A DNA stretch of 64,000 nt from Salinivirgaceae bacterium (lineage in GTDB: Bacteria > Bacteroidota > Bacteroidia > Bacteroidales > SZUA-534): assembly GCA_024405635.1 (NCBI GenBank), contig JAKSOL010000001.1, positions 182,082-246,081 of the forward strand, read 5' to 3'. Made by a program: the position numbers and the translations under genes. This document shows, in pieces, positions 1 through 64,000 of this stretch. The notes beneath the pieces were generated by a model. The model ran no database searches and had not been told where the DNA came from. It saw only the letters and a list, made by a program, of their open reading frames with translations. Each line of letters begins with the position of its first letter. Position 1 is the stretch's first letter.

Positions 1-172
1 TCACTTGAATGTTAACGTCCTTGTTCAGTTCAGCTTCAAGTGTAGCAAGGTTTTTCGACGTAACATTGGCGTTCGAGTCGAGTTTCGAGCCAGTAGAAGC
101 GTTTTCGGCCTCTATGTAATCGTTTATGAACCTCGCTTTTGAATCAAGCTGTTCTTTTGTTAATCTCATCAT
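1..172 (-). CDS. nrdD: Anaerobic (class III) ribonucleoside-triphosphate reductase, N-terminal part; runs off the window edge
   Basis: Not in the ORF track. Manual translation from ATG at 172 gives MMRLTKEQLDSKARFINDYIEAENASTGSKLDSNANVTSKNLATLEAELNKDVNIQV, resembling the N-terminus of ATP-cone-less NrdD. It starts 3 nt after the nrdG stop. Confidence 0.8.
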   Translation of the reverse strand, partial: MMRLTKEQLDSKARFINDYIEAENASTGSKLDSNANVTSKNLATLEAELNKDVNIQV

Positions 173-175
173 AGC

Positions 176-625
176 TTATGTAGTTTTTAAGAATAAATGG
201 TTCAGTATTGTGTTGCTTTTTACTTCTATAAAACGTTGGTTAGTTGTGGGGCTTTCCAGCCCGCCCAACTCTTTAATAAACGGACCGGTTTTTAGCCACG
301 TAAGGTTTTGTGTTATTTGCTTATCCACTTGTTCAAGCCCAGTGTAAAGGCACGTTTCAAAACCCATTTCGGTTGCTGTTTTTAGTTTGTCGGTCAGTTC
401 GGCTCCGCACCATTCTCCGCCCATAAACAAAACGCAGTTGGCGTAGCCTTTATATTTGTTTAAAATTTCAATGTATTTGTCGTTTGTCAGCAATAGGCCG
501 TTCTCGTCCCACAAAAAGGGCGAATGGCAACCTTGGCATCGAATGGGGCAACCCGATATTGAAAAGCAAATGCTTATTTGACCGGGAACCTCTTGCAATA
601 CAATATCTATGTCTGAACAATACAT
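176..625 (-). CDS. nrdG: Anaerobic ribonucleotide reductase activating protein (radical SAM)
   Basis: CPIRCQGC radical-SAM motif plus LFMGGEW, CLYTG, LKTGPF and TTNQRF. Start trimmed to the ATG at 625 (MYCSDIDIV). Confidence 0.92.
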   Translation of the reverse strand: MYCSDIDIVLQEVPGQISICFSISGCPIRCQGCHSPFLWDENGLLLTNDKYIEILNKYKGYANCVLFMGGEWCGAELTDKLKTATEMGFETCLYTGLEQVDKQITQNLTWLKTGPFIKELGGLESPTTNQRFIEVKSNTILNHLFLKTT

Positions 626-1142
626 CTTTTTTTTTGTTAACTTTTGTTCATTGTTGGCACATAACAAGGGTTTGAATTTTGTTTTCAAACTCTTTTTTGC
701 TTTCAATTTTTAAGGTTGTTGCCAACCGATTGTTTGTTTGGTGTGCCGATTATGAAACCAATCGTCTATCACAAAAATATCAATGTCAAACTGCTATTGA
801 ATTTATAAGCTCTATTGTTATAAACGCATTATTAACAATATGTAAAATGCAGATAATCAGATTGTTGTAAATGCAACAACTTTTTTTTAACAAAGCGCAA
901 AATCCTATTTTTCAGAGTGTTTAACCACTATGAATTTAGGTTATTAACAAAGTGTGTTTTGTGAATAAAAGTTCACTTTTTGAACTTTTTTTCTGTTCAA
1001 AATTGAATTTTAGAAATAACGCAACGTCAATTTTTTTAATTGACTGAAAAATGTTGAATTGAAAAAGTGAGTTTCAATTTGAAAGAAAGAAGTGCTGCCT
1101 TTTTTTTGTTGAAACGTAAAAACAGAAGGTTCTTTTTGGAGC

Positions 1143-1174
1143 AAAAAAAAGCTGCACCCAAAATTGAGTGCAGC
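1143..1174 (-). terminator. Intrinsic terminator after the DUF975 gene
   Basis: GCTGCAC-n10-GTGCAGC hairpin followed by a T8 run on the minus strand. Confidence 0.7.
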
Positions 1175-1202
1175 CTTGTGTATTAAGTTGAATAATAGTG
1201 TA

Positions 1203-1781
1203 TTACCCTTTAATTTTGTTGTAAAAATCAGCGCGAGCAGTGCACTCGTAAGGAATAAGCCACAAAAAGCCGATGCCACATGAAAGTAGGCACAAGATGA
1301 TCCAACCAATGAAACTCAAATCGAGTAGGAACAAGTCCATTTTGTGACCTCGCATCATTTCAATACTCTTGTCGATGCACTCGTTTGCTGACAACTCTGG
1401 GCAATCGTTAGCAATGTAATATGTCATTGCGTATGCGTAACTTTTAATAATGCCAGGAATGAAAAGCAATAAGCACCAAAGAGCAGTGAAAAGTCCTATT
1501 AGCAATGAAACGCCTAACGAACGACCATAGTTACCAAATGCAATGTTGAATGTACGAGATACTGTGTCGTTTGCTGTTTTGTCTTTTGTCATTTGGTATA
1601 ATGCTACGTACAAACCAAATTGAACAGGTACTACTACCAAAAGAGTTACAATTGGTTGTAGTGGGCCTAAAATACTAGAACAAAGGCTGATAGCAGTAAT
1701 TACTAATGTTGCTAAAACTGGTTGAGTCCAGTTGCCTTCCAATGTTGCAAGGGCGCTGTTTTTAATCTCTTGATTAGTCAT
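1203..1781 (-). CDS. DUF975 family integral membrane protein
   Basis: Motifs ALxGNW, LLFIPGIIKSYAYAM, SIEMMRGHKMDLFLLDLSFIGW and LWLIPY; multiple TM segments. Confidence 0.88.
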   Translation of the reverse strand: MTNQEIKNSALATLEGNWTQPVLATLVITAISLCSSILGPLQPIVTLLVVVPVQFGLYVALYQMTKDKTANDTVSRTFNIAFGNYGRSLGVSLLIGLFTALWCLLLFIPGIIKSYAYAMTYYIANDCPELSANECIDKSIEMMRGHKMDLFLLDLSFIGWIILCLLSCGIGFLWLIPYECTARADFYNKIKG

Positions 1782-1907
1782 GATAAATTGATTTTTTAGT
1801 GTTATTTTAATTAATGTGTAAATATAGACGGTTAAAATAACGAAAGGTTACAGTTTTTGTGATTTTTTTTTTGAGAGAGTAAATAGCTACTGATATTATT
1901 TAAGAAA

Positions 1908-1915
1908 TACTTTTG
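1908..1915 (+). promoter_or_regulatory. Bacteroidota -7 promoter element for folC
   Basis: TACTTTTG matches TAnnTTTG, 18 nt before the folC ATG. Confidence 0.55.
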
Positions 1916-1933
1916 CTCATCATTTTCAAAACA

Positions 1934-3235
1934 ATGGACTACAATCAGACAATAGAATTTCTTTTTTCGCAATTAAAAGAATTTCAAGTGGTTGGAGCAT
2001 CGGCATATAAGTCGGGGCTCGAAAATTCAATTGACCTTGACAACTATTTTGGGCATCAGCACCGTTTGTTTAAAACCATACACGTGGCAGGTACAAACGG
2101 CAAAGGGTCAACATCGCACTCAATAGCGTCGGTGTTGCAGCATGCTGGCTATAAAGTAGGGCTTTACACATCGCCACACTTGCGCGATTTTCGCGAGCGC
2201 ATTAGGGTTAACGGAAAAATGGTTGACAAGCAATTTGTGGTCGATTTTGTGGCTAATCACCAAAGTATTATCCAGCAAATTCGTCCTTCGTTTTTTGAGA
2301 TGACTGTGTTCATGGCATTCAACTTTTTTGCTCAGCAAAAGGTTGATGTTGCTGTGATTGAGGTTGGTTTGGGTGGCCGACTCGACTCTACAAATGTTAT
2401 AACTCCAGTGCTGTCGGTTATTACCAACATTGCGTTTGACCATGTGCAGATTTTGGGCGACACTTTGCCTAAAATTGCTGCCGAAAAGGCTGGCATTATT
2501 AAGCCTGGAGTGCCTGTTGTGGTGAGCCAAACTCAAGCCGAAACGGCCGAAGTTTTTAAATCAAAAGCTGCCGAATGTGGTTCGCCAATTGTTTTTGCTG
2601 ACCAAATTTGGAGTGTGCAAAATGCCGTGCATCAGCAAAATAGGTTAGTACTGTCGGTGGGTAAAAATGAAAAGATTGAGTATGCCGATTTGCAACTTGA
2701 CCTTTGTGGCAATTATCAGAAAAAAAACATATTGGGAGTGCTTGCGGCCGTTGAGCAGATGCGCAGCCAATTTGTAATATCGGATAAAGCGGTGGAGCAA
2801 GGCTTGTTGTCGGTTGCAAAAACAACAGGATTGTGTGGCCGTTGGCAAACGCTGCAAACAAACCCAACAATGGTGTGCGATACTGGTCACAACGAGGACG
2901 GAATTCGACAAGTGGTGGCTCAATTGGCTGAGCAGCAATACACTACGTTGCGCATAGTGTTTGGCGTGGTGAGCGACAAAGATCATAGCCATGTGCTTAG
3001 TTTGTTGCCCAAAGAAGCTGTATATTATTTTACTCGCGCCAACATTCCTCGCGCATTGCCTCAAGACGAACTAGCGCAAAAGGCTGCAACGTTTGGTTTA
3101 CAAGGCAGCACGTATCAAACAGTAGCCGATGCCGTGGCTGCTGCGGTTGCCGATTCTCAACCTTCTGATTTTATTTATGTTGGAGGTAGCACATTTGTGG
3201 TTGCCGATATTCCCGATACTTATTTTGAACTATAA
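1934..3235 (+). CDS. folC: Folylpolyglutamate synthase / dihydrofolate synthase
   Basis: HVAGTNGKGS, YTSPHL, RERIR, EVGLGGRLDSTNV, EKAGIIK, GRWQ and DTGHN. Start at ATG 1934. Confidence 0.96.
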   Translation: MDYNQTIEFLFSQLKEFQVVGASAYKSGLENSIDLDNYFGHQHRLFKTIHVAGTNGKGSTSHSIASVLQHAGYKVGLYTSPHLRDFRERIRVNGKMVDKQFVVDFVANHQSIIQQIRPSFFEMTVFMAFNFFAQQKVDVAVIEVGLGGRLDSTNVITPVLSVITNIAFDHVQILGDTLPKIAAEKAGIIKPGVPVVVSQTQAETAEVFKSKAAECGSPIVFADQIWSVQNAVHQQNRLVLSVGKNEKIEYADLQLDLCGNYQKKNILGVLAAVEQMRSQFVISDKAVEQGLLSVAKTTGLCGRWQTLQTNPTMVCDTGHNEDGIRQVVAQLAEQQYTTLRIVFGVVSDKDHSHVLSLLPKEAVYYFTRANIPRALPQDELAQKAATFGLQGSTYQTVADAVAAAVADSQPSDFIYVGGSTFVVADIPDTYFEL

Positions 3236-3238
3236 ACT

Positions 3239-3269
3239 AAAACAGCCCGACATTTTGCCGGGCTGTTTT
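3239..3269. terminator. Bidirectional intrinsic terminator between convergent genes
   Basis: AAAACAGCCCG...CGGGCTGTTTT inverted repeat. Confidence 0.8.
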
Positions 3270-3296
3270 GTTGTTTGAGTTTTCTCTTAAACCGAA

Positions 3297-5873
3297 CTAC
3301 ATAAGGTTTCGAGCATTAATGTTTCGTTTAAGGTGGTTGTTGTCGTAGTCGAGGGTAATGTTGCCTGTGGTTTTGTACAATTTAATTGAGTTGAGCGTTG
3401 AAAATGCGTTTTCGTTTTTCAGTTTTCCGCCCGACATAATGTCAATTTGAACATTACCGCTACCAAACACAGTAACTTTAATTTTGGCATTGTTGCTTAT
3501 GGTAATGTCGCCAATTTCAATATCAGTTCCGCTGTATGTTCTAATAGCAGCAATACGGTTGTCGTTGCAAAGGAACTCGGCATTGCTAAGGTTTTTGAAA
3601 GTTTCTTGACCGGTGGTGCAATTAGAATTTACTAATGTTTCAAAGGCCGATTTGCCGCTTAACGAACCTTGGGTGTTGTGAATTTGGTTGGCCAATTTAA
3701 GAGCAGGCAAAATTTCGGGCGCAGTGTAATCGTCGCTTGCACGGTTTGCGGCAAAAGCGCTACGTTGAGCTTCATAGCTTTTTGTTTCGATGCGCAATCC
3801 TGCCGAGGCGAGCAACGATGCTGATAGGAATGCGGTTCCGTTTTCGTCAACCATAATGCCGTAGTTGTCGTTGTCTTCGGTTTCGGTGTAAGATCGAGTC
3901 CAAAGTTTTTTGCCGCGATTGTCAAAACTTGCCACAAAAGCGCTACCCATGCTATCAATTTGAGCAATGTCGGCTTTGTTTATCCATTGAATTTGACCAA
4001 CAGTTGAGCATTTGGCAAGAAAAATGTCGCCCTTGGCTCCGGCTTTAAGAACTTTTCCGTTTACTGCAATATCGCTGTTGAAAGCTCCAGAGAAATAGAA
4101 ACTGTCGTCGGTGCCCATTACAATATTGTAGGCAATGTCGTCGCCGTTACCACCAACTTTAAGCACAAATTCAATGTTAAAGTCAGCGCCAAATTTTGCA
4201 ATAAAGACATCGCTGCTGTTTTGGTTCGATTTAAGTTTCCAACCAAAAAAGTTTACGTCGCCGTTAAAATAGCCGCAAATGTATGCGTTGCCTTTTTTGT
4301 CGAAGGTAATGTTGTTGTTGTTTGAACCTTGGTACAAACCATATTTGTTTGCAATGCGCCATAGGGTTTCGCTGCGTTTTGCAAGGCATTGGCGCGATTG
4401 TGTTTTAACCACAACGGCGCTCACGTTGGCATACTCGGGCATTGCGCAACCTACAGGAGCGTTAATGTAAGTTGGGTCGCATATTGTGTATTGTTCGCCG
4501 TTTATTAATATGTGATCGCCTGGCACTTGTTTGCTGAATTTTACAGCAGTTGCCATGTGTCCGGGGTAGTTAAGTCCCACAGTTTCAAGCCCAAGTAGTT
4601 GTTTTACCAAGTACGAGAATAGTACCGAGCGGTCTTCGCAGTCTGAATAGTCGTAGTGAAAAAGTTCGTCGGCGAAGAAGAATTTTTCGTAACCAAATTG
4701 GTCGTCGTCGGTTTTGTATTTAAACGCGGTTTGAACAAAGTGAAGTAGCAAGTTTGCAGCATCAACTTCGTCAAGATCTTTAATTGCCGAATGCAAAGCG
4801 TTGTAAAGCGATATTTGTGTGCAAGGGCTTATGGCGGCATCAAAGTAAACCTCAATGTTGCCTAATGGATATTGTTTGTAAAAGTCTATTAGGTTTTGGT
4901 TGTACTTTACATCAAACTCCATTTTTTCACCATCGTACTCAAAACTTACTTTTTTCGAAACCTCTTTTTCGCTTATGTTCATTGCTTTGTAAATGTTGAG
5001 GTCGAACAAAGTGTGAGCTTCGGTAAAATCTTTGTCGTAGGTATAAAGTTCGCTATCGTTACTATCAAATAGGTAGTAGCGAGTGTTGTTAAAGGTAAAG
5101 AATGGTTTCCCGTAAATGTTGTTTTTTGATGCCAACAAAAGGTGTAGCGCTTCGTCTTTATAAGCCACACGACAACGGTAGCCCGATTTGGTTAGCAAGA
5201 ACCAAGTGAGCAATGTGCTGTTGTTTATTGATGCTGAAATTTGCTCGGCAGTGGCTTTGGTGAGCAAGTAATAGCCCCAGTCGTTAAGGTTTAGCTCGTT
5301 GCGAAGAGTGGTTAGTTGTTCAATTGTTGCTTGGTAATTGGTTCCACAAAGGCGAGTCCACTCGTTGCCAATGTTTTGTTCGTTAATTTTTGAAACTTTT
5401 GGCTCAATTTGTGAATCGAAGAACACACTAATGTTTGTGCCAAAAAACGACAATTCGGCTTGCTTGTTGGCGGCGGTATTGTTGGTTCGGCTGCTAGGGA
5501 TAAGATGCGGCATTGAACCACTTGATTCAATGGTTCTAACCTCGCGAATTTGCAGTTTTTGGGGTTCTTTTTTTTCGGTGTAGGTTGGAGTTTCCTTAGG
5601 TTTAGGTTTGCTGGGATTGTAACTCTCAACAAACGATTGGTAGCTTTTCCATTCGTCTTTCAAGAATTCGGCAAATTCATTTTCGGTTTGAGAAACAAAG
5701 GCATTGTATTCGGCTTGCATTTGTTTAACCGATGTGTTGTGTTGTTGTGTGAATTGTTTTTGTTGGGCTTTTTCTTGTTTTATCCACTCGTCAAAGTCTT
5801 GCGCGTGGCTGTTGCAAATGTTTGCTGCCAACATAACACCCAATGCTATTGTGTTTTTACAAATTCTATTCAT
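3297..5873 (-). CDS. Secreted protein with a transglutaminase-like (Cys-His-Asp) domain and C-terminal beta-propeller-like repeats
   Basis: Signal peptide (MNRICK...SHA-QD) and N-terminal coiled coil. YSDCEDRS...YPGHMATAV...CDPTY triad. Later repeats of the type DxxGNAYICGYF...DVFIAKF and DDSFYFSGAF...DIFLAKC. Confidence 0.65.
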   Translation of the reverse strand: MNRICKNTIALGVMLAANICNSHAQDFDEWIKQEKAQQKQFTQQHNTSVKQMQAEYNAFVSQTENEFAEFLKDEWKSYQSFVESYNPSKPKPKETPTYTEKKEPQKLQIREVRTIESSGSMPHLIPSSRTNNTAANKQAELSFFGTNISVFFDSQIEPKVSKINEQNIGNEWTRLCGTNYQATIEQLTTLRNELNLNDWGYYLLTKATAEQISASINNSTLLTWFLLTKSGYRCRVAYKDEALHLLLASKNNIYGKPFFTFNNTRYYLFDSNDSELYTYDKDFTEAHTLFDLNIYKAMNISEKEVSKKVSFEYDGEKMEFDVKYNQNLIDFYKQYPLGNIEVYFDAAISPCTQISLYNALHSAIKDLDEVDAANLLLHFVQTAFKYKTDDDQFGYEKFFFADELFHYDYSDCEDRSVLFSYLVKQLLGLETVGLNYPGHMATAVKFSKQVPGDHILINGEQYTICDPTYINAPVGCAMPEYANVSAVVVKTQSRQCLAKRSETLWRIANKYGLYQGSNNNNITFDKKGNAYICGYFNGDVNFFGWKLKSNQNSSDVFIAKFGADFNIEFVLKVGGNGDDIAYNIVMGTDDSFYFSGAFNSDIAVNGKVLKAGAKGDIFLAKCSTVGQIQWINKADIAQIDSMGSAFVASFDNRGKKLWTRSYTETEDNDNYGIMVDENGTAFLSASLLASAGLRIETKSYEAQRSAFAANRASDDYTAPEILPALKLANQIHNTQGSLSGKSAFETLVNSNCTTGQETFKNLSNAEFLCNDNRIAAIRTYSGTDIEIGDITISNNAKIKVTVFGSGNVQIDIMSGGKLKNENAFSTLNSIKLYKTTGNITLDYDNNHLKRNINARNLM

Positions 5874-5964
5874 TTCGATATAAGTCAAAATTTATGATTG
5901 ATTCAACATTAGCATAGACTGCTTTTTTATGCGTTTGGTTGCGCTTGGGTATAAATTTTTGTCT

Positions 5965-6006
5965 AAAAAAAAGATAAAGCTACTCAAGTGGGGGACTTAA
6001 GTAGCT
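5965..6006 (-). terminator. Intrinsic terminator after the DUF4494 gene
   Basis: AGCTACTCAAGT-loop-ACTTAAGTAGCT hairpin with a downstream T run on the minus strand. Confidence 0.55.
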
Positions 6007-6034
6007 AATTATCAGTATAGTTTTTTTTGTTTGA

Positions 6035-6499
6035 TTATTGGTTGTCGCTTGGTTGTTCGGCATCAAAGTTGTGCAAAATGCCAAAAATGTCAAGTATAGG
6101 CGATTCTTGTACTGAAGGTATTTCAAAGTCGCTTATGGTGCCTTCAAAAGCTTTTTCAAGGTTTTCGTAAGCCTCTTTTACGTTGCTAGCTTGTACAAGC
6201 ATGGTTGAGGCAGAACGGCGTTCAACGCCTTTTTCCTCGTCGAGCGAAACAAACACAGCTTTGCATTTGAACCAACGGTCGCCGCTCTCGTTAGGAATTA
6301 TTTCGGCGTAACGCGCAGTTTTGATGCTCACTACACTAAACTCACCAAGCGAAGCATAACTCTCCAATTCTTTGGTAATGTTGGCTTCGGCTTCGGTGAA
6401 CGACAGTGCATCTACCAAGTATTGTTCTGATGTTGTTTTTTGTGTGCCATCGGCGTTCACTTTCAAGTATTTAACCTTGCATTCGTACCATTTGCTCAT
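6035..6499 (-). CDS. DUF4494 domain protein (conserved in Bacteroidota)
   Basis: MSKWYECKVKY...EQYLVDALSFTEAE...DRWFKCK...LVQA. Confidence 0.9.
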   Translation of the reverse strand: MSKWYECKVKYLKVNADGTQKTTSEQYLVDALSFTEAEANITKELESYASLGEFSVVSIKTARYAEIIPNESGDRWFKCKAVFVSLDEEKGVERRSASTMLVQASNVKEAYENLEKAFEGTISDFEIPSVQESPILDIFGILHNFDAEQPSDNQ

Positions 6500-6650
6500 A
6501 ATAAGTATGTGTTTAAAATTTAATGCTACTAAGATACGCTGATTATTAAATTGTGTCGAAAAATGGCTTGCATTGGCTGTGAATAGTTTTCAACATTGTG
6601 AAGTAGGAGAGGGCTACTTTGCAGTAAATCGTAATTTAATAGCTAAAAAT

Positions 6651-6669
6651 AGCGTGACAAAGCGTGACA
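6651..6669 (+). promoter_or_regulatory. Tandem direct repeat AGCGTGACA x2, candidate operator
   Basis: agcgtgacaa-agcgtgacat with a 10-bp period, upstream of TACTTTTG (6729-6736) and the 6763 gene. Confidence 0.4.
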
Positions 6670-6762
6670 TTTTACCTAAAAAACAGAATGTTCACATTAT
6701 ATCCTTGTCTTTATTATTCTTACAAACGTACTTTTGCATCGTCACCAAAAAAACGTTGAGTT

Positions 6763-7623
6763 ATGAAAAACAAAACTGTACTTATAACAAATGTTGCTAC
6801 AGGCTTATGTCTTGCTGCTACGCTTATTTTAATCATTTGGAAATATCCAACACTTCCTACATCTATTCCAACTCATTTTAGTTTAGATGGAGTGCCAAAC
6901 GGATTCAGTAGCCGTAACATTGTTTTTGTGTTTTGGGGAGTCAGCATGTTTTTCTATTTGTTGATGCTTTTTGTACAAAAAAAGCCCAAACTGATAAATT
7001 TAAGTCATCCTACCGACAAAAATGGCAACCCTTTAATGCTAACCGAAAGCCAAAGACAACGTTTTGTGCTTTTGAACATTGTAGTTGTTACATTGGCCAT
7101 TAGCATTTCAGTTATTTTGCTTTGCTACCTAACACTTGCATTTAGCCAAATATACACTGCCAAACCGATTATTGCAGGACTATTGGTATTTGCTGACGTT
7201 TGTGTAATTATTGTTGGATGCTATAAAACCGCAAAATTCAAATGCGGCGAGGACGACTACATTAAACAAAAACTTGAATTGAGCCATTCGTTGTTTCTTG
7301 AGAAAGTTGACAACGAAATACTTGAGCAACTACGCGTATTAAATGGTTTGGAGTACTTATCGGAGAGCAAGCGATTGCGCATTATAAACGATGTGAGAAG
7401 CACGCACAGCGAAGTGGTAGATTACCTACGAAAAGCAGCCCCGTCAATAAGCGACGACGACATTACATATTGCCTATTGTGCAATGTTGGACTAAACAAT
7501 AATAGCATATCGGCATGCATGGCATCTTCGGAAGAAGCGCTCAGAAAACGCAAGAGCCGCATACGGAAAAAGCTACCAGAATCGTTGGCAATGTGCCTAT
7601 TTGACGATTGTAAAGGCATATAA
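6763..7623 (+). CDS. DUF1648 (SdpI-like) membrane domain fused to a C-terminal LuxR-like HTH region
   Basis: YPTLPTSIPTHFSLDGVPNGF (DUF1648 signature) and about 4 TM segments. C-terminal YCLLCNVGL..ISACMASSEEALRKRKSRIRKKL resembles Bacteroidota LuxR-like HTH tails. Confidence 0.65.
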   Translation: MKNKTVLITNVATGLCLAATLILIIWKYPTLPTSIPTHFSLDGVPNGFSSRNIVFVFWGVSMFFYLLMLFVQKKPKLINLSHPTDKNGNPLMLTESQRQRFVLLNIVVVTLAISISVILLCYLTLAFSQIYTAKPIIAGLLVFADVCVIIVGCYKTAKFKCGEDDYIKQKLELSHSLFLEKVDNEILEQLRVLNGLEYLSESKRLRIINDVRSTHSEVVDYLRKAAPSISDDDITYCLLCNVGLNNNSISACMASSEEALRKRKSRIRKKLPESLAMCLFDDCKGI

Positions 7624-7680
7624 AAAAGGCGGGGAGGAGGCCTTTTGTTTCGAACTTAAGAGAGTGGTTATGTTGTTAAT

Positions 7681-8742
7681 TTAAATATTGTTGTTGACAA
7701 TAGATTCAATAAGCTCGTCCCACTGCGAGAAAATGGTGTTGCGGTCAAATCGGTGGCTTTCTTTTACTGCTCCTGACGAAAGTTTCTCCCTTAATTCGTA
7801 GTCATTTATCAGTAAGTTCATTTTTTCAGAAAGGTCAGCCACATTGCCATCTTCAACAAGAATACCGCTAACACCATCGGTTATAATCTCTTTTGGGCCT
7901 GTGTAGCAGTTAAAGGCAATGCATGCGCATCCTTGACTCATAGCTTCAAGTAAACTATTTGGGAACCCTTCGTATCTCGACGAAAGTACATAGATGCTTT
8001 TCTGTTTAAGAACAGATGCAACATCAGTGGATGAACCAAGAAATTCAACACGTTTAGCAATGCCGAGTTTTTCAATTTGACTTTTGATAGGCGATTTGCA
8101 AATTCGTCCTAAAATTTCAAGTTTCCAATCGGGATGATGGCTTTCTATTTTTGCCCAAGCATTTATTAAAAGATCAAACCCTTTTTGGTGCCATTTATGT
8201 TGTGACCCTATTGCAATAATAGTTTTGCTCCTTTGTTTATAATCGTTAAATGAATCAAAGTTTTTGGGGTTATATATATATGTCTTGTTTTTGATTTTTG
8301 ATTTACTGCATTCTTCTTGCGATACATAAACAACCTTGTCGGCAAATGGGTACAGCAATTTTCTGCAAATCACCTTCTTAAACGTTTTGTTGTGTTGTGT
8401 TGAATTGCGTTCAGATACTATAATTTTCTTTCTTGTTAAAAGGTTGGTAATGATGGTGTCGCCATTCATTTCTACAAGGAACGACAATATTATGTCAGGA
8501 TTTACCTCTTTTATTGTCCTATATATGTTCCTGTATTTTAGTATTCTATGCGCGCCTTTTATTTTACATTTTACAATGTTATCTATAACCTTTACTCTTG
8601 AGTCAATGGGGTAGGATTCGTCTTTTTGCGTCAATATAGCAACGTATGTATCATGCTTTTCGCAGAAATGGTTAAGAAGAATTGATGCAACACGTTCTGC
8701 TCCTCCGCCACCTAGACTATGTATGAAAAATAGAATCTTCAT
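7681..8742 (-). CDS. Glycosyltransferase family 4 (AmsD/PglJ-like)
   Basis: GGGAERV, QKGFDLLI and SSRYEGFPNSLLEAM (EX7E). Confidence 0.9.
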   Translation of the reverse strand: MKILFFIHSLGGGGAERVASILLNHFCEKHDTYVAILTQKDESYPIDSRVKVIDNIVKCKIKGAHRILKYRNIYRTIKEVNPDIILSFLVEMNGDTIITNLLTRKKIIVSERNSTQHNKTFKKVICRKLLYPFADKVVYVSQEECSKSKIKNKTYIYNPKNFDSFNDYKQRSKTIIAIGSQHKWHQKGFDLLINAWAKIESHHPDWKLEILGRICKSPIKSQIEKLGIAKRVEFLGSSTDVASVLKQKSIYVLSSRYEGFPNSLLEAMSQGCACIAFNCYTGPKEIITDGVSGILVEDGNVADLSEKMNLLINDYELREKLSSGAVKESHRFDRNTIFSQWDELIESIVNNNI

Positions 8743-8999
8743 TTCCTACGTTTCTTTTTCCGCAAAACAAACAATAAATCTAATGTTCACGCAAAAAAAA
8801 CTGCACATGTGTCCGTTTGTGGGCAATGGTTATTTATGCTTTGTTGTAAATTTCTCATAAACACACTTGTTTCTTGAAAATATGCTTTTATCAAAAAAAA
8901 GCAGATTTCTATTTGTTATAGATTTATATTCACATTATGAAATGTGAGCAATTATTTTCGCATAAAACAAAGTAGAAGAAACAATAAAAATACAACATT

Positions 9000-11900
9000 A
9001 TGAAGAGACTATCATTTTTAGCAATCGCATGCTTTTTTGCAGTTTCATCTGCATTTGCAGCGTGGGACGGGTCAACTCAAACTGCATGGACAGTCGGTTC
9101 AGGTACAGAGGAAGATCCATATCTGATTGAATCAGAAGAAAACCTAGCATCACTTGCAGCACAAGTAAATGCAGGACAAAGCTTCAGTGGCAAATACTTT
9201 AAACAAACAGCAGACCTTGATTTGGGATGCGTTTTTGACGAAGCCGGAATAGTGGATACAGAAGCAAGTGAAAATTTTAGTTGGACTCCAATTGGAAACA
9301 AATCTGCATGTTTCTCTGGTATTTATGATGGCAATGGCTTTGTAATAAGCAACTTGTATTATAACAATATTGAGCAAGAGTATTGCGGATTGTTTGGAGG
9401 CATTAATAATGCTAAACTGAAGAATATAACATTGGTATCTGGTTTTGTGTTTGGATATCAATATGCAGGTGGTATTTGTGGTTATGCTAAAGGTTCGTCA
9501 CTTGTAGATTGTTGCGCAAACAATGCAACAGTTTACGGAAAAATGGAACGTAATGGTGGTGTTGTTGGATATATTGAAGGTACAACTCAAGTAAACAATT
9601 GCATTAACTATGGTTTTGTATCAGCTTTTAACTTTTCAGGCGGTGTTGTTGGCTTCTGCAACAAAGCAACAACAACCGTAGCAAACTGTGTTAATGTTGG
9701 CCAAGTGTTTAGCATGCGATGCACAGCTGGTAGCTTATATGGATATAACAAAGATTTTGGAGGCTCAGCAAGTAACAACTACTACGACAAACAAGTAAAT
9801 CATTCAGAAGGTTGGACTTCGGTAACAAACATTATTGAGAAAAATGTTGATGTTGTTGGAAAAGTCGAGGGCAAATCAACAGCAGAAATGCTTGGCGATG
9901 GTTTGAAAGACGCTCTTGGCGACACCTATTGGGAATATTCTGATGGTCTTTATCCTCGTTTAAAATTGAGCAAAGACAACGATGCTATTGTTTTGGCAGC
10001 AACTCCAGTTGTACTAGAACAAGGCGAAGATGTTGATAACGTTAAAACTAATTTTTCAGTCAACACAAGTAACGATGTTGTTTGGGCTAACACAACTGAA
10101 AATATAGTTTCAGTATCAGGCAATAATGTTACAATTAATGGTAATGGTCCTGTTCAATTGATAGCAAAGAAGGGCAACTACACAAAAACATTTGCATTAC
10201 GTACAAATGCCGAAGAAACATATCCAACACTTAGTGTTGATAATATTAAAGATATGAAGGATTTAATCTTTGCAATGGCATACAGCACAAGTTATAAAGG
10301 TTATGCCAATTACAATGGTTTCAAGGGCGTTAATTTTGTTCTTAATGACGATCTCTCATTTATGGGTTCTTATGATGAGGAGACAGATACTTGGAGTGGC
10401 TCTATATTGGGTTATATGGGCGTTCACAACTCATTTAAAGGTAATTTTGACGGACAAAATCACAATATAGAGAATGTATATGTTGACATGCCAGCAGCAA
10501 TCAATGGAGGTTTGTTTGGTTGTGTATCGTATGGTACAATATCGAACCTTAATATTACTAGCGGATATGTTACAACCGGCAAACAACATGCAGGAGGTTT
10601 GGCAGGTGCTTCATTCCTTGAGAATTTCATCAACTGTTCAGTTAATTGTACTGTAACTGCAGGCTCTGCTCAATATGCAGCAGGTATTGTTAGTTACGAT
10701 AAAGGTTTTTCAACTTTTACTAATTGTAAAAACTATGGTAATGTTACTTCTTCGCAATATAGTGGTGGATTTGTTGCAAAAAGCGATTTAGCAACAACTG
10801 TTGAAGGTTGTGAAAACTGGGGCGATATTTACGTTGGTGCAAGTGGTAAAGCTGGAGGCTTTTGTGGAACTAGCAACATTTCAATGACAATTAGCAACTC
10901 TCGCAACTATGGCGCAATAGAAGGTTCATCTCTTGTAGGAGGCTTTATTGGTCAAAGTTTAGCAAATGGTGCCATTATTTCAAACAGCGAAAACCATGGC
11001 GCTATTACCGGAACATCAAGTATTGTGGCAGGCTTTATTGGTCAATCGACAAAAGGTCACATTACTAATTGTATAAACAATGCAAAAGTGACTGGTACGA
11101 CTTCCATAGGTGGCATTTGTGGTGAGTCAACAACTGATACTATTCAATTTTGTATTAACAACGATACCATTATGTCATCTTCAAGTGTAGTTGGCGGTAT
11201 TGCAGGTGTAATTAAAACACAATCTTTGATTAATGGCTGCCTTAATAGTAGCTATGTTAAAGGAGCAAGCAACATTGGTGGTATTTGTGGTCAAACTACC
11301 GAATCAGTAGTTAAAAACTGTTTTAACTCTGGATTGGTTAACGCAAATACTAACATAGGCGGAGGTATTGTAGGTTCAAATGGTACACAATCGGAATGTG
11401 AATCTTCAATTAACATTGGACTAGCAATATCAGGCGGGGCAAACAAAGGTGCCATAGTTGGTAGCAATAGCGGTTCAGTTAACTACTGCTACTCTGACAA
11501 GCAAATAAGCACAAATACCAAAATATGTGAAGGAACTGCTGCTACCAATTCAGAGCTTGCATTTACAAAAGACATCATCTCCGATAATTTGAAAGATGTG
11601 CTAGGTGAAGATAATTGGTCATACGCGAATAGACTATATCCTTGTCCTAAAGGACTTGAAAACAATGAAATTGCACAAGTTGCTACAGCATCAATCTGCT
11701 TGTTTGTTGACGAGAATGATGAAAATCTATACGACGAATTGGCTAATGTGAGCAACAAGTTCTCTATTGGATTTGCTAATGGTGTGAAATGGAAAAGTTC
11801 ATCAAACATAATTGGTATTGTAAATTATGATGCTTACGTTTCGCAAAAAGACAAAGAAAACACCGTTACACTTACAGCCACCAAAGGAACCATTTCAAAA

Positions 11901-13307
11901 AGCCTTACACTGACCATTCCTGCTTCAGTAGGTTTGTTAAGTCCTAATTTGAATTGGGACGGAATCGCAGACTTTGTTTATGGTACTGCCATTGACGCAA
12001 GTATGCTAAATGCTACTGTTGACGAAGGTGTTGATGGAGAATTTGTGTATTCTGTCGAAGAAAATGATGTTCTACCTGCTGGTTCACAAGAAGTTACCGT
12101 TACTTTTGCTCCAACCACTCCAGGATATGCTCGTGAAAACAAAACAATTACAGTAAATGTAGCTAAGGCACAACCTGTAATCACTTGGAATAAACCTTCT
12201 GACATTATCTATGGAACACGCATTAGTTTAGAGCAACAAAACGCAGTTTGTAATGTCGATGGTGAATTTATCTACACCAACACTGGTGCAGTATTGGATG
12301 CAGGAACCCACAAATTGTATGTAACATTCAATCCTTCTAGCAACAACTACACTTCTGTAAAAGACTCGGTAGAATTGACCATTAAGAAAGCTACACCTAC
12401 TATTGTGTGGGCTAATCCGTCGGATATAACTTACGGAGAAGCTATCTCGTCGCAATTAAATGCCATTTCAACAACAGAAGGTGAGATTACATACTCTGTT
12501 AATGTTGGTGATGTGCTTTCAGCTGGCGACAACACAATCACAGCTACACTTACACCAACTTCAGGCAACTACGAAACAACAAGCGCAACAGTAGTTCTAC
12601 ATGTGCGCAAGGCAGCCTCGGCAATCACTTGGGCACCTGAAAAAACAACATTTACTTATGGCGAAAGCATAGAGTCGTTGTTTAATGCCTCTGCCGATGC
12701 TGAAGGCTCAATAGTTTACTCGGTTGATAAAACTGCCACTCCAAACGCTGGAAGTCTTGAGGTTACTGCCACATTTACTCCTACATCGGGCAATTACGAA
12801 TCGGCAACCAAGGGCGTAAATGTTAATATTGAAAAAGCTAAGTTATCGGTATCTGTAGCAGACGTAAAAATTAAACAAGGTGAGAATTTGCCTAGCTTTA
12901 ATGTTGAATACAATGGATTTGTGAACAACGACAACGCAGCAAGTCTAAAATCGGAACCAACAGCAACTTGTTCAACCGACGGAAAAACTGCTGGTACATT
13001 TGATATTGTAGTAGCAGGTGGCGAATCTTCAAACTATGACTTTGTTTACCAAAATGGCAAACTAACAGTTGAGAAAACAGATGCAATTGCTGAGACTGAA
13101 TCAACTATCAACATCTATCCAAATCCAACAACCGATGTTATAGTAATTGAGAGCGATGCAAACGAAGCTCAAATATTTAATCTCAATGGCGATTTGGTTA
13201 AGGTTTGCCCATTGTCGGGCACAACTCATGTTGATGTAAACGACCTTGCTGAAGGAACTTACATTGTAGTTGTAGGCAATAAAGCAACTCGAATTGTAAA
13301 GAAATAG
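9000..13307 (+). CDS. T9SS type A cargo, adhesin-like: GLUG/beta-helix regions, four Ig-like repeats, MBG domain, CTD
   Basis: Signal peptide. GSGTEEDPYLI and FxGxFDG starts with many GGIxG GLUG-like motifs. Four xPxIxW..D..YG repeats. AKLSVSV...YNGFVNND MBG-like domain. C-terminal IYPNP...GTYIVVVG..RIVKK. Confidence 0.85.
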   Translation: MKRLSFLAIACFFAVSSAFAAWDGSTQTAWTVGSGTEEDPYLIESEENLASLAAQVNAGQSFSGKYFKQTADLDLGCVFDEAGIVDTEASENFSWTPIGNKSACFSGIYDGNGFVISNLYYNNIEQEYCGLFGGINNAKLKNITLVSGFVFGYQYAGGICGYAKGSSLVDCCANNATVYGKMERNGGVVGYIEGTTQVNNCINYGFVSAFNFSGGVVGFCNKATTTVANCVNVGQVFSMRCTAGSLYGYNKDFGGSASNNYYDKQVNHSEGWTSVTNIIEKNVDVVGKVEGKSTAEMLGDGLKDALGDTYWEYSDGLYPRLKLSKDNDAIVLAATPVVLEQGEDVDNVKTNFSVNTSNDVVWANTTENIVSVSGNNVTINGNGPVQLIAKKGNYTKTFALRTNAEETYPTLSVDNIKDMKDLIFAMAYSTSYKGYANYNGFKGVNFVLNDDLSFMGSYDEETDTWSGSILGYMGVHNSFKGNFDGQNHNIENVYVDMPAAINGGLFGCVSYGTISNLNITSGYVTTGKQHAGGLAGASFLENFINCSVNCTVTAGSAQYAAGIVSYDKGFSTFTNCKNYGNVTSSQYSGGFVAKSDLATTVEGCENWGDIYVGASGKAGGFCGTSNISMTISNSRNYGAIEGSSLVGGFIGQSLANGAIISNSENHGAITGTSSIVAGFIGQSTKGHITNCINNAKVTGTTSIGGICGESTTDTIQFCINNDTIMSSSSVVGGIAGVIKTQSLINGCLNSSYVKGASNIGGICGQTTESVVKNCFNSGLVNANTNIGGGIVGSNGTQSECESSINIGLAISGGANKGAIVGSNSGSVNYCYSDKQISTNTKICEGTAATNSELAFTKDIISDNLKDVLGEDNWSYANRLYPCPKGLENNEIAQVATASICLFVDENDENLYDELANVSNKFSIGFANGVKWKSSSNIIGIVNYDAYVSQKDKENTVTLTATKGTISKSLTLTIPASVGLLSPNLNWDGIADFVYGTAIDASMLNATVDEGVDGEFVYSVEENDVLPAGSQEVTVTFAPTTPGYARENKTITVNVAKAQPVITWNKPSDIIYGTRISLEQQNAVCNVDGEFIYTNTGAVLDAGTHKLYVTFNPSSNNYTSVKDSVELTIKKATPTIVWANPSDITYGEAISSQLNAISTTEGEITYSVNVGDVLSAGDNTITATLTPTSGNYETTSATVVLHVRKAASAITWAPEKTTFTYGESIESLFNASADAEGSIVYSVDKTATPNAGSLEVTATFTPTSGNYESATKGVNVNIEKAKLSVSVADVKIKQGENLPSFNVEYNGFVNNDNAASLKSEPTATCSTDGKTAGTFDIVVAGGESSNYDFVYQNGKLTVEKTDAIAETESTINIYPNPTTDVIVIESDANEAQIFNLNGDLVKVCPLSGTTHVDVNDLAEGTYIVVVGNKATRIVKK

Positions 13308-13329
13308 TTAATTAATTTGAAAATTGTAG

Positions 13330-13367
13330 AAAAACGGTCAATGACAATGTTCATTGGCCGTTTTTTT
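13330..13367 (+). terminator. Intrinsic terminator
   Basis: AAAACGGTCAATGA...TCATTGGCCGTTTTTTT. Confidence 0.75.
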
Positions 13368-13386
13368 AGGCAATTAATCCAAAACG

Positions 13387-14847
13387 ATGACTAATCTTGG
13401 CAACCAAGTAGCAAGAGCAACCAAATGGTCGGTTCTATCAGAACTGATGGCCAAACTAATTACACCAATATCTATGATGGTATTGGCTCGGGTGCTCACA
13501 CCTGAAGCCTATGGCGCCATTGCTACTACAGCAATAGTCATATCATTTGCCGAATTGTTTACCGATAGCGGATTCCCCAAATATCTTATCCAACATAATT
13601 TTCAAAGCGATGAAGAAAAGAGCGAATCTGCTAATGTTGCATTTTGGACTAATTTCTCATTGAGTCTGTTCATTTGGGGAATCATAATCATTTTCCGACA
13701 TCAAATTGCAATAATTGTAGGCAGTCCTGAACTTGGCAATGCCATTGCAGTAGCTTGTATTGCAATACCAATAACGACATTTTCTAGTATTCAGATAGCA
13801 TTATTCAAACGCGACCTCAATTTTCAGCCCCTTTTCCACGCGCGAATTGTTGGCATTGTCACACCTTTTCTGTTCACAATACCATTGGCTATGTGGCTGA
13901 AGAACTATTGGGCGTTAATAGTAGGAACAATTTTTTATCAAGTAGTTACTGCAATTATTCTTGCTATAAACTCGAAATGGCATCCGCGGCGCTATTATAG
14001 TTTCGGTAAATTGAAAGAAATGTTGGCGTTTTGCTTTTGGATAATTACAAACGATGTGCTAACCTATTTTACTGGATACATTGACCTCTTTCTGATAAGC
14101 CAAAAATTTGATCAACATAAATTAGGCATCTACCGAACCGCAGTATCAACATCAACGCAAATAATAGCATTAGTCTCTGCTATTGTGCTACCAGTACTAC
14201 TTCCTGTCTACTCCAAAATACAGAGCGACCATAACAAATTGCGAGAAACAATGCTGAAAATACAGAAATACTTGGGGATAATTATTCTGCCTTTGGGCTT
14301 TGGCGTTTTCTTGTACAGCGATTTGGTTACTAACTTATTACTTGGACCACAGTGGGCTGAAGCTGCTCCAATTATTGGTCTTTGGGGAATTTTGCACAGT
14401 TTTTCTTTGCTGATAAACCGCAATTGCTCAAATACTTACATTGCAATAGGGCGGCCTAAAATTTCAGTTTTATTACAAACATTATATGCGGCAGCACTAA
14501 TCCCAACCATTATTATCTCATCTAACATTAGTTTTGAAGCAGTTTACTACACCCGGGCTTTTGCAAAAGGGTGGATGATAGTACTTAACCTAATCACGAT
14601 TTACATAACAATCAGACAATCAACTATAAAAGTCATTACCAACATTTTACCAGAATTGTGGGGTTGCATTGTAATGAGTGGTGCAGCATTGTTGCTTTCG
14701 TTTTTGGGGAATAACACGCAATGGCAACTTGTATCAATATTGATATGTGGCATTGTTTACTTTGCTACAATTTGTATTTTTAAAGAAGATAGGCAAGCGT
14801 TGTCAAATATTATCCGTTATGCAAAACAGCAAATACAAGTTAAATGA
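13387..14847 (+). CDS. wzx: Polysaccharide flippase (Wzx/PST family)
   Basis: LARVLTPEAYG, many TM segments, LLLGPQWAEAAP; lies in a polysaccharide context. Confidence 0.85.
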   Translation: MTNLGNQVARATKWSVLSELMAKLITPISMMVLARVLTPEAYGAIATTAIVISFAELFTDSGFPKYLIQHNFQSDEEKSESANVAFWTNFSLSLFIWGIIIIFRHQIAIIVGSPELGNAIAVACIAIPITTFSSIQIALFKRDLNFQPLFHARIVGIVTPFLFTIPLAMWLKNYWALIVGTIFYQVVTAIILAINSKWHPRRYYSFGKLKEMLAFCFWIITNDVLTYFTGYIDLFLISQKFDQHKLGIYRTAVSTSTQIIALVSAIVLPVLLPVYSKIQSDHNKLRETMLKIQKYLGIIILPLGFGVFLYSDLVTNLLLGPQWAEAAPIIGLWGILHSFSLLINRNCSNTYIAIGRPKISVLLQTLYAAALIPTIIISSNISFEAVYYTRAFAKGWMIVLNLITIYITIRQSTIKVITNILPELWGCIVMSGAALLLSFLGNNTQWQLVSILICGIVYFATICIFKEDRQALSNIIRYAKQQIQVK

Positions 14848-15902
14848 AAATAGCTATACATCATAGAGAAGGTTCGTTTAGTTCGCACTGGATTGATTAC
14901 TGCCAAAGAAATGGTATCGATTTCAAACTTGTCAATGCATACGATAACGATATTGTTAGTCAACTTGCTGACTGCAATATCTTTATGTGGCATCATCATC
15001 AATCAATATACAAAGATCAATTATTGGCCAATCATCTCCTTCTTTCAATGCAAGGAATGGGACTGATAACATACCCTAATTTAAACACTTCATGGCATTT
15101 TGATGACAAGTTGGCTCAGCATTATCTGTTAAATTCAATTGGGGCACCAATTGTACCTACATACATATTCTTTAACAAACAAGATGCTATTGAGTGGGCT
15201 GAACAAACAACCTTTCCAAAGGTTTTTAAGTTAAAAAATGGGTCATCCTCAGCAAACGTGATGCTTGTAAAGAACTCAAAGCAGGCGCAAAGGTTGATAT
15301 CAAAAGCCTTTAATAAAGGAATTCCTACATTTCGATATAAGGATAGAATAAAAGAACGTTATCGCCTATACAAAATAGGAAAAGTATCTCTCCGAAATTT
15401 ACTAGGACTAGTACGAAGAGCCTTATTCCGCGTTTGTCCGGGAGAATATTTCAAATTTCACGACAAAGAATGTGGTTATGTTTATTTTCAAGACTTCATG
15501 TCATCAAAGAACTTTGACATAAGGGTGTTGGTGATTGGCAATAAGGCAATAGCAAAGAAAAGAATAAACCGCCCTAACGATTTTCGGGCATCAGGAGGAA
15601 ACAACCTGATTTTTGATAAAGAACAAATTGACGAAAAATTTGTTCAAGCAGCATTCTTGGCCAATAAATCGCTAAAAATGCAAAGTGTAGCTTTCGATTT
15701 CTTGTATGGCGAGCACGACGAACCGCTAATTTCAGAGATAAGCTATTGCTGTGGTTACGAGTCAAACAAAGACGCACCAGGCTACTGGACTTCAGATATG
15801 CAATGGCACAAATGTTCAAATATCAACATTTGCGATTGGATAATAGAGGAGGTTATTGCAGAGTACAAGGCAAAAGAGTCGGCAAAAGTTATTGCAGATT
15901 AG
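14844..15902 (+). CDS. ATP-grasp (RimK-like) ligase in a polysaccharide locus
   Basis: WHFDDK, FPKVFKLKNGSSSANV, YFQDF, DIRVLVIG, DFRASG, AFDF and ISEISY. Overlaps the wzx stop codon. Confidence 0.8.
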   Translation: MKIAIHHREGSFSSHWIDYCQRNGIDFKLVNAYDNDIVSQLADCNIFMWHHHQSIYKDQLLANHLLLSMQGMGLITYPNLNTSWHFDDKLAQHYLLNSIGAPIVPTYIFFNKQDAIEWAEQTTFPKVFKLKNGSSSANVMLVKNSKQAQRLISKAFNKGIPTFRYKDRIKERYRLYKIGKVSLRNLLGLVRRALFRVCPGEYFKFHDKECGYVYFQDFMSSKNFDIRVLVIGNKAIAKKRINRPNDFRASGGNNLIFDKEQIDEKFVQAAFLANKSLKMQSVAFDFLYGEHDEPLISEISYCCGYESNKDAPGYWTSDMQWHKCSNINICDWIIEEVIAEYKAKESAKVIAD

Positions 15903-16103
15903 GCAGAATATAGTGTTGCTAAGGTTGCCTTTTTCTTTAAAAATGTTGCTAACGATTGCTTAATGAAAGTTACATTTGTCAAATAATTGAGCACACCACA
16001 GATAACTAAAAATGAACAACTTAAGAATTTGTTTCTGTTTTGATGTTCAACTTAAGAGTCAAATGGCTTCTGTTTTTTTTGATTATAAGTAAAGTGAAGT
16101 AGA

Positions 16104-17114
16104 ATGAAGTTTCTAGTTACAGGAATAGCAGGTTTTATAGGCTACCATGTCGCACGGCGATTGGTGGAGCAAGGCCATGCTGTAACTGGAATCGACAACC
16201 TTTCTGCACCGTCAGATTTAAAGTTAATGCGTTTGTCGGAATTGGGATTTGCTCAAAATCAGTTTGGTTATGGGCTGATGCATCAAAGTGCAAAGTTTGG
16301 CAACTTGAAATTTGTAGCACTAAATATCCAAGACAGAGTTCAAATACATAATTTGTTTGCTGCAGAGCAGTTTGACAAGGTTATAAACCTAGCTGCCAAG
16401 ACAGGTGTCAGAAGTTCATTAGATTCTCATTCAGAATACATTGCGAGCAATATTGATGGGTTTTCGTGCATATTGGAAAACTGTGTAACGCATCACATTA
16501 GCCACTTTATATATGCATCGTCGAGTAGCGTTTATGGAAATAACGAAAAGGTGCCTTTTTCGGAGGACGATGCGCTGGCCAATCCTGCAAGTGTGTATGC
16601 AGTAACAAAAATTGCAAACGAGTTACTTGCAAAAACATACTCCAACACTTATGGCTTAAAATCAACAGGGTTAAGGTTTTTTACCGTTTATGGTCCGTGG
16701 GGACGTACCGATATGGCGCCAATGCTTTTTGCTAAAGCCATTGCCGATGGCAAACCTATCAATGTTTTTAACAATGGTAATTTGTTGCGAGACTTTACTT
16801 ATATCGACGACATAGTGAATGGAGTTTGTCTTGTAGCTAATATGCAACCGCAAGACATTTCGTCACCAAATGTTTACAATATAGGTTGTTCTACTCCAGT
16901 TAAGTTGCTCAACTTTATTTCGGAATTGGAGTTGGCTATGGGACAAAAGGCTGAAATGAACATGATGCCTATGCAAGTTGGTGATGTATATCAAACTTAT
17001 GCTGACACAACTGCTTTTGAACGCGATTTTGGCTATCGTCCGAAAACATCGTTAAAAGACGGTATTGCCATATTTGTAAAGTGGTTTCTTGAGTATAACA
17101 ACAAGTTAGTATAG
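16104..17114 (+). CDS. NAD-dependent epimerase, UDP-glucuronate 4-epimerase-like
   Basis: VTGIAGFIG, YASSSSVYG, YAVTK (YxxxK), GLRFFTVYGPWGR and RDFTYIDDIV. Confidence 0.88.
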   Translation: MKFLVTGIAGFIGYHVARRLVEQGHAVTGIDNLSAPSDLKLMRLSELGFAQNQFGYGLMHQSAKFGNLKFVALNIQDRVQIHNLFAAEQFDKVINLAAKTGVRSSLDSHSEYIASNIDGFSCILENCVTHHISHFIYASSSSVYGNNEKVPFSEDDALANPASVYAVTKIANELLAKTYSNTYGLKSTGLRFFTVYGPWGRTDMAPMLFAKAIADGKPINVFNNGNLLRDFTYIDDIVNGVCLVANMQPQDISSPNVYNIGCSTPVKLLNFISELELAMGQKAEMNMMPMQVGDVYQTYADTTAFERDFGYRPKTSLKDGIAIFVKWFLEYNNKLV

Positions 17115-17120
17115 TGTGCA

Positions 17121-18191
17121 ATGGAAGCAATTGGTGGAGCTAAACGCAAAGTCATTTTTTTCATGCCCAATAGCATGGGGGGGGCCGAGCGTGTTTCCAT
17201 TACCATTGCCAAAAGTCTTGACTTGGACAAGTATGACGTACAATTTGTAGTGGTAGGTCGAAACCTTGATAAAATAGTAAACTTTATTCCTAACAAATTT
17301 AGCGTCAGACTGTTGAAGATTCGTAATATATACGATTTTGCAATTAGTCGTTTAGTAGGATTGTTACGCAACGACAGGCCAGCCGTTGTTTTCTGTTCGT
17401 TAAATTATCTAAATGTTAGGATTATTTCGGCCGCTAGAATTGTAGGCGGAATAAAAATTGTGGTTCGTTGTAGCTCATCAATGAGCAGAAACAAATACTT
17501 GCGCTTGTTGGCAAGGTTGACATACCGAAAGGCTGATATTGTTGTGGCACAAACCAACGAAATGCGCATTGAGATAATAAAAGATCTAAAAACTGAGCCC
17601 AATCGTGTTCAAGTGCTACATAATCCTATCGACAAGGAAAATATTGCCCAATTGTTGGCAAATGCGCAAAATCCTTATTCAAGCAGCAATGTTAACATAG
17701 TATCTGTAGCTCGATTTGTTGGCGTTAAGGGCATCGATACTCTAATAAATGCTTTTTCACAATTTTCGGCAGTAATTGATAATGCCAAACTATATGTTGT
17801 TGGCAATTATAATACTGATTCAAAAGAATATATTTCAATCTTAACCCAGATAAACAAGTTGGGATTACAACAAAAGGTTCAGTTTGTGGGGCTAACAACA
17901 AATCCGTATCAGTGGATAAAATATGCCGATTGTTTTGTGTTGGCCTCGCGGCAAGAAGGGTTGCCAAACGCATTGCTTGAGGCAATATACCTTAAAACGC
18001 CAGTAGTTTGTACTTTGAGTGTTCCTATAATAAGGCAAATTGTTGAAAATGGAGTCAATGGGTACATTGTCCCAATTGACGATGTTGACGCAATGACACA
18101 AGCCATGACACAAGCCATTAAACTTGAGTCAAAAGGTTTAACTTTGTACCAATCGGCAACAACCGAACAGTTTTCGAATTTGTTTATTTGA
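17121..18191 (+). CDS. Glycosyltransferase family 4
   Basis: GGAERV, VKGIDTLI and SRQEGLPNALLEA. Confidence 0.9.
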   Translation: MEAIGGAKRKVIFFMPNSMGGAERVSITIAKSLDLDKYDVQFVVVGRNLDKIVNFIPNKFSVRLLKIRNIYDFAISRLVGLLRNDRPAVVFCSLNYLNVRIISAARIVGGIKIVVRCSSSMSRNKYLRLLARLTYRKADIVVAQTNEMRIEIIKDLKTEPNRVQVLHNPIDKENIAQLLANAQNPYSSSNVNIVSVARFVGVKGIDTLINAFSQFSAVIDNAKLYVVGNYNTDSKEYISILTQINKLGLQQKVQFVGLTTNPYQWIKYADCFVLASRQEGLPNALLEAIYLKTPVVCTLSVPIIRQIVENGVNGYIVPIDDVDAMTQAMTQAIKLESKGLTLYQSATTEQFSNLFI

Positions 18192-18194
18192 CAC

Positions 18195-19301
18195 GTGAAT
18201 ACGGTTTATTTCTACGGTTCATTTCCATGTAAAAAGTCATCGTTTTGTGGGGGCGGGGAGATTGGCAATTTGCGAACAGTGCAAATGTTGAGGCAATTTG
18301 GCTATAAAGTTCGAATTGTAAAGAAATACCGTTGCGGAGGAAATACAAACTCACACATTATTCGCCTGCTTACATATCCTTTTCGCTTTGCATTGAGTTT
18401 ACTTCAGTTTGCATGTTTGCTCATTGTTGGCAATCACAAGGCTATGATTCACATATCAGGTTTTTATGGCAATGTGGTTTATGCTGAATATCTGTTTGTC
18501 TTGTTGTCTAAATTGTTGGGTTATAAAGTCTTATACGAGATGCGCGGAGGTGGAGCAGAGCAATTCTACACAAACGGCAATTCGTTTTATCGCCATTGTT
18601 TTAGTTTTATAGTACGTAAATCGAGCATTATATTCTCACAAGGCATTGAAAACGAGAAGTTTTTGCGCACTATAACCAATACTCCTATATTTTACTATCC
18701 CAACTATTTGAAAACTGATTTTTTGCCAAATAGCGTACCTGTTAAACCTGATAGTCCGTTGCATATCATATACTTAGGTCGTTTATCGCCTGAAAAGAAC
18801 ATTCAGTTGATAGTTGATGCAACTGCAATTCTTCAAAAGCATTTACAAGTAGATTTGACAATAGTTGGGCAAGGTGAAAAGAGATATGTTGATTCTATAT
18901 GTGAGTTAATGCACAAACGGTTGAGTATCAATTCATTTACAATAATAAACGGTTCGCCGCATGATGAAGTTGGGCAATTTTTAGCCGATAAGCATTTCAT
19001 CATTTTCCCATCGAAACTTGAACGCGAAGGTCAATCAAACACAATAACCGAGGCTATGGGATTTGGTATTGTTCCAATATCTAGTCCGCAAGGTTTTTCA
19101 AAAACGCTTATAGGCAACAGCAACCTTATAGTTGAAGATTTATCAGCAGAGAGTTATGCAAATAAGTTACTTGAGGTGGTTAAGTCGGGCAAGTACGAAT
19201 TGCTGAGCAAGCAAATGCACGAAAGAGTAGTAACCAACTATTCGGAAGATGTTATTAAACCAGAGGTAAAAGAACAATACGATAGACTCTTTAATTGGTG
19301 A
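18195..19301 (+). CDS. Glycosyltransferase family 4
   Basis: YLGRLSPEKN and EGQSNTITEAM (EX7E); GTG start. Confidence 0.85.
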   Translation: MNTVYFYGSFPCKKSSFCGGGEIGNLRTVQMLRQFGYKVRIVKKYRCGGNTNSHIIRLLTYPFRFALSLLQFACLLIVGNHKAMIHISGFYGNVVYAEYLFVLLSKLLGYKVLYEMRGGGAEQFYTNGNSFYRHCFSFIVRKSSIIFSQGIENEKFLRTITNTPIFYYPNYLKTDFLPNSVPVKPDSPLHIIYLGRLSPEKNIQLIVDATAILQKHLQVDLTIVGQGEKRYVDSICELMHKRLSINSFTIINGSPHDEVGQFLADKHFIIFPSKLEREGQSNTITEAMGFGIVPISSPQGFSKTLIGNSNLIVEDLSAESYANKLLEVVKSGKYELLSKQMHERVVTNYSEDVIKPEVKEQYDRLFNW

Positions 19302-19352
19302 GCAAGAACCCGTCTTGTTCCTTTCTTTTGAGAGACACCGAACTTATAAAGC

Positions 19353-19388
19353 AAAAAAAAGAGATGCATTGTTTTGCATCTCTTTTTT
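19353..19388. terminator. Bidirectional intrinsic terminator
   Basis: A-run GAGATGCA...TGCATCTC T-run, between convergent operons. Confidence 0.85.
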
Positions 19389-19416
19389 AGTATAGTATTA
19401 ATCTTTAATAGTAAAC

Positions 19417-20166
19417 CTAACGGCCAAGCAAACTTAGTACGCCATTGATAAAAGCCAAAGGATGCACAGGGTTGCCTGGAATATAAAGGTCCACTTTGTG
19501 GTTTGCAAGAAACGAGCGGTCGAGAGCTGGGCTATCGGCAAAAATACCACCACTAATGGCATCAACGCCAGCTAAAATCAATAGTTTTGGATCGGGTGTT
19601 GCATCAAAACATATTTCAAGAGCTTCGGCCATGTTTTTACTTATTGGGCCCGTAACAACAATGCCATCGGCATGGCGAGGTGAGGCAACAAAATCGATAC
19701 CAAAACGTCCCATGTCAAAGTTTACGTTGCTAGTTGCGTTAAGTTCCCACTCGCAGCTGTTGTCGCCAGCGGCTGATACCTCGCGCAATTTTAGCGAGCG
19801 ACCATAAATGCGGCGAATCTCGGCACGTACTTTATCGGCATCAACCAAAATTGGGCTGTCGTTGCCTTCGGTTACAATAAGGTTCTCGCGAATGTTTGAG
19901 CCCATTTTGTAATCTTTAGTGAATTTGATTTTTTCGGGGCAAGCAAAAGCGCACTCGCCGCAAAATGTGCAACGGCCAAGGTCGATGCGCAAAGGCGAAC
20001 CGCTGATGGCGCCGGTTGGACACAAATCGATAAGCGATTTTTCGTCGCAAGGAGCATTAGATATGACAGGGCGTCCACGAAAAACGCCAGGAACATCGGT
20101 TGTTTTAACATCTGGAATAAATTGTTTTCCCTGATGTATTAATATCTTCATATTATCGAATATCAT
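19417..20166 (-). CDS. Ehr small subunit: ferredoxin-like domain fused to a NuoB/HycG-like domain with degenerate Fe-S ligands
   Basis: LCPTGAI...CTFCGECAFACP, RFGIDFVASPRHADGIVVTGP, DPKL and DLYIPGNP. Confidence 0.85.
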   Translation of the reverse strand: MIFDNMKILIHQGKQFIPDVKTTDVPGVFRGRPVISNAPCDEKSLIDLCPTGAISGSPLRIDLGRCTFCGECAFACPEKIKFTKDYKMGSNIRENLIVTEGNDSPILVDADKVRAEIRRIYGRSLKLREVSAAGDNSCEWELNATSNVNFDMGRFGIDFVASPRHADGIVVTGPISKNMAEALEICFDATPDPKLLILAGVDAISGGIFADSPALDRSFLANHKVDLYIPGNPVHPLAFINGVLSLLGR

Positions 20167-20203
20167 AACTGGTAGATATTTAGTTGTTTATTCGTCAGTT
20201 ATA

Positions 20204-21703
20204 TTAAAGGTCGTGACCGCTATATGATAGGTCGAAACTTTTGTTGCAGATTGGGAAATCGGAAATCTCGTTATTGCGAACAGCTAATGCCAATCCAAGC
20301 CAGTTGTGGAACGATGGGTCTTTAACCTTGTAGTGGGTCAAATCGCCGTCGGGGCCGGTAATTGCGCAATGGCAAATTTCGCCACGCCAACCTTCAACCA
20401 ACGAAACCACAAACGAGTTTGGTTCTGCCTTGTCAAGTGTTGTGGCTGGTTTGTGGTCGTATGGCATTGTGCTTAAGATGTCGTTCATCATGTCAATTGA
20501 GCGAAGAATTTCGTCGTAACGGATGCGAGCGCGGCAATAAACGTCGCCAACAGGTTCTAACACAGGTTTGTAGTCAATGTTAGCATAGTGGCCAAATGGG
20601 TGAGATGCTCTAATATCGCGAACTATGTTGCTTGCGCGAGCAGCCATTCCAACCATACCTATTTGGTGTGCCACAGCAGGCGACACAATGCCAGTGCGTT
20701 CAATACGCGACAATACCGAAGGCAAATCAAATGTTTGCTCGGCCATTTCAACAAAGTGAGGTTTGTAGGCTGATATCATCTCTTTCCATTGTGCTGCAAG
20801 GTCGTTGGTGAAAGGGAAGTTGGTTTTGCCAGGGCGAATAAGACCCTTTGCAAAACGGTTGCCTGCCCAACGTTGGAAATAGTTGATGACTGGTGTGCGC
20901 AAGCGTCCAAATACCGAGTTACCAAGTTGATATGCAATGTCGGTGCAGATGCCGCTCAAATCGCCAGTATGTATTGCAATGCGTTCATTTTCAATAGCAA
21001 ACGCACGTTCCATTTGCAATTGTTTATCGGCAGTGAAACCGCAAAGGCTTTCCCAAGCGTTGGCAAAAGCTACCGAATGACCAACAGTTGTATCGCCTGT
21101 AATGTTTTCGGCCAATGTTGCTCGTTGTAGCAGTTTTTTCTTCTCAATCATCAAGGTCTCAAGTCCGCGGTGCTGATAGCCAAGTTGAATTTCAAGATGC
21201 AGAATTTGCTCGCCATTGCAAATAAAGCGGAAGTGTCCGGGCTCAATTATTCCGGCGTGTATTGGACCTACACCAACTTCGTGAAGTTCTTCGCTATCGA
21301 TTTGGTAAAATGGGTAATTAACCATTGTTTGCGACTTGTCGGCAGCATTGTATGGGTAGCGAACAGGTTTTAGCCAAGGGTGCCCATCGAAGTTGATTCC
21401 AAAATTCTCGTGAATCTCGCGCTCAAACAAATGGAACGACATGTATTTAGCCGTTATTGACTGTAGAGTGTCGGTTTTGCTCACAACCGATGAAAGTACA
21501 TTGATGCTTGCTGAAGCATCGTCGGCTATGCAACACAAAAGTTGAACATTGTTTTCTGCAGGAATGCCAAAATAGCTAACGCAATGGGCTTCTGGCTTTT
21601 CCATTAGCTGGTTGGTAACTACATTGAAGAAGTCGGCGTAAGCCAAAACTGGAATTTCGGCAAACTTAATGCGCTGATTGTTTTTTATGCTAATAAAGTC
21701 CAT
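20204..21703 (-). CDS. Ehr large subunit (NuoC+NuoD / HycE-like) lacking NiFe-binding CxxC motifs
   Basis: FEREIHENFGI..GHPWLKPVR, VGPIHAGIIEPGHFRF, GYQHRGLE, VEGWRGE, DPSFHNW and a C-terminal FPICNKSFDLSYSGHDL. Confidence 0.88.
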   Translation of the reverse strand: MDFISIKNNQRIKFAEIPVLAYADFFNVVTNQLMEKPEAHCVSYFGIPAENNVQLLCCIADDASASINVLSSVVSKTDTLQSITAKYMSFHLFEREIHENFGINFDGHPWLKPVRYPYNAADKSQTMVNYPFYQIDSEELHEVGVGPIHAGIIEPGHFRFICNGEQILHLEIQLGYQHRGLETLMIEKKKLLQRATLAENITGDTTVGHSVAFANAWESLCGFTADKQLQMERAFAIENERIAIHTGDLSGICTDIAYQLGNSVFGRLRTPVINYFQRWAGNRFAKGLIRPGKTNFPFTNDLAAQWKEMISAYKPHFVEMAEQTFDLPSVLSRIERTGIVSPAVAHQIGMVGMAARASNIVRDIRASHPFGHYANIDYKPVLEPVGDVYCRARIRYDEILRSIDMMNDILSTMPYDHKPATTLDKAEPNSFVVSLVEGWRGEICHCAITGPDGDLTHYKVKDPSFHNWLGLALAVRNNEISDFPICNKSFDLSYSGHDL

Positions 21704-21707
21704 TGCA

Positions 21708-23135
21708 TTAAAGAGTTAATAGTTGAACGGCTTCATTTATCAAGTTCACAAAGAAATCGGGTGGGCAAATGCCAAGGTAAACAGTTAGTAGCAAAAGAAT
21801 GTATTGCGAAACTGTTTCAACACAACTTGGTTTTGTAATGTTGCTTGCGTCAAAGCCATCAACAGGTGTAAAGAGCATTTTGAAGATGTTTTTGCCAAGC
21901 GCCCAAATGATAAATGTGAGCATTATTAGTACTGGTACCAAAACATAAATGTAGTTGGCAGCAAATAGCGATTTAAACACAAGAAACTCGCTGACAAACA
22001 AGCCTGAAGGTGGCATGGCTGTTACACACACAAAGGCGAGCAAAAGAAATACAGCGCCGGGTGTGTTGTATGTGAAATAGTTGCCTATTTGATATATGTC
22101 TTTGGTTTTGAAAACCATATACAAATGTCCAATTTGCATGAATAGCGATGACTTAGCAAAAGTGTGAAGCACTAAATGAAGAATGGCTGCATAGTAGCCA
22201 ATTCCACCAGCTGCAAGACCAAGTGCCACAACGCCCATGTGCTCAATACTTGAGTAGGCCAACATGCGTTTCACATTCTTAACCTTAAGCAGATAAACGG
22301 TTGCTACAAAAATTGATAGCACTGCCGAAATTATCATTACGTGACTTGCCCACGATTGAACTTGTGTATGAGTAAGAATTTGGTAGAAACGGAATACTCC
22401 AACAAATCCCACGTTCATAAGAACGCTTGAGAATAGTCCAGCTGCTGGAGTTGGTGCCTTGTCTTTGGCATCGATACCTGCTGTGTACATTGGAACTAGA
22501 CCAAACTTGGCTGTGTAGCCCGAAAAGATGAACACAAAGGCAAGTTTGAGCCAAAAGGTGTCAAGCTTTGGTGCAATTTGTGTCAACGAATCATAGGTAA
22601 GGTTTGTTTCTGCAACACTGCCTAGTGCAATACTGAGGAACAAAATGCCGATGAACACAAACACAAGGCTTATTGAGCAAACAAAAATGTATTTCCATGT
22701 AGCCTCAATTGAACCAGCGCTACGTCGGTGATAAACCAATGCAGAAGCACTTAAGGTTGTTATCTCAACAAAAATCCAAGTAACTGCAATGTGCGACGAT
22801 AGGTAAGCCATCGATAGCGCCATTACCAACAACACCATTGCGCCATAGTATATGCCGCGTGTACGAGGGGTTTCGGTTTCGGCATAAATGTAATCGTAGC
22901 GGTGGAATAGGGCAGGAATGCTTACAATGGTTAAAACTAACAAAAGCAACAAACCCAGTGAGTCCATTTTGAAATACAACAAGTTTTCGCCTTTTGCCAT
23001 AAACGACATGTAGGTAAAAGCGCACTGCAATACCACAAACAAGGCAACCATTGCATTGTTTAGAGACTTGTTTTTGTTGGCAAACAAAAGTAACGCCAAC
23101 ACAAGCGAAATAACGAAATATGCTATTACTGTCAT
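21708..23135 (-). CDS. HyfF-like proton-translocating antiporter-type subunit of the Ehr complex
   Basis: WIFVEITTL, EATWKY, KFGLVPM, KRMLAYSSIEHMG and PPSGLFVSE. Confidence 0.85.
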   Translation of the reverse strand: MTVIAYFVISLVLALLLFANKNKSLNNAMVALFVVLQCAFTYMSFMAKGENLLYFKMDSLGLLLLLVLTIVSIPALFHRYDYIYAETETPRTRGIYYGAMVLLVMALSMAYLSSHIAVTWIFVEITTLSASALVYHRRSAGSIEATWKYIFVCSISLVFVFIGILFLSIALGSVAETNLTYDSLTQIAPKLDTFWLKLAFVFIFSGYTAKFGLVPMYTAGIDAKDKAPTPAAGLFSSVLMNVGFVGVFRFYQILTHTQVQSWASHVMIISAVLSIFVATVYLLKVKNVKRMLAYSSIEHMGVVALGLAAGGIGYYAAILHLVLHTFAKSSLFMQIGHLYMVFKTKDIYQIGNYFTYNTPGAVFLLLAFVCVTAMPPSGLFVSEFLVFKSLFAANYIYVLVPVLIMLTFIIWALGKNIFKMLFTPVDGFDASNITKPSCVETVSQYILLLLTVYLGICPPDFFVNLINEAVQLLTL

Positions 23136-23148
23136 AACTTCAATACGT

Positions 23149-23778
23149 TTAATCTTTCAAACTACTCAATTGGTTTACATCGCCATCGTTTATTACGTTA
23201 CCCACCTTGTTAATGAAGATGCCAAGAAGGAATACGCTTACAAACACATCGAGCAATACACCAAGGTTAACCAAAAGTGGCATTTCGTTGCCCACTGCAA
23301 GCGACAAGATGAATACACCGTTCTCAATAAGTACGTAACAAATAACATGGGTAATAATCTTTTTGCGGGTAACTATTAAGAATAGTCCGCAGAAAAGTGC
23401 CGACAACGCAGTAACAAAATATATCTTGTTTAGATGTACTGCCTCAATCAAGTTCGACAATACGAATGTTAGCACAATAATCATTGTTGTAACAAGCAAC
23501 GATACAAAGTAAGGTACAAATGGTTCGGCCTCACGTTTTATCTTGTTTTTCTTTATTACATAACGAATGAAAAGTGGAAGAACAATGGCTTTTACAATCA
23601 AGGTCTCAAGAATGATGAACGCAAAGTTGAGCACGTTCATATCGTGTAACTCAAGTAATGCCACAAGCATTAGCAACACACCTTGAAACGATAAAATCGA
23701 CAAGTACGTCATCAACCTGTTGGCAATTGAAAAGTACAACAGCGTGATGGCAAAGATTATCAGAAGTATATTGGTCAT
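23149..23778 (-). CDS. HyfE-like membrane subunit of the Ehr complex
   Basis: QG in TM2, KAIVLP, YVLIENG, MPLLVNLGVLLD and LSSLKD at the end. Confidence 0.82.
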   Translation of the reverse strand: MTNILLIIFAITLLYFSIANRLMTYLSILSFQGVLLMLVALLELHDMNVLNFAFIILETLIVKAIVLPLFIRYVIKKNKIKREAEPFVPYFVSLLVTTMIIVLTFVLSNLIEAVHLNKIYFVTALSALFCGLFLIVTRKKIITHVICYVLIENGVFILSLAVGNEMPLLVNLGVLLDVFVSVFLLGIFINKVGNVINDGDVNQLSSLKD

Positions 23779-23808
23779 CTTAATTAATTTTGATTCGTTT
23801 TCAAATAA

Positions 23809-24699
23809 TTAGCTCATTAGTACTCCAAAGAGCATTAGCAATGCCAACGATGATAGCGCAAGTATGAATTGCGCATTGTTGCCCATGCGGAAGCGAGCCA
23901 TAAACGACTCGATGATACCAGCCACAATGGCAAGCAAAAATTGTATGCCGAAGAATACTGGAATTGAAACGTATAGCGGCCAGTTGCCAATAAATAGGTT
24001 GGCTATGAGTGCTCCATACATTGCAAACTTGAGGTTGGTGGCTTGCAAAATAAGTCCAAGGTCAAAACCGCTATTGTCCAAAATCATCACCTCGTGAATC
24101 ATTGTCAACTCAAGGTGAGTTTTTGGGTCGTCAATAGGCATGCGGCTGTTTTCAATCATACATATCATAATGAGCACAAAACACGCAATGGTAACAAGCG
24201 CATACGAAAGGTACGAGCCAATGTGCAGATTCATAAATATGTCGTGAAACGAGGTGTTGCCTGTTAAAAGACCAAGCGAGCCCATAAGAATGAAGAACGC
24301 AGGCTCGGCAAGCATTGAGAAAAGCGCCTCGCGGCTAGCTCCCATGCCCTCAAAACTGCTGCCAGTGTCGAGCGCTGCTATTATGCTAAAAAACTTGCCC
24401 AATGCCAAAACGTAGGCAAAAAACACAAAGTCGCACGAAAACGACACCAAACCTTTTTGCGATCCTAGCGGAACAACCATCATTGCCGCAAGTATTGATG
24501 CAAAATAGATTGATGGTGCAATTTGGAAAATATCGCTTGATGTGTTGCTATATACAGCACCTTTGCGCAACGACCTCCAAATGTCTTTCATTGGCTGCAT
24601 TATGCCTGGCCCCTTTCGCCCCGATGCAAGGCTCTTGGTGCGAACAACAATACCTGTGAAAAACAAGCTTGCAATGAAAATTAGTACAAAACTCAACAT
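23809..24699 (-). CDS. HyfC/HycD/NuoH-like membrane subunit of the Ehr complex
   Basis: GRKGPGIMQP, LDTGSSFEGMGASRE, ENSRMPIDDP and ELTMIHE. Confidence 0.88.
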   Translation of the reverse strand: MLSFVLIFIASLFFTGIVVRTKSLASGRKGPGIMQPMKDIWRSLRKGAVYSNTSSDIFQIAPSIYFASILAAMMVVPLGSQKGLVSFSCDFVFFAYVLALGKFFSIIAALDTGSSFEGMGASREALFSMLAEPAFFILMGSLGLLTGNTSFHDIFMNLHIGSYLSYALVTIACFVLIMICMIENSRMPIDDPKTHLELTMIHEVMILDNSGFDLGLILQATNLKFAMYGALIANLFIGNWPLYVSIPVFFGIQFLLAIVAGIIESFMARFRMGNNAQFILALSSLALLMLFGVLMS

Positions 24700-24701
24700 T
24701 A

Positions 24702-26723
24702 CTATAATGTATTTAGATAATTGATAAACAATCTGATAAGCTTAAACATAAATGGAACGCCAGCAATGAGTATGATGAAGAACATTCCGTAGAATATGTA
24801 GAACTGTAAACGGCCGTTTTGCATGATTGAAAAATGACTCAAAAGTCGTCTAATCATGCGCAAAGGTTTAATAATTAAACCTGTTTCGGTGCGGTCAAGG
24901 GCTTCGGTTGCATACTCGGCTTTGCCGGGGAATATGCCTTCTACATCAATCTTGCGTTTTTTAACTTGTAAAACCGATTTTGCCAAACGTCGGTAACTTC
25001 TTACAAACGAACTTGCTGTGTATTGAATTTTGGGAGTAGGGGCCAAATAACCACAACCCCATGTTTCGCCTTTCGATTCGGGCAAATGCGATGTAAACCA
25101 ACGGCGTAGGCCATAAACAACTGCAGCAATGCCGATAAACACCAGCATGTAGATGCCAATTGCACTGAGAGTAGTAACCGCCTGAAATGATTCGCCAGTA
25201 GCATTATTGCCAACAAACTGTTGCAATGCGCCATTAAGCGCACCAATAAAGAACTTTGGTGCAATACCTATGGCTACAATCATGCCTCCTGCCATATACA
25301 TTGGAAACAAACGTACAAATCCAAATTCTTTAGGCTCGCTGTGAAGTTTTGCGCGTGGTTGTCCAAGGAAAATTGTTCCAAAGGCTTTGGTGAAGCACAT
25401 TATGGCCAATCCGCCTATTAGCGCCAAACCTGCCATTGATAATGCCAAAGCAACTGTTCGGCCCGAACCTTGAATGCTGTTGATGCCATCAAACAAACCA
25501 TTGTATATCAAGAATTCTGATACAAAACCATTGAAAGGTGGCAGTCCGCAAATAGCAAGACTTGCCAAAAGAAAGAGCATTGCAGTTTGTGGCATTTTAC
25601 GTATAAGTCCGCCAAAGTGTTCAATGTCCATGCAATGTGTGGCTTGATATACATTGCCAGCACCGTAGAAAAGTAGCGATTTGAATAGTGAGTGGTTGAG
25701 AACGTGAAGCAATGCGCCTGCAAAACCAATTATTGCCAACGAATTATTGTTGCAACCAAGAGCAATACATCCAACTCCAATGCCAATACCAATAATGCCA
25801 ATGTTTTCAACACTATGGTAAGCCAAAAGTCGTTTCAAATTATGCTGAATAATGGCAAGCATCACACCATAAATTCCTGTTACAACTGAAATGATAAGGA
25901 TGAAAAATCCCATAACCATATAGTTGACATTGATAATGAGCAACATGCGCATTATTCCGTATATGCCTATTTTGATTAGTACACCCGACATCATGCCCGA
26001 AACGTGCGATGGTGCAGCTGGATGTGCATGTGGCAACCAAGTGTGGAAGGGTACAAAACCTGCTTTGAAGGCAAAACCAACAAAAAATAAAAGCATCAGC
26101 CCTAAACTAGCCAAACGCGATTGTTGACTAACAAACTGCATTATGCCATCAAACGAGTAAGTGCCCGATACTATGGCTACCCAAATGAATGCCACTGTAA
26201 GTAAAAGAATGGCCAAATGCGACTGAATTAAATAGTTGATTCCCGCACGAATGGTGCGAACTTTTTCTCGTTCAAAAATCACAAGGAAGAATGCTCCAAG
26301 TGCCATAATCTCCCACGAAATGAGAAATCCAATGCTGTTGCGCATTGCACAAACCGACATCAGTCCCGCATGAACTAGTAAATAACATATCCAATGCAAA
26401 CTCAGTTCATTGCGGCTATCGGCATAGGCATTCATGTACTGCTGTCCGTAAATAACGCTTGTTATCATTGTGAAACTAATGACAAGCATAAACCACGCCG
26501 ACAATGGATCTATCTCCATGCCGATTGGTCCTGTTACATACGAACCTGCAAAATTGTATGTGTGTGTGTTTCCTATTAGTGCGTCAACCGCTGGTACTGC
26601 ACTTATTGCCGCCATTGCAACTATTCCGTAAATAGCAACAATTCCCTTTGTGCGAGGTGCAACAATGCTCACAACAACTGCTGCGAGCAACAAAACCAAC
26701 AAGTAAACGCCTACAAGCATCAT
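24702..26723 (-). CDS. HyfB/HycC-like antiporter-type subunit (second paralogue)
   Basis: SWEIM, KAGFVPFHTWLPHAHPAAPSHVSG, KRLLAYHSVENIG, LPPFNGFVSE and TWGCGY. Confidence 0.88.
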   Translation of the reverse strand: MMLVGVYLLVLLLAAVVVSIVAPRTKGIVAIYGIVAMAAISAVPAVDALIGNTHTYNFAGSYVTGPIGMEIDPLSAWFMLVISFTMITSVIYGQQYMNAYADSRNELSLHWICYLLVHAGLMSVCAMRNSIGFLISWEIMALGAFFLVIFEREKVRTIRAGINYLIQSHLAILLLTVAFIWVAIVSGTYSFDGIMQFVSQQSRLASLGLMLLFFVGFAFKAGFVPFHTWLPHAHPAAPSHVSGMMSGVLIKIGIYGIMRMLLIINVNYMVMGFFILIISVVTGIYGVMLAIIQHNLKRLLAYHSVENIGIIGIGIGVGCIALGCNNNSLAIIGFAGALLHVLNHSLFKSLLFYGAGNVYQATHCMDIEHFGGLIRKMPQTAMLFLLASLAICGLPPFNGFVSEFLIYNGLFDGINSIQGSGRTVALALSMAGLALIGGLAIMCFTKAFGTIFLGQPRAKLHSEPKEFGFVRLFPMYMAGGMIVAIGIAPKFFIGALNGALQQFVGNNATGESFQAVTTLSAIGIYMLVFIGIAAVVYGLRRWFTSHLPESKGETWGCGYLAPTPKIQYTASSFVRSYRRLAKSVLQVKKRKIDVEGIFPGKAEYATEALDRTETGLIIKPLRMIRRLLSHFSIMQNGRLQFYIFYGMFFIILIAGVPFMFKLIRLFINYLNTL

Positions 26724-26724
26724 A

Positions 26725-28707
26725 CTATAGCCAATTGAATAATGAGCAAATTAATACCGCAATAACAAAACCAAGTCCGTACAAAATGTATTGTTGAAGT
26801 TGTCCGTTTTGAATAAACTGAAACTTGTTAAGCAATTCAACCCACTTTGTTAAAATGCCATTGAAAATGCGAATCTCAAAGAAATCGGAGTAGTGCGAAA
26901 CATATTGGCGTTCTTTTGGAAATACTTCACCCTCAACAAGTTCGTCATATTCTTTCTTCTCAACCAATACGCCACCCAATAACTTGCCAAGTGTTTTTGA
27001 ATATGACTTTCCAGTGTATTGAATGCTCGATTTAGGTGCAAGGTATCCGCAGCCCCATGTTGGACCAACCGACGATGGTTGACGTGATGTGAGCCAAAAA
27101 CGAATGGCCAAAACCACTCCAATTATGCCCAAGAACAACAAAGAGTAACGACCTATTGATGTCATTGCTCCAACAACACCAACTGGAACCGCTGCAACTT
27201 GCGCCCCAATTAATGTTGACACAACTTGTTGTGCCGCACCAATATAAAACGAAGGTACCAAAGCAACGCTCATCATTACCACTATAATAATATATTGTGG
27301 TAAGCGCATCAAAATTGGAACTTCAACTGGCTCGCTATGCAGATGCGAACGGCGTTGACCAAGAAATATAACGCCAAAGCACTTTGTGAATGCCATTACC
27401 GATGCTCCTCCAATAATTGAAAGCGTTGCAATGGAAAGAATCATCATTATTGAATGTAGCATTCCTGCGTTGTTCAAACCGTAAAATAGTCCCGAATAAA
27501 TAACAAATTCCGACACAAATCCGTTGAATGGTGGCATGCCGCCAATGGCAAGCGCTCCAATAAGAAATATAAAGGCCGACTTTGGCATTTGCTTAATAAG
27601 TCCGCCAAGTTTTTCCATGTCGCGGGTGTGTGTCTGCTGATAAATTGAGCCCGACGTAAAGAACAAAAGTGATTTGAAAAGCGAGTGGTTTAGTACGTGC
27701 AATAATGCGCCCACAAAACCAATCATTGTAATAATTGGATTTTGAAGCCCAAGACCAATAAGTCCAAGTCCAAGACCAATGCCTATAATACCAATATTCT
27801 CAATAGTGCAATAAGCCAACACTCGTTTAAAATCGCGGTGTACAGCCGAGTTTACAATTCCAAAAATGCCAGTGAGCAACGATATTGATAAAAGAACTTT
27901 GCCAATTAGCATATAGTCGGTCTGAAGATACGCTATCACTCTAATTATTCCGTAGATGCCCATCTTGACAATCACACCCGACATAACACCCGAAACGTGC
28001 GAAGGGGCAGCAGGGTGAGCGTGTGGCAACCATGAGTGCAATGGAATAAAACCTGCTTTTATGCCAAAACCGATAAACAAAAGCAAGAATAACCAAACGT
28101 TGCTATTGCCTGCAAAGAATGTTCCTATTGCAGACATATCAAGCGAACCGGTTTTTAAATACACCCAAATGAAAGCAACAGTTAAAAATGCCACACCCAA
28201 GTGCATTTGTATCATATAGTTCAAACCTACTTTTTGTGTGTCTTCGCGCTCGCTTTCAAACATCACTAGCAACAGCGATGATAAAGACATTAATTCCCAA
28301 GCTACAAGAAACGCCAACATGTTTTGCAACATGCACACCCACAACATCGACGATTGAAACACCATAAAATAAATCCAATGCAGTGTCAATGCGCTCTTGC
28401 GTTCGCTGTATGCACGCATGTAACCAATGCCGTAGGCTGCACCTGTCAAGCATGTAAAATTTACAATCAAAATAAACCAAGCCGACAAAGCATCAACACG
28501 AACAGCAACATCACCAAAAATTGGTAATGTGGCCACGATATTGTCAATTGGATTGCCAAGCAAAACTCCAACTGCTGCCATTGAGCTGAATACGCCAACG
28601 GCAAAAACGGCTAACAGATTGAGCCACGGCTTGATACGTGATGGCGCTAACGATACAAACAATATGCCTAATACCAACGCTAATGCCGAAAAAATAATGT
28701 CTGTCAT
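26725..28707 (-). CDS. HyfB/HycC-like antiporter-type subunit (first paralogue)
   Basis: AWELM, KAGFIPLHSWLPHAHPAAPSHVSG, KRVLAYCTIENIG, PPFNGFVSE and TWGCGY. Confidence 0.88.
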   Translation of the reverse strand: MTDIIFSALALVLGILFVSLAPSRIKPWLNLLAVFAVGVFSSMAAVGVLLGNPIDNIVATLPIFGDVAVRVDALSAWFILIVNFTCLTGAAYGIGYMRAYSERKSALTLHWIYFMVFQSSMLWVCMLQNMLAFLVAWELMSLSSLLLVMFESEREDTQKVGLNYMIQMHLGVAFLTVAFIWVYLKTGSLDMSAIGTFFAGNSNVWLFLLLFIGFGIKAGFIPLHSWLPHAHPAAPSHVSGVMSGVIVKMGIYGIIRVIAYLQTDYMLIGKVLLSISLLTGIFGIVNSAVHRDFKRVLAYCTIENIGIIGIGLGLGLIGLGLQNPIITMIGFVGALLHVLNHSLFKSLLFFTSGSIYQQTHTRDMEKLGGLIKQMPKSAFIFLIGALAIGGMPPFNGFVSEFVIYSGLFYGLNNAGMLHSIMMILSIATLSIIGGASVMAFTKCFGVIFLGQRRSHLHSEPVEVPILMRLPQYIIIVVMMSVALVPSFYIGAAQQVVSTLIGAQVAAVPVGVVGAMTSIGRYSLLFLGIIGVVLAIRFWLTSRQPSSVGPTWGCGYLAPKSSIQYTGKSYSKTLGKLLGGVLVEKKEYDELVEGEVFPKERQYVSHYSDFFEIRIFNGILTKWVELLNKFQFIQNGQLQQYILYGLGFVIAVLICSLFNWL

Positions 28708-28737
28708 AGATACTTATACCTCCCGAAAAAGAAAGCG

Positions 28738-28745
28738 CAAAAGTA
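28738..28745 (-). promoter_or_regulatory. -7 promoter element for the Ehr operon
   Basis: Minus-strand TACTTTTG, 30 nt before the first ATG. Confidence 0.5.
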
Positions 28746-29003
28746 TAGATTATGCAGCTAAATTGTACCGAAAATAATGCTAAAAATTTAGGCTTTTTCA
28801 ACGGCATTTTCAAAGCCCAAAACTCATTGGCTTTTTGTGACTTCTGAACTTGTATGAACTGCCTTTTTGATACTTTAAATTTATCGCTTAACATGTTCAA
28901 TTTAATCAAGCTTGCAATTGTTAAAAAACCGTGAAAAAATGGAACATATTCCTACCGTTGGTCAGCACTTTTAGGCTTTATTTTGCATTAAATGACTAAT
29001 TGT

Positions 29004-29948
29004 ATGGCAAACGAACAGGTTAAACTACTTATAATAGGTTCAGGTCCAGCAGGTTATACAGCTGCAATTTATGCGTCACGAGCAAATTTATCGCCAGTTT
29101 TGATTGAAGGTTTGCAAGTGGGCGGACAACTAACCACAACAACCGACATTGAAAACTTTCCTGGTTACCCAAACGGCATCTCGGGTGCCGAAATGATGGA
29201 AGACCTTCGTCGTCAAGCTGAACGCTTTGGTACCGAAATGCGCTTTGGTATGGTTACTAGTGTCGATTTTTCGGGCGATAAAAAACTGGTCACAGTTGAT
29301 GGCGATAAACTGATTGAGGCTGAGGCTGTTATTGTTGCTACTGGCGCAACTGCAAAATATCTGGGCTTGCCCTCCGAGGCTAAATTCCGCGGCAGTGGTG
29401 TTTCGGCTTGTGCTACTTGCGATGGCTTTTTTTACCGCAAAAAAGATGTAGCAGTAGTTGGCGGCGGCGATACCGCTTGCGAAGAAGCTACCTATCTGGC
29501 CCATTTATGCAACAAAGTATATCTTATTGTACGCAAAGATGCATTACGAGCTTCAAAAGCAATGCAACAACGCGTGTTCAACACTCCTAACATCGAAGTG
29601 CTGTTTGAGCATAACACATTGGAACTAACTGGTACCGATGTGGTTGAGGGCGCCCGTTTGGTATTTCGACAAGGCACTGCCGACGAGCAAATTCGCGACA
29701 TTAAAATCGACGGCTTTTTCCTCGCAATTGGCCACAAACCAAACAGCGATGTGTTTGCTAAATACCTTGATACCGACGATGCTGGATACATTAAAACAAT
29801 AGCAGGTACTTCAAAAACCAATGTGACAGGCGTGTTCGCTTGTGGCGATGTGCAAGATCCGCGCTACCGTCAAGCTATTACAGCCGCAGGTTCGGGATGC
29901 AAGGCTGCTCTCGATGCTGAACAATATATTCTTTCACGAAACGATTAA
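29004..29948 (+). CDS. trxB: Thioredoxin reductase
   Basis: IIGSGPAG, GGQLTTT, SACATCDG, GGGDTA and RQAITAAGSG. Confidence 0.97.
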   Translation: MANEQVKLLIIGSGPAGYTAAIYASRANLSPVLIEGLQVGGQLTTTTDIENFPGYPNGISGAEMMEDLRRQAERFGTEMRFGMVTSVDFSGDKKLVTVDGDKLIEAEAVIVATGATAKYLGLPSEAKFRGSGVSACATCDGFFYRKKDVAVVGGGDTACEEATYLAHLCNKVYLIVRKDALRASKAMQQRVFNTPNIEVLFEHNTLELTGTDVVEGARLVFRQGTADEQIRDIKIDGFFLAIGHKPNSDVFAKYLDTDDAGYIKTIAGTSKTNVTGVFACGDVQDPRYRQAITAAGSGCKAALDAEQYILSRND

Positions 29949-29950
29949 AT

Positions 29951-32659
29951 ATGGATTTGGTAATTGAGTTTGACTGCCGTTGCCAATTACAATGGGGACA
30001 ACGATTGATGGTAGTTGGATCGTCGGAAGTACTTGGCTTTTGGAATGTTGAAAATGCATTGGCACTTGAATGTTACGAGTACGATCGCTGGCATCTTACC
30101 ATTCATCACGACGAAAATGAGGCTCCGTTTAGTTATAAATACGCTATTTACGACGAACGAACCGATACTTATATAATTGAAAAACGCCGAGCTAGGTATA
30201 TTTCAAAATTTAAGCGTTCGCGCGAATATCGTTTTTGCGATTTTTGGCAAGATGCCGATGCTGAAACATTTGCTCATTTGAGTAATGTGGCTACTAAAAT
30301 GTTGATGAAGAGCAAAAAACGTTCTCGAATCAATCGCAGCCACGCAACCGTTGTTCGGTTTGGATTGTATGCTCCGGCAATTACTGCAACTCAATATATC
30401 TGCATCACAGGAGCTTGCGATGCTTTAGGTTGGTGGGACGTAAACCGAGCAATTCCTCTAAACCTTGACGAGGGCGGTTTTTGGAACATCAGTCTTGAAG
30501 GTGCTGATATGCCACAATGGCTTGAGTATAAGTATGTTGTAAAAGATTTGAACGATGCTCAATTCTTGCATTGGGAGGAGGGCCCAAACCGAATTTTCCG
30601 CAAAACACGCACCGAGGAGGTCCTTTCAACTTATGTTAACGATGGAATTTTAATCTATGGTGAATGCCAAATGCGAGCGGCTGGCGTAAACATTCCAGTG
30701 TTCTCGTTGCGTAGCGAACGCAGTTTTGGTGTGGGCGATTTCACCGATTTGAAACTAATGGCCGATTGGGCAGCATTGGTCGGTATTCGCCTTATTCAAA
30801 TTCTGCCAGTTAACGATACTACTGCAACATATTCATTCTTAGATTCTTATCCATATAACTCAATATCGGTTTTTGCCCTTAATCCAATTTATTTGGACGT
30901 GTACCGAATGGGCAAACTCAGCGACGAACAACGCATGGCCAATTATGAGCGTAATAGGCTGCAATTAAATGCGTTGCAAACTGTTGACTACGAAAATGTA
31001 CTGAAACTGAAATTGCAATATTGCGACGACTATTTTACTGAACAACAGCATTTTATATTAGAAGACGAGGGCTTTGCTGAATTTATTGAAAACAACGCCT
31101 CGTGGCTAAAACCGTATGCTGCGTTTAGCGTTTTGCGCGATGTGTTCCGCACTTGCGATTTTCGACGTTGGGACAGCAAATCACATTTTGCACCTAAGTT
31201 GATTGACGACATGTTCAGCCCAAATTCAATATACTACTTCAAGTGTATGAAATGGTGCTTCATTCAGTATCATTTGGACAAACAGTTGGCTGAAGCAAAC
31301 GACTACGCAATGCGCAAAGGCGTGGCCATTAAGGGCGATATTCCAATTGGTGTAAATCGTTGTGGTGTAGATGCTTGGAGCAATCCTCAGCTGTTTAACT
31401 TTGGAGGACAAGCAGGTGCGCCCCCCGACGATTTTGCTGAAGATGGTCAAAACTGGGGATTCCCAACTTACAAGTGGGACGAAATGGCAAAAGACGGCTA
31501 TGCTTGGTGGCGCAGCCGCTTGCAGCAAATGAGCAAATACTCGTCGGCTTACCGCATCGACCACATATTGGGCTTTTTCCGCATTTGGGAAATACCAACT
31601 AATGCAAAATCGGGATTGTTGGGCCATTTTTGTCCAGCTAAACCATTGTCGCGCAAAGAATTGCAAGAGTCCGGACTTGAGTTTGATGAGGAGCGACTTT
31701 GTTCTCCTTTTATTACAAACCAAACCCTTGATGCCATTTTTGGAGATAAGGCAGCAAAAGTTAAATCGCGGTTTTTGAACCAAACCGATGATAATACATA
31801 TCAGCTAAAACCTGAATTTGATACCCAAGCCAAAATATATGAGCAGTTGGTGGGGCATAAAAATCCCGAATCGTTAGCCGACCGCACACGAGAATTGCTC
31901 AACGGATTGCTAAAACTAGTAACCGAAGTGCTACTATTGCCCGATACTCAAGACGGATTTTACCATCCCCGTATTTCAATCGATAAATCGTTGTCGTTTA
32001 AGCAACTAAACAACGAGCAACAAACAGTTTTGTTGAACATTTACAACGACTTTTTCTTCAACCGCCATAACGATTTTTGGGCTAAACAGGCAATAATAAA
32101 ACTAACGTCGTTGGTCGAAAGTTCGCGCATGCTAGTTTGTGGCGAAGATTTAGGTATGATTCCAGCCTGTGTGGCGCCAATAATGTCGCAGTTAGGCATT
32201 TTAAGTCTTGAAATACAACGAATGCCAAAAGATTTTGTTGAGTTTGTAAACCTGCAAAACATACCATACCTATCGGTTTGCGCTACATCATCGCACGACT
32301 TGTCAAACATTAGAGCGTGGTGGCAAGAAAATGCCGAATCGACACAACGCTATTACAATCAACTGCTTCAACATAAAGGAGTTGCACCATCATGTGCCGA
32401 CGCTTCTATTTGTAAAGAAGTTATTATGCAGCACCTAAATTCGCCAGCAATGTTGGCTGTGGTTCCTGTGCAAGACTTTTTTGCAGTGATGGGTGATAAA
32501 TATGTTGTAGCCGATCCAACAACCGAGCGCATCAATGTTCCTGCAAACCCACGCAACTATTGGCACTATAGAATGCACGTCAACCTTGAGCAAATGATTC
32601 GCGATAAAGTTGCTTTGCGAGTAGTTCGCGATATGATTACAACTTCAAAACGAAATTGA
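29951..32659 (+). CDS. malQ: 4-alpha-glucanotransferase (GH77) with two N-terminal CBM20 domains
   Basis: Two CBM20 motifs (GS..LG.W and WEEGPNR), plus IQILPVND, KGDIPIG, GAPPDDF, YRIDHILGFFRIW, CGEDLG and SSHD. Confidence 0.92.
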   Translation: MDLVIEFDCRCQLQWGQRLMVVGSSEVLGFWNVENALALECYEYDRWHLTIHHDENEAPFSYKYAIYDERTDTYIIEKRRARYISKFKRSREYRFCDFWQDADAETFAHLSNVATKMLMKSKKRSRINRSHATVVRFGLYAPAITATQYICITGACDALGWWDVNRAIPLNLDEGGFWNISLEGADMPQWLEYKYVVKDLNDAQFLHWEEGPNRIFRKTRTEEVLSTYVNDGILIYGECQMRAAGVNIPVFSLRSERSFGVGDFTDLKLMADWAALVGIRLIQILPVNDTTATYSFLDSYPYNSISVFALNPIYLDVYRMGKLSDEQRMANYERNRLQLNALQTVDYENVLKLKLQYCDDYFTEQQHFILEDEGFAEFIENNASWLKPYAAFSVLRDVFRTCDFRRWDSKSHFAPKLIDDMFSPNSIYYFKCMKWCFIQYHLDKQLAEANDYAMRKGVAIKGDIPIGVNRCGVDAWSNPQLFNFGGQAGAPPDDFAEDGQNWGFPTYKWDEMAKDGYAWWRSRLQQMSKYSSAYRIDHILGFFRIWEIPTNAKSGLLGHFCPAKPLSRKELQESGLEFDEERLCSPFITNQTLDAIFGDKAAKVKSRFLNQTDDNTYQLKPEFDTQAKIYEQLVGHKNPESLADRTRELLNGLLKLVTEVLLLPDTQDGFYHPRISIDKSLSFKQLNNEQQTVLLNIYNDFFFNRHNDFWAKQAIIKLTSLVESSRMLVCGEDLGMIPACVAPIMSQLGILSLEIQRMPKDFVEFVNLQNIPYLSVCATSSHDLSNIRAWWQENAESTQRYYNQLLQHKGVAPSCADASICKEVIMQHLNSPAMLAVVPVQDFFAVMGDKYVVADPTTERINVPANPRNYWHYRMHVNLEQMIRDKVALRVVRDMITTSKRN

Positions 32660-32676
32660 CCTATTAAAAAACAAAT

Positions 32677-33690
32677 ATGGCAACCAAATTCAAACGCTAT
32701 GTTATTCGCCCAATTCGAGACCGAATAGTTTATTGGTTTTTTATTTTAATGTACAGCACCTTGTATATTATGCCGCGACGCCCAATTTTGTGGTGGCATG
32801 GCAAATTAAGTGGAATGGCTTTTAAGATAATGGGCAACATTCGTAAACAGGCCATTCAGCATTTAAAATACGCTTATGGCAACGAACTAAGCGATACCCA
32901 ATGCAAGCAGATAGCGCGCAAAATGTTTGATAGTCTTGCCAAAACATTAACCGACTACGCTTTTTTTAGCCACATGCATACTCGCGATGAATTTTCACGC
33001 TATTTTAAATTTGAAGGCGAAGAACATTTGCAAGCTGCATACAAACGAGGCAAAGGCGTGTTGTGTATGATACCCCACACACCAGGTTGGGAGTTCTCGG
33101 CAATAATGCCACCAATTATGGGATATAAATCGTTAGGCGTAAGTAGTAGACTGAAAAACAAAAAGTTAAACGAATTTGCAGTTCGTATGCGCGAGTCGCG
33201 AGGAATGCGCGATGTTATTCGCGAACAATGCTACGACGAACTAGTGCGCAGCCTTAAAGCTGGCGAGTGCTTAATAATTATGATTGACCAAGATAGTATG
33301 CGCGTACGCGGTGAGTTTGTTAATTTCTTTGGCAAACCAGCCTACACACCAATTGGTTGTGCCCGGTTGGCTCAAGAAACTGGGGCCGCAGTGGTGCCAA
33401 TGGCAACCATTCGAAACGACGAAACAAACTCCTACACGTTCAAAATTTGGCCCGAAATTCCTTACGAAGATTATGGCGATACAACCCAAAATTATATTCG
33501 CAACACTCAGAAATACAACGATATAATTGAAAAAATAATTCGCCAAAATCCAGAACAATGGGTATGGTTGCACAAACGTTGGAATACAACCCCCGAATTG
33601 TTGGCGGCATACTTAGAAGACAGGAGAGCAACAAAAGCCAAAAAACTATTGCAACAACAAAATACTACAAACAATGGACAAAAACTTTAA
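32677..33690 (+). CDS. Lipid A biosynthesis acyltransferase (HtrB/LpxL family)
   Basis: EGEEHL, HxxxWE, IDQD, FFGKPA and PEQWVWLHKRW. Confidence 0.85.
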   Translation: MATKFKRYVIRPIRDRIVYWFFILMYSTLYIMPRRPILWWHGKLSGMAFKIMGNIRKQAIQHLKYAYGNELSDTQCKQIARKMFDSLAKTLTDYAFFSHMHTRDEFSRYFKFEGEEHLQAAYKRGKGVLCMIPHTPGWEFSAIMPPIMGYKSLGVSSRLKNKKLNEFAVRMRESRGMRDVIREQCYDELVRSLKAGECLIIMIDQDSMRVRGEFVNFFGKPAYTPIGCARLAQETGAAVVPMATIRNDETNSYTFKIWPEIPYEDYGDTTQNYIRNTQKYNDIIEKIIRQNPEQWVWLHKRWNTTPELLAAYLEDRRATKAKKLLQQQNTTNNGQKL

Positions 33691-33874
33691 TTACGAAGAC
33701 GGAATGGCGCAAATACAAGCCATTGTTGATAAAATTGAAAACGGTCAAGTTTCAGTAACCGAAATGCTTGATTTGGTGAAACAAGCCGCTGAAATTTTGA
33801 AAAAATGCCGAGCAAAACTCACACAAGTAGGCGACGATATTAATAAAATACTAGACGAAGCTAAACAATCATAA
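33674..33874 (+). CDS. xseB: Exodeoxyribonuclease VII small subunit
   Basis: NYEDGMAQIQAIVDKIENG...LKKCRAKL; 66 aa. Confidence 0.82.
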   Translation: MDKNFNYEDGMAQIQAIVDKIENGQVSVTEMLDLVKQAAEILKKCRAKLTQVGDDINKILDEAKQS

Positions 33875-33938
33875 CAAAATACATAGCCCATTTTGTTGTG
33901 TAAAATGTTCGTATAATTTTGATACCAAATTAATTACC

Positions 33939-35303
33939 ATGGAAAAATCAAATAATATGAATCGCCGCGACTTTTTGAAAGTAATGGGTGCTGGCGCAAC
34001 CGCAGTTGCAGTGGCTAGTTGTGGCATGCAAAAAAGTGGCGACAAAAGTGCATCGTTAAACGAAATACCAACCGATGCAATGACCTATCGCGTTAACCCA
34101 AACGACGGTAAAAAAGTATCTATTTTGGGTTATGGTTGCATGCGTTGGCCCACACGCAAAAAAGCCGACGGCACCGGCGAAGAAATTGATCAAGAAGAAG
34201 TTAACCGATTGGTCGATTATGCAATTGAACACGGTGTAAATTTGTTCGACACATCGCCACGTTATGTTCAAGGTTTGTCAGAAGAAGCAACAGGCATCGC
34301 GTTGAGCCGCCATCCTCGCGACAAGTATATGGTTTCTACCAAAATGTCAAACTTTACGCCTGATACTCAAACACTTGAAGGCGCAAAAGAAATGTACTAC
34401 CAGTCAATGAAACGACTACGTGTTGATTATTTTGACTACTACTTGCTTCATGCTGTTGGCTCATACTCGGCATATAAACAACGCTATTTGGACAACGGTG
34501 TACTCGATTTCCTTTTGAAAGAACGCGAGGCTGGCCGAATAAAAAATTTGGGTTGGTCGTTTCATGGCGAGCAAAGTTTCTTCGATTACATGTTCTCGCA
34601 GAACGAGGTAAAGTGGGACTTTGTGCTCATTCAACTTAATTATGTTGACTGGCGTCATGCAAGTGGTAGCAACGTAAATGCTGAATATTTGTGCAGTGTG
34701 TTAAGCAGTAAAGGCGTGCCAGCGCTAGTTATGGAACCTTTGCAAGGCGGGCGACTAAACAAACTTGATTTTAAGAGCCTTGAGCGTTTGAAACAAATGG
34801 ACCCAGAGGCTAGTGCAGCATCGTGGGCATTCCGTTTCGCTGGGTCGCAACAATGCGTGTTGTCGGTTTTGAGCGGAATGACATATATGGAACATTTGCA
34901 AGACAATGTAAAATCGTTTTCGCCACTTAAAACACTCACAACCACCGAGATGGATACTCTTGAAGATGTGGCTCAAATGATATTAAAGTATCAGTTTATA
35001 CCATGTAACGATTGCAAATATTGCATGCCATGCCAATATGGAATTGATATTCCTAGCATAATTAACCATTACAATAAGTGTTTGCGCGAGGGAAACTATT
35101 CAGGCAAACCAACCGATCCCGATTATCAAAGGGCACGTAAAGCTTTTTTGGTTGGTTACGACCGTTCAGTCCCAAAACTTCGTCAAGCCGACCATTGCAT
35201 ATCATGTGGCGACTGCATGCCTAAATGTCCACAACGCATCAATATTCCAAAAGAATTAAAGCGAATTGACCAATACGTTGAGGAGTTGAAACGAAACGCA
35301 TAA
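33939..35303 (+). CDS. Aldo/keto reductase with a C-terminal 4Fe-4S dicluster and a Tat signal
   Basis: NRRDFLK and VASC, GYGCMRWP, FDTSPRY, STKM, YLLHA, CNDCKYCMPC and CISCGDCMPKCP. Confidence 0.88.
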   Translation: MEKSNNMNRRDFLKVMGAGATAVAVASCGMQKSGDKSASLNEIPTDAMTYRVNPNDGKKVSILGYGCMRWPTRKKADGTGEEIDQEEVNRLVDYAIEHGVNLFDTSPRYVQGLSEEATGIALSRHPRDKYMVSTKMSNFTPDTQTLEGAKEMYYQSMKRLRVDYFDYYLLHAVGSYSAYKQRYLDNGVLDFLLKEREAGRIKNLGWSFHGEQSFFDYMFSQNEVKWDFVLIQLNYVDWRHASGSNVNAEYLCSVLSSKGVPALVMEPLQGGRLNKLDFKSLERLKQMDPEASAASWAFRFAGSQQCVLSVLSGMTYMEHLQDNVKSFSPLKTLTTTEMDTLEDVAQMILKYQFIPCNDCKYCMPCQYGIDIPSIINHYNKCLREGNYSGKPTDPDYQRARKAFLVGYDRSVPKLRQADHCISCGDCMPKCPQRINIPKELKRIDQYVEELKRNA

Positions 35304-35322
35304 GTACTTAAGTAACAACAAT

Positions 35323-35358
35323 AAAAAAGCCGGTTATTGTTCAATAACCGGCTTTTTT
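35323..35358. terminator. Bidirectional terminator between the AKR gene and tRNA-Pro
   Basis: Perfect inverted repeat AAAAAAGCCGGTTATTG / CAATAACCGGCTTTTTT. Confidence 0.9.
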
Positions 35359-35361
35359 GTG

Positions 35362-35435
35362 TCGGGGTGATCCGACTTGAACGGACGACCACTTGCACCC
35401 CATGCAAGTACGCTAGCCAACTGCGCCACACCCCG
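35362..35435 (-). tRNA. tRNA-Pro(GGG)
   Basis: CGGGGTG acceptor stem, anticodon arm CTTGC-ATGGGGT-GCAAG, GTTCAAGT T-loop; CCA not encoded; upstream TACTTTTG at 35449-35456. Confidence 0.95.
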
Positions 35436-35640
35436 TTGAAAGCGGTGGCAAAAGTAAAAAACTTTGCATAATTACAAACAACGCAGTTGTAATATGGTTT
35501 TTTGTGTGGTTTAGTGCAAAAACTGTGTAAAAAATAGGAGTAAAAGCGTAAAACAAAACGGTTGTGTAACATTGCTATTAGCAAAAACTAAATACCTTTG
35601 GAAAGCGAAATTTTTGTTTAACACTAAATATTTTTAATCA

Positions 35641-36915
35641 ATGCAAACTATTGATAATTACAATTTTGCTGGTAAAAAAGCCATCGTTCGCGTTGACTTT
35701 AACGTACCAACTAAAGAAGGCGTTGTAACCGACGACACTCGTATTAAAGGAGCCCTTCCAACTCTTAAAAAAATTCTTGCTGACGGTGGTGCCGTTATTA
35801 TGATGAGCCACATGGGTAAACCAAAAGGCAAGGTTGATATGAAAAAATCGCTTCAACAAATTGTTCCAGCTGTTTCTGCTGCTCTTGGTGTTGAGGTAAA
35901 ATTTGCTGCTGACTGCGCAAACGCTGATGCTGAGGCTTCTGCTTTGAAAATGGGTGAGGCTCTTTTGCTTGAAAACCTTCGTTTCTATGGCGAAGAAGAG
36001 GGCAAACCTGTTGGTATTGAAAAAGAAGATCCAGCTTACGAGGCTGCTAAAAAAGAAATGAAAGGCAAACAAAAAGACTTTGCTAAAAAATTGGCTTCAT
36101 ACGCTGATTGCTATGTTATGGATGCTTTCGGAACAGCTCACCGCAAACATGCTTCAACCGCTGTTATTGCTGACTATTTTGATGCAAACAACAAAATGCT
36201 AGGCTACTTGATGGAGAAAGAGGTTAAAGCTGTTGACGCAGTTTTGAGCGACATTAAACGTCCTTTCACCGCTATTATGGGTGGTTCAAAAGTATCTACC
36301 AAAATTGGTATTATCGAAAACTTGCTTGGCAAAGTTGACAACCTTATCCTTTGCGGTGGTATGACTTATACTTTTGCTAAAGCTTTGGGTGGCAAAGTTG
36401 GTAACTCAATTTGCGAAGATGACAAACTTCAAGTTGCTCTTGACGTGATTGCAAAAGCTAAAGAAAACGGTGTTAACCTAGTTCTTGGTACTGATGCTGT
36501 TATTGCAAAAGACGCTATCGATTGGGATACAATGAGCTTTAAAGCTGGTGCTTCTGTAAAAGTTTCAGCTGCTGGCGAAATTGAAGAAGGTTGGGAAGGT
36601 CTTGATGCTGGTCCAGAGAGCCAAAAAGCTTTTGCTGCAGCTATTAAAGATGCTAAAACAATTCTTTGGAACGGTCCTGCTGGTGTGTTCGAGATTGACG
36701 AATTTACCGCTGGTTCACGTGCTATTGGTGATGCAGTTGCTGAAGCTACCGCTAAAGGTGCTTTCTCGCTTATCGGTGGTGGCGACTCTGTAGCTTGCGT
36801 TAACAAATTCGGTTTGGCTGACAAAGTATCTTACATCTCAACTGGTGGTGGTGCTTTGCTTGAGGCTATCGAGGGTAAAGTATTGCCAGGTATCGCTGCT
36901 ATTAAAGGCGAATAA
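35641..36915 (+). CDS. pgk: Phosphoglycerate kinase
   Basis: [42 protein letters not shown] and STGGGA; upstream TACCTTTG at 35593-35600. Confidence 0.98.
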
Positions 36916-36939
36916 TCGACTAACGATTAAATAAATAAT

Positions 36940-36975
36940 AAAAGCCATCTTGAGTAATCAAGGTGGCTTTTTTTT
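36940..36975. terminator. Intrinsic terminator after pgk (probably bidirectional)
   Basis: AAAGCCATCTTGA...TCAAGGTGGCTTTTTTTT. Confidence 0.85.
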
Positions 36976-36997
36976 CGTCAATACTGAAAAGGTTAAT

Positions 36998-37801
36998 TTA
37001 TATTTCTATTTCTTCTAAATCGTTGGGAATATGAATGTTGCCGCTGTAGTACAAACTAGCCTCGTTGGTATAAATTTGTTTACGGTTGTTTGCGTGGGCA
37101 TCGTTTGTATGGTAAATAATCAGATTTTTTGCATTTAGTTTTTGGGCAGCTTGGGCGGCATCTTTTACTGTAGAGTGGTGCTTTTCGTATGGTTGATAAT
37201 CATCGGCTTCAGTAAACAAACAAAACGACTCGTGCATAAGCCATGTGCAATTTTGGGCAAATGGTTGACATATTGCGTTGTATGGTTCGTCGCCAAGACA
37301 GCATAAATAATTGGGGTTGCCGTTGTTTTCCATTGCAAACCCCATTTGGTCGCATTTGGTGCTACCAATGTCGAAAAAGCGAAAAGTATGGCCTATTATT
37401 TCGTGTTGGTCAGCGTGGCTAAGGGTAATGAATTGAACGGCTTTTCCAAGTTGACTGGCTTGGCTTTTTGAAAAGGCATTGCTTGTAAAGTTTTGTAAAA
37501 TGTTCACCACATCGGCATTGGCGTATATGTGGAATGTATCATTGTATTTGCCTGCAGCTGCGCGTTGGCACACTAAACGAATGAGCCACACAATGCCAAG
37601 TATATGATCAATGTGTTTATGGGTTACAAACACATGCTTAATATCTTGCCAATCAATGCTTTTGTTTTTAAGTCTATGAAGAAGTTCGTTTCCTCCACCG
37701 CCATCAACTAGCATTATTTGGTTGTTGTGCGATATGGTGAAACATGTGTTGTAGTGTTCGTAGGCAAATGCATTGCCTGTACCAAGCATGGTTATTTTCA
37801 T
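36998..37801 (-). CDS. MBL-fold metallo-hydrolase (RNase Z/BN-like)
   Basis: LGTGNA, THKHIDH (HxHxDH), LGD, HES, HHST and YHT. Confidence 0.82.
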   Translation of the reverse strand: MKITMLGTGNAFAYEHYNTCFTISHNNQIMLVDGGGGNELLHRLKNKSIDWQDIKHVFVTHKHIDHILGIVWLIRLVCQRAAAGKYNDTFHIYANADVVNILQNFTSNAFSKSQASQLGKAVQFITLSHADQHEIIGHTFRFFDIGSTKCDQMGFAMENNGNPNYLCCLGDEPYNAICQPFAQNCTWLMHESFCLFTEADDYQPYEKHHSTVKDAAQAAQKLNAKNLIIYHTNDAHANNRKQIYTNEASLYYSGNIHIPNDLEEIEI

Positions 37802-37805
37802 CTTT

Positions 37806-39839
37806 TCAAAAATCTTGACGGAAGTTGCATCCGTTTTTCCACTCAGAGCAACCGTATGCCGTACGTCCCTTAATTATGTGCCCTTTGCCGCAGTGTGGAC
37901 AAACATCGCCTTCTTTAACAAGTTTGTGTGCGGTTGTTGTTTGCTTTTCTTCTGATGTTGTTTTTTCTGCTTTTTTGCGAGGCTTGCTATCGGTCTTTTT
38001 CTTCTCTGTTTTTTCTTTTTTTTCAGGCTTTGTTTCAGCGTCGGGCAACACAGTAACGCGTCGGTTCGATGTGTCATTTTTTACCGTTTGTACAATTTCC
38101 TGTACCATTTGTTTTAGTTCATCAAGAAATTGTTTTGCGTCGTAAGTGTGGTTTTCAATGCCTCGCAGTTTTTTTTCCCACAAACCAGTTAGCTCTGCGC
38201 TTTTTAGTAATTCTTCGCGAATAAGTCCAATTAATTCAATTCCAGTTGCGGTGGCTACTAGGTTTTTCTTCTCTTTAGTTAAGTATCGGCGTTTGAAAAG
38301 AGTTTCAATTATAGCAGCTCGGGTTGAAGGTCGGCCAATGCCGTTTTCTTTCAAAGCATCGCGCAGTTCTTCGTTGTCAACCATTTTACCGGCGGTTTCC
38401 ATAGCGCGCAAAAGTGAGGCCTCGGTGTAAGGTTTGGGAGGGGTGGTTTGCTTTTGTGTTAGTTCGGGTGAGTGCGGTCCACTTTCGCCTTTTTCAAAGT
38501 TTGGCAAAATACGTTCTTCGTCTTCTGTTTTTTTGTCGTCATCATCGCTTTTTTCAAAAACGGAGCGCCAACCTTGTTCAAGTATTTGTTTACCAGTCAC
38601 TTTGAATTCAACGCCAGCCGATTCGCCTAATACTGTGGTGGTTGAGAATTTGCAGTCGGGATAAAAAGCGGCAATAAAGCGGCGGGCTACCAAATCGAAT
38701 ACTTTTTCTTCTTGGTCGGTCATCACACCGCGAGGTAGTACACCAGTAGGTATAATTGCGTGGTGGTCGGTTACTTTGCTCGAGTCGAATACCTTTTTGC
38801 TTTTGGGGAGTTTTTTACCAGCTAATGGTTTTATTACTTGTGAGTAACGTGGATTGATGCCGTTAAAAATCTGCGGGCATTTGTCGTACATGTCGTCGCT
38901 CAAAAATGTTGTATCAACGCGAGGGTAGGTGGTTATTTTTTGCTCGTATAGCCGTTGAATGGTTTGCAAGGTAACTTCGGCCGAAAAACCGAACTTTTTG
39001 TTGCAATCGACTTGTAGCGATGTTAGGTCGTAAAGTCGAGGAGGGGCTTCGGTTCCTTTTTTTGCGCTTGAATCGGTAATGGTAAAAGGTTGACCTGTAA
39101 CTTTTGCAAGCGCCTCAGTTCCATCTTGTTCGCTGTTGTATTTGCCTTTAGTGGCGGTAAATTGCGTTTCGCGGTATATGGTTGTGAGTACCCAATAAGG
39201 TGTGGGTTTAAAGTTTTGTATTTCAAGTTGTCGGTTTACAATTAAAGCTAAAGTTGGAGTTTGCACTCTACCTATCGATAAAACTTGTTTTTCTTGTCCG
39301 TATTTGAGAGTGTAAAGACGAGTTGCGTTCATGCCAAGCACCCAATCTCCAATTGCGCGCGCCAATCCAGCTTCGTAAAGCGATTGGTAGTTTTCTTGTG
39401 GTTTAAGCGATGCAAATCCGTTGCGAATCGACTCTTCGGTTAGTGACGAAATCCACAGTCGTTGCACAGGGCATTTAGCTGCGGCCTTTTGCATCACCCA
39501 ACGTTGAATAAGTTCACCTTCTTGCCCAGCATCGCCGCAGTTTATTATTCCATCGGCGTTTTGCATCAATTTTTCAATTATGCGGAATTGTTTTTCGTAG
39601 CCTTCGTTTTCGATTAGTTTGATGCCAAATCTTGGCGGAATCATAGGTAACATGCCTAGCCTCCACGATTTCCAATCGGAAGTATAATCGTGAGGTTCTT
39701 TTAGTGTGCAAAGATGTCCAAAGGTCCAAGTTACTTGATATCCGTTGCCTTCAAGGTATCCGTCGTGCGAAGCGGTGGCACCAATCACTTTGGCAATGTC
39801 GCGCGCCACGCTGGGTTTCTCTGCAATGCAAACTATCAT
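37806..39839 (-). CDS. topB: DNA topoisomerase III
   Basis: IAEKPSVA, DAGQEGELI, SIGRVQTPTL, TYPRVD, DHHAIIPT, GIGRPSTRA and a C-terminal zinc ribbon. Confidence 0.95.
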   Translation of the reverse strand: MIVCIAEKPSVARDIAKVIGATASHDGYLEGNGYQVTWTFGHLCTLKEPHDYTSDWKSWRLGMLPMIPPRFGIKLIENEGYEKQFRIIEKLMQNADGIINCGDAGQEGELIQRWVMQKAAAKCPVQRLWISSLTEESIRNGFASLKPQENYQSLYEAGLARAIGDWVLGMNATRLYTLKYGQEKQVLSIGRVQTPTLALIVNRQLEIQNFKPTPYWVLTTIYRETQFTATKGKYNSEQDGTEALAKVTGQPFTITDSSAKKGTEAPPRLYDLTSLQVDCNKKFGFSAEVTLQTIQRLYEQKITTYPRVDTTFLSDDMYDKCPQIFNGINPRYSQVIKPLAGKKLPKSKKVFDSSKVTDHHAIIPTGVLPRGVMTDQEEKVFDLVARRFIAAFYPDCKFSTTTVLGESAGVEFKVTGKQILEQGWRSVFEKSDDDDKKTEDEERILPNFEKGESGPHSPELTQKQTTPPKPYTEASLLRAMETAGKMVDNEELRDALKENGIGRPSTRAAIIETLFKRRYLTKEKKNLVATATGIELIGLIREELLKSAELTGLWEKKLRGIENHTYDAKQFLDELKQMVQEIVQTVKNDTSNRRVTVLPDAETKPEKKEKTEKKKTDSKPRKKAEKTTSEEKQTTTAHKLVKEGDVCPHCGKGHIIKGRTAYGCSEWKNGCNFRQDF

Positions 39840-39951
39840 TTTTTGTTATTCTGAATTTGTATTGCAAGATGCCATTTTGGGGCGGTTTCAACGAATTTTA
39901 TCAAGTAAAGTTTCTAACACATTTTGCTCATCGAAATGTTTGTCTGTTGAT

Positions 39952-39990
39952 AAAAAAGCCCCGTTCAACTTTTGTGCTGAACGGGGCTTT
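39952..39990 (-). terminator. Intrinsic terminator after aspS
   Basis: AAAGCCCCGTTCA...TGAACGGGGCTTT with a T run on the minus strand. Confidence 0.85.
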
Positions 39991-40015
39991 GTGTGTTATC
40001 GAGTAACCAAACCGC

Positions 40016-41782
40016 CTACTTTTTGTCTATTGGGCGAAGGTCAAGATACAATTCATCTAACTGAGCTTGGTCAATTGGGCTTGGTGCGTCAAGCATCACA
40101 TCACGACCTTGGTTGTTTTTAGGGAATGCAATGCAGTCGCGTATTGAGTCTAGACCAGCAAACAACGACACAAAACGGTCAAGTCCGTATGCCAAACCAC
40201 CGTGAGGAGGTGCTCCGAATTTGAATGCGTTCATTAAGAAACCGAATTGCTCTTGGGCTTTTTCGGGTGTAAAACCAAGTGTTTCAAATATCAAAGCTTG
40301 CAATTTGCTGTCGTGAATACGAATTGAACCGCCACCAACTTCAACTCCGTTAATTACCATGTCGTATGCGTTGGCACGAACATCGCCAAGTTGTTTTGTC
40401 TCAAGCAATGGTACATCTTCTTGTTTTGGCGAGGTGAAAGGGTGGTGCATTGCGTACCAACGTTGGTCGTCTTCGCTCCACTCGTACATTGGGAAATCAA
40501 CAACCCAAAGGCAAGCATATTTGTTTTTGTCGCGCAAGCCAAGTTGCGAGCCCATTTCAAGCCTAAGTTCGCAAAGTTGTTTGCGGGTTTTGTTTGCATT
40601 GTCGCCGCTCAAAATCAAAATAAGGTCGCCGGGTTCAGCGTTAAAGGCGGCTTTCATTTGTTGCAACACGTCTTGTGTGTAGAATTTGTCAACGCTTGAT
40701 TTAACGGTTCCATCGGCTTCAATACGAGCATAAACTAAACCTTTTGCGCCAATTTGTGGGCGTTTTACAAATTCGGTTAGTTGGTCAAGTTGCTTGCGTG
40801 TGTATGTTGCGGCACCTTTTGCGCAAATACCGCCAATGTATTCAGCAGAATCGAATACGCTGAATCCGTATCCTTTCATCACATCCATCAACTCAACAAA
40901 TTTCATATCGAAGCGCAAGTCTGGTTTGTCGCTACCATAATATTTCATGGCATCGTGCCAAGTCATGCGTTGCCAAGGTTCGTTAAATTCAATGCCTTTA
41001 ATGGTTTTGAACAAGTGTTTGCTCATGTCTTCAAACAACGAAATAATGTCGTCTTGTTCTACAAACGACATTTCGCAGTCAATTTGAGTAAACTCTGGCT
41101 GACGGTCGGCACGAAGGTCTTCGTCGCGGAAACATTTTACAATTTGGAAATAACGATCAAAACCGCTCACCATTAACAATTGTTTAAGTGTTTGTGGCGA
41201 TTGTGGTAGCGCGTAAAACTGTCCGGGGTTCATTCGGCTTGGAACAACAAAGTCGCGGGCACCTTCAGGAGTTGAACCAATAAGCATTGGTGTTTCAACT
41301 TCAAGAAATCCTTTTGAGTCTAAATAACGGCGAACTTCAAAAGCCATTTTGTGGCGCAGTTCAAGGTTTTGGCGCACGCATGCACGACGAAGGTCAAGGT
41401 AACGGTATTTCATGCGAAGGTCGTCACCTCCATCGGTATTGTCTTCAATGGTAAAAGGTGGTGTTGTGGCTTCGTTTAAAATGTTTAGTTCGCTTACAAC
41501 TATTTCAATTTCGCCAGTTGCTATGTTTTTGTTTTTGCTCTCGCGTTCGTTCACTGTGCCTTTAACTTGCACAACAAACTCGCGGCCAAGATGCGATGCT
41601 TGTTCGCAAAGTTCGGCATTAATACCGTCGTTAAACGCTAATTGAGTGATGCCGTAGCGGTCGCGCAAATCGGCGAAAACCATACCGCCCATTTTGCGGG
41701 TACGTTGAATCCATCCTGCCAATGTAACTTGTTGGCCGGCGTTGTTTAGGCGAAGTTCGCCACAGGTGTGAGTTCTGTACAT
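40016..41782 (-). CDS. aspS: Aspartate--tRNA ligase
   Basis: [49 protein letters not shown] and PPHGG. Confidence 0.98.
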
Positions 41783-41923
41783 ATTTTAATTGTGTATTTG
41801 TTTCAATAAAAGCGATGCGAAAATAACTCATTTAACGGAACGCTGCACGAGCCATGTGCCAAAAAACTGATGCTATATTATTGGTCTTTTTTCTCAATTA
41901 TTTGCTCATCTTTGTAGCCGATT

Positions 41924-41995
41924 GGTCCCGTAGTTCAATGGATAGAATTTCAGATTCCGGTTCTGACGATAGGGGTTCGACCCCCCTCGGGATCA
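41924..41995 (+). tRNA. tRNA-Arg(CCG)
   Basis: GGTCCCG...CGGGATC-A acceptor stem, anticodon arm TCAGA-TTCCGGT-TCTGA, GGTTCGAC T-arm. Confidence 0.95.
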
Positions 41996-42025
41996 CTTTT
42001 CTGTGTTTGGATTGAGTTTTTTGCT

Positions 42026-42526
42026 CTATAATCCGATTATTCTTTCAATTTTCATAAGATAAATTTTGCGATTTATGCCGCCTGCATAGCCAGTTAAACT
42101 GCCGTTTGTTCCAATAACTCGGTGGCAAGGAACAATTATGCCTATGGGATTTTTACCTACGGCTCCACCTATTGCTTGTGCCGAAATAGTTTGTCGGTTC
42201 ATTTGCTTTGCTACTTTTTGCCCAATGGCTTTGTAAGTTGTTGTGGTTCCGTATTCTATGTTGCACAATTCTGACCATACAAGTTTCTGAAAGTCGGTCC
42301 CCAAAAACTCAATTTTTGGGAAAAAGTTTGGTTGCTTGCCATTGAAATACAAATCGAGCCAGCGTTTGGTTTCGGCAAAAATTGGAAGTTTATGTTCGTT
42401 GTGCTCGTATGACAAATTATTGCAACTCTGTTGTTGATTTTCAAACCATAACCCAACTAAAGATGGTCCGTTGCTTGCCAAGGTTAGTTCTCCAATAGGT
42501 GATTGGTATGTTGTTGTATATATCAT
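42026..42526 (-). CDS. ogt: Methylated-DNA--protein-cysteine methyltransferase
   Basis: SPIG, GTDFQKLVW, PCHRV active site and LTGYAGG. Confidence 0.93.
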   Translation of the reverse strand: MIYTTTYQSPIGELTLASNGPSLVGLWFENQQQSCNNLSYEHNEHKLPIFAETKRWLDLYFNGKQPNFFPKIEFLGTDFQKLVWSELCNIEYGTTTTYKAIGQKVAKQMNRQTISAQAIGGAVGKNPIGIIVPCHRVIGTNGSLTGYAGGINRKIYLMKIERIIGL

Positions 42527-42660
42527 TGTTACCTATTAGCATTCTTTTATCTACTTGTGTTTCATGTTGTTAAAGCAAGGTTGGCAAAAAACGGGAAAGA
42601 GTTATAAGTGTAGTTTGCTATTCGTACTTAATGAGTTTTTTTAGTAGTTGTTGCAACAAT

Positions 42661-44307
42661 TTAGTTTAACAAACCGTCAATCACCGAGCCCGTAGTGCCG
42701 TTTGGTGATGGAATGTCAAGAATGTTTGAAATGGTGGGGGCAATGTCTTCCATCTTAATGCTTTGCGACAAACGAGCCCGTTTAATGCGCCAACCATACC
42801 AAATTAAAGGTACGTGTGTATCGTAATTGTATCCAGAGTTTGACGAACTTACAATTCCTGTTTTTTGCTCAATCCACCCAGGCTCAAGGCTTATAATTAC
42901 ATCGCCCGAACGTTTGGGGTTAAACGAATTTTGGATTTTGTTAAGTGTTCCCTCGGTAAAATAAACGGTTTTGAGAGTGCTTGCCGATACCACAGTTGCA
43001 ACTCCCGAAAATTGTAGCAAAAAGTCGCCAACCTTATTTTCAAAATCTTGAATGTTTAAACTTGCCGATTCAATTAAACTATGGTTCAAATAAATTTGGT
43101 TGTTATGATATGCTGACACCCATTTACCCTTGTCGTATAATGCGTTTAGGTAAGTGCCAAGAAGCATAACGGCGCGATCGGCATTAAATGTTCCAGCAGG
43201 AATTTCGTTTTGAGTCAACATTGTTGGGCTATATGACGTTCCGTGATCTGAAGTCAAGTAAATAAGAACACAATTTTTACCTAGTTGATCGTCAATAAAT
43301 TGCAAAAAATGCTCCAAATCTTTGTCAAGTTTCAGATACATGTCTTCAAGTTCTACTGAATTAGGTCCACAAGCTGCGCTAACATCGGCAGTGGCGCTAA
43401 ACGAAATGCTCAAAAAATCAGTGTATTCATCTTGACCAAGTTGCTCATCAATTATTGCCGATACGCAAAAATCCTTTGTAAGTGAGTTTCCGAGTGGCGT
43501 TCCTTTAAGTTTGCTATAATGTTTTTCGCGGTGAAGCAGTCCATTAATCTTTTTACCAAAAGCATTGTCGTTGCTAAATCCAACTTTTCGAGATAATCCT
43601 TGTTCTGCTCCGTTTCTGTATTTTTCAGTAGGCAGCGATGGTGTCCACTCTCGTTCAATGTACAAGTCAGGAAATTTTTTGTTGTTGAATGTATTAACCC
43701 ACGAAGGCAAACTGTCCATATAGTACGAACTTGTAACAAATAAGCCAGTTTCATCGTCGAACCAATATGCAGCATCGGCCATGTGTCCCACTGGCAGAAT
43801 TGCCGATTCTGGATTGAGCGAAACTCCGATGATTTTTGATTGTCCGTTGAAAAAGAGCTTCATTTCGTCAGAAAAAGTGGTGGTAAGCATATTTCGTGGC
43901 GAACAATGGTATTTTTCGGCCTTTACACCAATTGCGTTAACTTTTGAATCTTCAACAGATTTCATATTACATTCTTGCAGTTGCAAATACCAATTGTCGG
44001 CCACTATGCCGTGTATTTGGGGTTCACAACCAGTGGCAATAGTTGCAGCGCCTGGCGATGTTTGGGTAAACATATAGTTGTAGTTGGCATTTCGGCACAA
44101 AGCTCCTTCGCCAATAAGTTTCTTAAATCCACCTTCGCCAAAGTTGTCCCAATATCGGTATATGTAGTCATATCGCATATCTTCAATAATAATTCCAATT
44201 ATTAGTTGAGGTTTTTCGGTAGGTATGCTTTTACGTTTTTGTGCTTTAACTGTAAAAGTTGCTGTTGAAAATATTAGGGCTAATAGATATGCAGATAATT
44301 TTTTCAT
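42661..44307 (-). CDS. PafA-like alkaline phosphatase superfamily protein with a degenerate active site
   Basis: Signal peptide, EKPQLIIGI, GGFKKL, TSDHG, RSGD and YDTHVPLIWYG. Several metal and phosphate ligands are substituted (see findings). Promoter-like TACATTTG at 44325-44332. Confidence 0.85.
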   Translation of the reverse strand: MKKLSAYLLALIFSTATFTVKAQKRKSIPTEKPQLIIGIIIEDMRYDYIYRYWDNFGEGGFKKLIGEGALCRNANYNYMFTQTSPGAATIATGCEPQIHGIVADNWYLQLQECNMKSVEDSKVNAIGVKAEKYHCSPRNMLTTTFSDEMKLFFNGQSKIIGVSLNPESAILPVGHMADAAYWFDDETGLFVTSSYYMDSLPSWVNTFNNKKFPDLYIEREWTPSLPTEKYRNGAEQGLSRKVGFSNDNAFGKKINGLLHREKHYSKLKGTPLGNSLTKDFCVSAIIDEQLGQDEYTDFLSISFSATADVSAACGPNSVELEDMYLKLDKDLEHFLQFIDDQLGKNCVLIYLTSDHGTSYSPTMLTQNEIPAGTFNADRAVMLLGTYLNALYDKGKWVSAYHNNQIYLNHSLIESASLNIQDFENKVGDFLLQFSGVATVVSASTLKTVYFTEGTLNKIQNSFNPKRSGDVIISLEPGWIEQKTGIVSSSNSGYNYDTHVPLIWYGWRIKRARLSQSIKMEDIAPTISNILDIPSPNGTTGSVIDGLLN

Positions 44308-44434
44308 AAACAATCAAATTTGTGCAAATGTAATATTCCGTAAGCAGAAACATTTGTGAATTTGCGCTATGTGGGACTATTAATTGAATATAATCTCTAT
44401 AACGTGAGTTTCTTAATATGTTAAGTATGGACAT

Positions 44435-44469
44435 AAAAAAAGACTCTCAACCGATGGATGAAAGTCTTT
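44435..44469 (-). terminator. Terminator after tRNA-Val
   Basis: AAAGACT...AGTCTTT hairpin with a T run on the minus strand. Confidence 0.55.
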
Positions 44470-44472
44470 AAG

Positions 44473-44547
44473 TGGGCGCTGAGGGATTCGAACCCCCGAC
44501 CCTCTGGGTGTAAACCAGATGCTCTGAACCAACTGAGCTAAGCGCCC
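44473..44547 (-). tRNA. tRNA-Val(TAC)
   Basis: GGGCGCT acceptor stem, anticodon arm TCTGG-TTTACAC-CCAGA, GGTTCGAATCC; upstream TACCTTTG at 44585-44592. Confidence 0.96.
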
Positions 44548-44729
44548 GATTTGTTTAAGAACTTTGCTTTCCGAAAAAGCATTGCAAAGGTAGGTTTATT
44601 GTTTTAATCTGCAAGGGTCTAAATGAAAAAACTAAATATTTTTTTATTTGTTTTTTTTTGGTAGGCTAATAATTTGATGTACAGTTGCTTATGATTGTTA
44701 GCGTTGTTTAAATAATGCGTTTTTTGTAT

Positions 44730-44764
44730 AAAAAAGCCATTCTGATTATTCAGAATGGCTTTTT
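44730..44764 (-). terminator. Intrinsic terminator after the SpoIIE-domain gene
   Basis: AAAAAGCCATTCTGA / TCAGAATGGCTTTTT inverted repeat. Confidence 0.85.
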
Positions 44765-44788
44765 ATGAACGTTATTTTTTAATGCCGA

Positions 44789-47700
44789 TTACTCTTTTGC
44801 GACGTTTGAATCGTCAGTTTTAGGGTTCTCAGTTGTGGTTAAATTTTCATTTTGTTCTGTTTTTGGAGCATCATTGGTTGTTTCAATTTTGGGCGTTTCG
44901 GTTGTGCTTTCAGGTTTTGATTCACCTTCGGCGGTTGCCGATTCGTCAACCAATTTTTTGCGTGCAGGGCGCTCAAGTTTTAATTTGCTCAAACCTCCTT
45001 TTTCTTTTTTCTCTTTTTCAAACCCTTCAACAAGTGCAATCAATGGATCGGGTTCTGGAACGGTTGTTGAAACACTTTCGTCGGTTGGCATGCCAACGCG
45101 GTAGCCCATCAAAATAACGTCGTCAACGCGCTCACAATTGCTAACAGCTTGCCATTCGTAAATGCGTTTTTTTACCATCTCGCGTTGTTCTGCCATTGGT
45201 AGGTTGTGTATTTCAAGCAACATTTCGCGTAAATGCTTGCTCATAAACTTGCGTTTGTCTGGACCACCAATTTGGTCTTGGTATCCGTCGGAGAATGTGT
45301 ACAAGCAGTCGCCAGGGTAAAGGTCGATGCTGATGTTTGTAAATGGTGCATTGCCTTTTATGTAGTTGCCAATAGGCATTTTATCTGCTTTAATTTGATA
45401 AACTTCGTTGTTGCGGATAATTATAAGAGGGTTGTTTGCTCCTGCAAATTCCATGTGGTTGTTGCGCTCGTCAACAATATATAGGGCAAGGTCCATGCCG
45501 TCTTTTCGTCCGTTTTCCCAACCTCCCATACATTGAATTATGTATTCGCGTAGTGTGAATAGAATTTTTTCGGGGTGCATTTCGTTACCTACAATGTGGT
45601 TCAAGTTGGTCATGCCGAGCATGCTCACAAATCCTCCGGGTACACCGTGTCCTGTACTATCGGCAATAACACTTACGCGGTAGTGTCCAATTTTCTTAAT
45701 CCAATGGAAGTCGCCACTAACTACGTCTTTAGGTTCAAAGAACAAGAAACTATCAGGGAAAGCTTCTTCAATTTCTTCAGGTTTTGACAATAAGGCTTGT
45801 TGCAAACCTTTTGCGTAGTTAATACTTTGTTCAATTTCCTCTTTTTGTTTTGCAATCTCGTCTTTTTGTTGAACAACTTCGGCGGTGCGGTCGGCTACAA
45901 CTTGTTCTAGTCGTGCTTTTTCTTTAAGTAGTCGGGCCGAGTTTAATCTGACAATTACAATAATTAAAGCAACTCCAAACAATACATATAATATGTATGC
46001 AACAATTGTTCGATAGAATGGTGGCTTAATTATAAAGGCATATTCGGCCACGTTACTTTCAATACCATAAATGTTGCGAGCTTTAACTTTGAATATGTAT
46101 TTGCCTTCGCTTAAGTTATTGTGCAATATTGAGGTTCGTTTGTTCCATTTTGACCATTCTTTTTCAGAACCTACAAGTATTGAAGAGTATTCGGTTTCTT
46201 CGTTCTTTTCATACCAAGCTGCGCTATAAGTAAACTCAAGGCTGTTGTTGCTGTATGAGATAATAACGTTGTTGTTGTTTGACGAAGCTTGGTCAAGAGC
46301 AATGCCGCCGTTTGTTGATTCAAATGTGCCGTTGAATAATACAGAATCGCGCATTGTGATTTGGCGCAAGTTTACTCTAAATGGTCGTTTGTATGGGTCT
46401 TCAATATTTTCATTTACCAAGCCGTCTAAAATATCGCAGTGGAAGCTATATAATTCTTGGTCGAGGGCTAACCATATCATGTCATTTTTCTCGTCAACTA
46501 AAATGACATCGCAGTCTTTGTTTGGTAAACGGCGGAATGGTGCAGAAATAACTTTCTGATTGCCCAAAGAGTCGGGTAGAATAAGTTCTATGAATCGATT
46601 TTTGTGTTCATCGGTTCGCGCAATGATGTAGCCGTTTTTGTATTTTGCAATTTTGCTCAAATTGCGGTTGTTGCCTAATTCTCCAATAATATTGCTAGTA
46701 ACAAATGTGTTTGAATCGGCATTGTATTCGTATAAGCCTTGTGATGTACAAGCAATTATTTTACCATCAATGTTTGTGCAGTATACTTTTGTTATGTTTG
46801 GAAAAACTTCGTTTTCGTCTGAAAAAATTGTTGTTTCTCCTTTGGTGGTGTATTTTGCTACTCCAAAAAAGTCGCCTGCAATCCATGCGTTGTTTTTGTC
46901 ATCAAAACAAATATTTCGAACTGGAATGGCAATGTTATCAGATATATAATCAACTATGTAACTGGTCTTATCAATAGAAATGATGTAAAAACCATTTTCG
47001 TTGCAACAATATATTTGGTTTGGGTTTTTGGGGTTTTGTTTCATCGACCAGATAATAGAATATCTGGTTTTGCTTTTGTTATTTAAACCTTCGGCTGAAT
47101 AGTTTAATATCTCTTTTATTTCGGTTTGGCAACCTACAAGTATTCTTTTTTTGTTGGTTTTTGGGTCTGTTATTTCGTTTATGCTATATGCAACTCCGTC
47201 AATTCCGTCAATTGCTTGAAATACTGGAATGCCATCGCTATCCTTGGTTAGGAAAAATACACCTTCAAAAGTTGCTACATACAAAACACCGTTGGAGATT
47301 AAAATGTCATTGATTCCTCCGTGTATTTTGCCGGCTACTTCGTTGAAAACGTGTATTGCACTATTTTCAATTTTTGACAAACCAACATTCATTGATGCCC
47401 AATAAATATTGTTGTCAAGTGACTCAATATGAGTGGAATATATGTCTTTTGTTCCAGTTTGTCGGTTAAAAATGTTTGTTATGTTAAAGTCTTTGTCAAG
47501 TACTACTATTGCGTGTTGCGATTGAATAAGTGAAATTAAGTAGTTGTCTTCTTTTGTTTTTGTTGCAGAATAAACCATTGAGCCCGACGATTTGATGAAA
47601 GAGGAGTAGTTGTCGCTTGGAACTTCTTCTGATTTGTTTGTTTCGATGTCGTATTTTAATATTCTTCCGTCGTATAGTTCAAATAAAATGTATTTGTCGG

Positions 47701-48358
47701 TGTTTGCTTTAATAAAGGCAGAAACTTCGGTTGTCCCATTTAATACTGGAGAAAAGCCTTTTGATGATATTTCGCGTAATCCAGCTTTGTAACTCGAAAC
47801 AAATAGGCGGTCGTTTATTAAGAACGAATACCAATTGAAACTATCGTCAAGAGGCCAATGTTCAATGGTGTTTTTTCTTTTGTTGTATGCATAAATGTTT
47901 TCGTCGGAGCAAAAATATACACATGTGTCGTTGCAATATGTACGAAGTATTTGACCTTCAATGCTTATGGTTGAGTCAATTCCAGATAGTGAATGGAATG
48001 AAAGACTGCCGTTTTTATTTGCTGATAAATATCCAATGTTATTTTCGGCGCCAACGTAAATAATACCATTGTTATCAACTGCAAACGAACGTACATGGTT
48101 TGTTTTTGTGTCCTTTTGATTATAAATAGGAATTGATCTCCATGTGGTTCCGTCATATTCCAGGATGTTTTCATTTCCTGCAAAGTACATTATATCGCGA
48201 TGGTCTTTTGCAACAAAAAAGTTTTGTGCATCATCGTTGTAATCGTCTGATGTGTAATTCGTAATAAGAGGGTTGCCATATTTGTTAATCTGTGCATTGC
48301 TTAAAGAGCAGATAATCAATAAAATGCACAGGATGATATTTCGTTTGTTCATACGCAT
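44789..48358 (-). CDS. Membrane sensor phosphatase: periplasmic beta-propellers + Y_Y_Y + TM + coiled coil + SpoIIE (PP2C) domain
   Basis: Signal peptide, YDGTTW and propeller blades, NLSEGKYIFKVKARN..IKPPFYRT, then TM. PP2C motifs VSGDF, ADSTGHGVPG, DGMD, FSDGYQDQ and VDD. Confidence 0.88.
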   Translation of the reverse strand: MRMNKRNIILCILLIICSLSNAQINKYGNPLITNYTSDDYNDDAQNFFVAKDHRDIMYFAGNENILEYDGTTWRSIPIYNQKDTKTNHVRSFAVDNNGIIYVGAENNIGYLSANKNGSLSFHSLSGIDSTISIEGQILRTYCNDTCVYFCSDENIYAYNKRKNTIEHWPLDDSFNWYSFLINDRLFVSSYKAGLREISSKGFSPVLNGTTEVSAFIKANTDKYILFELYDGRILKYDIETNKSEEVPSDNYSSFIKSSGSMVYSATKTKEDNYLISLIQSQHAIVVLDKDFNITNIFNRQTGTKDIYSTHIESLDNNIYWASMNVGLSKIENSAIHVFNEVAGKIHGGINDILISNGVLYVATFEGVFFLTKDSDGIPVFQAIDGIDGVAYSINEITDPKTNKKRILVGCQTEIKEILNYSAEGLNNKSKTRYSIIWSMKQNPKNPNQIYCCNENGFYIISIDKTSYIVDYISDNIAIPVRNICFDDKNNAWIAGDFFGVAKYTTKGETTIFSDENEVFPNITKVYCTNIDGKIIACTSQGLYEYNADSNTFVTSNIIGELGNNRNLSKIAKYKNGYIIARTDEHKNRFIELILPDSLGNQKVISAPFRRLPNKDCDVILVDEKNDMIWLALDQELYSFHCDILDGLVNENIEDPYKRPFRVNLRQITMRDSVLFNGTFESTNGGIALDQASSNNNNVIISYSNNSLEFTYSAAWYEKNEETEYSSILVGSEKEWSKWNKRTSILHNNLSEGKYIFKVKARNIYGIESNVAEYAFIIKPPFYRTIVAYILYVLFGVALIIVIVRLNSARLLKEKARLEQVVADRTAEVVQQKDEIAKQKEEIEQSINYAKGLQQALLSKPEEIEEAFPDSFLFFEPKDVVSGDFHWIKKIGHYRVSVIADSTGHGVPGGFVSMLGMTNLNHIVGNEMHPEKILFTLREYIIQCMGGWENGRKDGMDLALYIVDERNNHMEFAGANNPLIIIRNNEVYQIKADKMPIGNYIKGNAPFTNISIDLYPGDCLYTFSDGYQDQIGGPDKRKFMSKHLREMLLEIHNLPMAEQREMVKKRIYEWQAVSNCERVDDVILMGYRVGMPTDESVSTTVPEPDPLIALVEGFEKEKKEKGGLSKLKLERPARKKLVDESATAEGESKPESTTETPKIETTNDAPKTEQNENLTTTENPKTDDSNVAKE

Positions 48359-48470
48359 AGTTGTAATACTTATTAACTTGCGAATTTATTAAATGTTTGC
48401 GTGGGGTATTGCCTATTTTATCAACAAACTATCATCTTTTTTAACCGATTTAAATTGTGTTGGTTGAACC

Positions 48471-49400
48471 TTATTTTACACAAATAATTGGCTGTTGCTC
48501 AAATATGTTTTTTATTGTTGTATCAAGTTCTGCAAGGGTTGTGGTGCGTTTTATATGGTCGAAAACCTCTTGCTGGTTTTCAAAATTGAGAGCGAAGTAT
48601 TTCCACAGTTCCTTGAGTCTGTTTAGTGGATTTGGGCATGCTTCGGCATAGTTGTTTCTAACAGTTTCGCAAAATTGTTGAAGTTGTTTAGTTGAACCGG
48701 CTTGTCCTTTTGTTATCTGTAATGCCACAAAGGGGTTGCTAATGGCTCCTCGACCTATCATTACTCCTGCAAGGTTAGGTATAAGCTCTTTAACTTTTTC
48801 GCATTGTTGCACTGAGCAAATGTCTCCGTTGAAAATAATAGGGTGAACCGATGTGTTTGCTTCGCTTGCAACTGCCTGAATGTCAGCTATTCCGTTGTAC
48901 ATCTGCTCGGCTGTGCGTGCATGAATAATAACTTCGCTCAACGGTAGTTGGTTTAACATCCTTAATGTGTTGCTTAATGTGTTGCAATTGAATCCCAATC
49001 GGATTTTTACCGATAAATTGATTGTGATTTTTGCCGTAATCTGCTCAAGCATTTTTTCGGTTTCCTCTAGGTTTAATAGTAAAGCCGCACCTCTGCCTCG
49101 TTGCGTTACAAAAGGTTGAGGACAGCCCATGTTTAGATTTACTTCGGTATAACCTAAATCGGATAGCAAGTGAGCAAAGTGAATAAATCCATTTGCATCG
49201 TTGCTAAGTAGTTGAGGAACAAGATTGATGTTGCTGTTGTAGTTAGCAAATCGACGTGCAAGTTGTGGTAGTTTTATTGGTGATTGGCTATCGGCAAGCA
49301 TATATGGGGCCATCATTTGGTCAAAACCTCCTAATTGCTGCAACGCATTGCAGAATGGTGCCTCAACAAGTCCGAGCATTGGAGCAAGTTGTATTTTCAT
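48471..49400 (-). CDS. tRNA-dihydrouridine synthase family protein
   Basis: LAPMLG, NLNMGCP, SVKIRLG, IHART, NGDI and MIGRGA. Start trimmed to 49400. Confidence 0.88.
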   Translation of the reverse strand: MKIQLAPMLGLVEAPFCNALQQLGGFDQMMAPYMLADSQSPIKLPQLARRFANYNSNINLVPQLLSNDANGFIHFAHLLSDLGYTEVNLNMGCPQPFVTQRGRGAALLLNLEETEKMLEQITAKITINLSVKIRLGFNCNTLSNTLRMLNQLPLSEVIIHARTAEQMYNGIADIQAVASEANTSVHPIIFNGDICSVQQCEKVKELIPNLAGVMIGRGAISNPFVALQITKGQAGSTKQLQQFCETVRNNYAEACPNPLNRLKELWKYFALNFENQQEVFDHIKRTTTLAELDTTIKNIFEQQPIICVK

Positions 49401-49421
49401 ACAGCTAATCAATTTTAAAAG

Positions 49422-49452
49422 AAAAGGGAACTGCCGCAAAGCAATTCCCTTT
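49422..49452 (-). terminator. Terminator after mdh
   Basis: AAAGGGAA-TGC...GCA-TTCCCTTT hairpin. Confidence 0.6.
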
Positions 49453-49476
49453 CAAATAGTATTCTTTATCGTTCAA

Positions 49477-50418
49477 TTAGAAGATTTTCATATCGTCAAG
49501 AACGTTCATTACTTTTTTAACAGCTTCAGCTGAAGTGTTCAACAAAGCTTTTTCTTGATCGTCAAGTTGAAGTTCAATAACTTTTTCGATACCGTTTTTG
49601 CCAAGAACAACAGGAACGCCTAGATAGATGTCTTTCATTCCGTATTCGCCGTTCAAGTAAGCGCAAACTGGCATAATCTTCTTTTGGTCTTTAACAATAG
49701 CCTCAACCATAGCAGCTGCTGAAGTTCCAGGAGCATACCATGCTGAAGTGCCCATCAAATTAACCAATTCGCCTCCACCTTTTTGAGCACGCTCAATAAT
49801 AGCGTTCAAACGATCGGCAGGAATAAGTTCTGTTACAGGAATGCCAGCAACTGAAGTGTAGCGTGGAAGTGGAACCATAGTGTCGCCGTGACCACCAAGC
49901 AACAATGCCTCAACTTGGTTTGGAGATACTCCAAGTTCGTCAGCAATAAATACTTTGTAACGAGCGGTGTCAAGTACACCAGCCATACCAAATACTTTGT
50001 TGCTCATTGTTTTAGCAGCTTTGTATGCGGTGTAGGTCATTACGTCCAATGGGTTTGAAACGATGATGATGATTGCGTCTGGTGAAGCTGCAATTACTTG
50101 CTCGGTTACACTTTTAACAATACCAGCGTTGATTCCGATTAAGTCGTCGCGGCTCATACCTGGTTTACGTGGAACACCTGAAGTGATTACAACTACGCCT
50201 GAACCTGCAGTTGCTGCATAGTCGTTAGTAACACCTTTTACTCTGTTGTTAAAGCCTTCGATTGAGGCTGTTTGCCACATATCCAATGCTTTGCCTTCTG
50301 AAATGCCCTCTTTAATGTCGAGCATAATAACCTCTTTTGCAAGGTCTTTGCGAGCAATTACGTTTGCGCAAGTAGCACCTACGTTACCAGCGCCCACAAC
50401 TGTGATTTTGTCAATCAT
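49477..50418 (-). CDS. mdh: Malate dehydrogenase (LDH-like)
   Basis: VGAGNVG, PRKPGMSRDDL, SNPLD, LDTAR and GGHGD. Confidence 0.96.
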   Translation of the reverse strand: MIDKITVVGAGNVGATCANVIARKDLAKEVIMLDIKEGISEGKALDMWQTASIEGFNNRVKGVTNDYAATAGSGVVVITSGVPRKPGMSRDDLIGINAGIVKSVTEQVIAASPDAIIIIVSNPLDVMTYTAYKAAKTMSNKVFGMAGVLDTARYKVFIADELGVSPNQVEALLLGGHGDTMVPLPRYTSVAGIPVTELIPADRLNAIIERAQKGGGELVNLMGTSAWYAPGTSAAAMVEAIVKDQKKIMPVCAYLNGEYGMKDIYLGVPVVLGKNGIEKVIELQLDDQEKALLNTSAEAVKKVMNVLDDMKIF

Positions 50419-50690
50419 TTTTTCTAAGTTTTAAGTATTTAACAAAAAATCTAAATCTATTCCGTTGATTTTTAGTTTGATGCAGTTTTGATACATCTTG
50501 TAAAAACCAAGTGCCAATATACAAAGATTTTATTGTTCAACTTTGTCTTTGTTCAAATTTGAAAAAAATAAACTCAACGAGGCTTGTGTGTTCATTCTAA
50601 AAAAAAATAATGACTACTTATTGTGTGTTTATTCATTTAATCATTAGACATTAAGCGCAAAAATTACACCTTTGCACAAATTTTAATCAA

Positions 50691-52025
50691 ATGGGAAAAC
50701 TTTGGGATAAAGGCATTGAAACCAACAAGTTAGTGGAACAGTTCACTGTTGGTCTTGATCGCGAAATGGATTTATATCTTGCGCCGTTTGACGTTTTGGG
50801 CACTATGGCGCACATTACAATGCTTGAATCAATAGGCTTGCTTGGTAGCGATGAACTGCCTGTGCTTTTGGCCGAATTGAAAAAGATTTACGCAACCACA
50901 CAATCGGGCAATTTTGTTATTGAAGATGATGTTGAGGATGTTCATTCTCAAGTTGAATTTTTGCTTACCAAGGCGCTTGGCGATATGGGCAAGAAAGTTC
51001 ACAGCGGACGATCGCGCAACGACCAAGTGTTGGTCGATATGAAATTGTACTTGCGTCATGAGGTTGAGGAGATTGTTGGATTGGTAAAATCGCTATTCGA
51101 TACTCTTATTCAATTGAGTAACAAGTATAAAGACTATTTGATGCCAGGCTATACACATCTTCAGGTGGCTATGCCATCATCGTTTGGCGTTTGGTTTGGA
51201 GCGTATGCCGAAAGTTTGTCTGACGACCTTACAATGTTGCGCGCTGCTTACAAAATTATTAACCAAAATCCGCTTGGCTCGGCTGCGGGTTATGGTTCGT
51301 CGTTCCCTTTAAACCGAACAATGACAACTCGTTTGCTTGGCTTTAACGATTTGAACTACAATGTGGTTTATTCGCAAATGGGACGCGGCAAAACCGAACA
51401 AAATTTAAGTTTTGCTATGGCTGCGTTGGCTCAAACTTTGAGTCGTATGGCTATGGATATGTGCATGTATAACTCGCAAGATCTTGGTTTTGTAAAATTG
51501 CCTGACGAGTTTACAACAGGCTCGTCAATCATGCCACACAAAAAGAACCCTGATGTTTGGGAACTTGTGCGTGGTAAATGCAACCGCATCAAAGCTTTGC
51601 CAACCGACATTACACTAACTATTTCAAATTTGCCATCGGGTTATCATCGCGATTTGCAACTACTTAAAGAGCAGATTATTCCAGCAATTAACGACATTAA
51701 GCAATGTTTGACTTTGGCCGAACTGATGCTTAAAAATGTTAAGATTAAGGAGAACATTTTGGCTGAACCTAAATATGCGCTTGCTTTTAGTGTTGAGGTG
51801 GTTAACAAACTTGTACTTGAAGGAATGCCTTTCCGCGATGCATATAAAAAAGTAGCTCTTGATATTCAAGCAGGAAAATTTGTTCCCGAAACTCATGTTA
51901 ATCATACCCATGAGGGTAGTATTGGTAATCTTTGCAACGAGCAGATTTCCAACAAGTTCAATGCAACTTTGAACGAATTTGAATTCAATTCGGTGGCCAA
52001 TGCCATCAGCAATTTGTTAAAATAA
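50691..52025 (+). CDS. argH: Argininosuccinate lyase
   Basis: HSGRSRNDQ, MPGYTHLQ, GSSIMPHKKNPD and PFRDAY. Confidence 0.96.
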   Translation: MGKLWDKGIETNKLVEQFTVGLDREMDLYLAPFDVLGTMAHITMLESIGLLGSDELPVLLAELKKIYATTQSGNFVIEDDVEDVHSQVEFLLTKALGDMGKKVHSGRSRNDQVLVDMKLYLRHEVEEIVGLVKSLFDTLIQLSNKYKDYLMPGYTHLQVAMPSSFGVWFGAYAESLSDDLTMLRAAYKIINQNPLGSAAGYGSSFPLNRTMTTRLLGFNDLNYNVVYSQMGRGKTEQNLSFAMAALAQTLSRMAMDMCMYNSQDLGFVKLPDEFTTGSSIMPHKKNPDVWELVRGKCNRIKALPTDITLTISNLPSGYHRDLQLLKEQIIPAINDIKQCLTLAELMLKNVKIKENILAEPKYALAFSVEVVNKLVLEGMPFRDAYKKVALDIQAGKFVPETHVNHTHEGSIGNLCNEQISNKFNATLNEFEFNSVANAISNLLK

Positions 52026-52031
52026 ATTTCT

Positions 52032-53435
52032 GTGCAATCGCACCGCACACACTTTGGTTTAAGGCAATGGCTGCTATTTTTTTTAGCAGTTGTGCCTTGC
52101 CACATGTGGGCACAAAACTATTTTCCAAACATTGTTTGTGTGTCGGTTGATTCGGCACAAACCCGAAGGGTTACAATTACGTGGAATGTTGCTCAACCCG
52201 ATGCGCAACAAACTTTTGACGTTTATCGATATTCAAATGGCATTTGGACTCAACTTGTTGATTCTTTGCCAAATACCGAACGCTCGTTTACTGATAAAAC
52301 TGCACATCCGTACGACCAAGCCGAACGTTATTGTGTAGCAACCAAAACACCAAATGCTACCGATTCGCCGCTTAGCAGTAGCCATCAAACTATTTTTTTG
52401 AGCCAAGCCGAATACAACTCGTGCAACCTTTCGGTGGCGTTGCATTTTAGTCAATACATTGGTTGTCAAGTTGAGCAATATTGTGTTTTTCGTTCAACCG
52501 ATTCGCAACCGTACAAACAAATTGGCTGTGCAACTGATACGGTTTATGTCGATTCGGCTCTTGCTGTTGGTTCACAATATTCGTATTATATAAGTGCAAA
52601 GTTGAGTAATGGCGCGCAATCGCTGTCAAATGTAGTGGCATTTGATGCGTTTCAGGCCGAGTCGGTTTCTCCTTCCGATTTTGGCGTGCTTTTTATTGAT
52701 AATTCGGCCGATAGTTTGCTGATTACTACCAAATTGTGTGAGTTGGCAACGGTTCAGGGTTATGCTTTTAGTGTTGGTGGGGTAATTGATTCAGTTTATA
52801 CAGCAGGGCAAACATCGTTTTTGTTGCCCAAATGTGCTGAAATACAATTTGTTGCTATTGATAGTTGTGGCAACTTAATTGACGGTTCTTCGGTCTTGTC
52901 GCCGCTTGAAATTGATGCACAAATTGCCGATGATGAAGTTTCAATTTCCACTTCATTTGTGTCGGGTAAAACCGAGGTTTATGCAATGGTTGACGGCTCG
53001 GCTCCTATGATTGTTGATGCGCAAATGAGTAATAACGAAATAACCGTGCAATTGTCTGATTTTGTTGATGATAAACCACAGAACTTTTGTTTTTTCTTGC
53101 AGACTATTCTTGATGAAGTTGAATATCGCTCAAACACAGTTTGTGTATCGCGGCAAGCACAAATAACTATTCCAAATGCTTTTTCGCCCAATGGCGATGG
53201 CTTAAACGATACTTTTGGCCCAGTATTTACAAGCGCCGATGTTGAAAGTTTTGAATTTTCGATTTACGACAAATTTGGCAATCGTGTTTTTGCCACAACA
53301 ACGTTAACTGAGCGTTGGGATGGAACATATAGAGGTAAGAGTGTAAAGACTGGAGGTTATCTTTATTATGTAAAAGTTATACTCACCAACGGTAGTTCCT
53401 TTGAAAAACGAGGAGCTGTTAATGTGGTTCAATAA
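52032..53435 (+). CDS. T9SS type B (gliding-motility C-terminal domain) cargo with FN3-like modules
   Basis: Signal peptide and FN3-like segments; C-terminal IPNAFSPNGDGLNDTF...IYDKFG...WDG...GYLYY. Confidence 0.85.
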   Translation: MQSHRTHFGLRQWLLFFLAVVPCHMWAQNYFPNIVCVSVDSAQTRRVTITWNVAQPDAQQTFDVYRYSNGIWTQLVDSLPNTERSFTDKTAHPYDQAERYCVATKTPNATDSPLSSSHQTIFLSQAEYNSCNLSVALHFSQYIGCQVEQYCVFRSTDSQPYKQIGCATDTVYVDSALAVGSQYSYYISAKLSNGAQSLSNVVAFDAFQAESVSPSDFGVLFIDNSADSLLITTKLCELATVQGYAFSVGGVIDSVYTAGQTSFLLPKCAEIQFVAIDSCGNLIDGSSVLSPLEIDAQIADDEVSISTSFVSGKTEVYAMVDGSAPMIVDAQMSNNEITVQLSDFVDDKPQNFCFFLQTILDEVEYRSNTVCVSRQAQITIPNAFSPNGDGLNDTFGPVFTSADVESFEFSIYDKFGNRVFATTTLTERWDGTYRGKSVKTGGYLYYVKVILTNGSSFEKRGAVNVVQ

Positions 53436-53441
53436 TTTTTC

Positions 53442-54506
53442 TTACAAACTCAGTTGCTCCAAAATTTTGCAATAAACTTCAATACCGTTCTCTATTTCCT
53501 CTTCCATTATATACTCGTTTGCGGTGTGCGAACGAGCTGAATCTCCGGGACCTATTTTTATAGTTGGGAAAGCTCCGCTTATTACGGCTTGGTCCGATGT
53601 GGTAGGAGAGAAGAATGTTTCAAGACCTAGGCTTAATCCAGCTTTTACCAAAGGGTGCTCCATGCTTATTGCCGATGCGTTTTTGTTTAGCGAACGAGGT
53701 GTGGCGGTCGATTCAATGTGCTGCTGAATATGCTCCCAAGTTTCTTTGTTGCTATATTGCTCGGTGGTGCGCACATCAACCACAAAGTGGCATTCGGCAG
53801 GAATTACGTTGTGTTGCGTGCCTGCATTAATTTGTGTAACGCTCATTTTTACATTGCCAAGCAGGGGGCTTTCTTTGGGGAATTTGTACGAGTGAAACCA
53901 CTCAATGTCGCGCGAGGCAATGCTTATTGCGTTTATTCCCTCGTTGCGAGCGGCGTGCCCAGTTTGTCCGTGGGCAACACAGTCGAGAACCAACAGACCT
54001 TTTTCAGCCACAGCCATACGCATTCCGGTAGGTTCGCCCACAATGCCAGCAACAACGGTTTGTTTCAGCATTGGCAGAATTTTGTACATGCCATTGGGGC
54101 CCGATATTTCCTCTTCGGCCGAAGCCACAAACATGCGGTTGTAGCCAAGATTTGAATTGTCGGTTGCCATAAAAGCCATAAGTAGGCTAACAAGACTTGC
54201 GCCCGCATCGTTGCTACCAAGACCTGTTAACTTGCCGTTAGCATTTATTGGTTCAAATGGGTCCGATTCCCAACCCTGCGCAGGTTTAACGGTATCGAGG
54301 TGAGAGTTAAGCATCAGAGTGGCGCGCCCTTCGGCAAAATCTTTGCAACGCGCAATTATGTTGTTGCCAATCTGTTCTGGTTCGTATCCGTTGTCTTTCA
54401 AAAAGTTAACAACAATGTCTGATACGTTCTTTTCGTTGCCACTAAACGATTCGGTGGCTATCATTTGCTTTAAAAGATTTATGGCAGATTGTGTTAGTGT
54501 GTTCAT
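53442..54506 (-). CDS. argE: M20 family acetylornithine deacetylase-like hydrolase
   Basis: NSHLDTV, GSNDAG, AEEE, VGEPT, GHAA and SHTANE; close to argH. Confidence 0.78.
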   Translation of the reverse strand: MNTLTQSAINLLKQMIATESFSGNEKNVSDIVVNFLKDNGYEPEQIGNNIIARCKDFAEGRATLMLNSHLDTVKPAQGWESDPFEPINANGKLTGLGSNDAGASLVSLLMAFMATDNSNLGYNRMFVASAEEEISGPNGMYKILPMLKQTVVAGIVGEPTGMRMAVAEKGLLVLDCVAHGQTGHAARNEGINAISIASRDIEWFHSYKFPKESPLLGNVKMSVTQINAGTQHNVIPAECHFVVDVRTTEQYSNKETWEHIQQHIESTATPRSLNKNASAISMEHPLVKAGLSLGLETFFSPTTSDQAVISGAFPTIKIGPGDSARSHTANEYIMEEEIENGIEVYCKILEQLSL

Positions 54507-54514
54507 TTATGTGA

Positions 54515-54547
54515 GTGTTGTTTTTGTTGCAAATATATCTAAAATGA
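54515..54547. repeat. Left copy of a 33-bp direct repeat (contains the argE -7 promoter element on the minus strand)
   Basis: GTGTTGTTTTTGTTGCAAATATATCTAAAATGA, identical to 59681-59713. Confidence 0.92.
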
Positions 54548-54915
54548 AGAGCTGTTGGCGCCATGCTTAAAACCGATGTGCAAATGGCTTGAATGTGGAT
54601 TGTTGTAAGTTTTTCAGTATATCAAAAATCAATTGTTAGTGCCGATGCCAATATTTGTGCTCCGTAGTATGCATTATTTGCCAAATAGAAATATCATACA
54701 ACAAAAACAGCAAGAATGGATATGCGTAATATCCAAAATGACAGAAAGTGTTTGGCTTGTTAAACTGGAGCCATTATTGAGAATTATTGCAAATAGTTTA
54801 ATTTTGAAGAACTAAAGACGATTCAAAAGAAAAATAATTCACAGAAATAGAATTTTAAACTAACATATTAATTAACAAGCGTTTGCTATAAAAACAAGAT
54901 TATTAAATAACAACA

Positions 54916-55818
54916 ATGAAAGCAAAACCATTCGTCAAGTGGGTTGGTGGAAAAAGCCAGCTCATCGAACAACTCGGAGCATTGCTTCCTGCTGACTTTG
55001 CACAATGGGAGAATGTCACTTACATTGAACCTTTTGTAGGTGGAGGGGCTATGCTCTTCTACATGTTACAGTCTCATTCCAATATCACATCAGCAGTAAT
55101 AAATGATATTAATCCAGATTTAACAACATGTTATAAAGTTGTCAAGAAAAATCCGGCAGCCTTGATATCTTCTTTAGGTGAAATTCAAAAAGAATATTAT
55201 GCACTAAAAAATGAAGAATCTCGTAAAGAATTCTTTTTACAAATGCGTGACAGATTTAATACAAAAAAACTTGATGAAATAGAGAACACTACAATTTTCT
55301 TTTTTCTGAATCGTACGTGTTTCAATGGATTATATAGGGTAAACAAATCGGGTTTGTTTAATGTTCCTTTTGGCAAATATAAAAGACCGACTATTTGTGA
55401 CCCTGCTACAATTTATGCAGATAGTGAATTGTTGCAAAAGGTTACGATTATGACAGGAGATTTTGAAAAGACAATCGAACAAATAGGTGTAACAAATTTT
55501 TTCTATTTCGATCCTCCATATCGACCGTTGAGTGAAACTTCAAGCTTTACAAGCTATTCAAAAGATGATTTTAACGATGATGCTCAAATCAGATTGATGC
55601 AATTTTGTAACAATTTGAATAATCTTAATATTTCATTTATGCTTAGCAATTCGGACGGATTTGGAGCAAATGGCAAAGACCGATTTTTAGATGATTTATA
55701 CGAGGATTTTCAAATAGAACGAGTTATTGCTTCTCGAAATATAAATTCAATTGCCTCTAAGCGTGGAAAATTGAGCGAGATTTTAGTTCGTAACTACCAA
55801 GAAACAGCAGTAATATGA
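54916..55818 (+). CDS. Dam/DpnM-type DNA adenine methyltransferase (likely GATC)
   Basis: KWVGGK, EPFVGGG, NRTCFNGLYRVN..G.FNVPFG, DPPY and LSNS. Confidence 0.93.
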   Translation: MKAKPFVKWVGGKSQLIEQLGALLPADFAQWENVTYIEPFVGGGAMLFYMLQSHSNITSAVINDINPDLTTCYKVVKKNPAALISSLGEIQKEYYALKNEESRKEFFLQMRDRFNTKKLDEIENTTIFFFLNRTCFNGLYRVNKSGLFNVPFGKYKRPTICDPATIYADSELLQKVTIMTGDFEKTIEQIGVTNFFYFDPPYRPLSETSSFTSYSKDDFNDDAQIRLMQFCNNLNNLNISFMLSNSDGFGANGKDRFLDDLYEDFQIERVIASRNINSIASKRGKLSEILVRNYQETAVI

Positions 55819-56666
55819 AAGCACATACAGATGAACAATTTAACACATTTCTATCGCAATTGAAGGAAACTAACCAGACTTTAGATTTCTTTTGTGATTT
55901 TGGCAAGATTTCAGAAAATGTAAATAACATAAAATTAAGTCTTTGTATGCTGAATAGTCTTATTGGCGTACAAGATATTCGTTCTGCTGTTGAAACAATA
56001 TGGAACAGAGATAAGTCCGCATTTAATGTTATGGACATTCTAATTGCTGTTCGTAGCGAAGGACAAAAGAAGGTTATTGATTCAATTGGAAATTGTGTTG
56101 TTCTTGATTCTTTATTCACATCTGTTGAAGGTGTTATGGAGTTCCTTAACAATACAGGATTAACTGAAGTTTTCCAAAGTAGAAAAATAACTAATTTGGT
56201 TGATTATGTTTTTGGAATCGAAACAGGATTGGATACAAATGCCCGCAAAAATAGGAGTGGACATATTATGGAAAATGCTGTTGCAAAAATATTAAAGGCA
56301 AATGGCATACATTTCCGTCAAGAAGTTTATTCAAGCGAATGGCAAAGTATTACCGACGTTTTGGGCGATGATGAAAAGCGATTTGATTTTGTTATAGAGA
56401 CACCAACAAAAACATATTTAATTGAAGTTAATTTCTATAGTGGTGGCGGTTCTAAACTAAATGAAGTTGCACGTTCATACTCTGATATTGCACCAAAAAT
56501 CAATTCTGTTGAAGGTTTTGAATTTGTTTGGATAACTGACGGTATTGGTTGGAAATCTGCAAAAAATAAATTGCAAGAGGCTTATAATATTATACCAAGT
56601 GTGTATAATTTGACAAATATTGAAGAATTATTAAATATCATTAATAAATATGGCGACATTAAATGA
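55815..56666 (+). CDS. DpnII/MboI-family type II restriction endonuclease
   Basis: TNLVDYVFGIETGLDTNARKNRSG, KRFDFV, IEVNFYSGGGSKLNEVARSY and WITDGIGW. Confidence 0.92.
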   Translation: MKAHTDEQFNTFLSQLKETNQTLDFFCDFGKISENVNNIKLSLCMLNSLIGVQDIRSAVETIWNRDKSAFNVMDILIAVRSEGQKKVIDSIGNCVVLDSLFTSVEGVMEFLNNTGLTEVFQSRKITNLVDYVFGIETGLDTNARKNRSGHIMENAVAKILKANGIHFRQEVYSSEWQSITDVLGDDEKRFDFVIETPTKTYLIEVNFYSGGGSKLNEVARSYSDIAPKINSVEGFEFVWITDGIGWKSAKNKLQEAYNIIPSVYNLTNIEELLNIINKYGDIK

Positions 56667-58344
56667 CTTTAAAATTTTGAATCAAAAGTGCTTAAAGCAT
56701 TTTGAAATTGCAGTAGCTACATTAAAATTGTCTGATGATATTCTGCAAAAGATTGATGAACAGAAAAAAAAGAACTTTGGTTTTTATTATTGTGCATTGC
56801 AGTACATATTGAATGAAACTAATTATGAGGTGTTGACCGAGATTATTTGTGATACTGATTTTAATGTCAATTTATTTAATATTAAAGATCAAGATGCAGG
56901 AGTTGATGCTGTTTATTTTGATGAAGAAGAGCATCAAATATCTATTTTTAATTTTAAGTTTCGCCCTAATTTTAATAAAGATAAAGCTCAAAGTATCAAT
57001 GAATCAATACAAACTGTAAAATTTTTAAATGTAATTAAAACAGAAAATTATGATTCATTGTCAGGTAAACCAAAAGAATTTGCAAAAAAAATAATAGATT
57101 ACAACAATAGTGATGAAGTATGGAAAACAACATATTATATTGTTAGTAATGAAAATATTACTATTGATACAAATAATTCAACGATAAGAGATTTATCGCA
57201 AGTTCAAGGTATTGAAATAAAGGCAATTGGGTTAGATGAGATAGTTGATTTTATGTCTATACATCCAGCAAATGTAAATGCTGAACTATTATTACCAAGA
57301 GAAAATGTAATGACGTACGCTGTAAGTAATTTGGTTACAGATAAATCATATAATCTTTCCCTTAGTTTAACTGATATCATCCGAATAACGTGTAATGACG
57401 AACAATATAGAAAGAATACTAATGTAGAAGATGATAGTGAATTAACAAAATTGGAGTTGGAGAATTCTGTACTATATGAAAATGTTCGTGGATACATATT
57501 ACGTTCTGAGTATAATGCGAATATTTTTAAATCATTAGAAAATGAACCAGAAAAATTTTTCTTCTTTAATAATGGTATCACTATCGTTGCCGAAGATATT
57601 AGTGCACAAGAGGTTAATACTAACAGAAAATTAAAATTATCAATAAGAAACTTTCAAGTTCTAAATGGTGGACAAACACTTCGAACAATACATAAGTTTA
57701 ACAAAGAGGATTCGAGAAATATAGAAAAATTGTCAAAAGCAAGTATAATGGTTCGAATTATGAAAGTTACAGATGATGATTTAAAAAGTCGTATAAGTGA
57801 ATTTACTAATAGTCAAAATTCTATTTCTCAAAAGGATTTAAAATCAATGAGAAAAGAACAAGTACAACTACAGCAATATTTGGAAGATTATGGTATTTTA
57901 TATATTAGGAAAAGTGGTGATATAGGAGAAAAATCTCAGAAAAAATATGATTATCATATTGATATTGAGTTACTAGGTCAAATATTATATGCAATTTGTG
58001 GATTTCCAGGACAGGTATCGAACAAGAAGAAAGATATTTTTTCTAAAAATTATAATAGTATTTTCTTAACAGATGATTTGTTATCAGAAAAAACAGTAAC
58101 ATATATAAAAGCATATTATTCAATAAAAGAATTGTATAAAGAAAAATATAAAAAATCATATATGGATTTGAAAGTGTTCTTTATACTGTATTTGTCAGAA
58201 AAACTAAGAAAAAATGATTATCAGAATATAATTGAAGAATTTGAAAAATATCTTGAAAACACACGTAGTGAAGAAAAGGATAGTAGAAGATTGATAAAAG
58301 TAACCTTTCTGTCTGAATTAAAAAGGCAATTTAATATAAATTGA
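56650..58344 (+). CDS. AIPR family (abortive infection phage resistance) protein
   Basis: N-terminal DAGVDAVYFD..FNFKF; core LYENVRGYI, FFFFNNGITIV, QVLNGGQT and TNSQN. Confidence 0.88.
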   Translation: MATLNDFKILNQKCLKHFEIAVATLKLSDDILQKIDEQKKKNFGFYYCALQYILNETNYEVLTEIICDTDFNVNLFNIKDQDAGVDAVYFDEEEHQISIFNFKFRPNFNKDKAQSINESIQTVKFLNVIKTENYDSLSGKPKEFAKKIIDYNNSDEVWKTTYYIVSNENITIDTNNSTIRDLSQVQGIEIKAIGLDEIVDFMSIHPANVNAELLLPRENVMTYAVSNLVTDKSYNLSLSLTDIIRITCNDEQYRKNTNVEDDSELTKLELENSVLYENVRGYILRSEYNANIFKSLENEPEKFFFFNNGITIVAEDISAQEVNTNRKLKLSIRNFQVLNGGQTLRTIHKFNKEDSRNIEKLSKASIMVRIMKVTDDDLKSRISEFTNSQNSISQKDLKSMRKEQVQLQQYLEDYGILYIRKSGDIGEKSQKKYDYHIDIELLGQILYAICGFPGQVSNKKKDIFSKNYNSIFLTDDLLSEKTVTYIKAYYSIKELYKEKYKKSYMDLKVFFILYLSEKLRKNDYQNIIEEFEKYLENTRSEEKDSRRLIKVTFLSELKRQFNIN

Positions 58345-59516
58345 TGTTGTATAAAGATTTCATCCTTCACCACGGTGATTGTCGCCAATTAGTAAAAAAC
58401 ATTCCCGACAATAGCGTGGATATGATTTTTGCCGACCCACCCTATTTTTTGAGCAATGGTGGAATCAGTTGCAAGAATGGCAGAATGGTTTGCGTGGATA
58501 AAGGCGATTGGGACAAAGGCGGTACACCCGAATATATGTACCAATTCAACAAAGAATGGCTTGAAGTATGCCACTCAAAACTAAAAGACGACGGAACTAT
58601 TTGGATTTCGGGAACTTATCACAATATTTTTGTCGTTCAACGTTGTCTCAAGGAATTGGGCTACAAGATTTTGAATTATATTACTTGGCAAAAATCTGAC
58701 CCAGCACCAAACATTAGTTGCCGATATTTTACATTTTCTACAGAATTGATTATTTGGGCACGGAAATCGGAAAAGAAACCACACAAATTCAACTACGATG
58801 TGATGAAACGCATCAATGGCGACAAACAAATGACTGATGTTTGGCGAATGTCGGCAGTGGGATTGTGGGAAAAAACGTGTGGCAAACACCCTACGCAAAA
58901 GCCTTTGAAGTTATTGTATCGTATCATTTTGGCATCTACAAATAAAGGCGATACAATTCTTGACCCGTTTGCAGGAAGTTGTACTACGGGCATTGCTTCC
59001 AATCTTTTGGGTCGCAATTTTATTGGAATCGACCAAGAGCAAGAATATTTGGATTTAGGCATTCGTCGTAGGCAGGAAATAGAAAATCCTGAAATTGCAG
59101 AGAAAATGTTGCGAAAAATGTCCGATTCGTCAACAGAATCAATGGTTTTGGTAAATCATGCTTCGGAAGATAAACGAAAGTTGATGATTGAAAAAGGGAT
59201 TTGCTATATGCGAGCAAATGAGTCAAAAGGCTCGTTGCAAATAACAGCAGGATTTGAACGGATGAAATATGTCTTGTTACATACAGGTGGCAGTGACTGT
59301 CAAATTTTCAAATTGAAAAAAGCAGGGACGTTTCAAATATGGACATGCGAGGCATTGGAAAAAATCGGTTTTAGTCCCGAACATGCTACACATTACATTG
59401 TTGTTCACTTTGATAACACAAAAATGGTAGATTTAGATAAGTCTATTAATATCCGTCAGCGCTTGAATACATACAGAGCGGTAATTCGTCCTTTGAGCGA
59501 TTTTGTACTTATGTGA
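58344..59516 (+). CDS. DpnA-type (beta-class N6/N4) DNA methyltransferase with a C-terminal extension of about 125 aa
   Basis: IFADPPYFLSNGG, GTIWISGTYHNI, HPTQKP and DPFAGS; TGATG overlap with the AIPR stop codon. Confidence 0.9.
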   Translation: MLYKDFILHHGDCRQLVKNIPDNSVDMIFADPPYFLSNGGISCKNGRMVCVDKGDWDKGGTPEYMYQFNKEWLEVCHSKLKDDGTIWISGTYHNIFVVQRCLKELGYKILNYITWQKSDPAPNISCRYFTFSTELIIWARKSEKKPHKFNYDVMKRINGDKQMTDVWRMSAVGLWEKTCGKHPTQKPLKLLYRIILASTNKGDTILDPFAGSCTTGIASNLLGRNFIGIDQEQEYLDLGIRRRQEIENPEIAEKMLRKMSDSSTESMVLVNHASEDKRKLMIEKGICYMRANESKGSLQITAGFERMKYVLLHTGGSDCQIFKLKKAGTFQIWTCEALEKIGFSPEHATHYIVVHFDNTKMVDLDKSINIRQRLNTYRAVIRPLSDFVLM

Positions 59517-59564
59517 TATAAAGTGATAGTAGAGTAGTTTGCTTTTTACATTTCCAACCCATTC

Positions 59565-59606
59565 CTACTGAAAATTTTTTCTATTTCTGCAAAAAGTTTT
59601 CAGTAG
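59565..59606. repeat. 16-bp imperfect inverted repeat (terminator or protein-binding site)
   Basis: CTACTGAAAATTTTTT-n10-AAAAAGTTTTCAGTAG. Confidence 0.7.
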
Positions 59607-59680
59607 AACAATTGGCATGGTTAAGTAATATAACAAGCCAGTTTCCTAAAATACCTATGATTTTGGGGATTATGATGGCG

Positions 59681-59713
59681 GTGTTGTTTTTGTTGCAAAT
59701 ATATCTAAAATGA
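59681..59713. repeat. Right copy of the 33-bp direct repeat
   Basis: Identical to 54515-54547; weaker similarity continues to about 59741. Confidence 0.92.
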
Positions 59714-59734
59714 GGTGTTAGCGCCGCAAACTGT

Positions 59735-60107
59735 GTGCAAACTGCATTCTCCGTTATCACTAAATTGAAGCTGCTATTGAACAATATGCTCTTGCCATAT
59801 TTGTCTTTGTAGCTTGCACTAAGGCTGAGTGACAGCTCATCTTTCAAATCAGGATTGCTGAATCTCAGATTAAGCAGATCTGAACTATTGACTGTCGGAA
59901 TAAGGTTTGCGATTGACGGAATGGTCGTTCCAAACGATAGCAGACGAGCCGTTAGGTTGAGTCTATGTCATCGTGCGTGAGATGCTCCTTGACACGCATG
60001 TAGATGGTTAATTCCCGATTCTTGCTGTTCTTTTCCTGCGCCATGCAAAGATTGCTGACCATAAAGTATAGCAGCATAATCAAAAACAAGAAAATTGATC
60101 TTCTCAT
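59735..60107 (-). pseudogene. Collapsed remnant of an outer-membrane beta-barrel gene
   Basis: ATG at 60107 gives MRRSIFLFLIMLLYFMVSNLCMAQEK...DDIDST, stop at 59952. A shifted frame continues LTARLLS then PSIANLIPTVNSSDLLNLRFSNPDLKDE, an internal barrel motif. Confidence 0.7.
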
Positions 60108-60130
60108 AATGTCCTTATAATTACGCGGGA

Positions 60131-62494
60131 TTACATTCTGTTCTTAGCCGATTCGCCTGCACCTGTTCCCTTGTATTTGTTTTGGGCGTTGTTGAAGCGG
60201 TATGATACTCTCAGCGTAAGTGCTGACGAATAATATCTATTGTCCTGACGGATATAACAGTTGCCAAAGTCAGAAATGACATACTCATGCTTGGTGTTGA
60301 AGACATCGCTCCATGAAAGTTTGAAAGTGAGTGCATCGTTCTTAAGAAACGACTTGCCAACAGAGATGTCCAACCCATGGATAGGAGAATCGATGTTATA
60401 TATCAGCTTATCGAAGGGGCTGATGTACTGATAGTCGAGGTCAATGGTCCAGTTCTTCTTCAGTCGGAATGAGTTATAGGTCTGCAACAGATACATAGGC
60501 TTGCCTAAGCTGACGCGGCGCATGCCATTCGCGGCGCGAGGGTCAATGACATCGGTCTCAAAGAATTGTTTCTGTATGCCTAACGTATAACGAGGATACC
60601 ACACTCCGACAGACGGAGCGGCTGTGAGGTAAGCGGTCAACTTATGGACGGGATCGGCAGCATTGGTGTACTGAATCATCGCAACGCCTTCGTCATTGTA
60701 GGGATAGCCCTTCTGGAAAACCTTGTTATCGACACGCTCGTAGTTGCCACTGAAACTGAGCCATTTCCACTGTGCCATCAGCGAGAGAGTGCGCTGTATC
60801 TCGTTCTTCATCAGCGGGTCGCCTGTCTGATAAGTGAATTTGTTGTCGTAGCTTATCTCTTTCGACATTGTTTCGAAACGAGGCCTGATGGTCTTGCCCG
60901 TGTAGCTAAGACTGAGCCCCACCTGCTTCAGCCTGGTTGAGAAGCTGATAGATGGAAACCAGCTGTCGTTGCTGCGATGCACATTGTTGTCTGTATTGAT
61001 GTGATCTGCATAATCGAACTTGGCATGCTCGTAACGCAGACCTGAACTGAACTGACCGAAGGGAAGAGCGACCGAATATTGGGCAAAACCAGCAAGGGTA
61101 TTCTCCTCCATTGAGGCATCCGAATTTGGAATTGGGGCAAAGTCAATGGCGTATGTCTCGTTTGCAGACACATAAGTCTCTTCCGTACCCATCTGCAGTT
61201 CTCCTTTCCATACAGGATACGACAGCACCAGTTTGGCTGCTGTCATAGCCGTAACAGCTTCGGTATTACTCTGCATTGATGCCTTTCCTGTCCAACTCGT
61301 TTCGCTGATGTCGGTTACCCCACCTGTCTTACGACGCACATAATCGGCATTGAAGTTGATGTGCAGCTTATGAACAGTACCATCATAATAAAGGTTGCCA
61401 TTCAGGTTGTGGTTTGTGGGTTGGTGCGAGTCATTGATGGCATGGAGATGATCTATCAGTTCTTCATTTCTTAATACGTCCTCATCCATCAGCATTTGGG
61501 TTTTACCGATGGTGTTGTCTGACCATTCCGTTCGGAATCCCAACGAATGCTTTTCGTTGATTTGCCAGTTGGCGCCACCCATATACTGCCATCCACCATT
61601 GTGCCTGCGATAGTTGATGATACCCACTTGACGGTTGTCGAGAATCTTGTCTCCCACCTTAGTGATGGTTCCACCATCGATATCGGAAATCTGATAACCG
61701 CGCTGGTTCCAATAGACCACCTTACCGAAGAAGTCCCAACCCTTCCGGCGGTAATTAAGGTCGAGGACAGACCACGAAGGTTCCCAATCATGACAGTCGT
61801 AAATATACTGCTTTGCCTGGCTGGTCAATGCATAACTGAAACCCTCGCCTTGGCGCTTTACAGTACGGATGCGCACCACGCAACGCACCTCCCCACCATA
61901 TTCCGCACCAGGATTGCTGATGACGTCAATGCTCTTGATATCCTCAGACATAAGGTTGCGAAGCTCAGCGTTGTCAGTAACCTTTCGTCCGTTGATATAA
62001 TAGAGTGGAGCACCGCGGCCAATGACCTCGAGATTGCCTCCCATCGATATCATGCCTGGCACCTTACCCAGCACATCCAGAGCATTGCCTTCGTATGCGA
62101 GTACGGAGCCTGCGATGTCAGTTACAAGGGCATTGCCTTTGAGTAATGTCTTAGGCAATGTACCTTTTACCACCACCTCGTCGAGAGTGTTCGAAAGGCT
62201 GAACATTGTTACAATCGCCTCTTCTTTGAAATGTGACGCAGGCAAGGTCTGTTTCTGATAACCAATCATTGACAACTGTACAATATCGCCTTGTTCGTCC
62301 AACTCAAAGCTTCCATCGCCAGATGTGATTGTACCTGTCACGAACGTTGAGTCGGGTAGCATACGCATAACAACGTTTACGAACTCGAGAGGGGTGCCAT
62401 TCTCGTCAACAACTTTTCCCTTAATACTTTGTGCCTGCAAGTTGCTGCAGATGACGAACAGCGCAGTGGCTGTTGAAATAAAATGTTTAATCAT
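60131..62494 (-). CDS. Outer-membrane beta-barrel / TonB-dependent-receptor-like protein with an N-terminal carboxypeptidase-regulatory-like domain
   Basis: Signal peptide, IKGKVVDENG.PLEFVNV, LDEVVV, plug motifs VLGKVPG..YING and NPGAEY, GLRYE, GDPLMK and C-terminal YRFN..KYKGTGAG. Confidence 0.88.
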   Translation of the reverse strand: MIKHFISTATALFVICSNLQAQSIKGKVVDENGTPLEFVNVVMRMLPDSTFVTGTITSGDGSFELDEQGDIVQLSMIGYQKQTLPASHFKEEAIVTMFSLSNTLDEVVVKGTLPKTLLKGNALVTDIAGSVLAYEGNALDVLGKVPGMISMGGNLEVIGRGAPLYYINGRKVTDNAELRNLMSEDIKSIDVISNPGAEYGGEVRCVVRIRTVKRQGEGFSYALTSQAKQYIYDCHDWEPSWSVLDLNYRRKGWDFFGKVVYWNQRGYQISDIDGGTITKVGDKILDNRQVGIINYRRHNGGWQYMGGANWQINEKHSLGFRTEWSDNTIGKTQMLMDEDVLRNEELIDHLHAINDSHQPTNHNLNGNLYYDGTVHKLHINFNADYVRRKTGGVTDISETSWTGKASMQSNTEAVTAMTAAKLVLSYPVWKGELQMGTEETYVSANETYAIDFAPIPNSDASMEENTLAGFAQYSVALPFGQFSSGLRYEHAKFDYADHINTDNNVHRSNDSWFPSISFSTRLKQVGLSLSYTGKTIRPRFETMSKEISYDNKFTYQTGDPLMKNEIQRTLSLMAQWKWLSFSGNYERVDNKVFQKGYPYNDEGVAMIQYTNAADPVHKLTAYLTAAPSVGVWYPRYTLGIQKQFFETDVIDPRAANGMRRVSLGKPMYLLQTYNSFRLKKNWTIDLDYQYISPFDKLIYNIDSPIHGLDISVGKSFLKNDALTFKLSWSDVFNTKHEYVISDFGNCYIRQDNRYYSSALTLRVSYRFNNAQNKYKGTGAGESAKNRM

Positions 62495-62600
62495 GACTTT
62501 TTAATAATGTTTATTTGTGATTTATTTGGTCGGTGAGAACTATCTGATGGCATTCTTCCATCGCGATCTCGCTGCAAAGAGAGATATCTTTTTGCCTGCC

Positions 62601-62757
62601 TCCAAATAAGTGGGATAACTGCCAAGGTATAGGGATATTTAGCCAATGTGGGACAAAAAACAAAGGATGGCCTGTCACGATAAATACACGCATTGAAACG
62701 TAACAATAACTTTTCATCCGAAAACATCCCTTTCCATTCGTCATCAAATCCTTTCCA
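62601..62757. promoter_or_regulatory. Imperfect direct repeats with a period of about 20 bp between divergent OMP and LytTR genes; candidate LytTR sites
   Basis: CCAA-n-GGGA(T/C)A x3 (GGGA at 62612, 62632 and 62650); CCTTTCCA at 62729 and 62750. Confidence 0.4.
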
Positions 62758-62862
62758 AATATCCCTAACACTCTTGTTTTCAGCTCGATTGTTTGTGTAA
62801 AAGAAAGAAACTAACTTTTTTTGCTCGAAATATTGATCATTTCACTCCTCCCAAAAGAAAGA

Positions 62863-63780
62863 ATGAAAAGAATACCTAATCAACTAATAAAAGACTATCT
62901 AATAGTAGGATGCGCGTGGATGTGCATATCGCTATTGATGCATCCCCAGTTACTGACTCCAGACCAAAGAGCTGTCCCTCTTCCAGTATTTAAGATTGTG
63001 CATGGCTCTTTCTTTCTGCTGACGTTGGTGTTGAGTGAAATTATTGTGACTTATATCTTCCAAAACAGTTTCACATACTCTGGAGGTATCTGGGGACAGT
63101 TGAAACATTTCGCACTTTGTGCTGTTGTCGGAGTTCCCATCTTCAATATTTTCCTCAATCAATCGAACTCCATAATGATGTGGGATTTCTCAAGATATTA
63201 CTATGCGTGGTTTGATATAGACGGGACATTTACATTGAAGTGGTACATGAAGACAATAAATTTATGTGCTATACTTTCCGTAATATTGATAATAGCCATG
63301 ATGGCAATAACCAGAGTCAGAAATATAGAACACACCCTTCTGGAATTGGCTTCAATCAACAGAATGTTAGAAACAGAACAAACCAAGCTGCGTTCACGCC
63401 TGCCAAAAGATAATGTGGCAGACAAAATCATCATACATGGCGATAGCCGCGAATCATTGATTGTGAATCCTCTTGATGTCATGTACGTGGAGTCAGTGGG
63501 CAATTATCTCAGCATTGCTTATCTCAACGATTCCGAACTGTGTCAGAAACGACTTCGCAGTTCACTGAAGGAAGTTGAGGAGACACTTGAGGCTTATCCA
63601 TTTATGGTACACATCCATCGTGCCTTCCTCGTCAATATAAACTTTATCACGCAGGTGTCCGGCAACTCTGCAGGTTATAAGATCAGTATGTTCAGTACAG
63701 ACCGGGTGTTGCCTGTTTCAAAAGCCAATGTACCCTTGTTCAGAGAAAAAATCATAGAACTTGGAAAGAACTTAGAATAG
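62863..63780 (+). CDS. Membrane-anchored LytTR-family transcriptional regulator
   Basis: About four N-terminal TM segments; C-terminal YVESVGNY, LRSSLKEVE, IHRAFLVN and PVSK. Confidence 0.88.
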   Translation: MKRIPNQLIKDYLIVGCAWMCISLLMHPQLLTPDQRAVPLPVFKIVHGSFFLLTLVLSEIIVTYIFQNSFTYSGGIWGQLKHFALCAVVGVPIFNIFLNQSNSIMMWDFSRYYYAWFDIDGTFTLKWYMKTINLCAILSVILIIAMMAITRVRNIEHTLLELASINRMLETEQTKLRSRLPKDNVADKIIIHGDSRESLIVNPLDVMYVESVGNYLSIAYLNDSELCQKRLRSSLKEVEETLEAYPFMVHIHRAFLVNINFITQVSGNSAGYKISMFSTDRVLPVSKANVPLFREKIIELGKNLE

Positions 63781-63782
63781 TA

Positions 63783-64000
63783 TTACATACCACGACCTTT
63801 CCGTTTCGTTGGGACGTAACGTGATGCCTTTACAGTCTTGGCAGCTTGTAGCCAGCAACGGAGATAGTCGGTCTGCCATTGCTCTGCATTAGCAGGTGTG
63901 AAGACTTCCTTAGCACATAGTCGTGCTGTGACTTCCTGTTTCTTATATCTGCGTTTCTCCTTGCCATTGCGCTTCTCAAACTGCTTCTTCGTGTCGGGAC
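63783..64000 (-). CDS. C-terminus of a gene entering from the right edge, possibly a mobilisation/relaxase protein
   Basis: Open frame ...PDTKKQFEKRNGKEKRRYKK...RYVPTKRKGRGM with stop at 63783. Basic GRGx tails are typical of Bacteroidales Mob proteins. Confidence 0.4.
   Translation of the reverse strand, partial: PDTKKQFEKRNGKEKRRYKKQEVTARLCAKEVFTPANAEQWQTDYLRCWLQAAKTVKASRYVPTKRKGRGM

What the first reader, a model, noticed from the sequence alone, without database searches (positions are those of the whole stretch)
54916..59516. Composite defence operon: an AIPR gene embedded and translationally coupled inside a DpnII/MboI-type M-R-M system
Seen: four overlapping genes. The Dam-like MTase overlaps the DpnII-family REase by 4 nt. 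AIPR overlaps the REase by 17 nt, and the DpnA-type MTase starts in a TGATG overlap with the AIPR stop. The AIPR gene is visibly more AT-rich than both neighbours. Its N-terminus carries a restriction-endonuclease-like D-x-G-V-D...(N)FK motif ahead of the NVRG/NNGIT/NGGQT/TNSQN core. Known: DpnII/MboI systems comprise two MTases and one REase, and AIPR proteins often lie near R-M genes with a poorly defined mechanism. Inference: AIPR was inserted into the operon and is co-expressed as a back-up layer, for example abortive infection triggered when phage resist or inhibit GATC restriction. This would be a layered system rather than a plain R-M locus.
Basis: partly seen in the sequence, partly recalled or inferred. 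Interest (0 to 1): 0.75.

Follow-up and report, generated by a model that had tools for sequence, protein, structure and literature searches.

The report
GATC restriction operon carrying an AbiU-type gene
A small acquired island encodes a DpnII/MboI-type restriction-modification system with an AbiU/AIPR phage-defence gene wedged between its nuclease and its second methylase, a real and recurring arrangement that belongs to an already described kind of pairing.

Summary
Four intact, co-oriented genes lie at 54916-59516: a DpnM-like Dam methylase, a DpnII-family nuclease, an AIPR/AbiU protein and a beta-class N6 methylase. They overlap by 4, 17 and 1 nt. AIPR is the most AT-rich gene (GC 0.26; 32 other ORFs average 0.41).

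The cassette is a 5.2-kb low-GC islet between housekeeping genes, flanked by perfect 33-bp direct repeats.

The arrangement recurs. In this AIPR subfamily, 6 of 32 other loci carry Dam-type R-M genes. Gene order varies (M-R-A-M, M-R-M-A, M-M-R-A, A-M-R-M) and three nuclease families are involved. The overlapping AIPR-stop/M2-start junction is present in 3 loci. Six more loci sit in Dnd islands, and about 20 stand alone.

AIPR genes inside R-M operons have been in print since 2008, and AbiU's FokI-like domain since 2026. This is therefore a new member of a known kind.

The "back-up abortive infection" trigger is untested. The low GC is a clade-wide trait, so it does not prove recent insertion.

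Boldest reading left open: this subfamily uses G6mATC as its self mark.

The parts
54515..54547 (.). Left copy of a perfect 33-bp direct repeat that bounds the islet. On the - strand it carries TATATTTG and lies just upstream of the M20 peptidase gene 53442-54506(-).
   Evidence: family D4, 100% identity, spacing 5166
54799..54806 (+). TAATTTTG. This is the only + strand match to the Bacteroidetes -7 promoter consensus TAnnTTTG (consensus recalled) between the left repeat and the end of AIPR. It is the candidate operon promoter, 110 nt before the M1 ATG.
   Evidence: The motif is not enriched in the window as a whole (68 found, 87 expected), so this is weak evidence.
54916..55818 (+). M1: alpha-class Dam/DpnM-like N6-adenine DNA methyltransferase, 300 aa, with the DPPY motif present.
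   Evidence: the nearest solved relative is DpnM 2DPM, E 1.3e-56
55815..56666 (+). R: DpnII-family Type II restriction endonuclease, 283 aa.
   Evidence: 1173 representatives at E<=0.001; the family's invariant residues are present
56650..58344 (+). AIPR/AbiU1-family protein, 564 aa, intact.
   Evidence: AlphaFold2 mean pLDDT 86.4
56650..57294 (+). AIPR N-terminal domain (aa 1-215) with the conserved D68, D82-x-G-x-D86 and F-N-F-K103 residues. It probably has a restriction-endonuclease-like (FokI cleavage-domain-like) fold.
   Evidence: pLDDT 90.6, pTM 0.86. In one search the top three Foldseek hits are FokI chains, E 0.057-0.11, prob 0.66-0.90, but none reaches E<=0.001. No Pfam match even at E<=10.
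57472..58263 (+). AIPR core (Pfam PF10592, aa 275-538) with the NVRG, NNGIT, NGGQT and TNSQN motifs.
58344..59516 (+). M2: beta-class N6/N4 DNA methyltransferase, 390 aa, with the DPPY motif present.
   Evidence: Nearest solved relatives are CcrM 6PBD (E 8e-60) and a chain named DpnA, 5HEK (E 4e-30). It is 52-59% identical to the M2 genes of other DpnII-type cassettes.
59106..59513 (+). M2 C-terminal domain (aa 255-390) of no known family. It is absent from the 291-293-aa M2 of L001, L002 and L006.
   Evidence: 961 proteins at E<=0.001, mostly ~390-400-aa methylases; no Pfam match; only unnamed clusters
59565..59606 (+). A 16-bp AU-rich hairpin 49 nt after the M2 stop. It is the candidate operon terminator.
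   Evidence: I23, 94% complementary; z = -2.77; 3 of 200 shuffles fold as well
59681..59713 (.). Right copy of the 33-bp direct repeat. Weaker similarity extends about 40 nt to its right.

Best explanation
A 5.2-kb horizontally acquired islet lies between a peptidase gene and an outer-membrane-protein gene and is bounded by 33-bp direct repeats. It carries one four-gene operon.

Three of the genes form a DpnII/MboI-type Type II R-M system. A DpnM-like Dam methylase and a beta-class methylase mark host DNA, presumably at GATC. A DpnII-family nuclease cuts unmarked DNA.

The fourth gene sits exactly at the R|M2 junction. It is a self-sufficient AbiU1/AIPR-family defence effector, made of an N-terminal restriction-endonuclease-like domain joined to the AIPR core.

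All four genes are made from one transcript. The stop/start overlaps tie production of M2 to translation of AIPR. The two defences act as independent layers that are inherited, transferred and expressed together.

Shown: gene identities, intactness, overlaps, the compositional strata and the recurrence of the pairing.

Inferred: GATC specificity, the single transcript, and AIPR acting on nucleic acid as AbiU does. AbiU is reported to delay phage transcription and to give a 10- to 100-fold drop in plating.
For: - Gene families and motifs.
- Overlaps.
- No + strand TAnnTTTG between M1 and M2's coding region, and a hairpin after M2.
- Islet: GC strata and z about -5 for AIPR, direct repeats, housekeeping flanks.
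- GATC is the most under-represented of all 256 tetranucleotides in the window: 45 seen, 137 expected, ratio 0.33.
- Recurrence: the same gene sets appear in L001, L002, L006, L016, L081 and L082. The four DpnII-linked Bacteroidales proteins fall on one side of a branch with SH-aLRT 100.
- AIPR stop overlaps M2 start in the window, L001 and L002.
- Autonomy of AIPR: about 20 of 30 genomic relatives lack any R-M or Dnd neighbour, and 9 of 5426 E. coli genomes carry it on small integrase-bearing islets without a methylase.
- AbiUi alone confers resistance, and its model resembles FokI (PMC13064643, passages read). My own models give FokI as the top hit.
Against: - No expression, methylation or phage data exist for this locus.
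- The fold assignment of the N-terminal domain is not statistically significant. There are 0 matches at E<=0.001, the best TM is 0.40, and unrelated folds such as Ras GTPases appear at similar E-values.
- The second acidic residue of a canonical PD-(D/E)xK site is Asn (N101), so the domain may be a variant or inactive.
- M2's nearest solved relative is CcrM (GANTC), not a GATC enzyme, so its specificity is inferred from context only.
- The recurrent and specific link with Dam-type cassettes (5 of 32 close loci against 0 of 50 distant AIPR loci, one-sided Fisher p 0.007; the loci are not independent) suggests more than mere co-travel.
Confidence: 0.5

Rival explanations
1. Methylation-keyed AIPR. 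This AIPR subfamily reads G6mATC as the self mark. It is either a second, unconventional restriction-type nuclease held off by GATC methylation, or an effector silenced by methylated host DNA. The cassette's methylases would then protect the host from both R and AIPR, and the gene could live alone only in hosts that already methylate GATC.
For: - In every R-M-linked locus whose flanks are visible the shared partner is a Dam-family methylase, while the nuclease family differs. It is DpnII in the window, L001, L006 and L081. It is DUF6996/6997 (PADLOC REase_II) in L082, with a truncated copy in L001. It is PDDEXK_11 in L016.
- Gene order varies but the link persists across three phyla.
- Unlinked copies: 15 of 17 gammaproteobacterial loci with a named order are Enterobacterales, Vibrionales, Alteromonadales or Aeromonadales. 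There are also 9 E. coli genomes and 4 cyanobacteria. I recall these lineages as having housekeeping GATC methylation; no call supports that.
- Arcobacter butzleri is reported to lack Dam (PMC2147049, passage read), which fits L016 carrying its own.
Against: - The hosts' Dam status was recalled, not tested here.
- L009 (Chitinophagales) has an intact, unlinked copy in a lineage of unknown methylation. L027 (Chromatiales), L015 (Thiotrichales, split gene) and two unnamed MAGs (L007, L014) fall outside the pattern or cannot be judged.
- Host range of horizontal transfer alone could produce the taxonomic pattern, because the loci are phylogenetically non-independent.
- Only 7 linked loci are known.
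Confidence: 0.2
2. Guard model, which is the first reader's reading and is analogous to PrrC with EcoprrI (recalled). AIPR is kept latent by the working R-M proteins and is released as an abortive-infection toxin when a phage inhibits or evades GATC restriction.
For: - Tight operon embedding and translational linkage.
- Recurrence with R-M cassettes.
Against: - Most relatives have no R-M partner to guard.
- The partner nuclease belongs to three unrelated families and the neighbour next to AIPR varies (R, M2, a nuclease remnant), which argues against a specific protein-protein latch.
Confidence: 0.12
3. Regulator model. AIPR is a DndB-like or C-protein-like controller that tunes methylase or nuclease expression and is not a defence effector.
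For: - The literature places the DndB N-terminal region in the AbiU1/AIPR/COG1479 family (PMC3632139, PMC3506569, passages read).
- No controller-protein ORF is present upstream of M1.
Against: - In the Dnd-linked locus checked (L019), a canonical DndB (PADLOC E 1.5e-175) is present in addition to AIPR. L020, L021, L024 and L029 hold 359-362-aa ORFs in the same position that are 62-95% identical to it.
- A profile-profile comparison of AIPR with those DndB proteins found nothing (probability 0.2%).
- Stand-alone copies have nothing to regulate.
- AbiUi alone gives phage resistance (PMC13064643).
Confidence: 0.05

Closest known systems
MboI and DpnII GATC restriction-modification systems (gene orders M-R-M and M-M-R; recalled)
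   Same: The parts list matches: a DpnM/Dam-like alpha methylase (best solved relative is DpnM itself), a DpnII-family nuclease (PF04556) and a beta-class second methylase. The order M-R-...-M is that of MboI. L006 has the uninterrupted M-R-M form and L081 the M-M-R form.
   Different: A 564-aa AIPR gene occupies the R|M2 junction. M2 carries an extra ~135-aa C-terminal domain of no known family. M2 is closer to CcrM than to the solved chain named DpnA. GATC specificity is not demonstrated.
AbiU (AbiUi/AbiU1) of Lactococcus lactis
   Same: It matches the PADLOC AbiU model over aa 85-549 (E 2.5e-32) and Pfam AIPR. A FokI-like nuclease resemblance of the AlphaFold model is reported for AbiUi (PMC13064643) and is seen here as the top Foldseek hit.
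   Different: AbiU is plasmid-borne with an AbiUii (HEPN) neighbour. No such gene is present here, and the partners are R-M genes instead. No phenotype is known for this protein.
R-M operons with embedded AIPR genes (Iyer et al. 2008; Makarova et al. 2012, 2013; the Prevotella intermedia Pin25611FIII operon)
   Same: This is the same kind of composite. [quoted passage not shown]
   Different: Those reports name other partners: Type III systems, MORC-type systems, and a GCWGC m5C orphan system in P. intermedia (PMC5608340). A subfamily tied to Dam/DpnII-type cassettes was not found in my searches.
PrrC anticodon nuclease with the EcoprrI Type I R-M system (recalled)
   Different: The protein families are unrelated. 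A latch to the R-M proteins is not shown here, and most relatives of this AIPR lack any R-M neighbour.
MzaE of the MZA anti-phage system
   Same: It shares the AIPR core (NCBIfam NF041935 aligns to aa 273-409).
   Different: The score is 58 bits against a cut-off of 1050. None of the four operon genes or nine flanking ORFs scanned matched another Mza component.

Membership tests
DpnII/MboI-type Type II R-M system | Dam/DpnM-like alpha-class N6-adenine methylase | tested here: met
   PF02086 E 7e-63; TIGR00571 288 bits against a cut-off of 115; DpnM 2DPM E 1.3e-56; the DPPY motif is in the sequence.
DpnII/MboI-type Type II R-M system | DpnII-family restriction endonuclease | tested here: met
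   PF04556 338 bits against a cut-off of 23, covering 273 of 278 profile positions; PADLOC REase_II E 1e-88.
DpnII/MboI-type Type II R-M system | Second, beta-class (DpnA/MboIC-like) methylase | tested here: met
   PF01555 E 5e-60. It is 52-59% identical to the second methylase of four other DpnII-type cassettes. It has an extra C-terminal domain.
DpnII/MboI-type Type II R-M system | Recognition and methylation of GATC | not testable with these tools
   Indirect evidence only. GATC is the most depleted tetranucleotide in the window (ratio 0.33). M2's nearest solved relative is the GANTC enzyme CcrM.
AIPR / AbiU1 family | AIPR core domain above the curated threshold | tested here: met
   PF10592 160.5 bits against a cut-off of 25; PADLOC AbiU E 2.5e-32 over aa 85-549.
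AIPR / AbiU1 family | Nuclease-like (FokI-like) domain fused to the core, as reported for AbiUi | tested here: inconclusive
   FokI chains are the top Foldseek hits for the whole model and for the domain model, but the best E is 0.057, TM is <=0.40 and nothing reaches E<=0.001. There is no Pfam match.
AIPR / AbiU1 family | ParB-superfamily fold of the core (literature assignment) | tested here: inconclusive
   Not recovered by any of my calls: hhalign against 5 DndB sequences gave probability 0.2%; a PDB profile search gave 0 hits at E<=1; no ParB-like chain is in the rows shown. The assignment rests on PMC3632139.
AIPR / AbiU1 family | Confers phage resistance / abortive infection | not testable with these tools
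   This needs phage assays.
MZA system (MzaE) | Equivalog-level match and MzaABCD neighbours | tested here: not met
   NF041935 58 bits against a cut-off of 1050. The neighbours are R-M genes.
DndB | Match to DndB models / place in a dndBCDE operon | tested here: not met
   No DndB model is among the PADLOC hits of the window protein. The Dnd-linked locus checked, L019, has a separate canonical DndB, and four others have ORFs 62-95% identical to it.

The most novel reading that the evidence does not exclude
This ~560-aa AIPR subfamily is a GATC-methylation-keyed effector. It uses G6mATC as the self mark, which would explain two patterns. Where it is linked to an R-M system it travels with a Dam-type methylase, whichever nuclease family is present. 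It is found alone mainly in lineages that methylate GATC as housekeeping (the Dam/SeqA/MutH orders of Gammaproteobacteria, E. coli, cyanobacteria). If so, the 'accessory' gene in this operon is a second, unconventional restriction activity sharing the operon's methylases. AIPR would also gain its first mechanistic handle.
Probability: 0.2. Interest if true: 0.7.

Novelty: new member of a known kind. Interest (0 to 1): 0.4.

Why it matters
AIPR/AbiU1 is one of the oldest 'known but not understood' defence families. Its association with R-M systems has been noted since 2008 without any mechanism. This locus and its relatives give a clean comparative handle. One AIPR subfamily recurs with Dam-type cassettes in several gene orders and with several nuclease families. 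Its sister lineages stand alone or sit in phosphorothioation islands.

That narrows the question to a testable one: does the protein care about the methylation mark, about the restriction proteins, or about neither? The answer would bear on how layered immunity is wired in gut Bacteroidales. As a single locus, however, it is an ordinary example of a described phenomenon.

Tried and rejected
- Complex prediction of AIPR with the DpnII-family nuclease (own alignments A2 and A4). The verdict was 'no answer' (score 0.00, mark 0.32). It counts neither for nor against binding.
- Profile search of AIPR against PDB sequences: 0 hits at E<=1.
- hhalign of AIPR against DndB from the Dnd-linked loci: probability 0.2%.
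- Pfam scan of the AIPR N-terminal 216 aa and the M2 C-terminal 136 aa at E<=10: nothing.
- Atlas searches: only AIPR clusters for the core, and only unnamed clusters for the M2 tail.
- Sigma-70-type promoter scan: 30 sites against 29.3 expected, uninformative, and the wrong promoter type for Bacteroidota. The terminator scan found one weak internal site only.
- No tRNA gene lies near the repeats.
- No controller-protein ORF lies upstream of M1.
- Megablast of the islet against plasmids: no match.
- Phage collection: only 3 distant hits (27.5% identity) in Salmonella phages.
- Rejected idea: AIPR replaces DndB in the Dnd-linked loci. A canonical DndB is present in L019, with 62-95% identical ORFs in four others.
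- Rejected idea: the low GC of AIPR marks a recent insertion. The same offset is seen in L001, L002 and L006.
Full report
**Observation.**
- M1, 54916-55818, 300 aa.
- R, 55815-56666, 283 aa.
- AIPR, 56650-58344, 564 aa.
- M2, 58344-59516, 390 aa. An in-frame TTG one codon upstream is also possible.

The junctions were read directly from the sequence. They are ATGA (4-nt overlap), a 17-nt overlap, and TGATG (1-nt overlap).

- M1 is PF02086, and matches the NCBIfam 'dam' subfamily at 288 bits against a cut-off of 115.
- R is PF04556 DpnII at 338 bits.
- The third protein is PF10592 AIPR at 160 bits against a cut-off of 25. It matches the PADLOC AbiU model over aa 85-549 (E 2.5e-32).
- M2 is PF01555.

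The nearest solved relative of M1 is DpnM itself (2DPM, E 1.3e-56). For M2 the nearest is CcrM (6PBD, E 8e-60), ahead of a chain named DpnA (5HEK, E 4e-30). R has no solved relative at E<=0.01. All four genes are intact and keep the residues that are invariant in their families.

**Composition and boundaries.** AIPR has GC 0.258 and GC3 0.172. R has GC 0.316, M1 0.338 and M2 0.388. The 32 other ORFs of at least 250 aa in the window average 0.413 (sd 0.029, minimum 0.36). M1, R and AIPR therefore all lie below the host range, AIPR by about five standard deviations, while M2 lies within it.

The low-GC stretch is bounded by a perfect 33-bp direct repeat at 54515-54547 and 59681-59713. Weaker similarity runs about 40 nt to the right of each copy.

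The flanks are housekeeping genes: an M20 peptidase on the left and an outer-membrane beta-barrel protein on the right. No tRNA gene is nearby. A 16-bp hairpin follows M2.

On the + strand, the recalled Bacteroidetes -7 consensus TAnnTTTG occurs once upstream of M1 (54799-54806) and not again until inside M2. The motif is not enriched in the window as a whole, so this is weak support for a single transcript.

GATC is the most under-represented of all 256 tetranucleotides in the window: 45 seen against 137 expected from a maximal-order Markov model, a ratio of 0.33. This fits a lineage long exposed to GATC restriction.

**Relatives and their contexts.** A word-indexed search found 1126 relatives at E<=0.001 among 8000 scored candidates. 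The best non-self hit is 58% identical, and almost all listed hits are about 560 aa and come from metagenomes.

One scan of the species-representative genome collection returned 129 confirmed loci, of which 80 were kept. Thirty of these (L001-L030) match well beyond the AIPR core; five of them (L015, L022, L025, L026, L028) have the gene split or cut. The other 50 match mostly the core only. Neighbours were identified by tblastn with the window's four proteins and by Pfam and PADLOC scans of 150 flanking ORFs.

Four of the 30 are tied to Dam-type R-M genes:
- L001 (Phocaeicola): M1, R, a truncated DUF6996/6997 nuclease, AIPR, M2.
- L002 (Bacteroidaceae): AIPR, M2. The contig starts at AIPR, so the upstream side is unseen.
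- L006 (Bacteroidales): M1, R, M2, AIPR, followed by Hachiman genes.
- L016 (Arcobacteraceae): AIPR, Dam, a PDDEXK_11 nuclease, a methylase.

Six are in phosphorothioation islands (L019, L020, L021, L024, L027, L029). In L019, L024 and L029 AIPR follows a 1650-1670-aa DUF87 protein (DndH by PADLOC in L019) and an Mrr-type nuclease. In L020 it follows the large protein directly, and the other two differ upstream or start at the contig edge. In all six it is convergent with dndEDC. A canonical DndB is also present in L019, and L020, L021, L024 and L029 hold ORFs 62-95% identical to it in the same position.

The remaining 20 show no R-M or Dnd gene in the flanks examined. Some lie beside integrases or other defence genes (L007, L011, L013, L023, L009). 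Two (L017, L028) have too little flank to judge.

The plasmid collection adds the only two hits covering at least 80% of the query:
- A Staphylococcus cohnii plasmid with Dam, a beta methylase, a DpnII-family nuclease and AIPR in that order (L081).
- A Lactiplantibacillus plasmid with Dam, a full-length DUF6996/6997/7226 nuclease (PADLOC REase_II), a small ORF and AIPR (L082).

In E. coli, 9 of 5426 complete genomes carry a relative. In the two I inspected it sits on small islets with recombinase or transposase genes and no methylase.

**What the comparison shows.**

First, the pairing is not unique to this window.

Second, the position is only partly conserved. The AIPR-stop/M2-start overlap is present in the window (TGATG), L001 (TAATG) and L002 (ATGA). 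In contrast, the gene before AIPR is R, a nuclease remnant, M2 or R again in different loci.

Third, on a quick maximum-likelihood tree of 35 proteins, the four DpnII-linked Bacteroidales proteins lie on one side of a branch with SH-aLRT 100, together with 11 metagenome proteins of unknown context. The five Dnd-linked proteins group with support 87. L006, L020 and L027 have long branches, and the tool flags their placement as unsure.

Fourth, the shared partner across linked loci is the Dam-family methylase, not a particular nuclease family. A Dam-like gene was found in 5 of 32 close loci and in 0 of 50 distant AIPR loci (one-sided Fisher p 0.007). The loci are not independent, and tblastn may miss remote D12 methylases.

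Fifth, AIPR has the lowest GC3 in every Bacteroidales locus (in L001 level with the neighbouring nuclease remnant, 0.196 against 0.197), although the proteins are only 42-54% identical. The AT-richness is therefore a trait of the clade and not a timestamp of insertion.

Sixth, between the window and L001, R is 79% identical and M1 is 69%, but AIPR is only 51% and M2 57%. The window's M2 also carries a C-terminal domain that L001, L002 and L006 lack. The cassette is therefore a mosaic.

**The AIPR protein.** AlphaFold2 with a 35-sequence alignment gives mean pLDDT 86.4. The first 215 residues modelled alone give pLDDT 90.6 and pTM 0.86, with an alpha/beta core in which D86 starts one strand and N101-F-K103 ends the next.

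Foldseek against the PDB ranks FokI chains first for both models. E is 0.14-0.26 for the whole chain and 0.057-0.11 for the domain, with probability up to 0.90 and TM up to 0.40. Other restriction-fold nucleases follow in the list: N.BspD6I, Mus81, Avs4, MspJI, HamA, Shedu, Card1 and EndoMS. No match reaches E<=0.001, and unrelated folds such as Ras GTPases appear at similar E-values.

This agrees with a 2026 review that superimposes an AbiUi model on FokI (PMC13064643, passages read).

The literature assigns the AIPR core to the ParB superfamily (PMC3632139, passage read). None of my calls recovered that assignment.

**Literature.** I read passages found by term search in the following papers:
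[quoted passage not shown] - PMC5608340: an AIPR gene in the GCWGC Pin25611FIII operon of Prevotella intermedia, not in its GATC system.
- PMC13064643: AbiUi alone protects, delays phage transcription, and gives a 10- to 100-fold drop in plating.
- PMC3710099, PMC9122126, PMC7174414 and PMC2147049.

Searches combining AIPR or AbiU with GATC, DpnII or MboI found no paper describing this pairing (read at listing level; for the general searches). Supplements were not opened.

**Mechanism.** The best-supported reading is two independent defence layers in one operon. The first is a GATC R-M system. The second is an autonomous AbiU-type effector whose nuclease-like N-terminal domain is controlled by the AIPR core. 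The two are co-transcribed, and M2 translation is tied to AIPR translation.

Two readings would make the link functional. In the first, the effector is keyed to the methylation mark. This fits the constant Dam partner and the taxonomy of unlinked copies: 15 of 17 gammaproteobacterial loci with a named order are Enterobacterales, Vibrionales, Alteromonadales or Aeromonadales. I recall these orders as methylating GATC; no call shows it. In the second, the effector guards the R-M proteins in a PrrC-like way.

A regulator role is unlikely, given the separate DndB in L019 and the stand-alone copies.

**Verdict.** The composite is a recurring one, and it belongs to a kind described since 2008. The specific Dam-cassette association of this subfamily is a modest new comparative point.

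Noticed in passing
window 54515-54547 and 59681-59713: A perfect 33-bp direct repeat brackets the whole R-M/AIPR islet. On the - strand each copy carries TATATTTG. The left copy is the promoter region of the M20 peptidase gene. The right copy faces into the 3' end of the operon and drives no obvious gene. This may be a target duplication or a recombination site, and no integrase is present.
   Followed up: partly
whole window: GATC is the most depleted of all 256 tetranucleotides (45 seen, 137 expected). CCGG (ratio 0.43), GGCC (0.53) and CTAG (0.55) are next, which hints at a history of several restriction specificities.
   Followed up: partly
window 59106-59513 (M2 aa 255-390): A conserved ~135-aa C-terminal domain with no Pfam family. 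It is shared by 961 proteins, mostly ~390-400-aa methylases, with the few named ones from Bacteroidales and Paludibacteraceae. It is absent from the shorter M2 genes of L001, L002 and L006.
   Followed up: partly
L001 5118-5894; L082 3379-4668: DUF6996/DUF6997 proteins match a PADLOC Type II restriction-enzyme model. The copy in a Lactiplantibacillus plasmid is full length (429 aa, with DUF7226) and sits between Dam and AIPR. The Phocaeicola copy is truncated (258 aa) and sits between the DpnII nuclease and AIPR, as if two R-M/AIPR cassettes had recombined.
   Followed up: partly
L019, L020, L021, L024, L027, L029: A sister clade of this AIPR subfamily sits inside phosphorothioation islands in Vibrio, Alteromonas, Xenorhabdus and Rheinheimera. 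In the three Vibrio loci it follows a DndH-like giant protein and an Mrr-type nuclease. In all six it is convergent with dndEDC, and a separate canonical DndB was confirmed in L019.
   Followed up: partly
L006 7850-11605: A Hachiman system (HamA, HamB) lies directly downstream of the M-R-M-AIPR cassette, so in that genome the cassette is part of a larger defence island.
   Followed up: no
one search list (P0246, P0259, P0278, P0315, P0326, P0337): DpnII-family domains occur at the C-terminus of 555-622-aa proteins. These may be methylase-nuclease fusions. They were not examined.
   Followed up: no
L030 10383-11186: A corticovirus-type P2 double-jelly-roll coat protein gene lies about 2.7 kb downstream of the stand-alone AIPR in Vibrio atlanticus, which suggests a prophage neighbourhood.
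   Followed up: no
window 9000-13307 and 35641-36915: Two other long ORFs have unusually low GC3 (0.27 and 0.29) compared with the window mean of 0.39. They may be further acquired genes.
   Followed up: no
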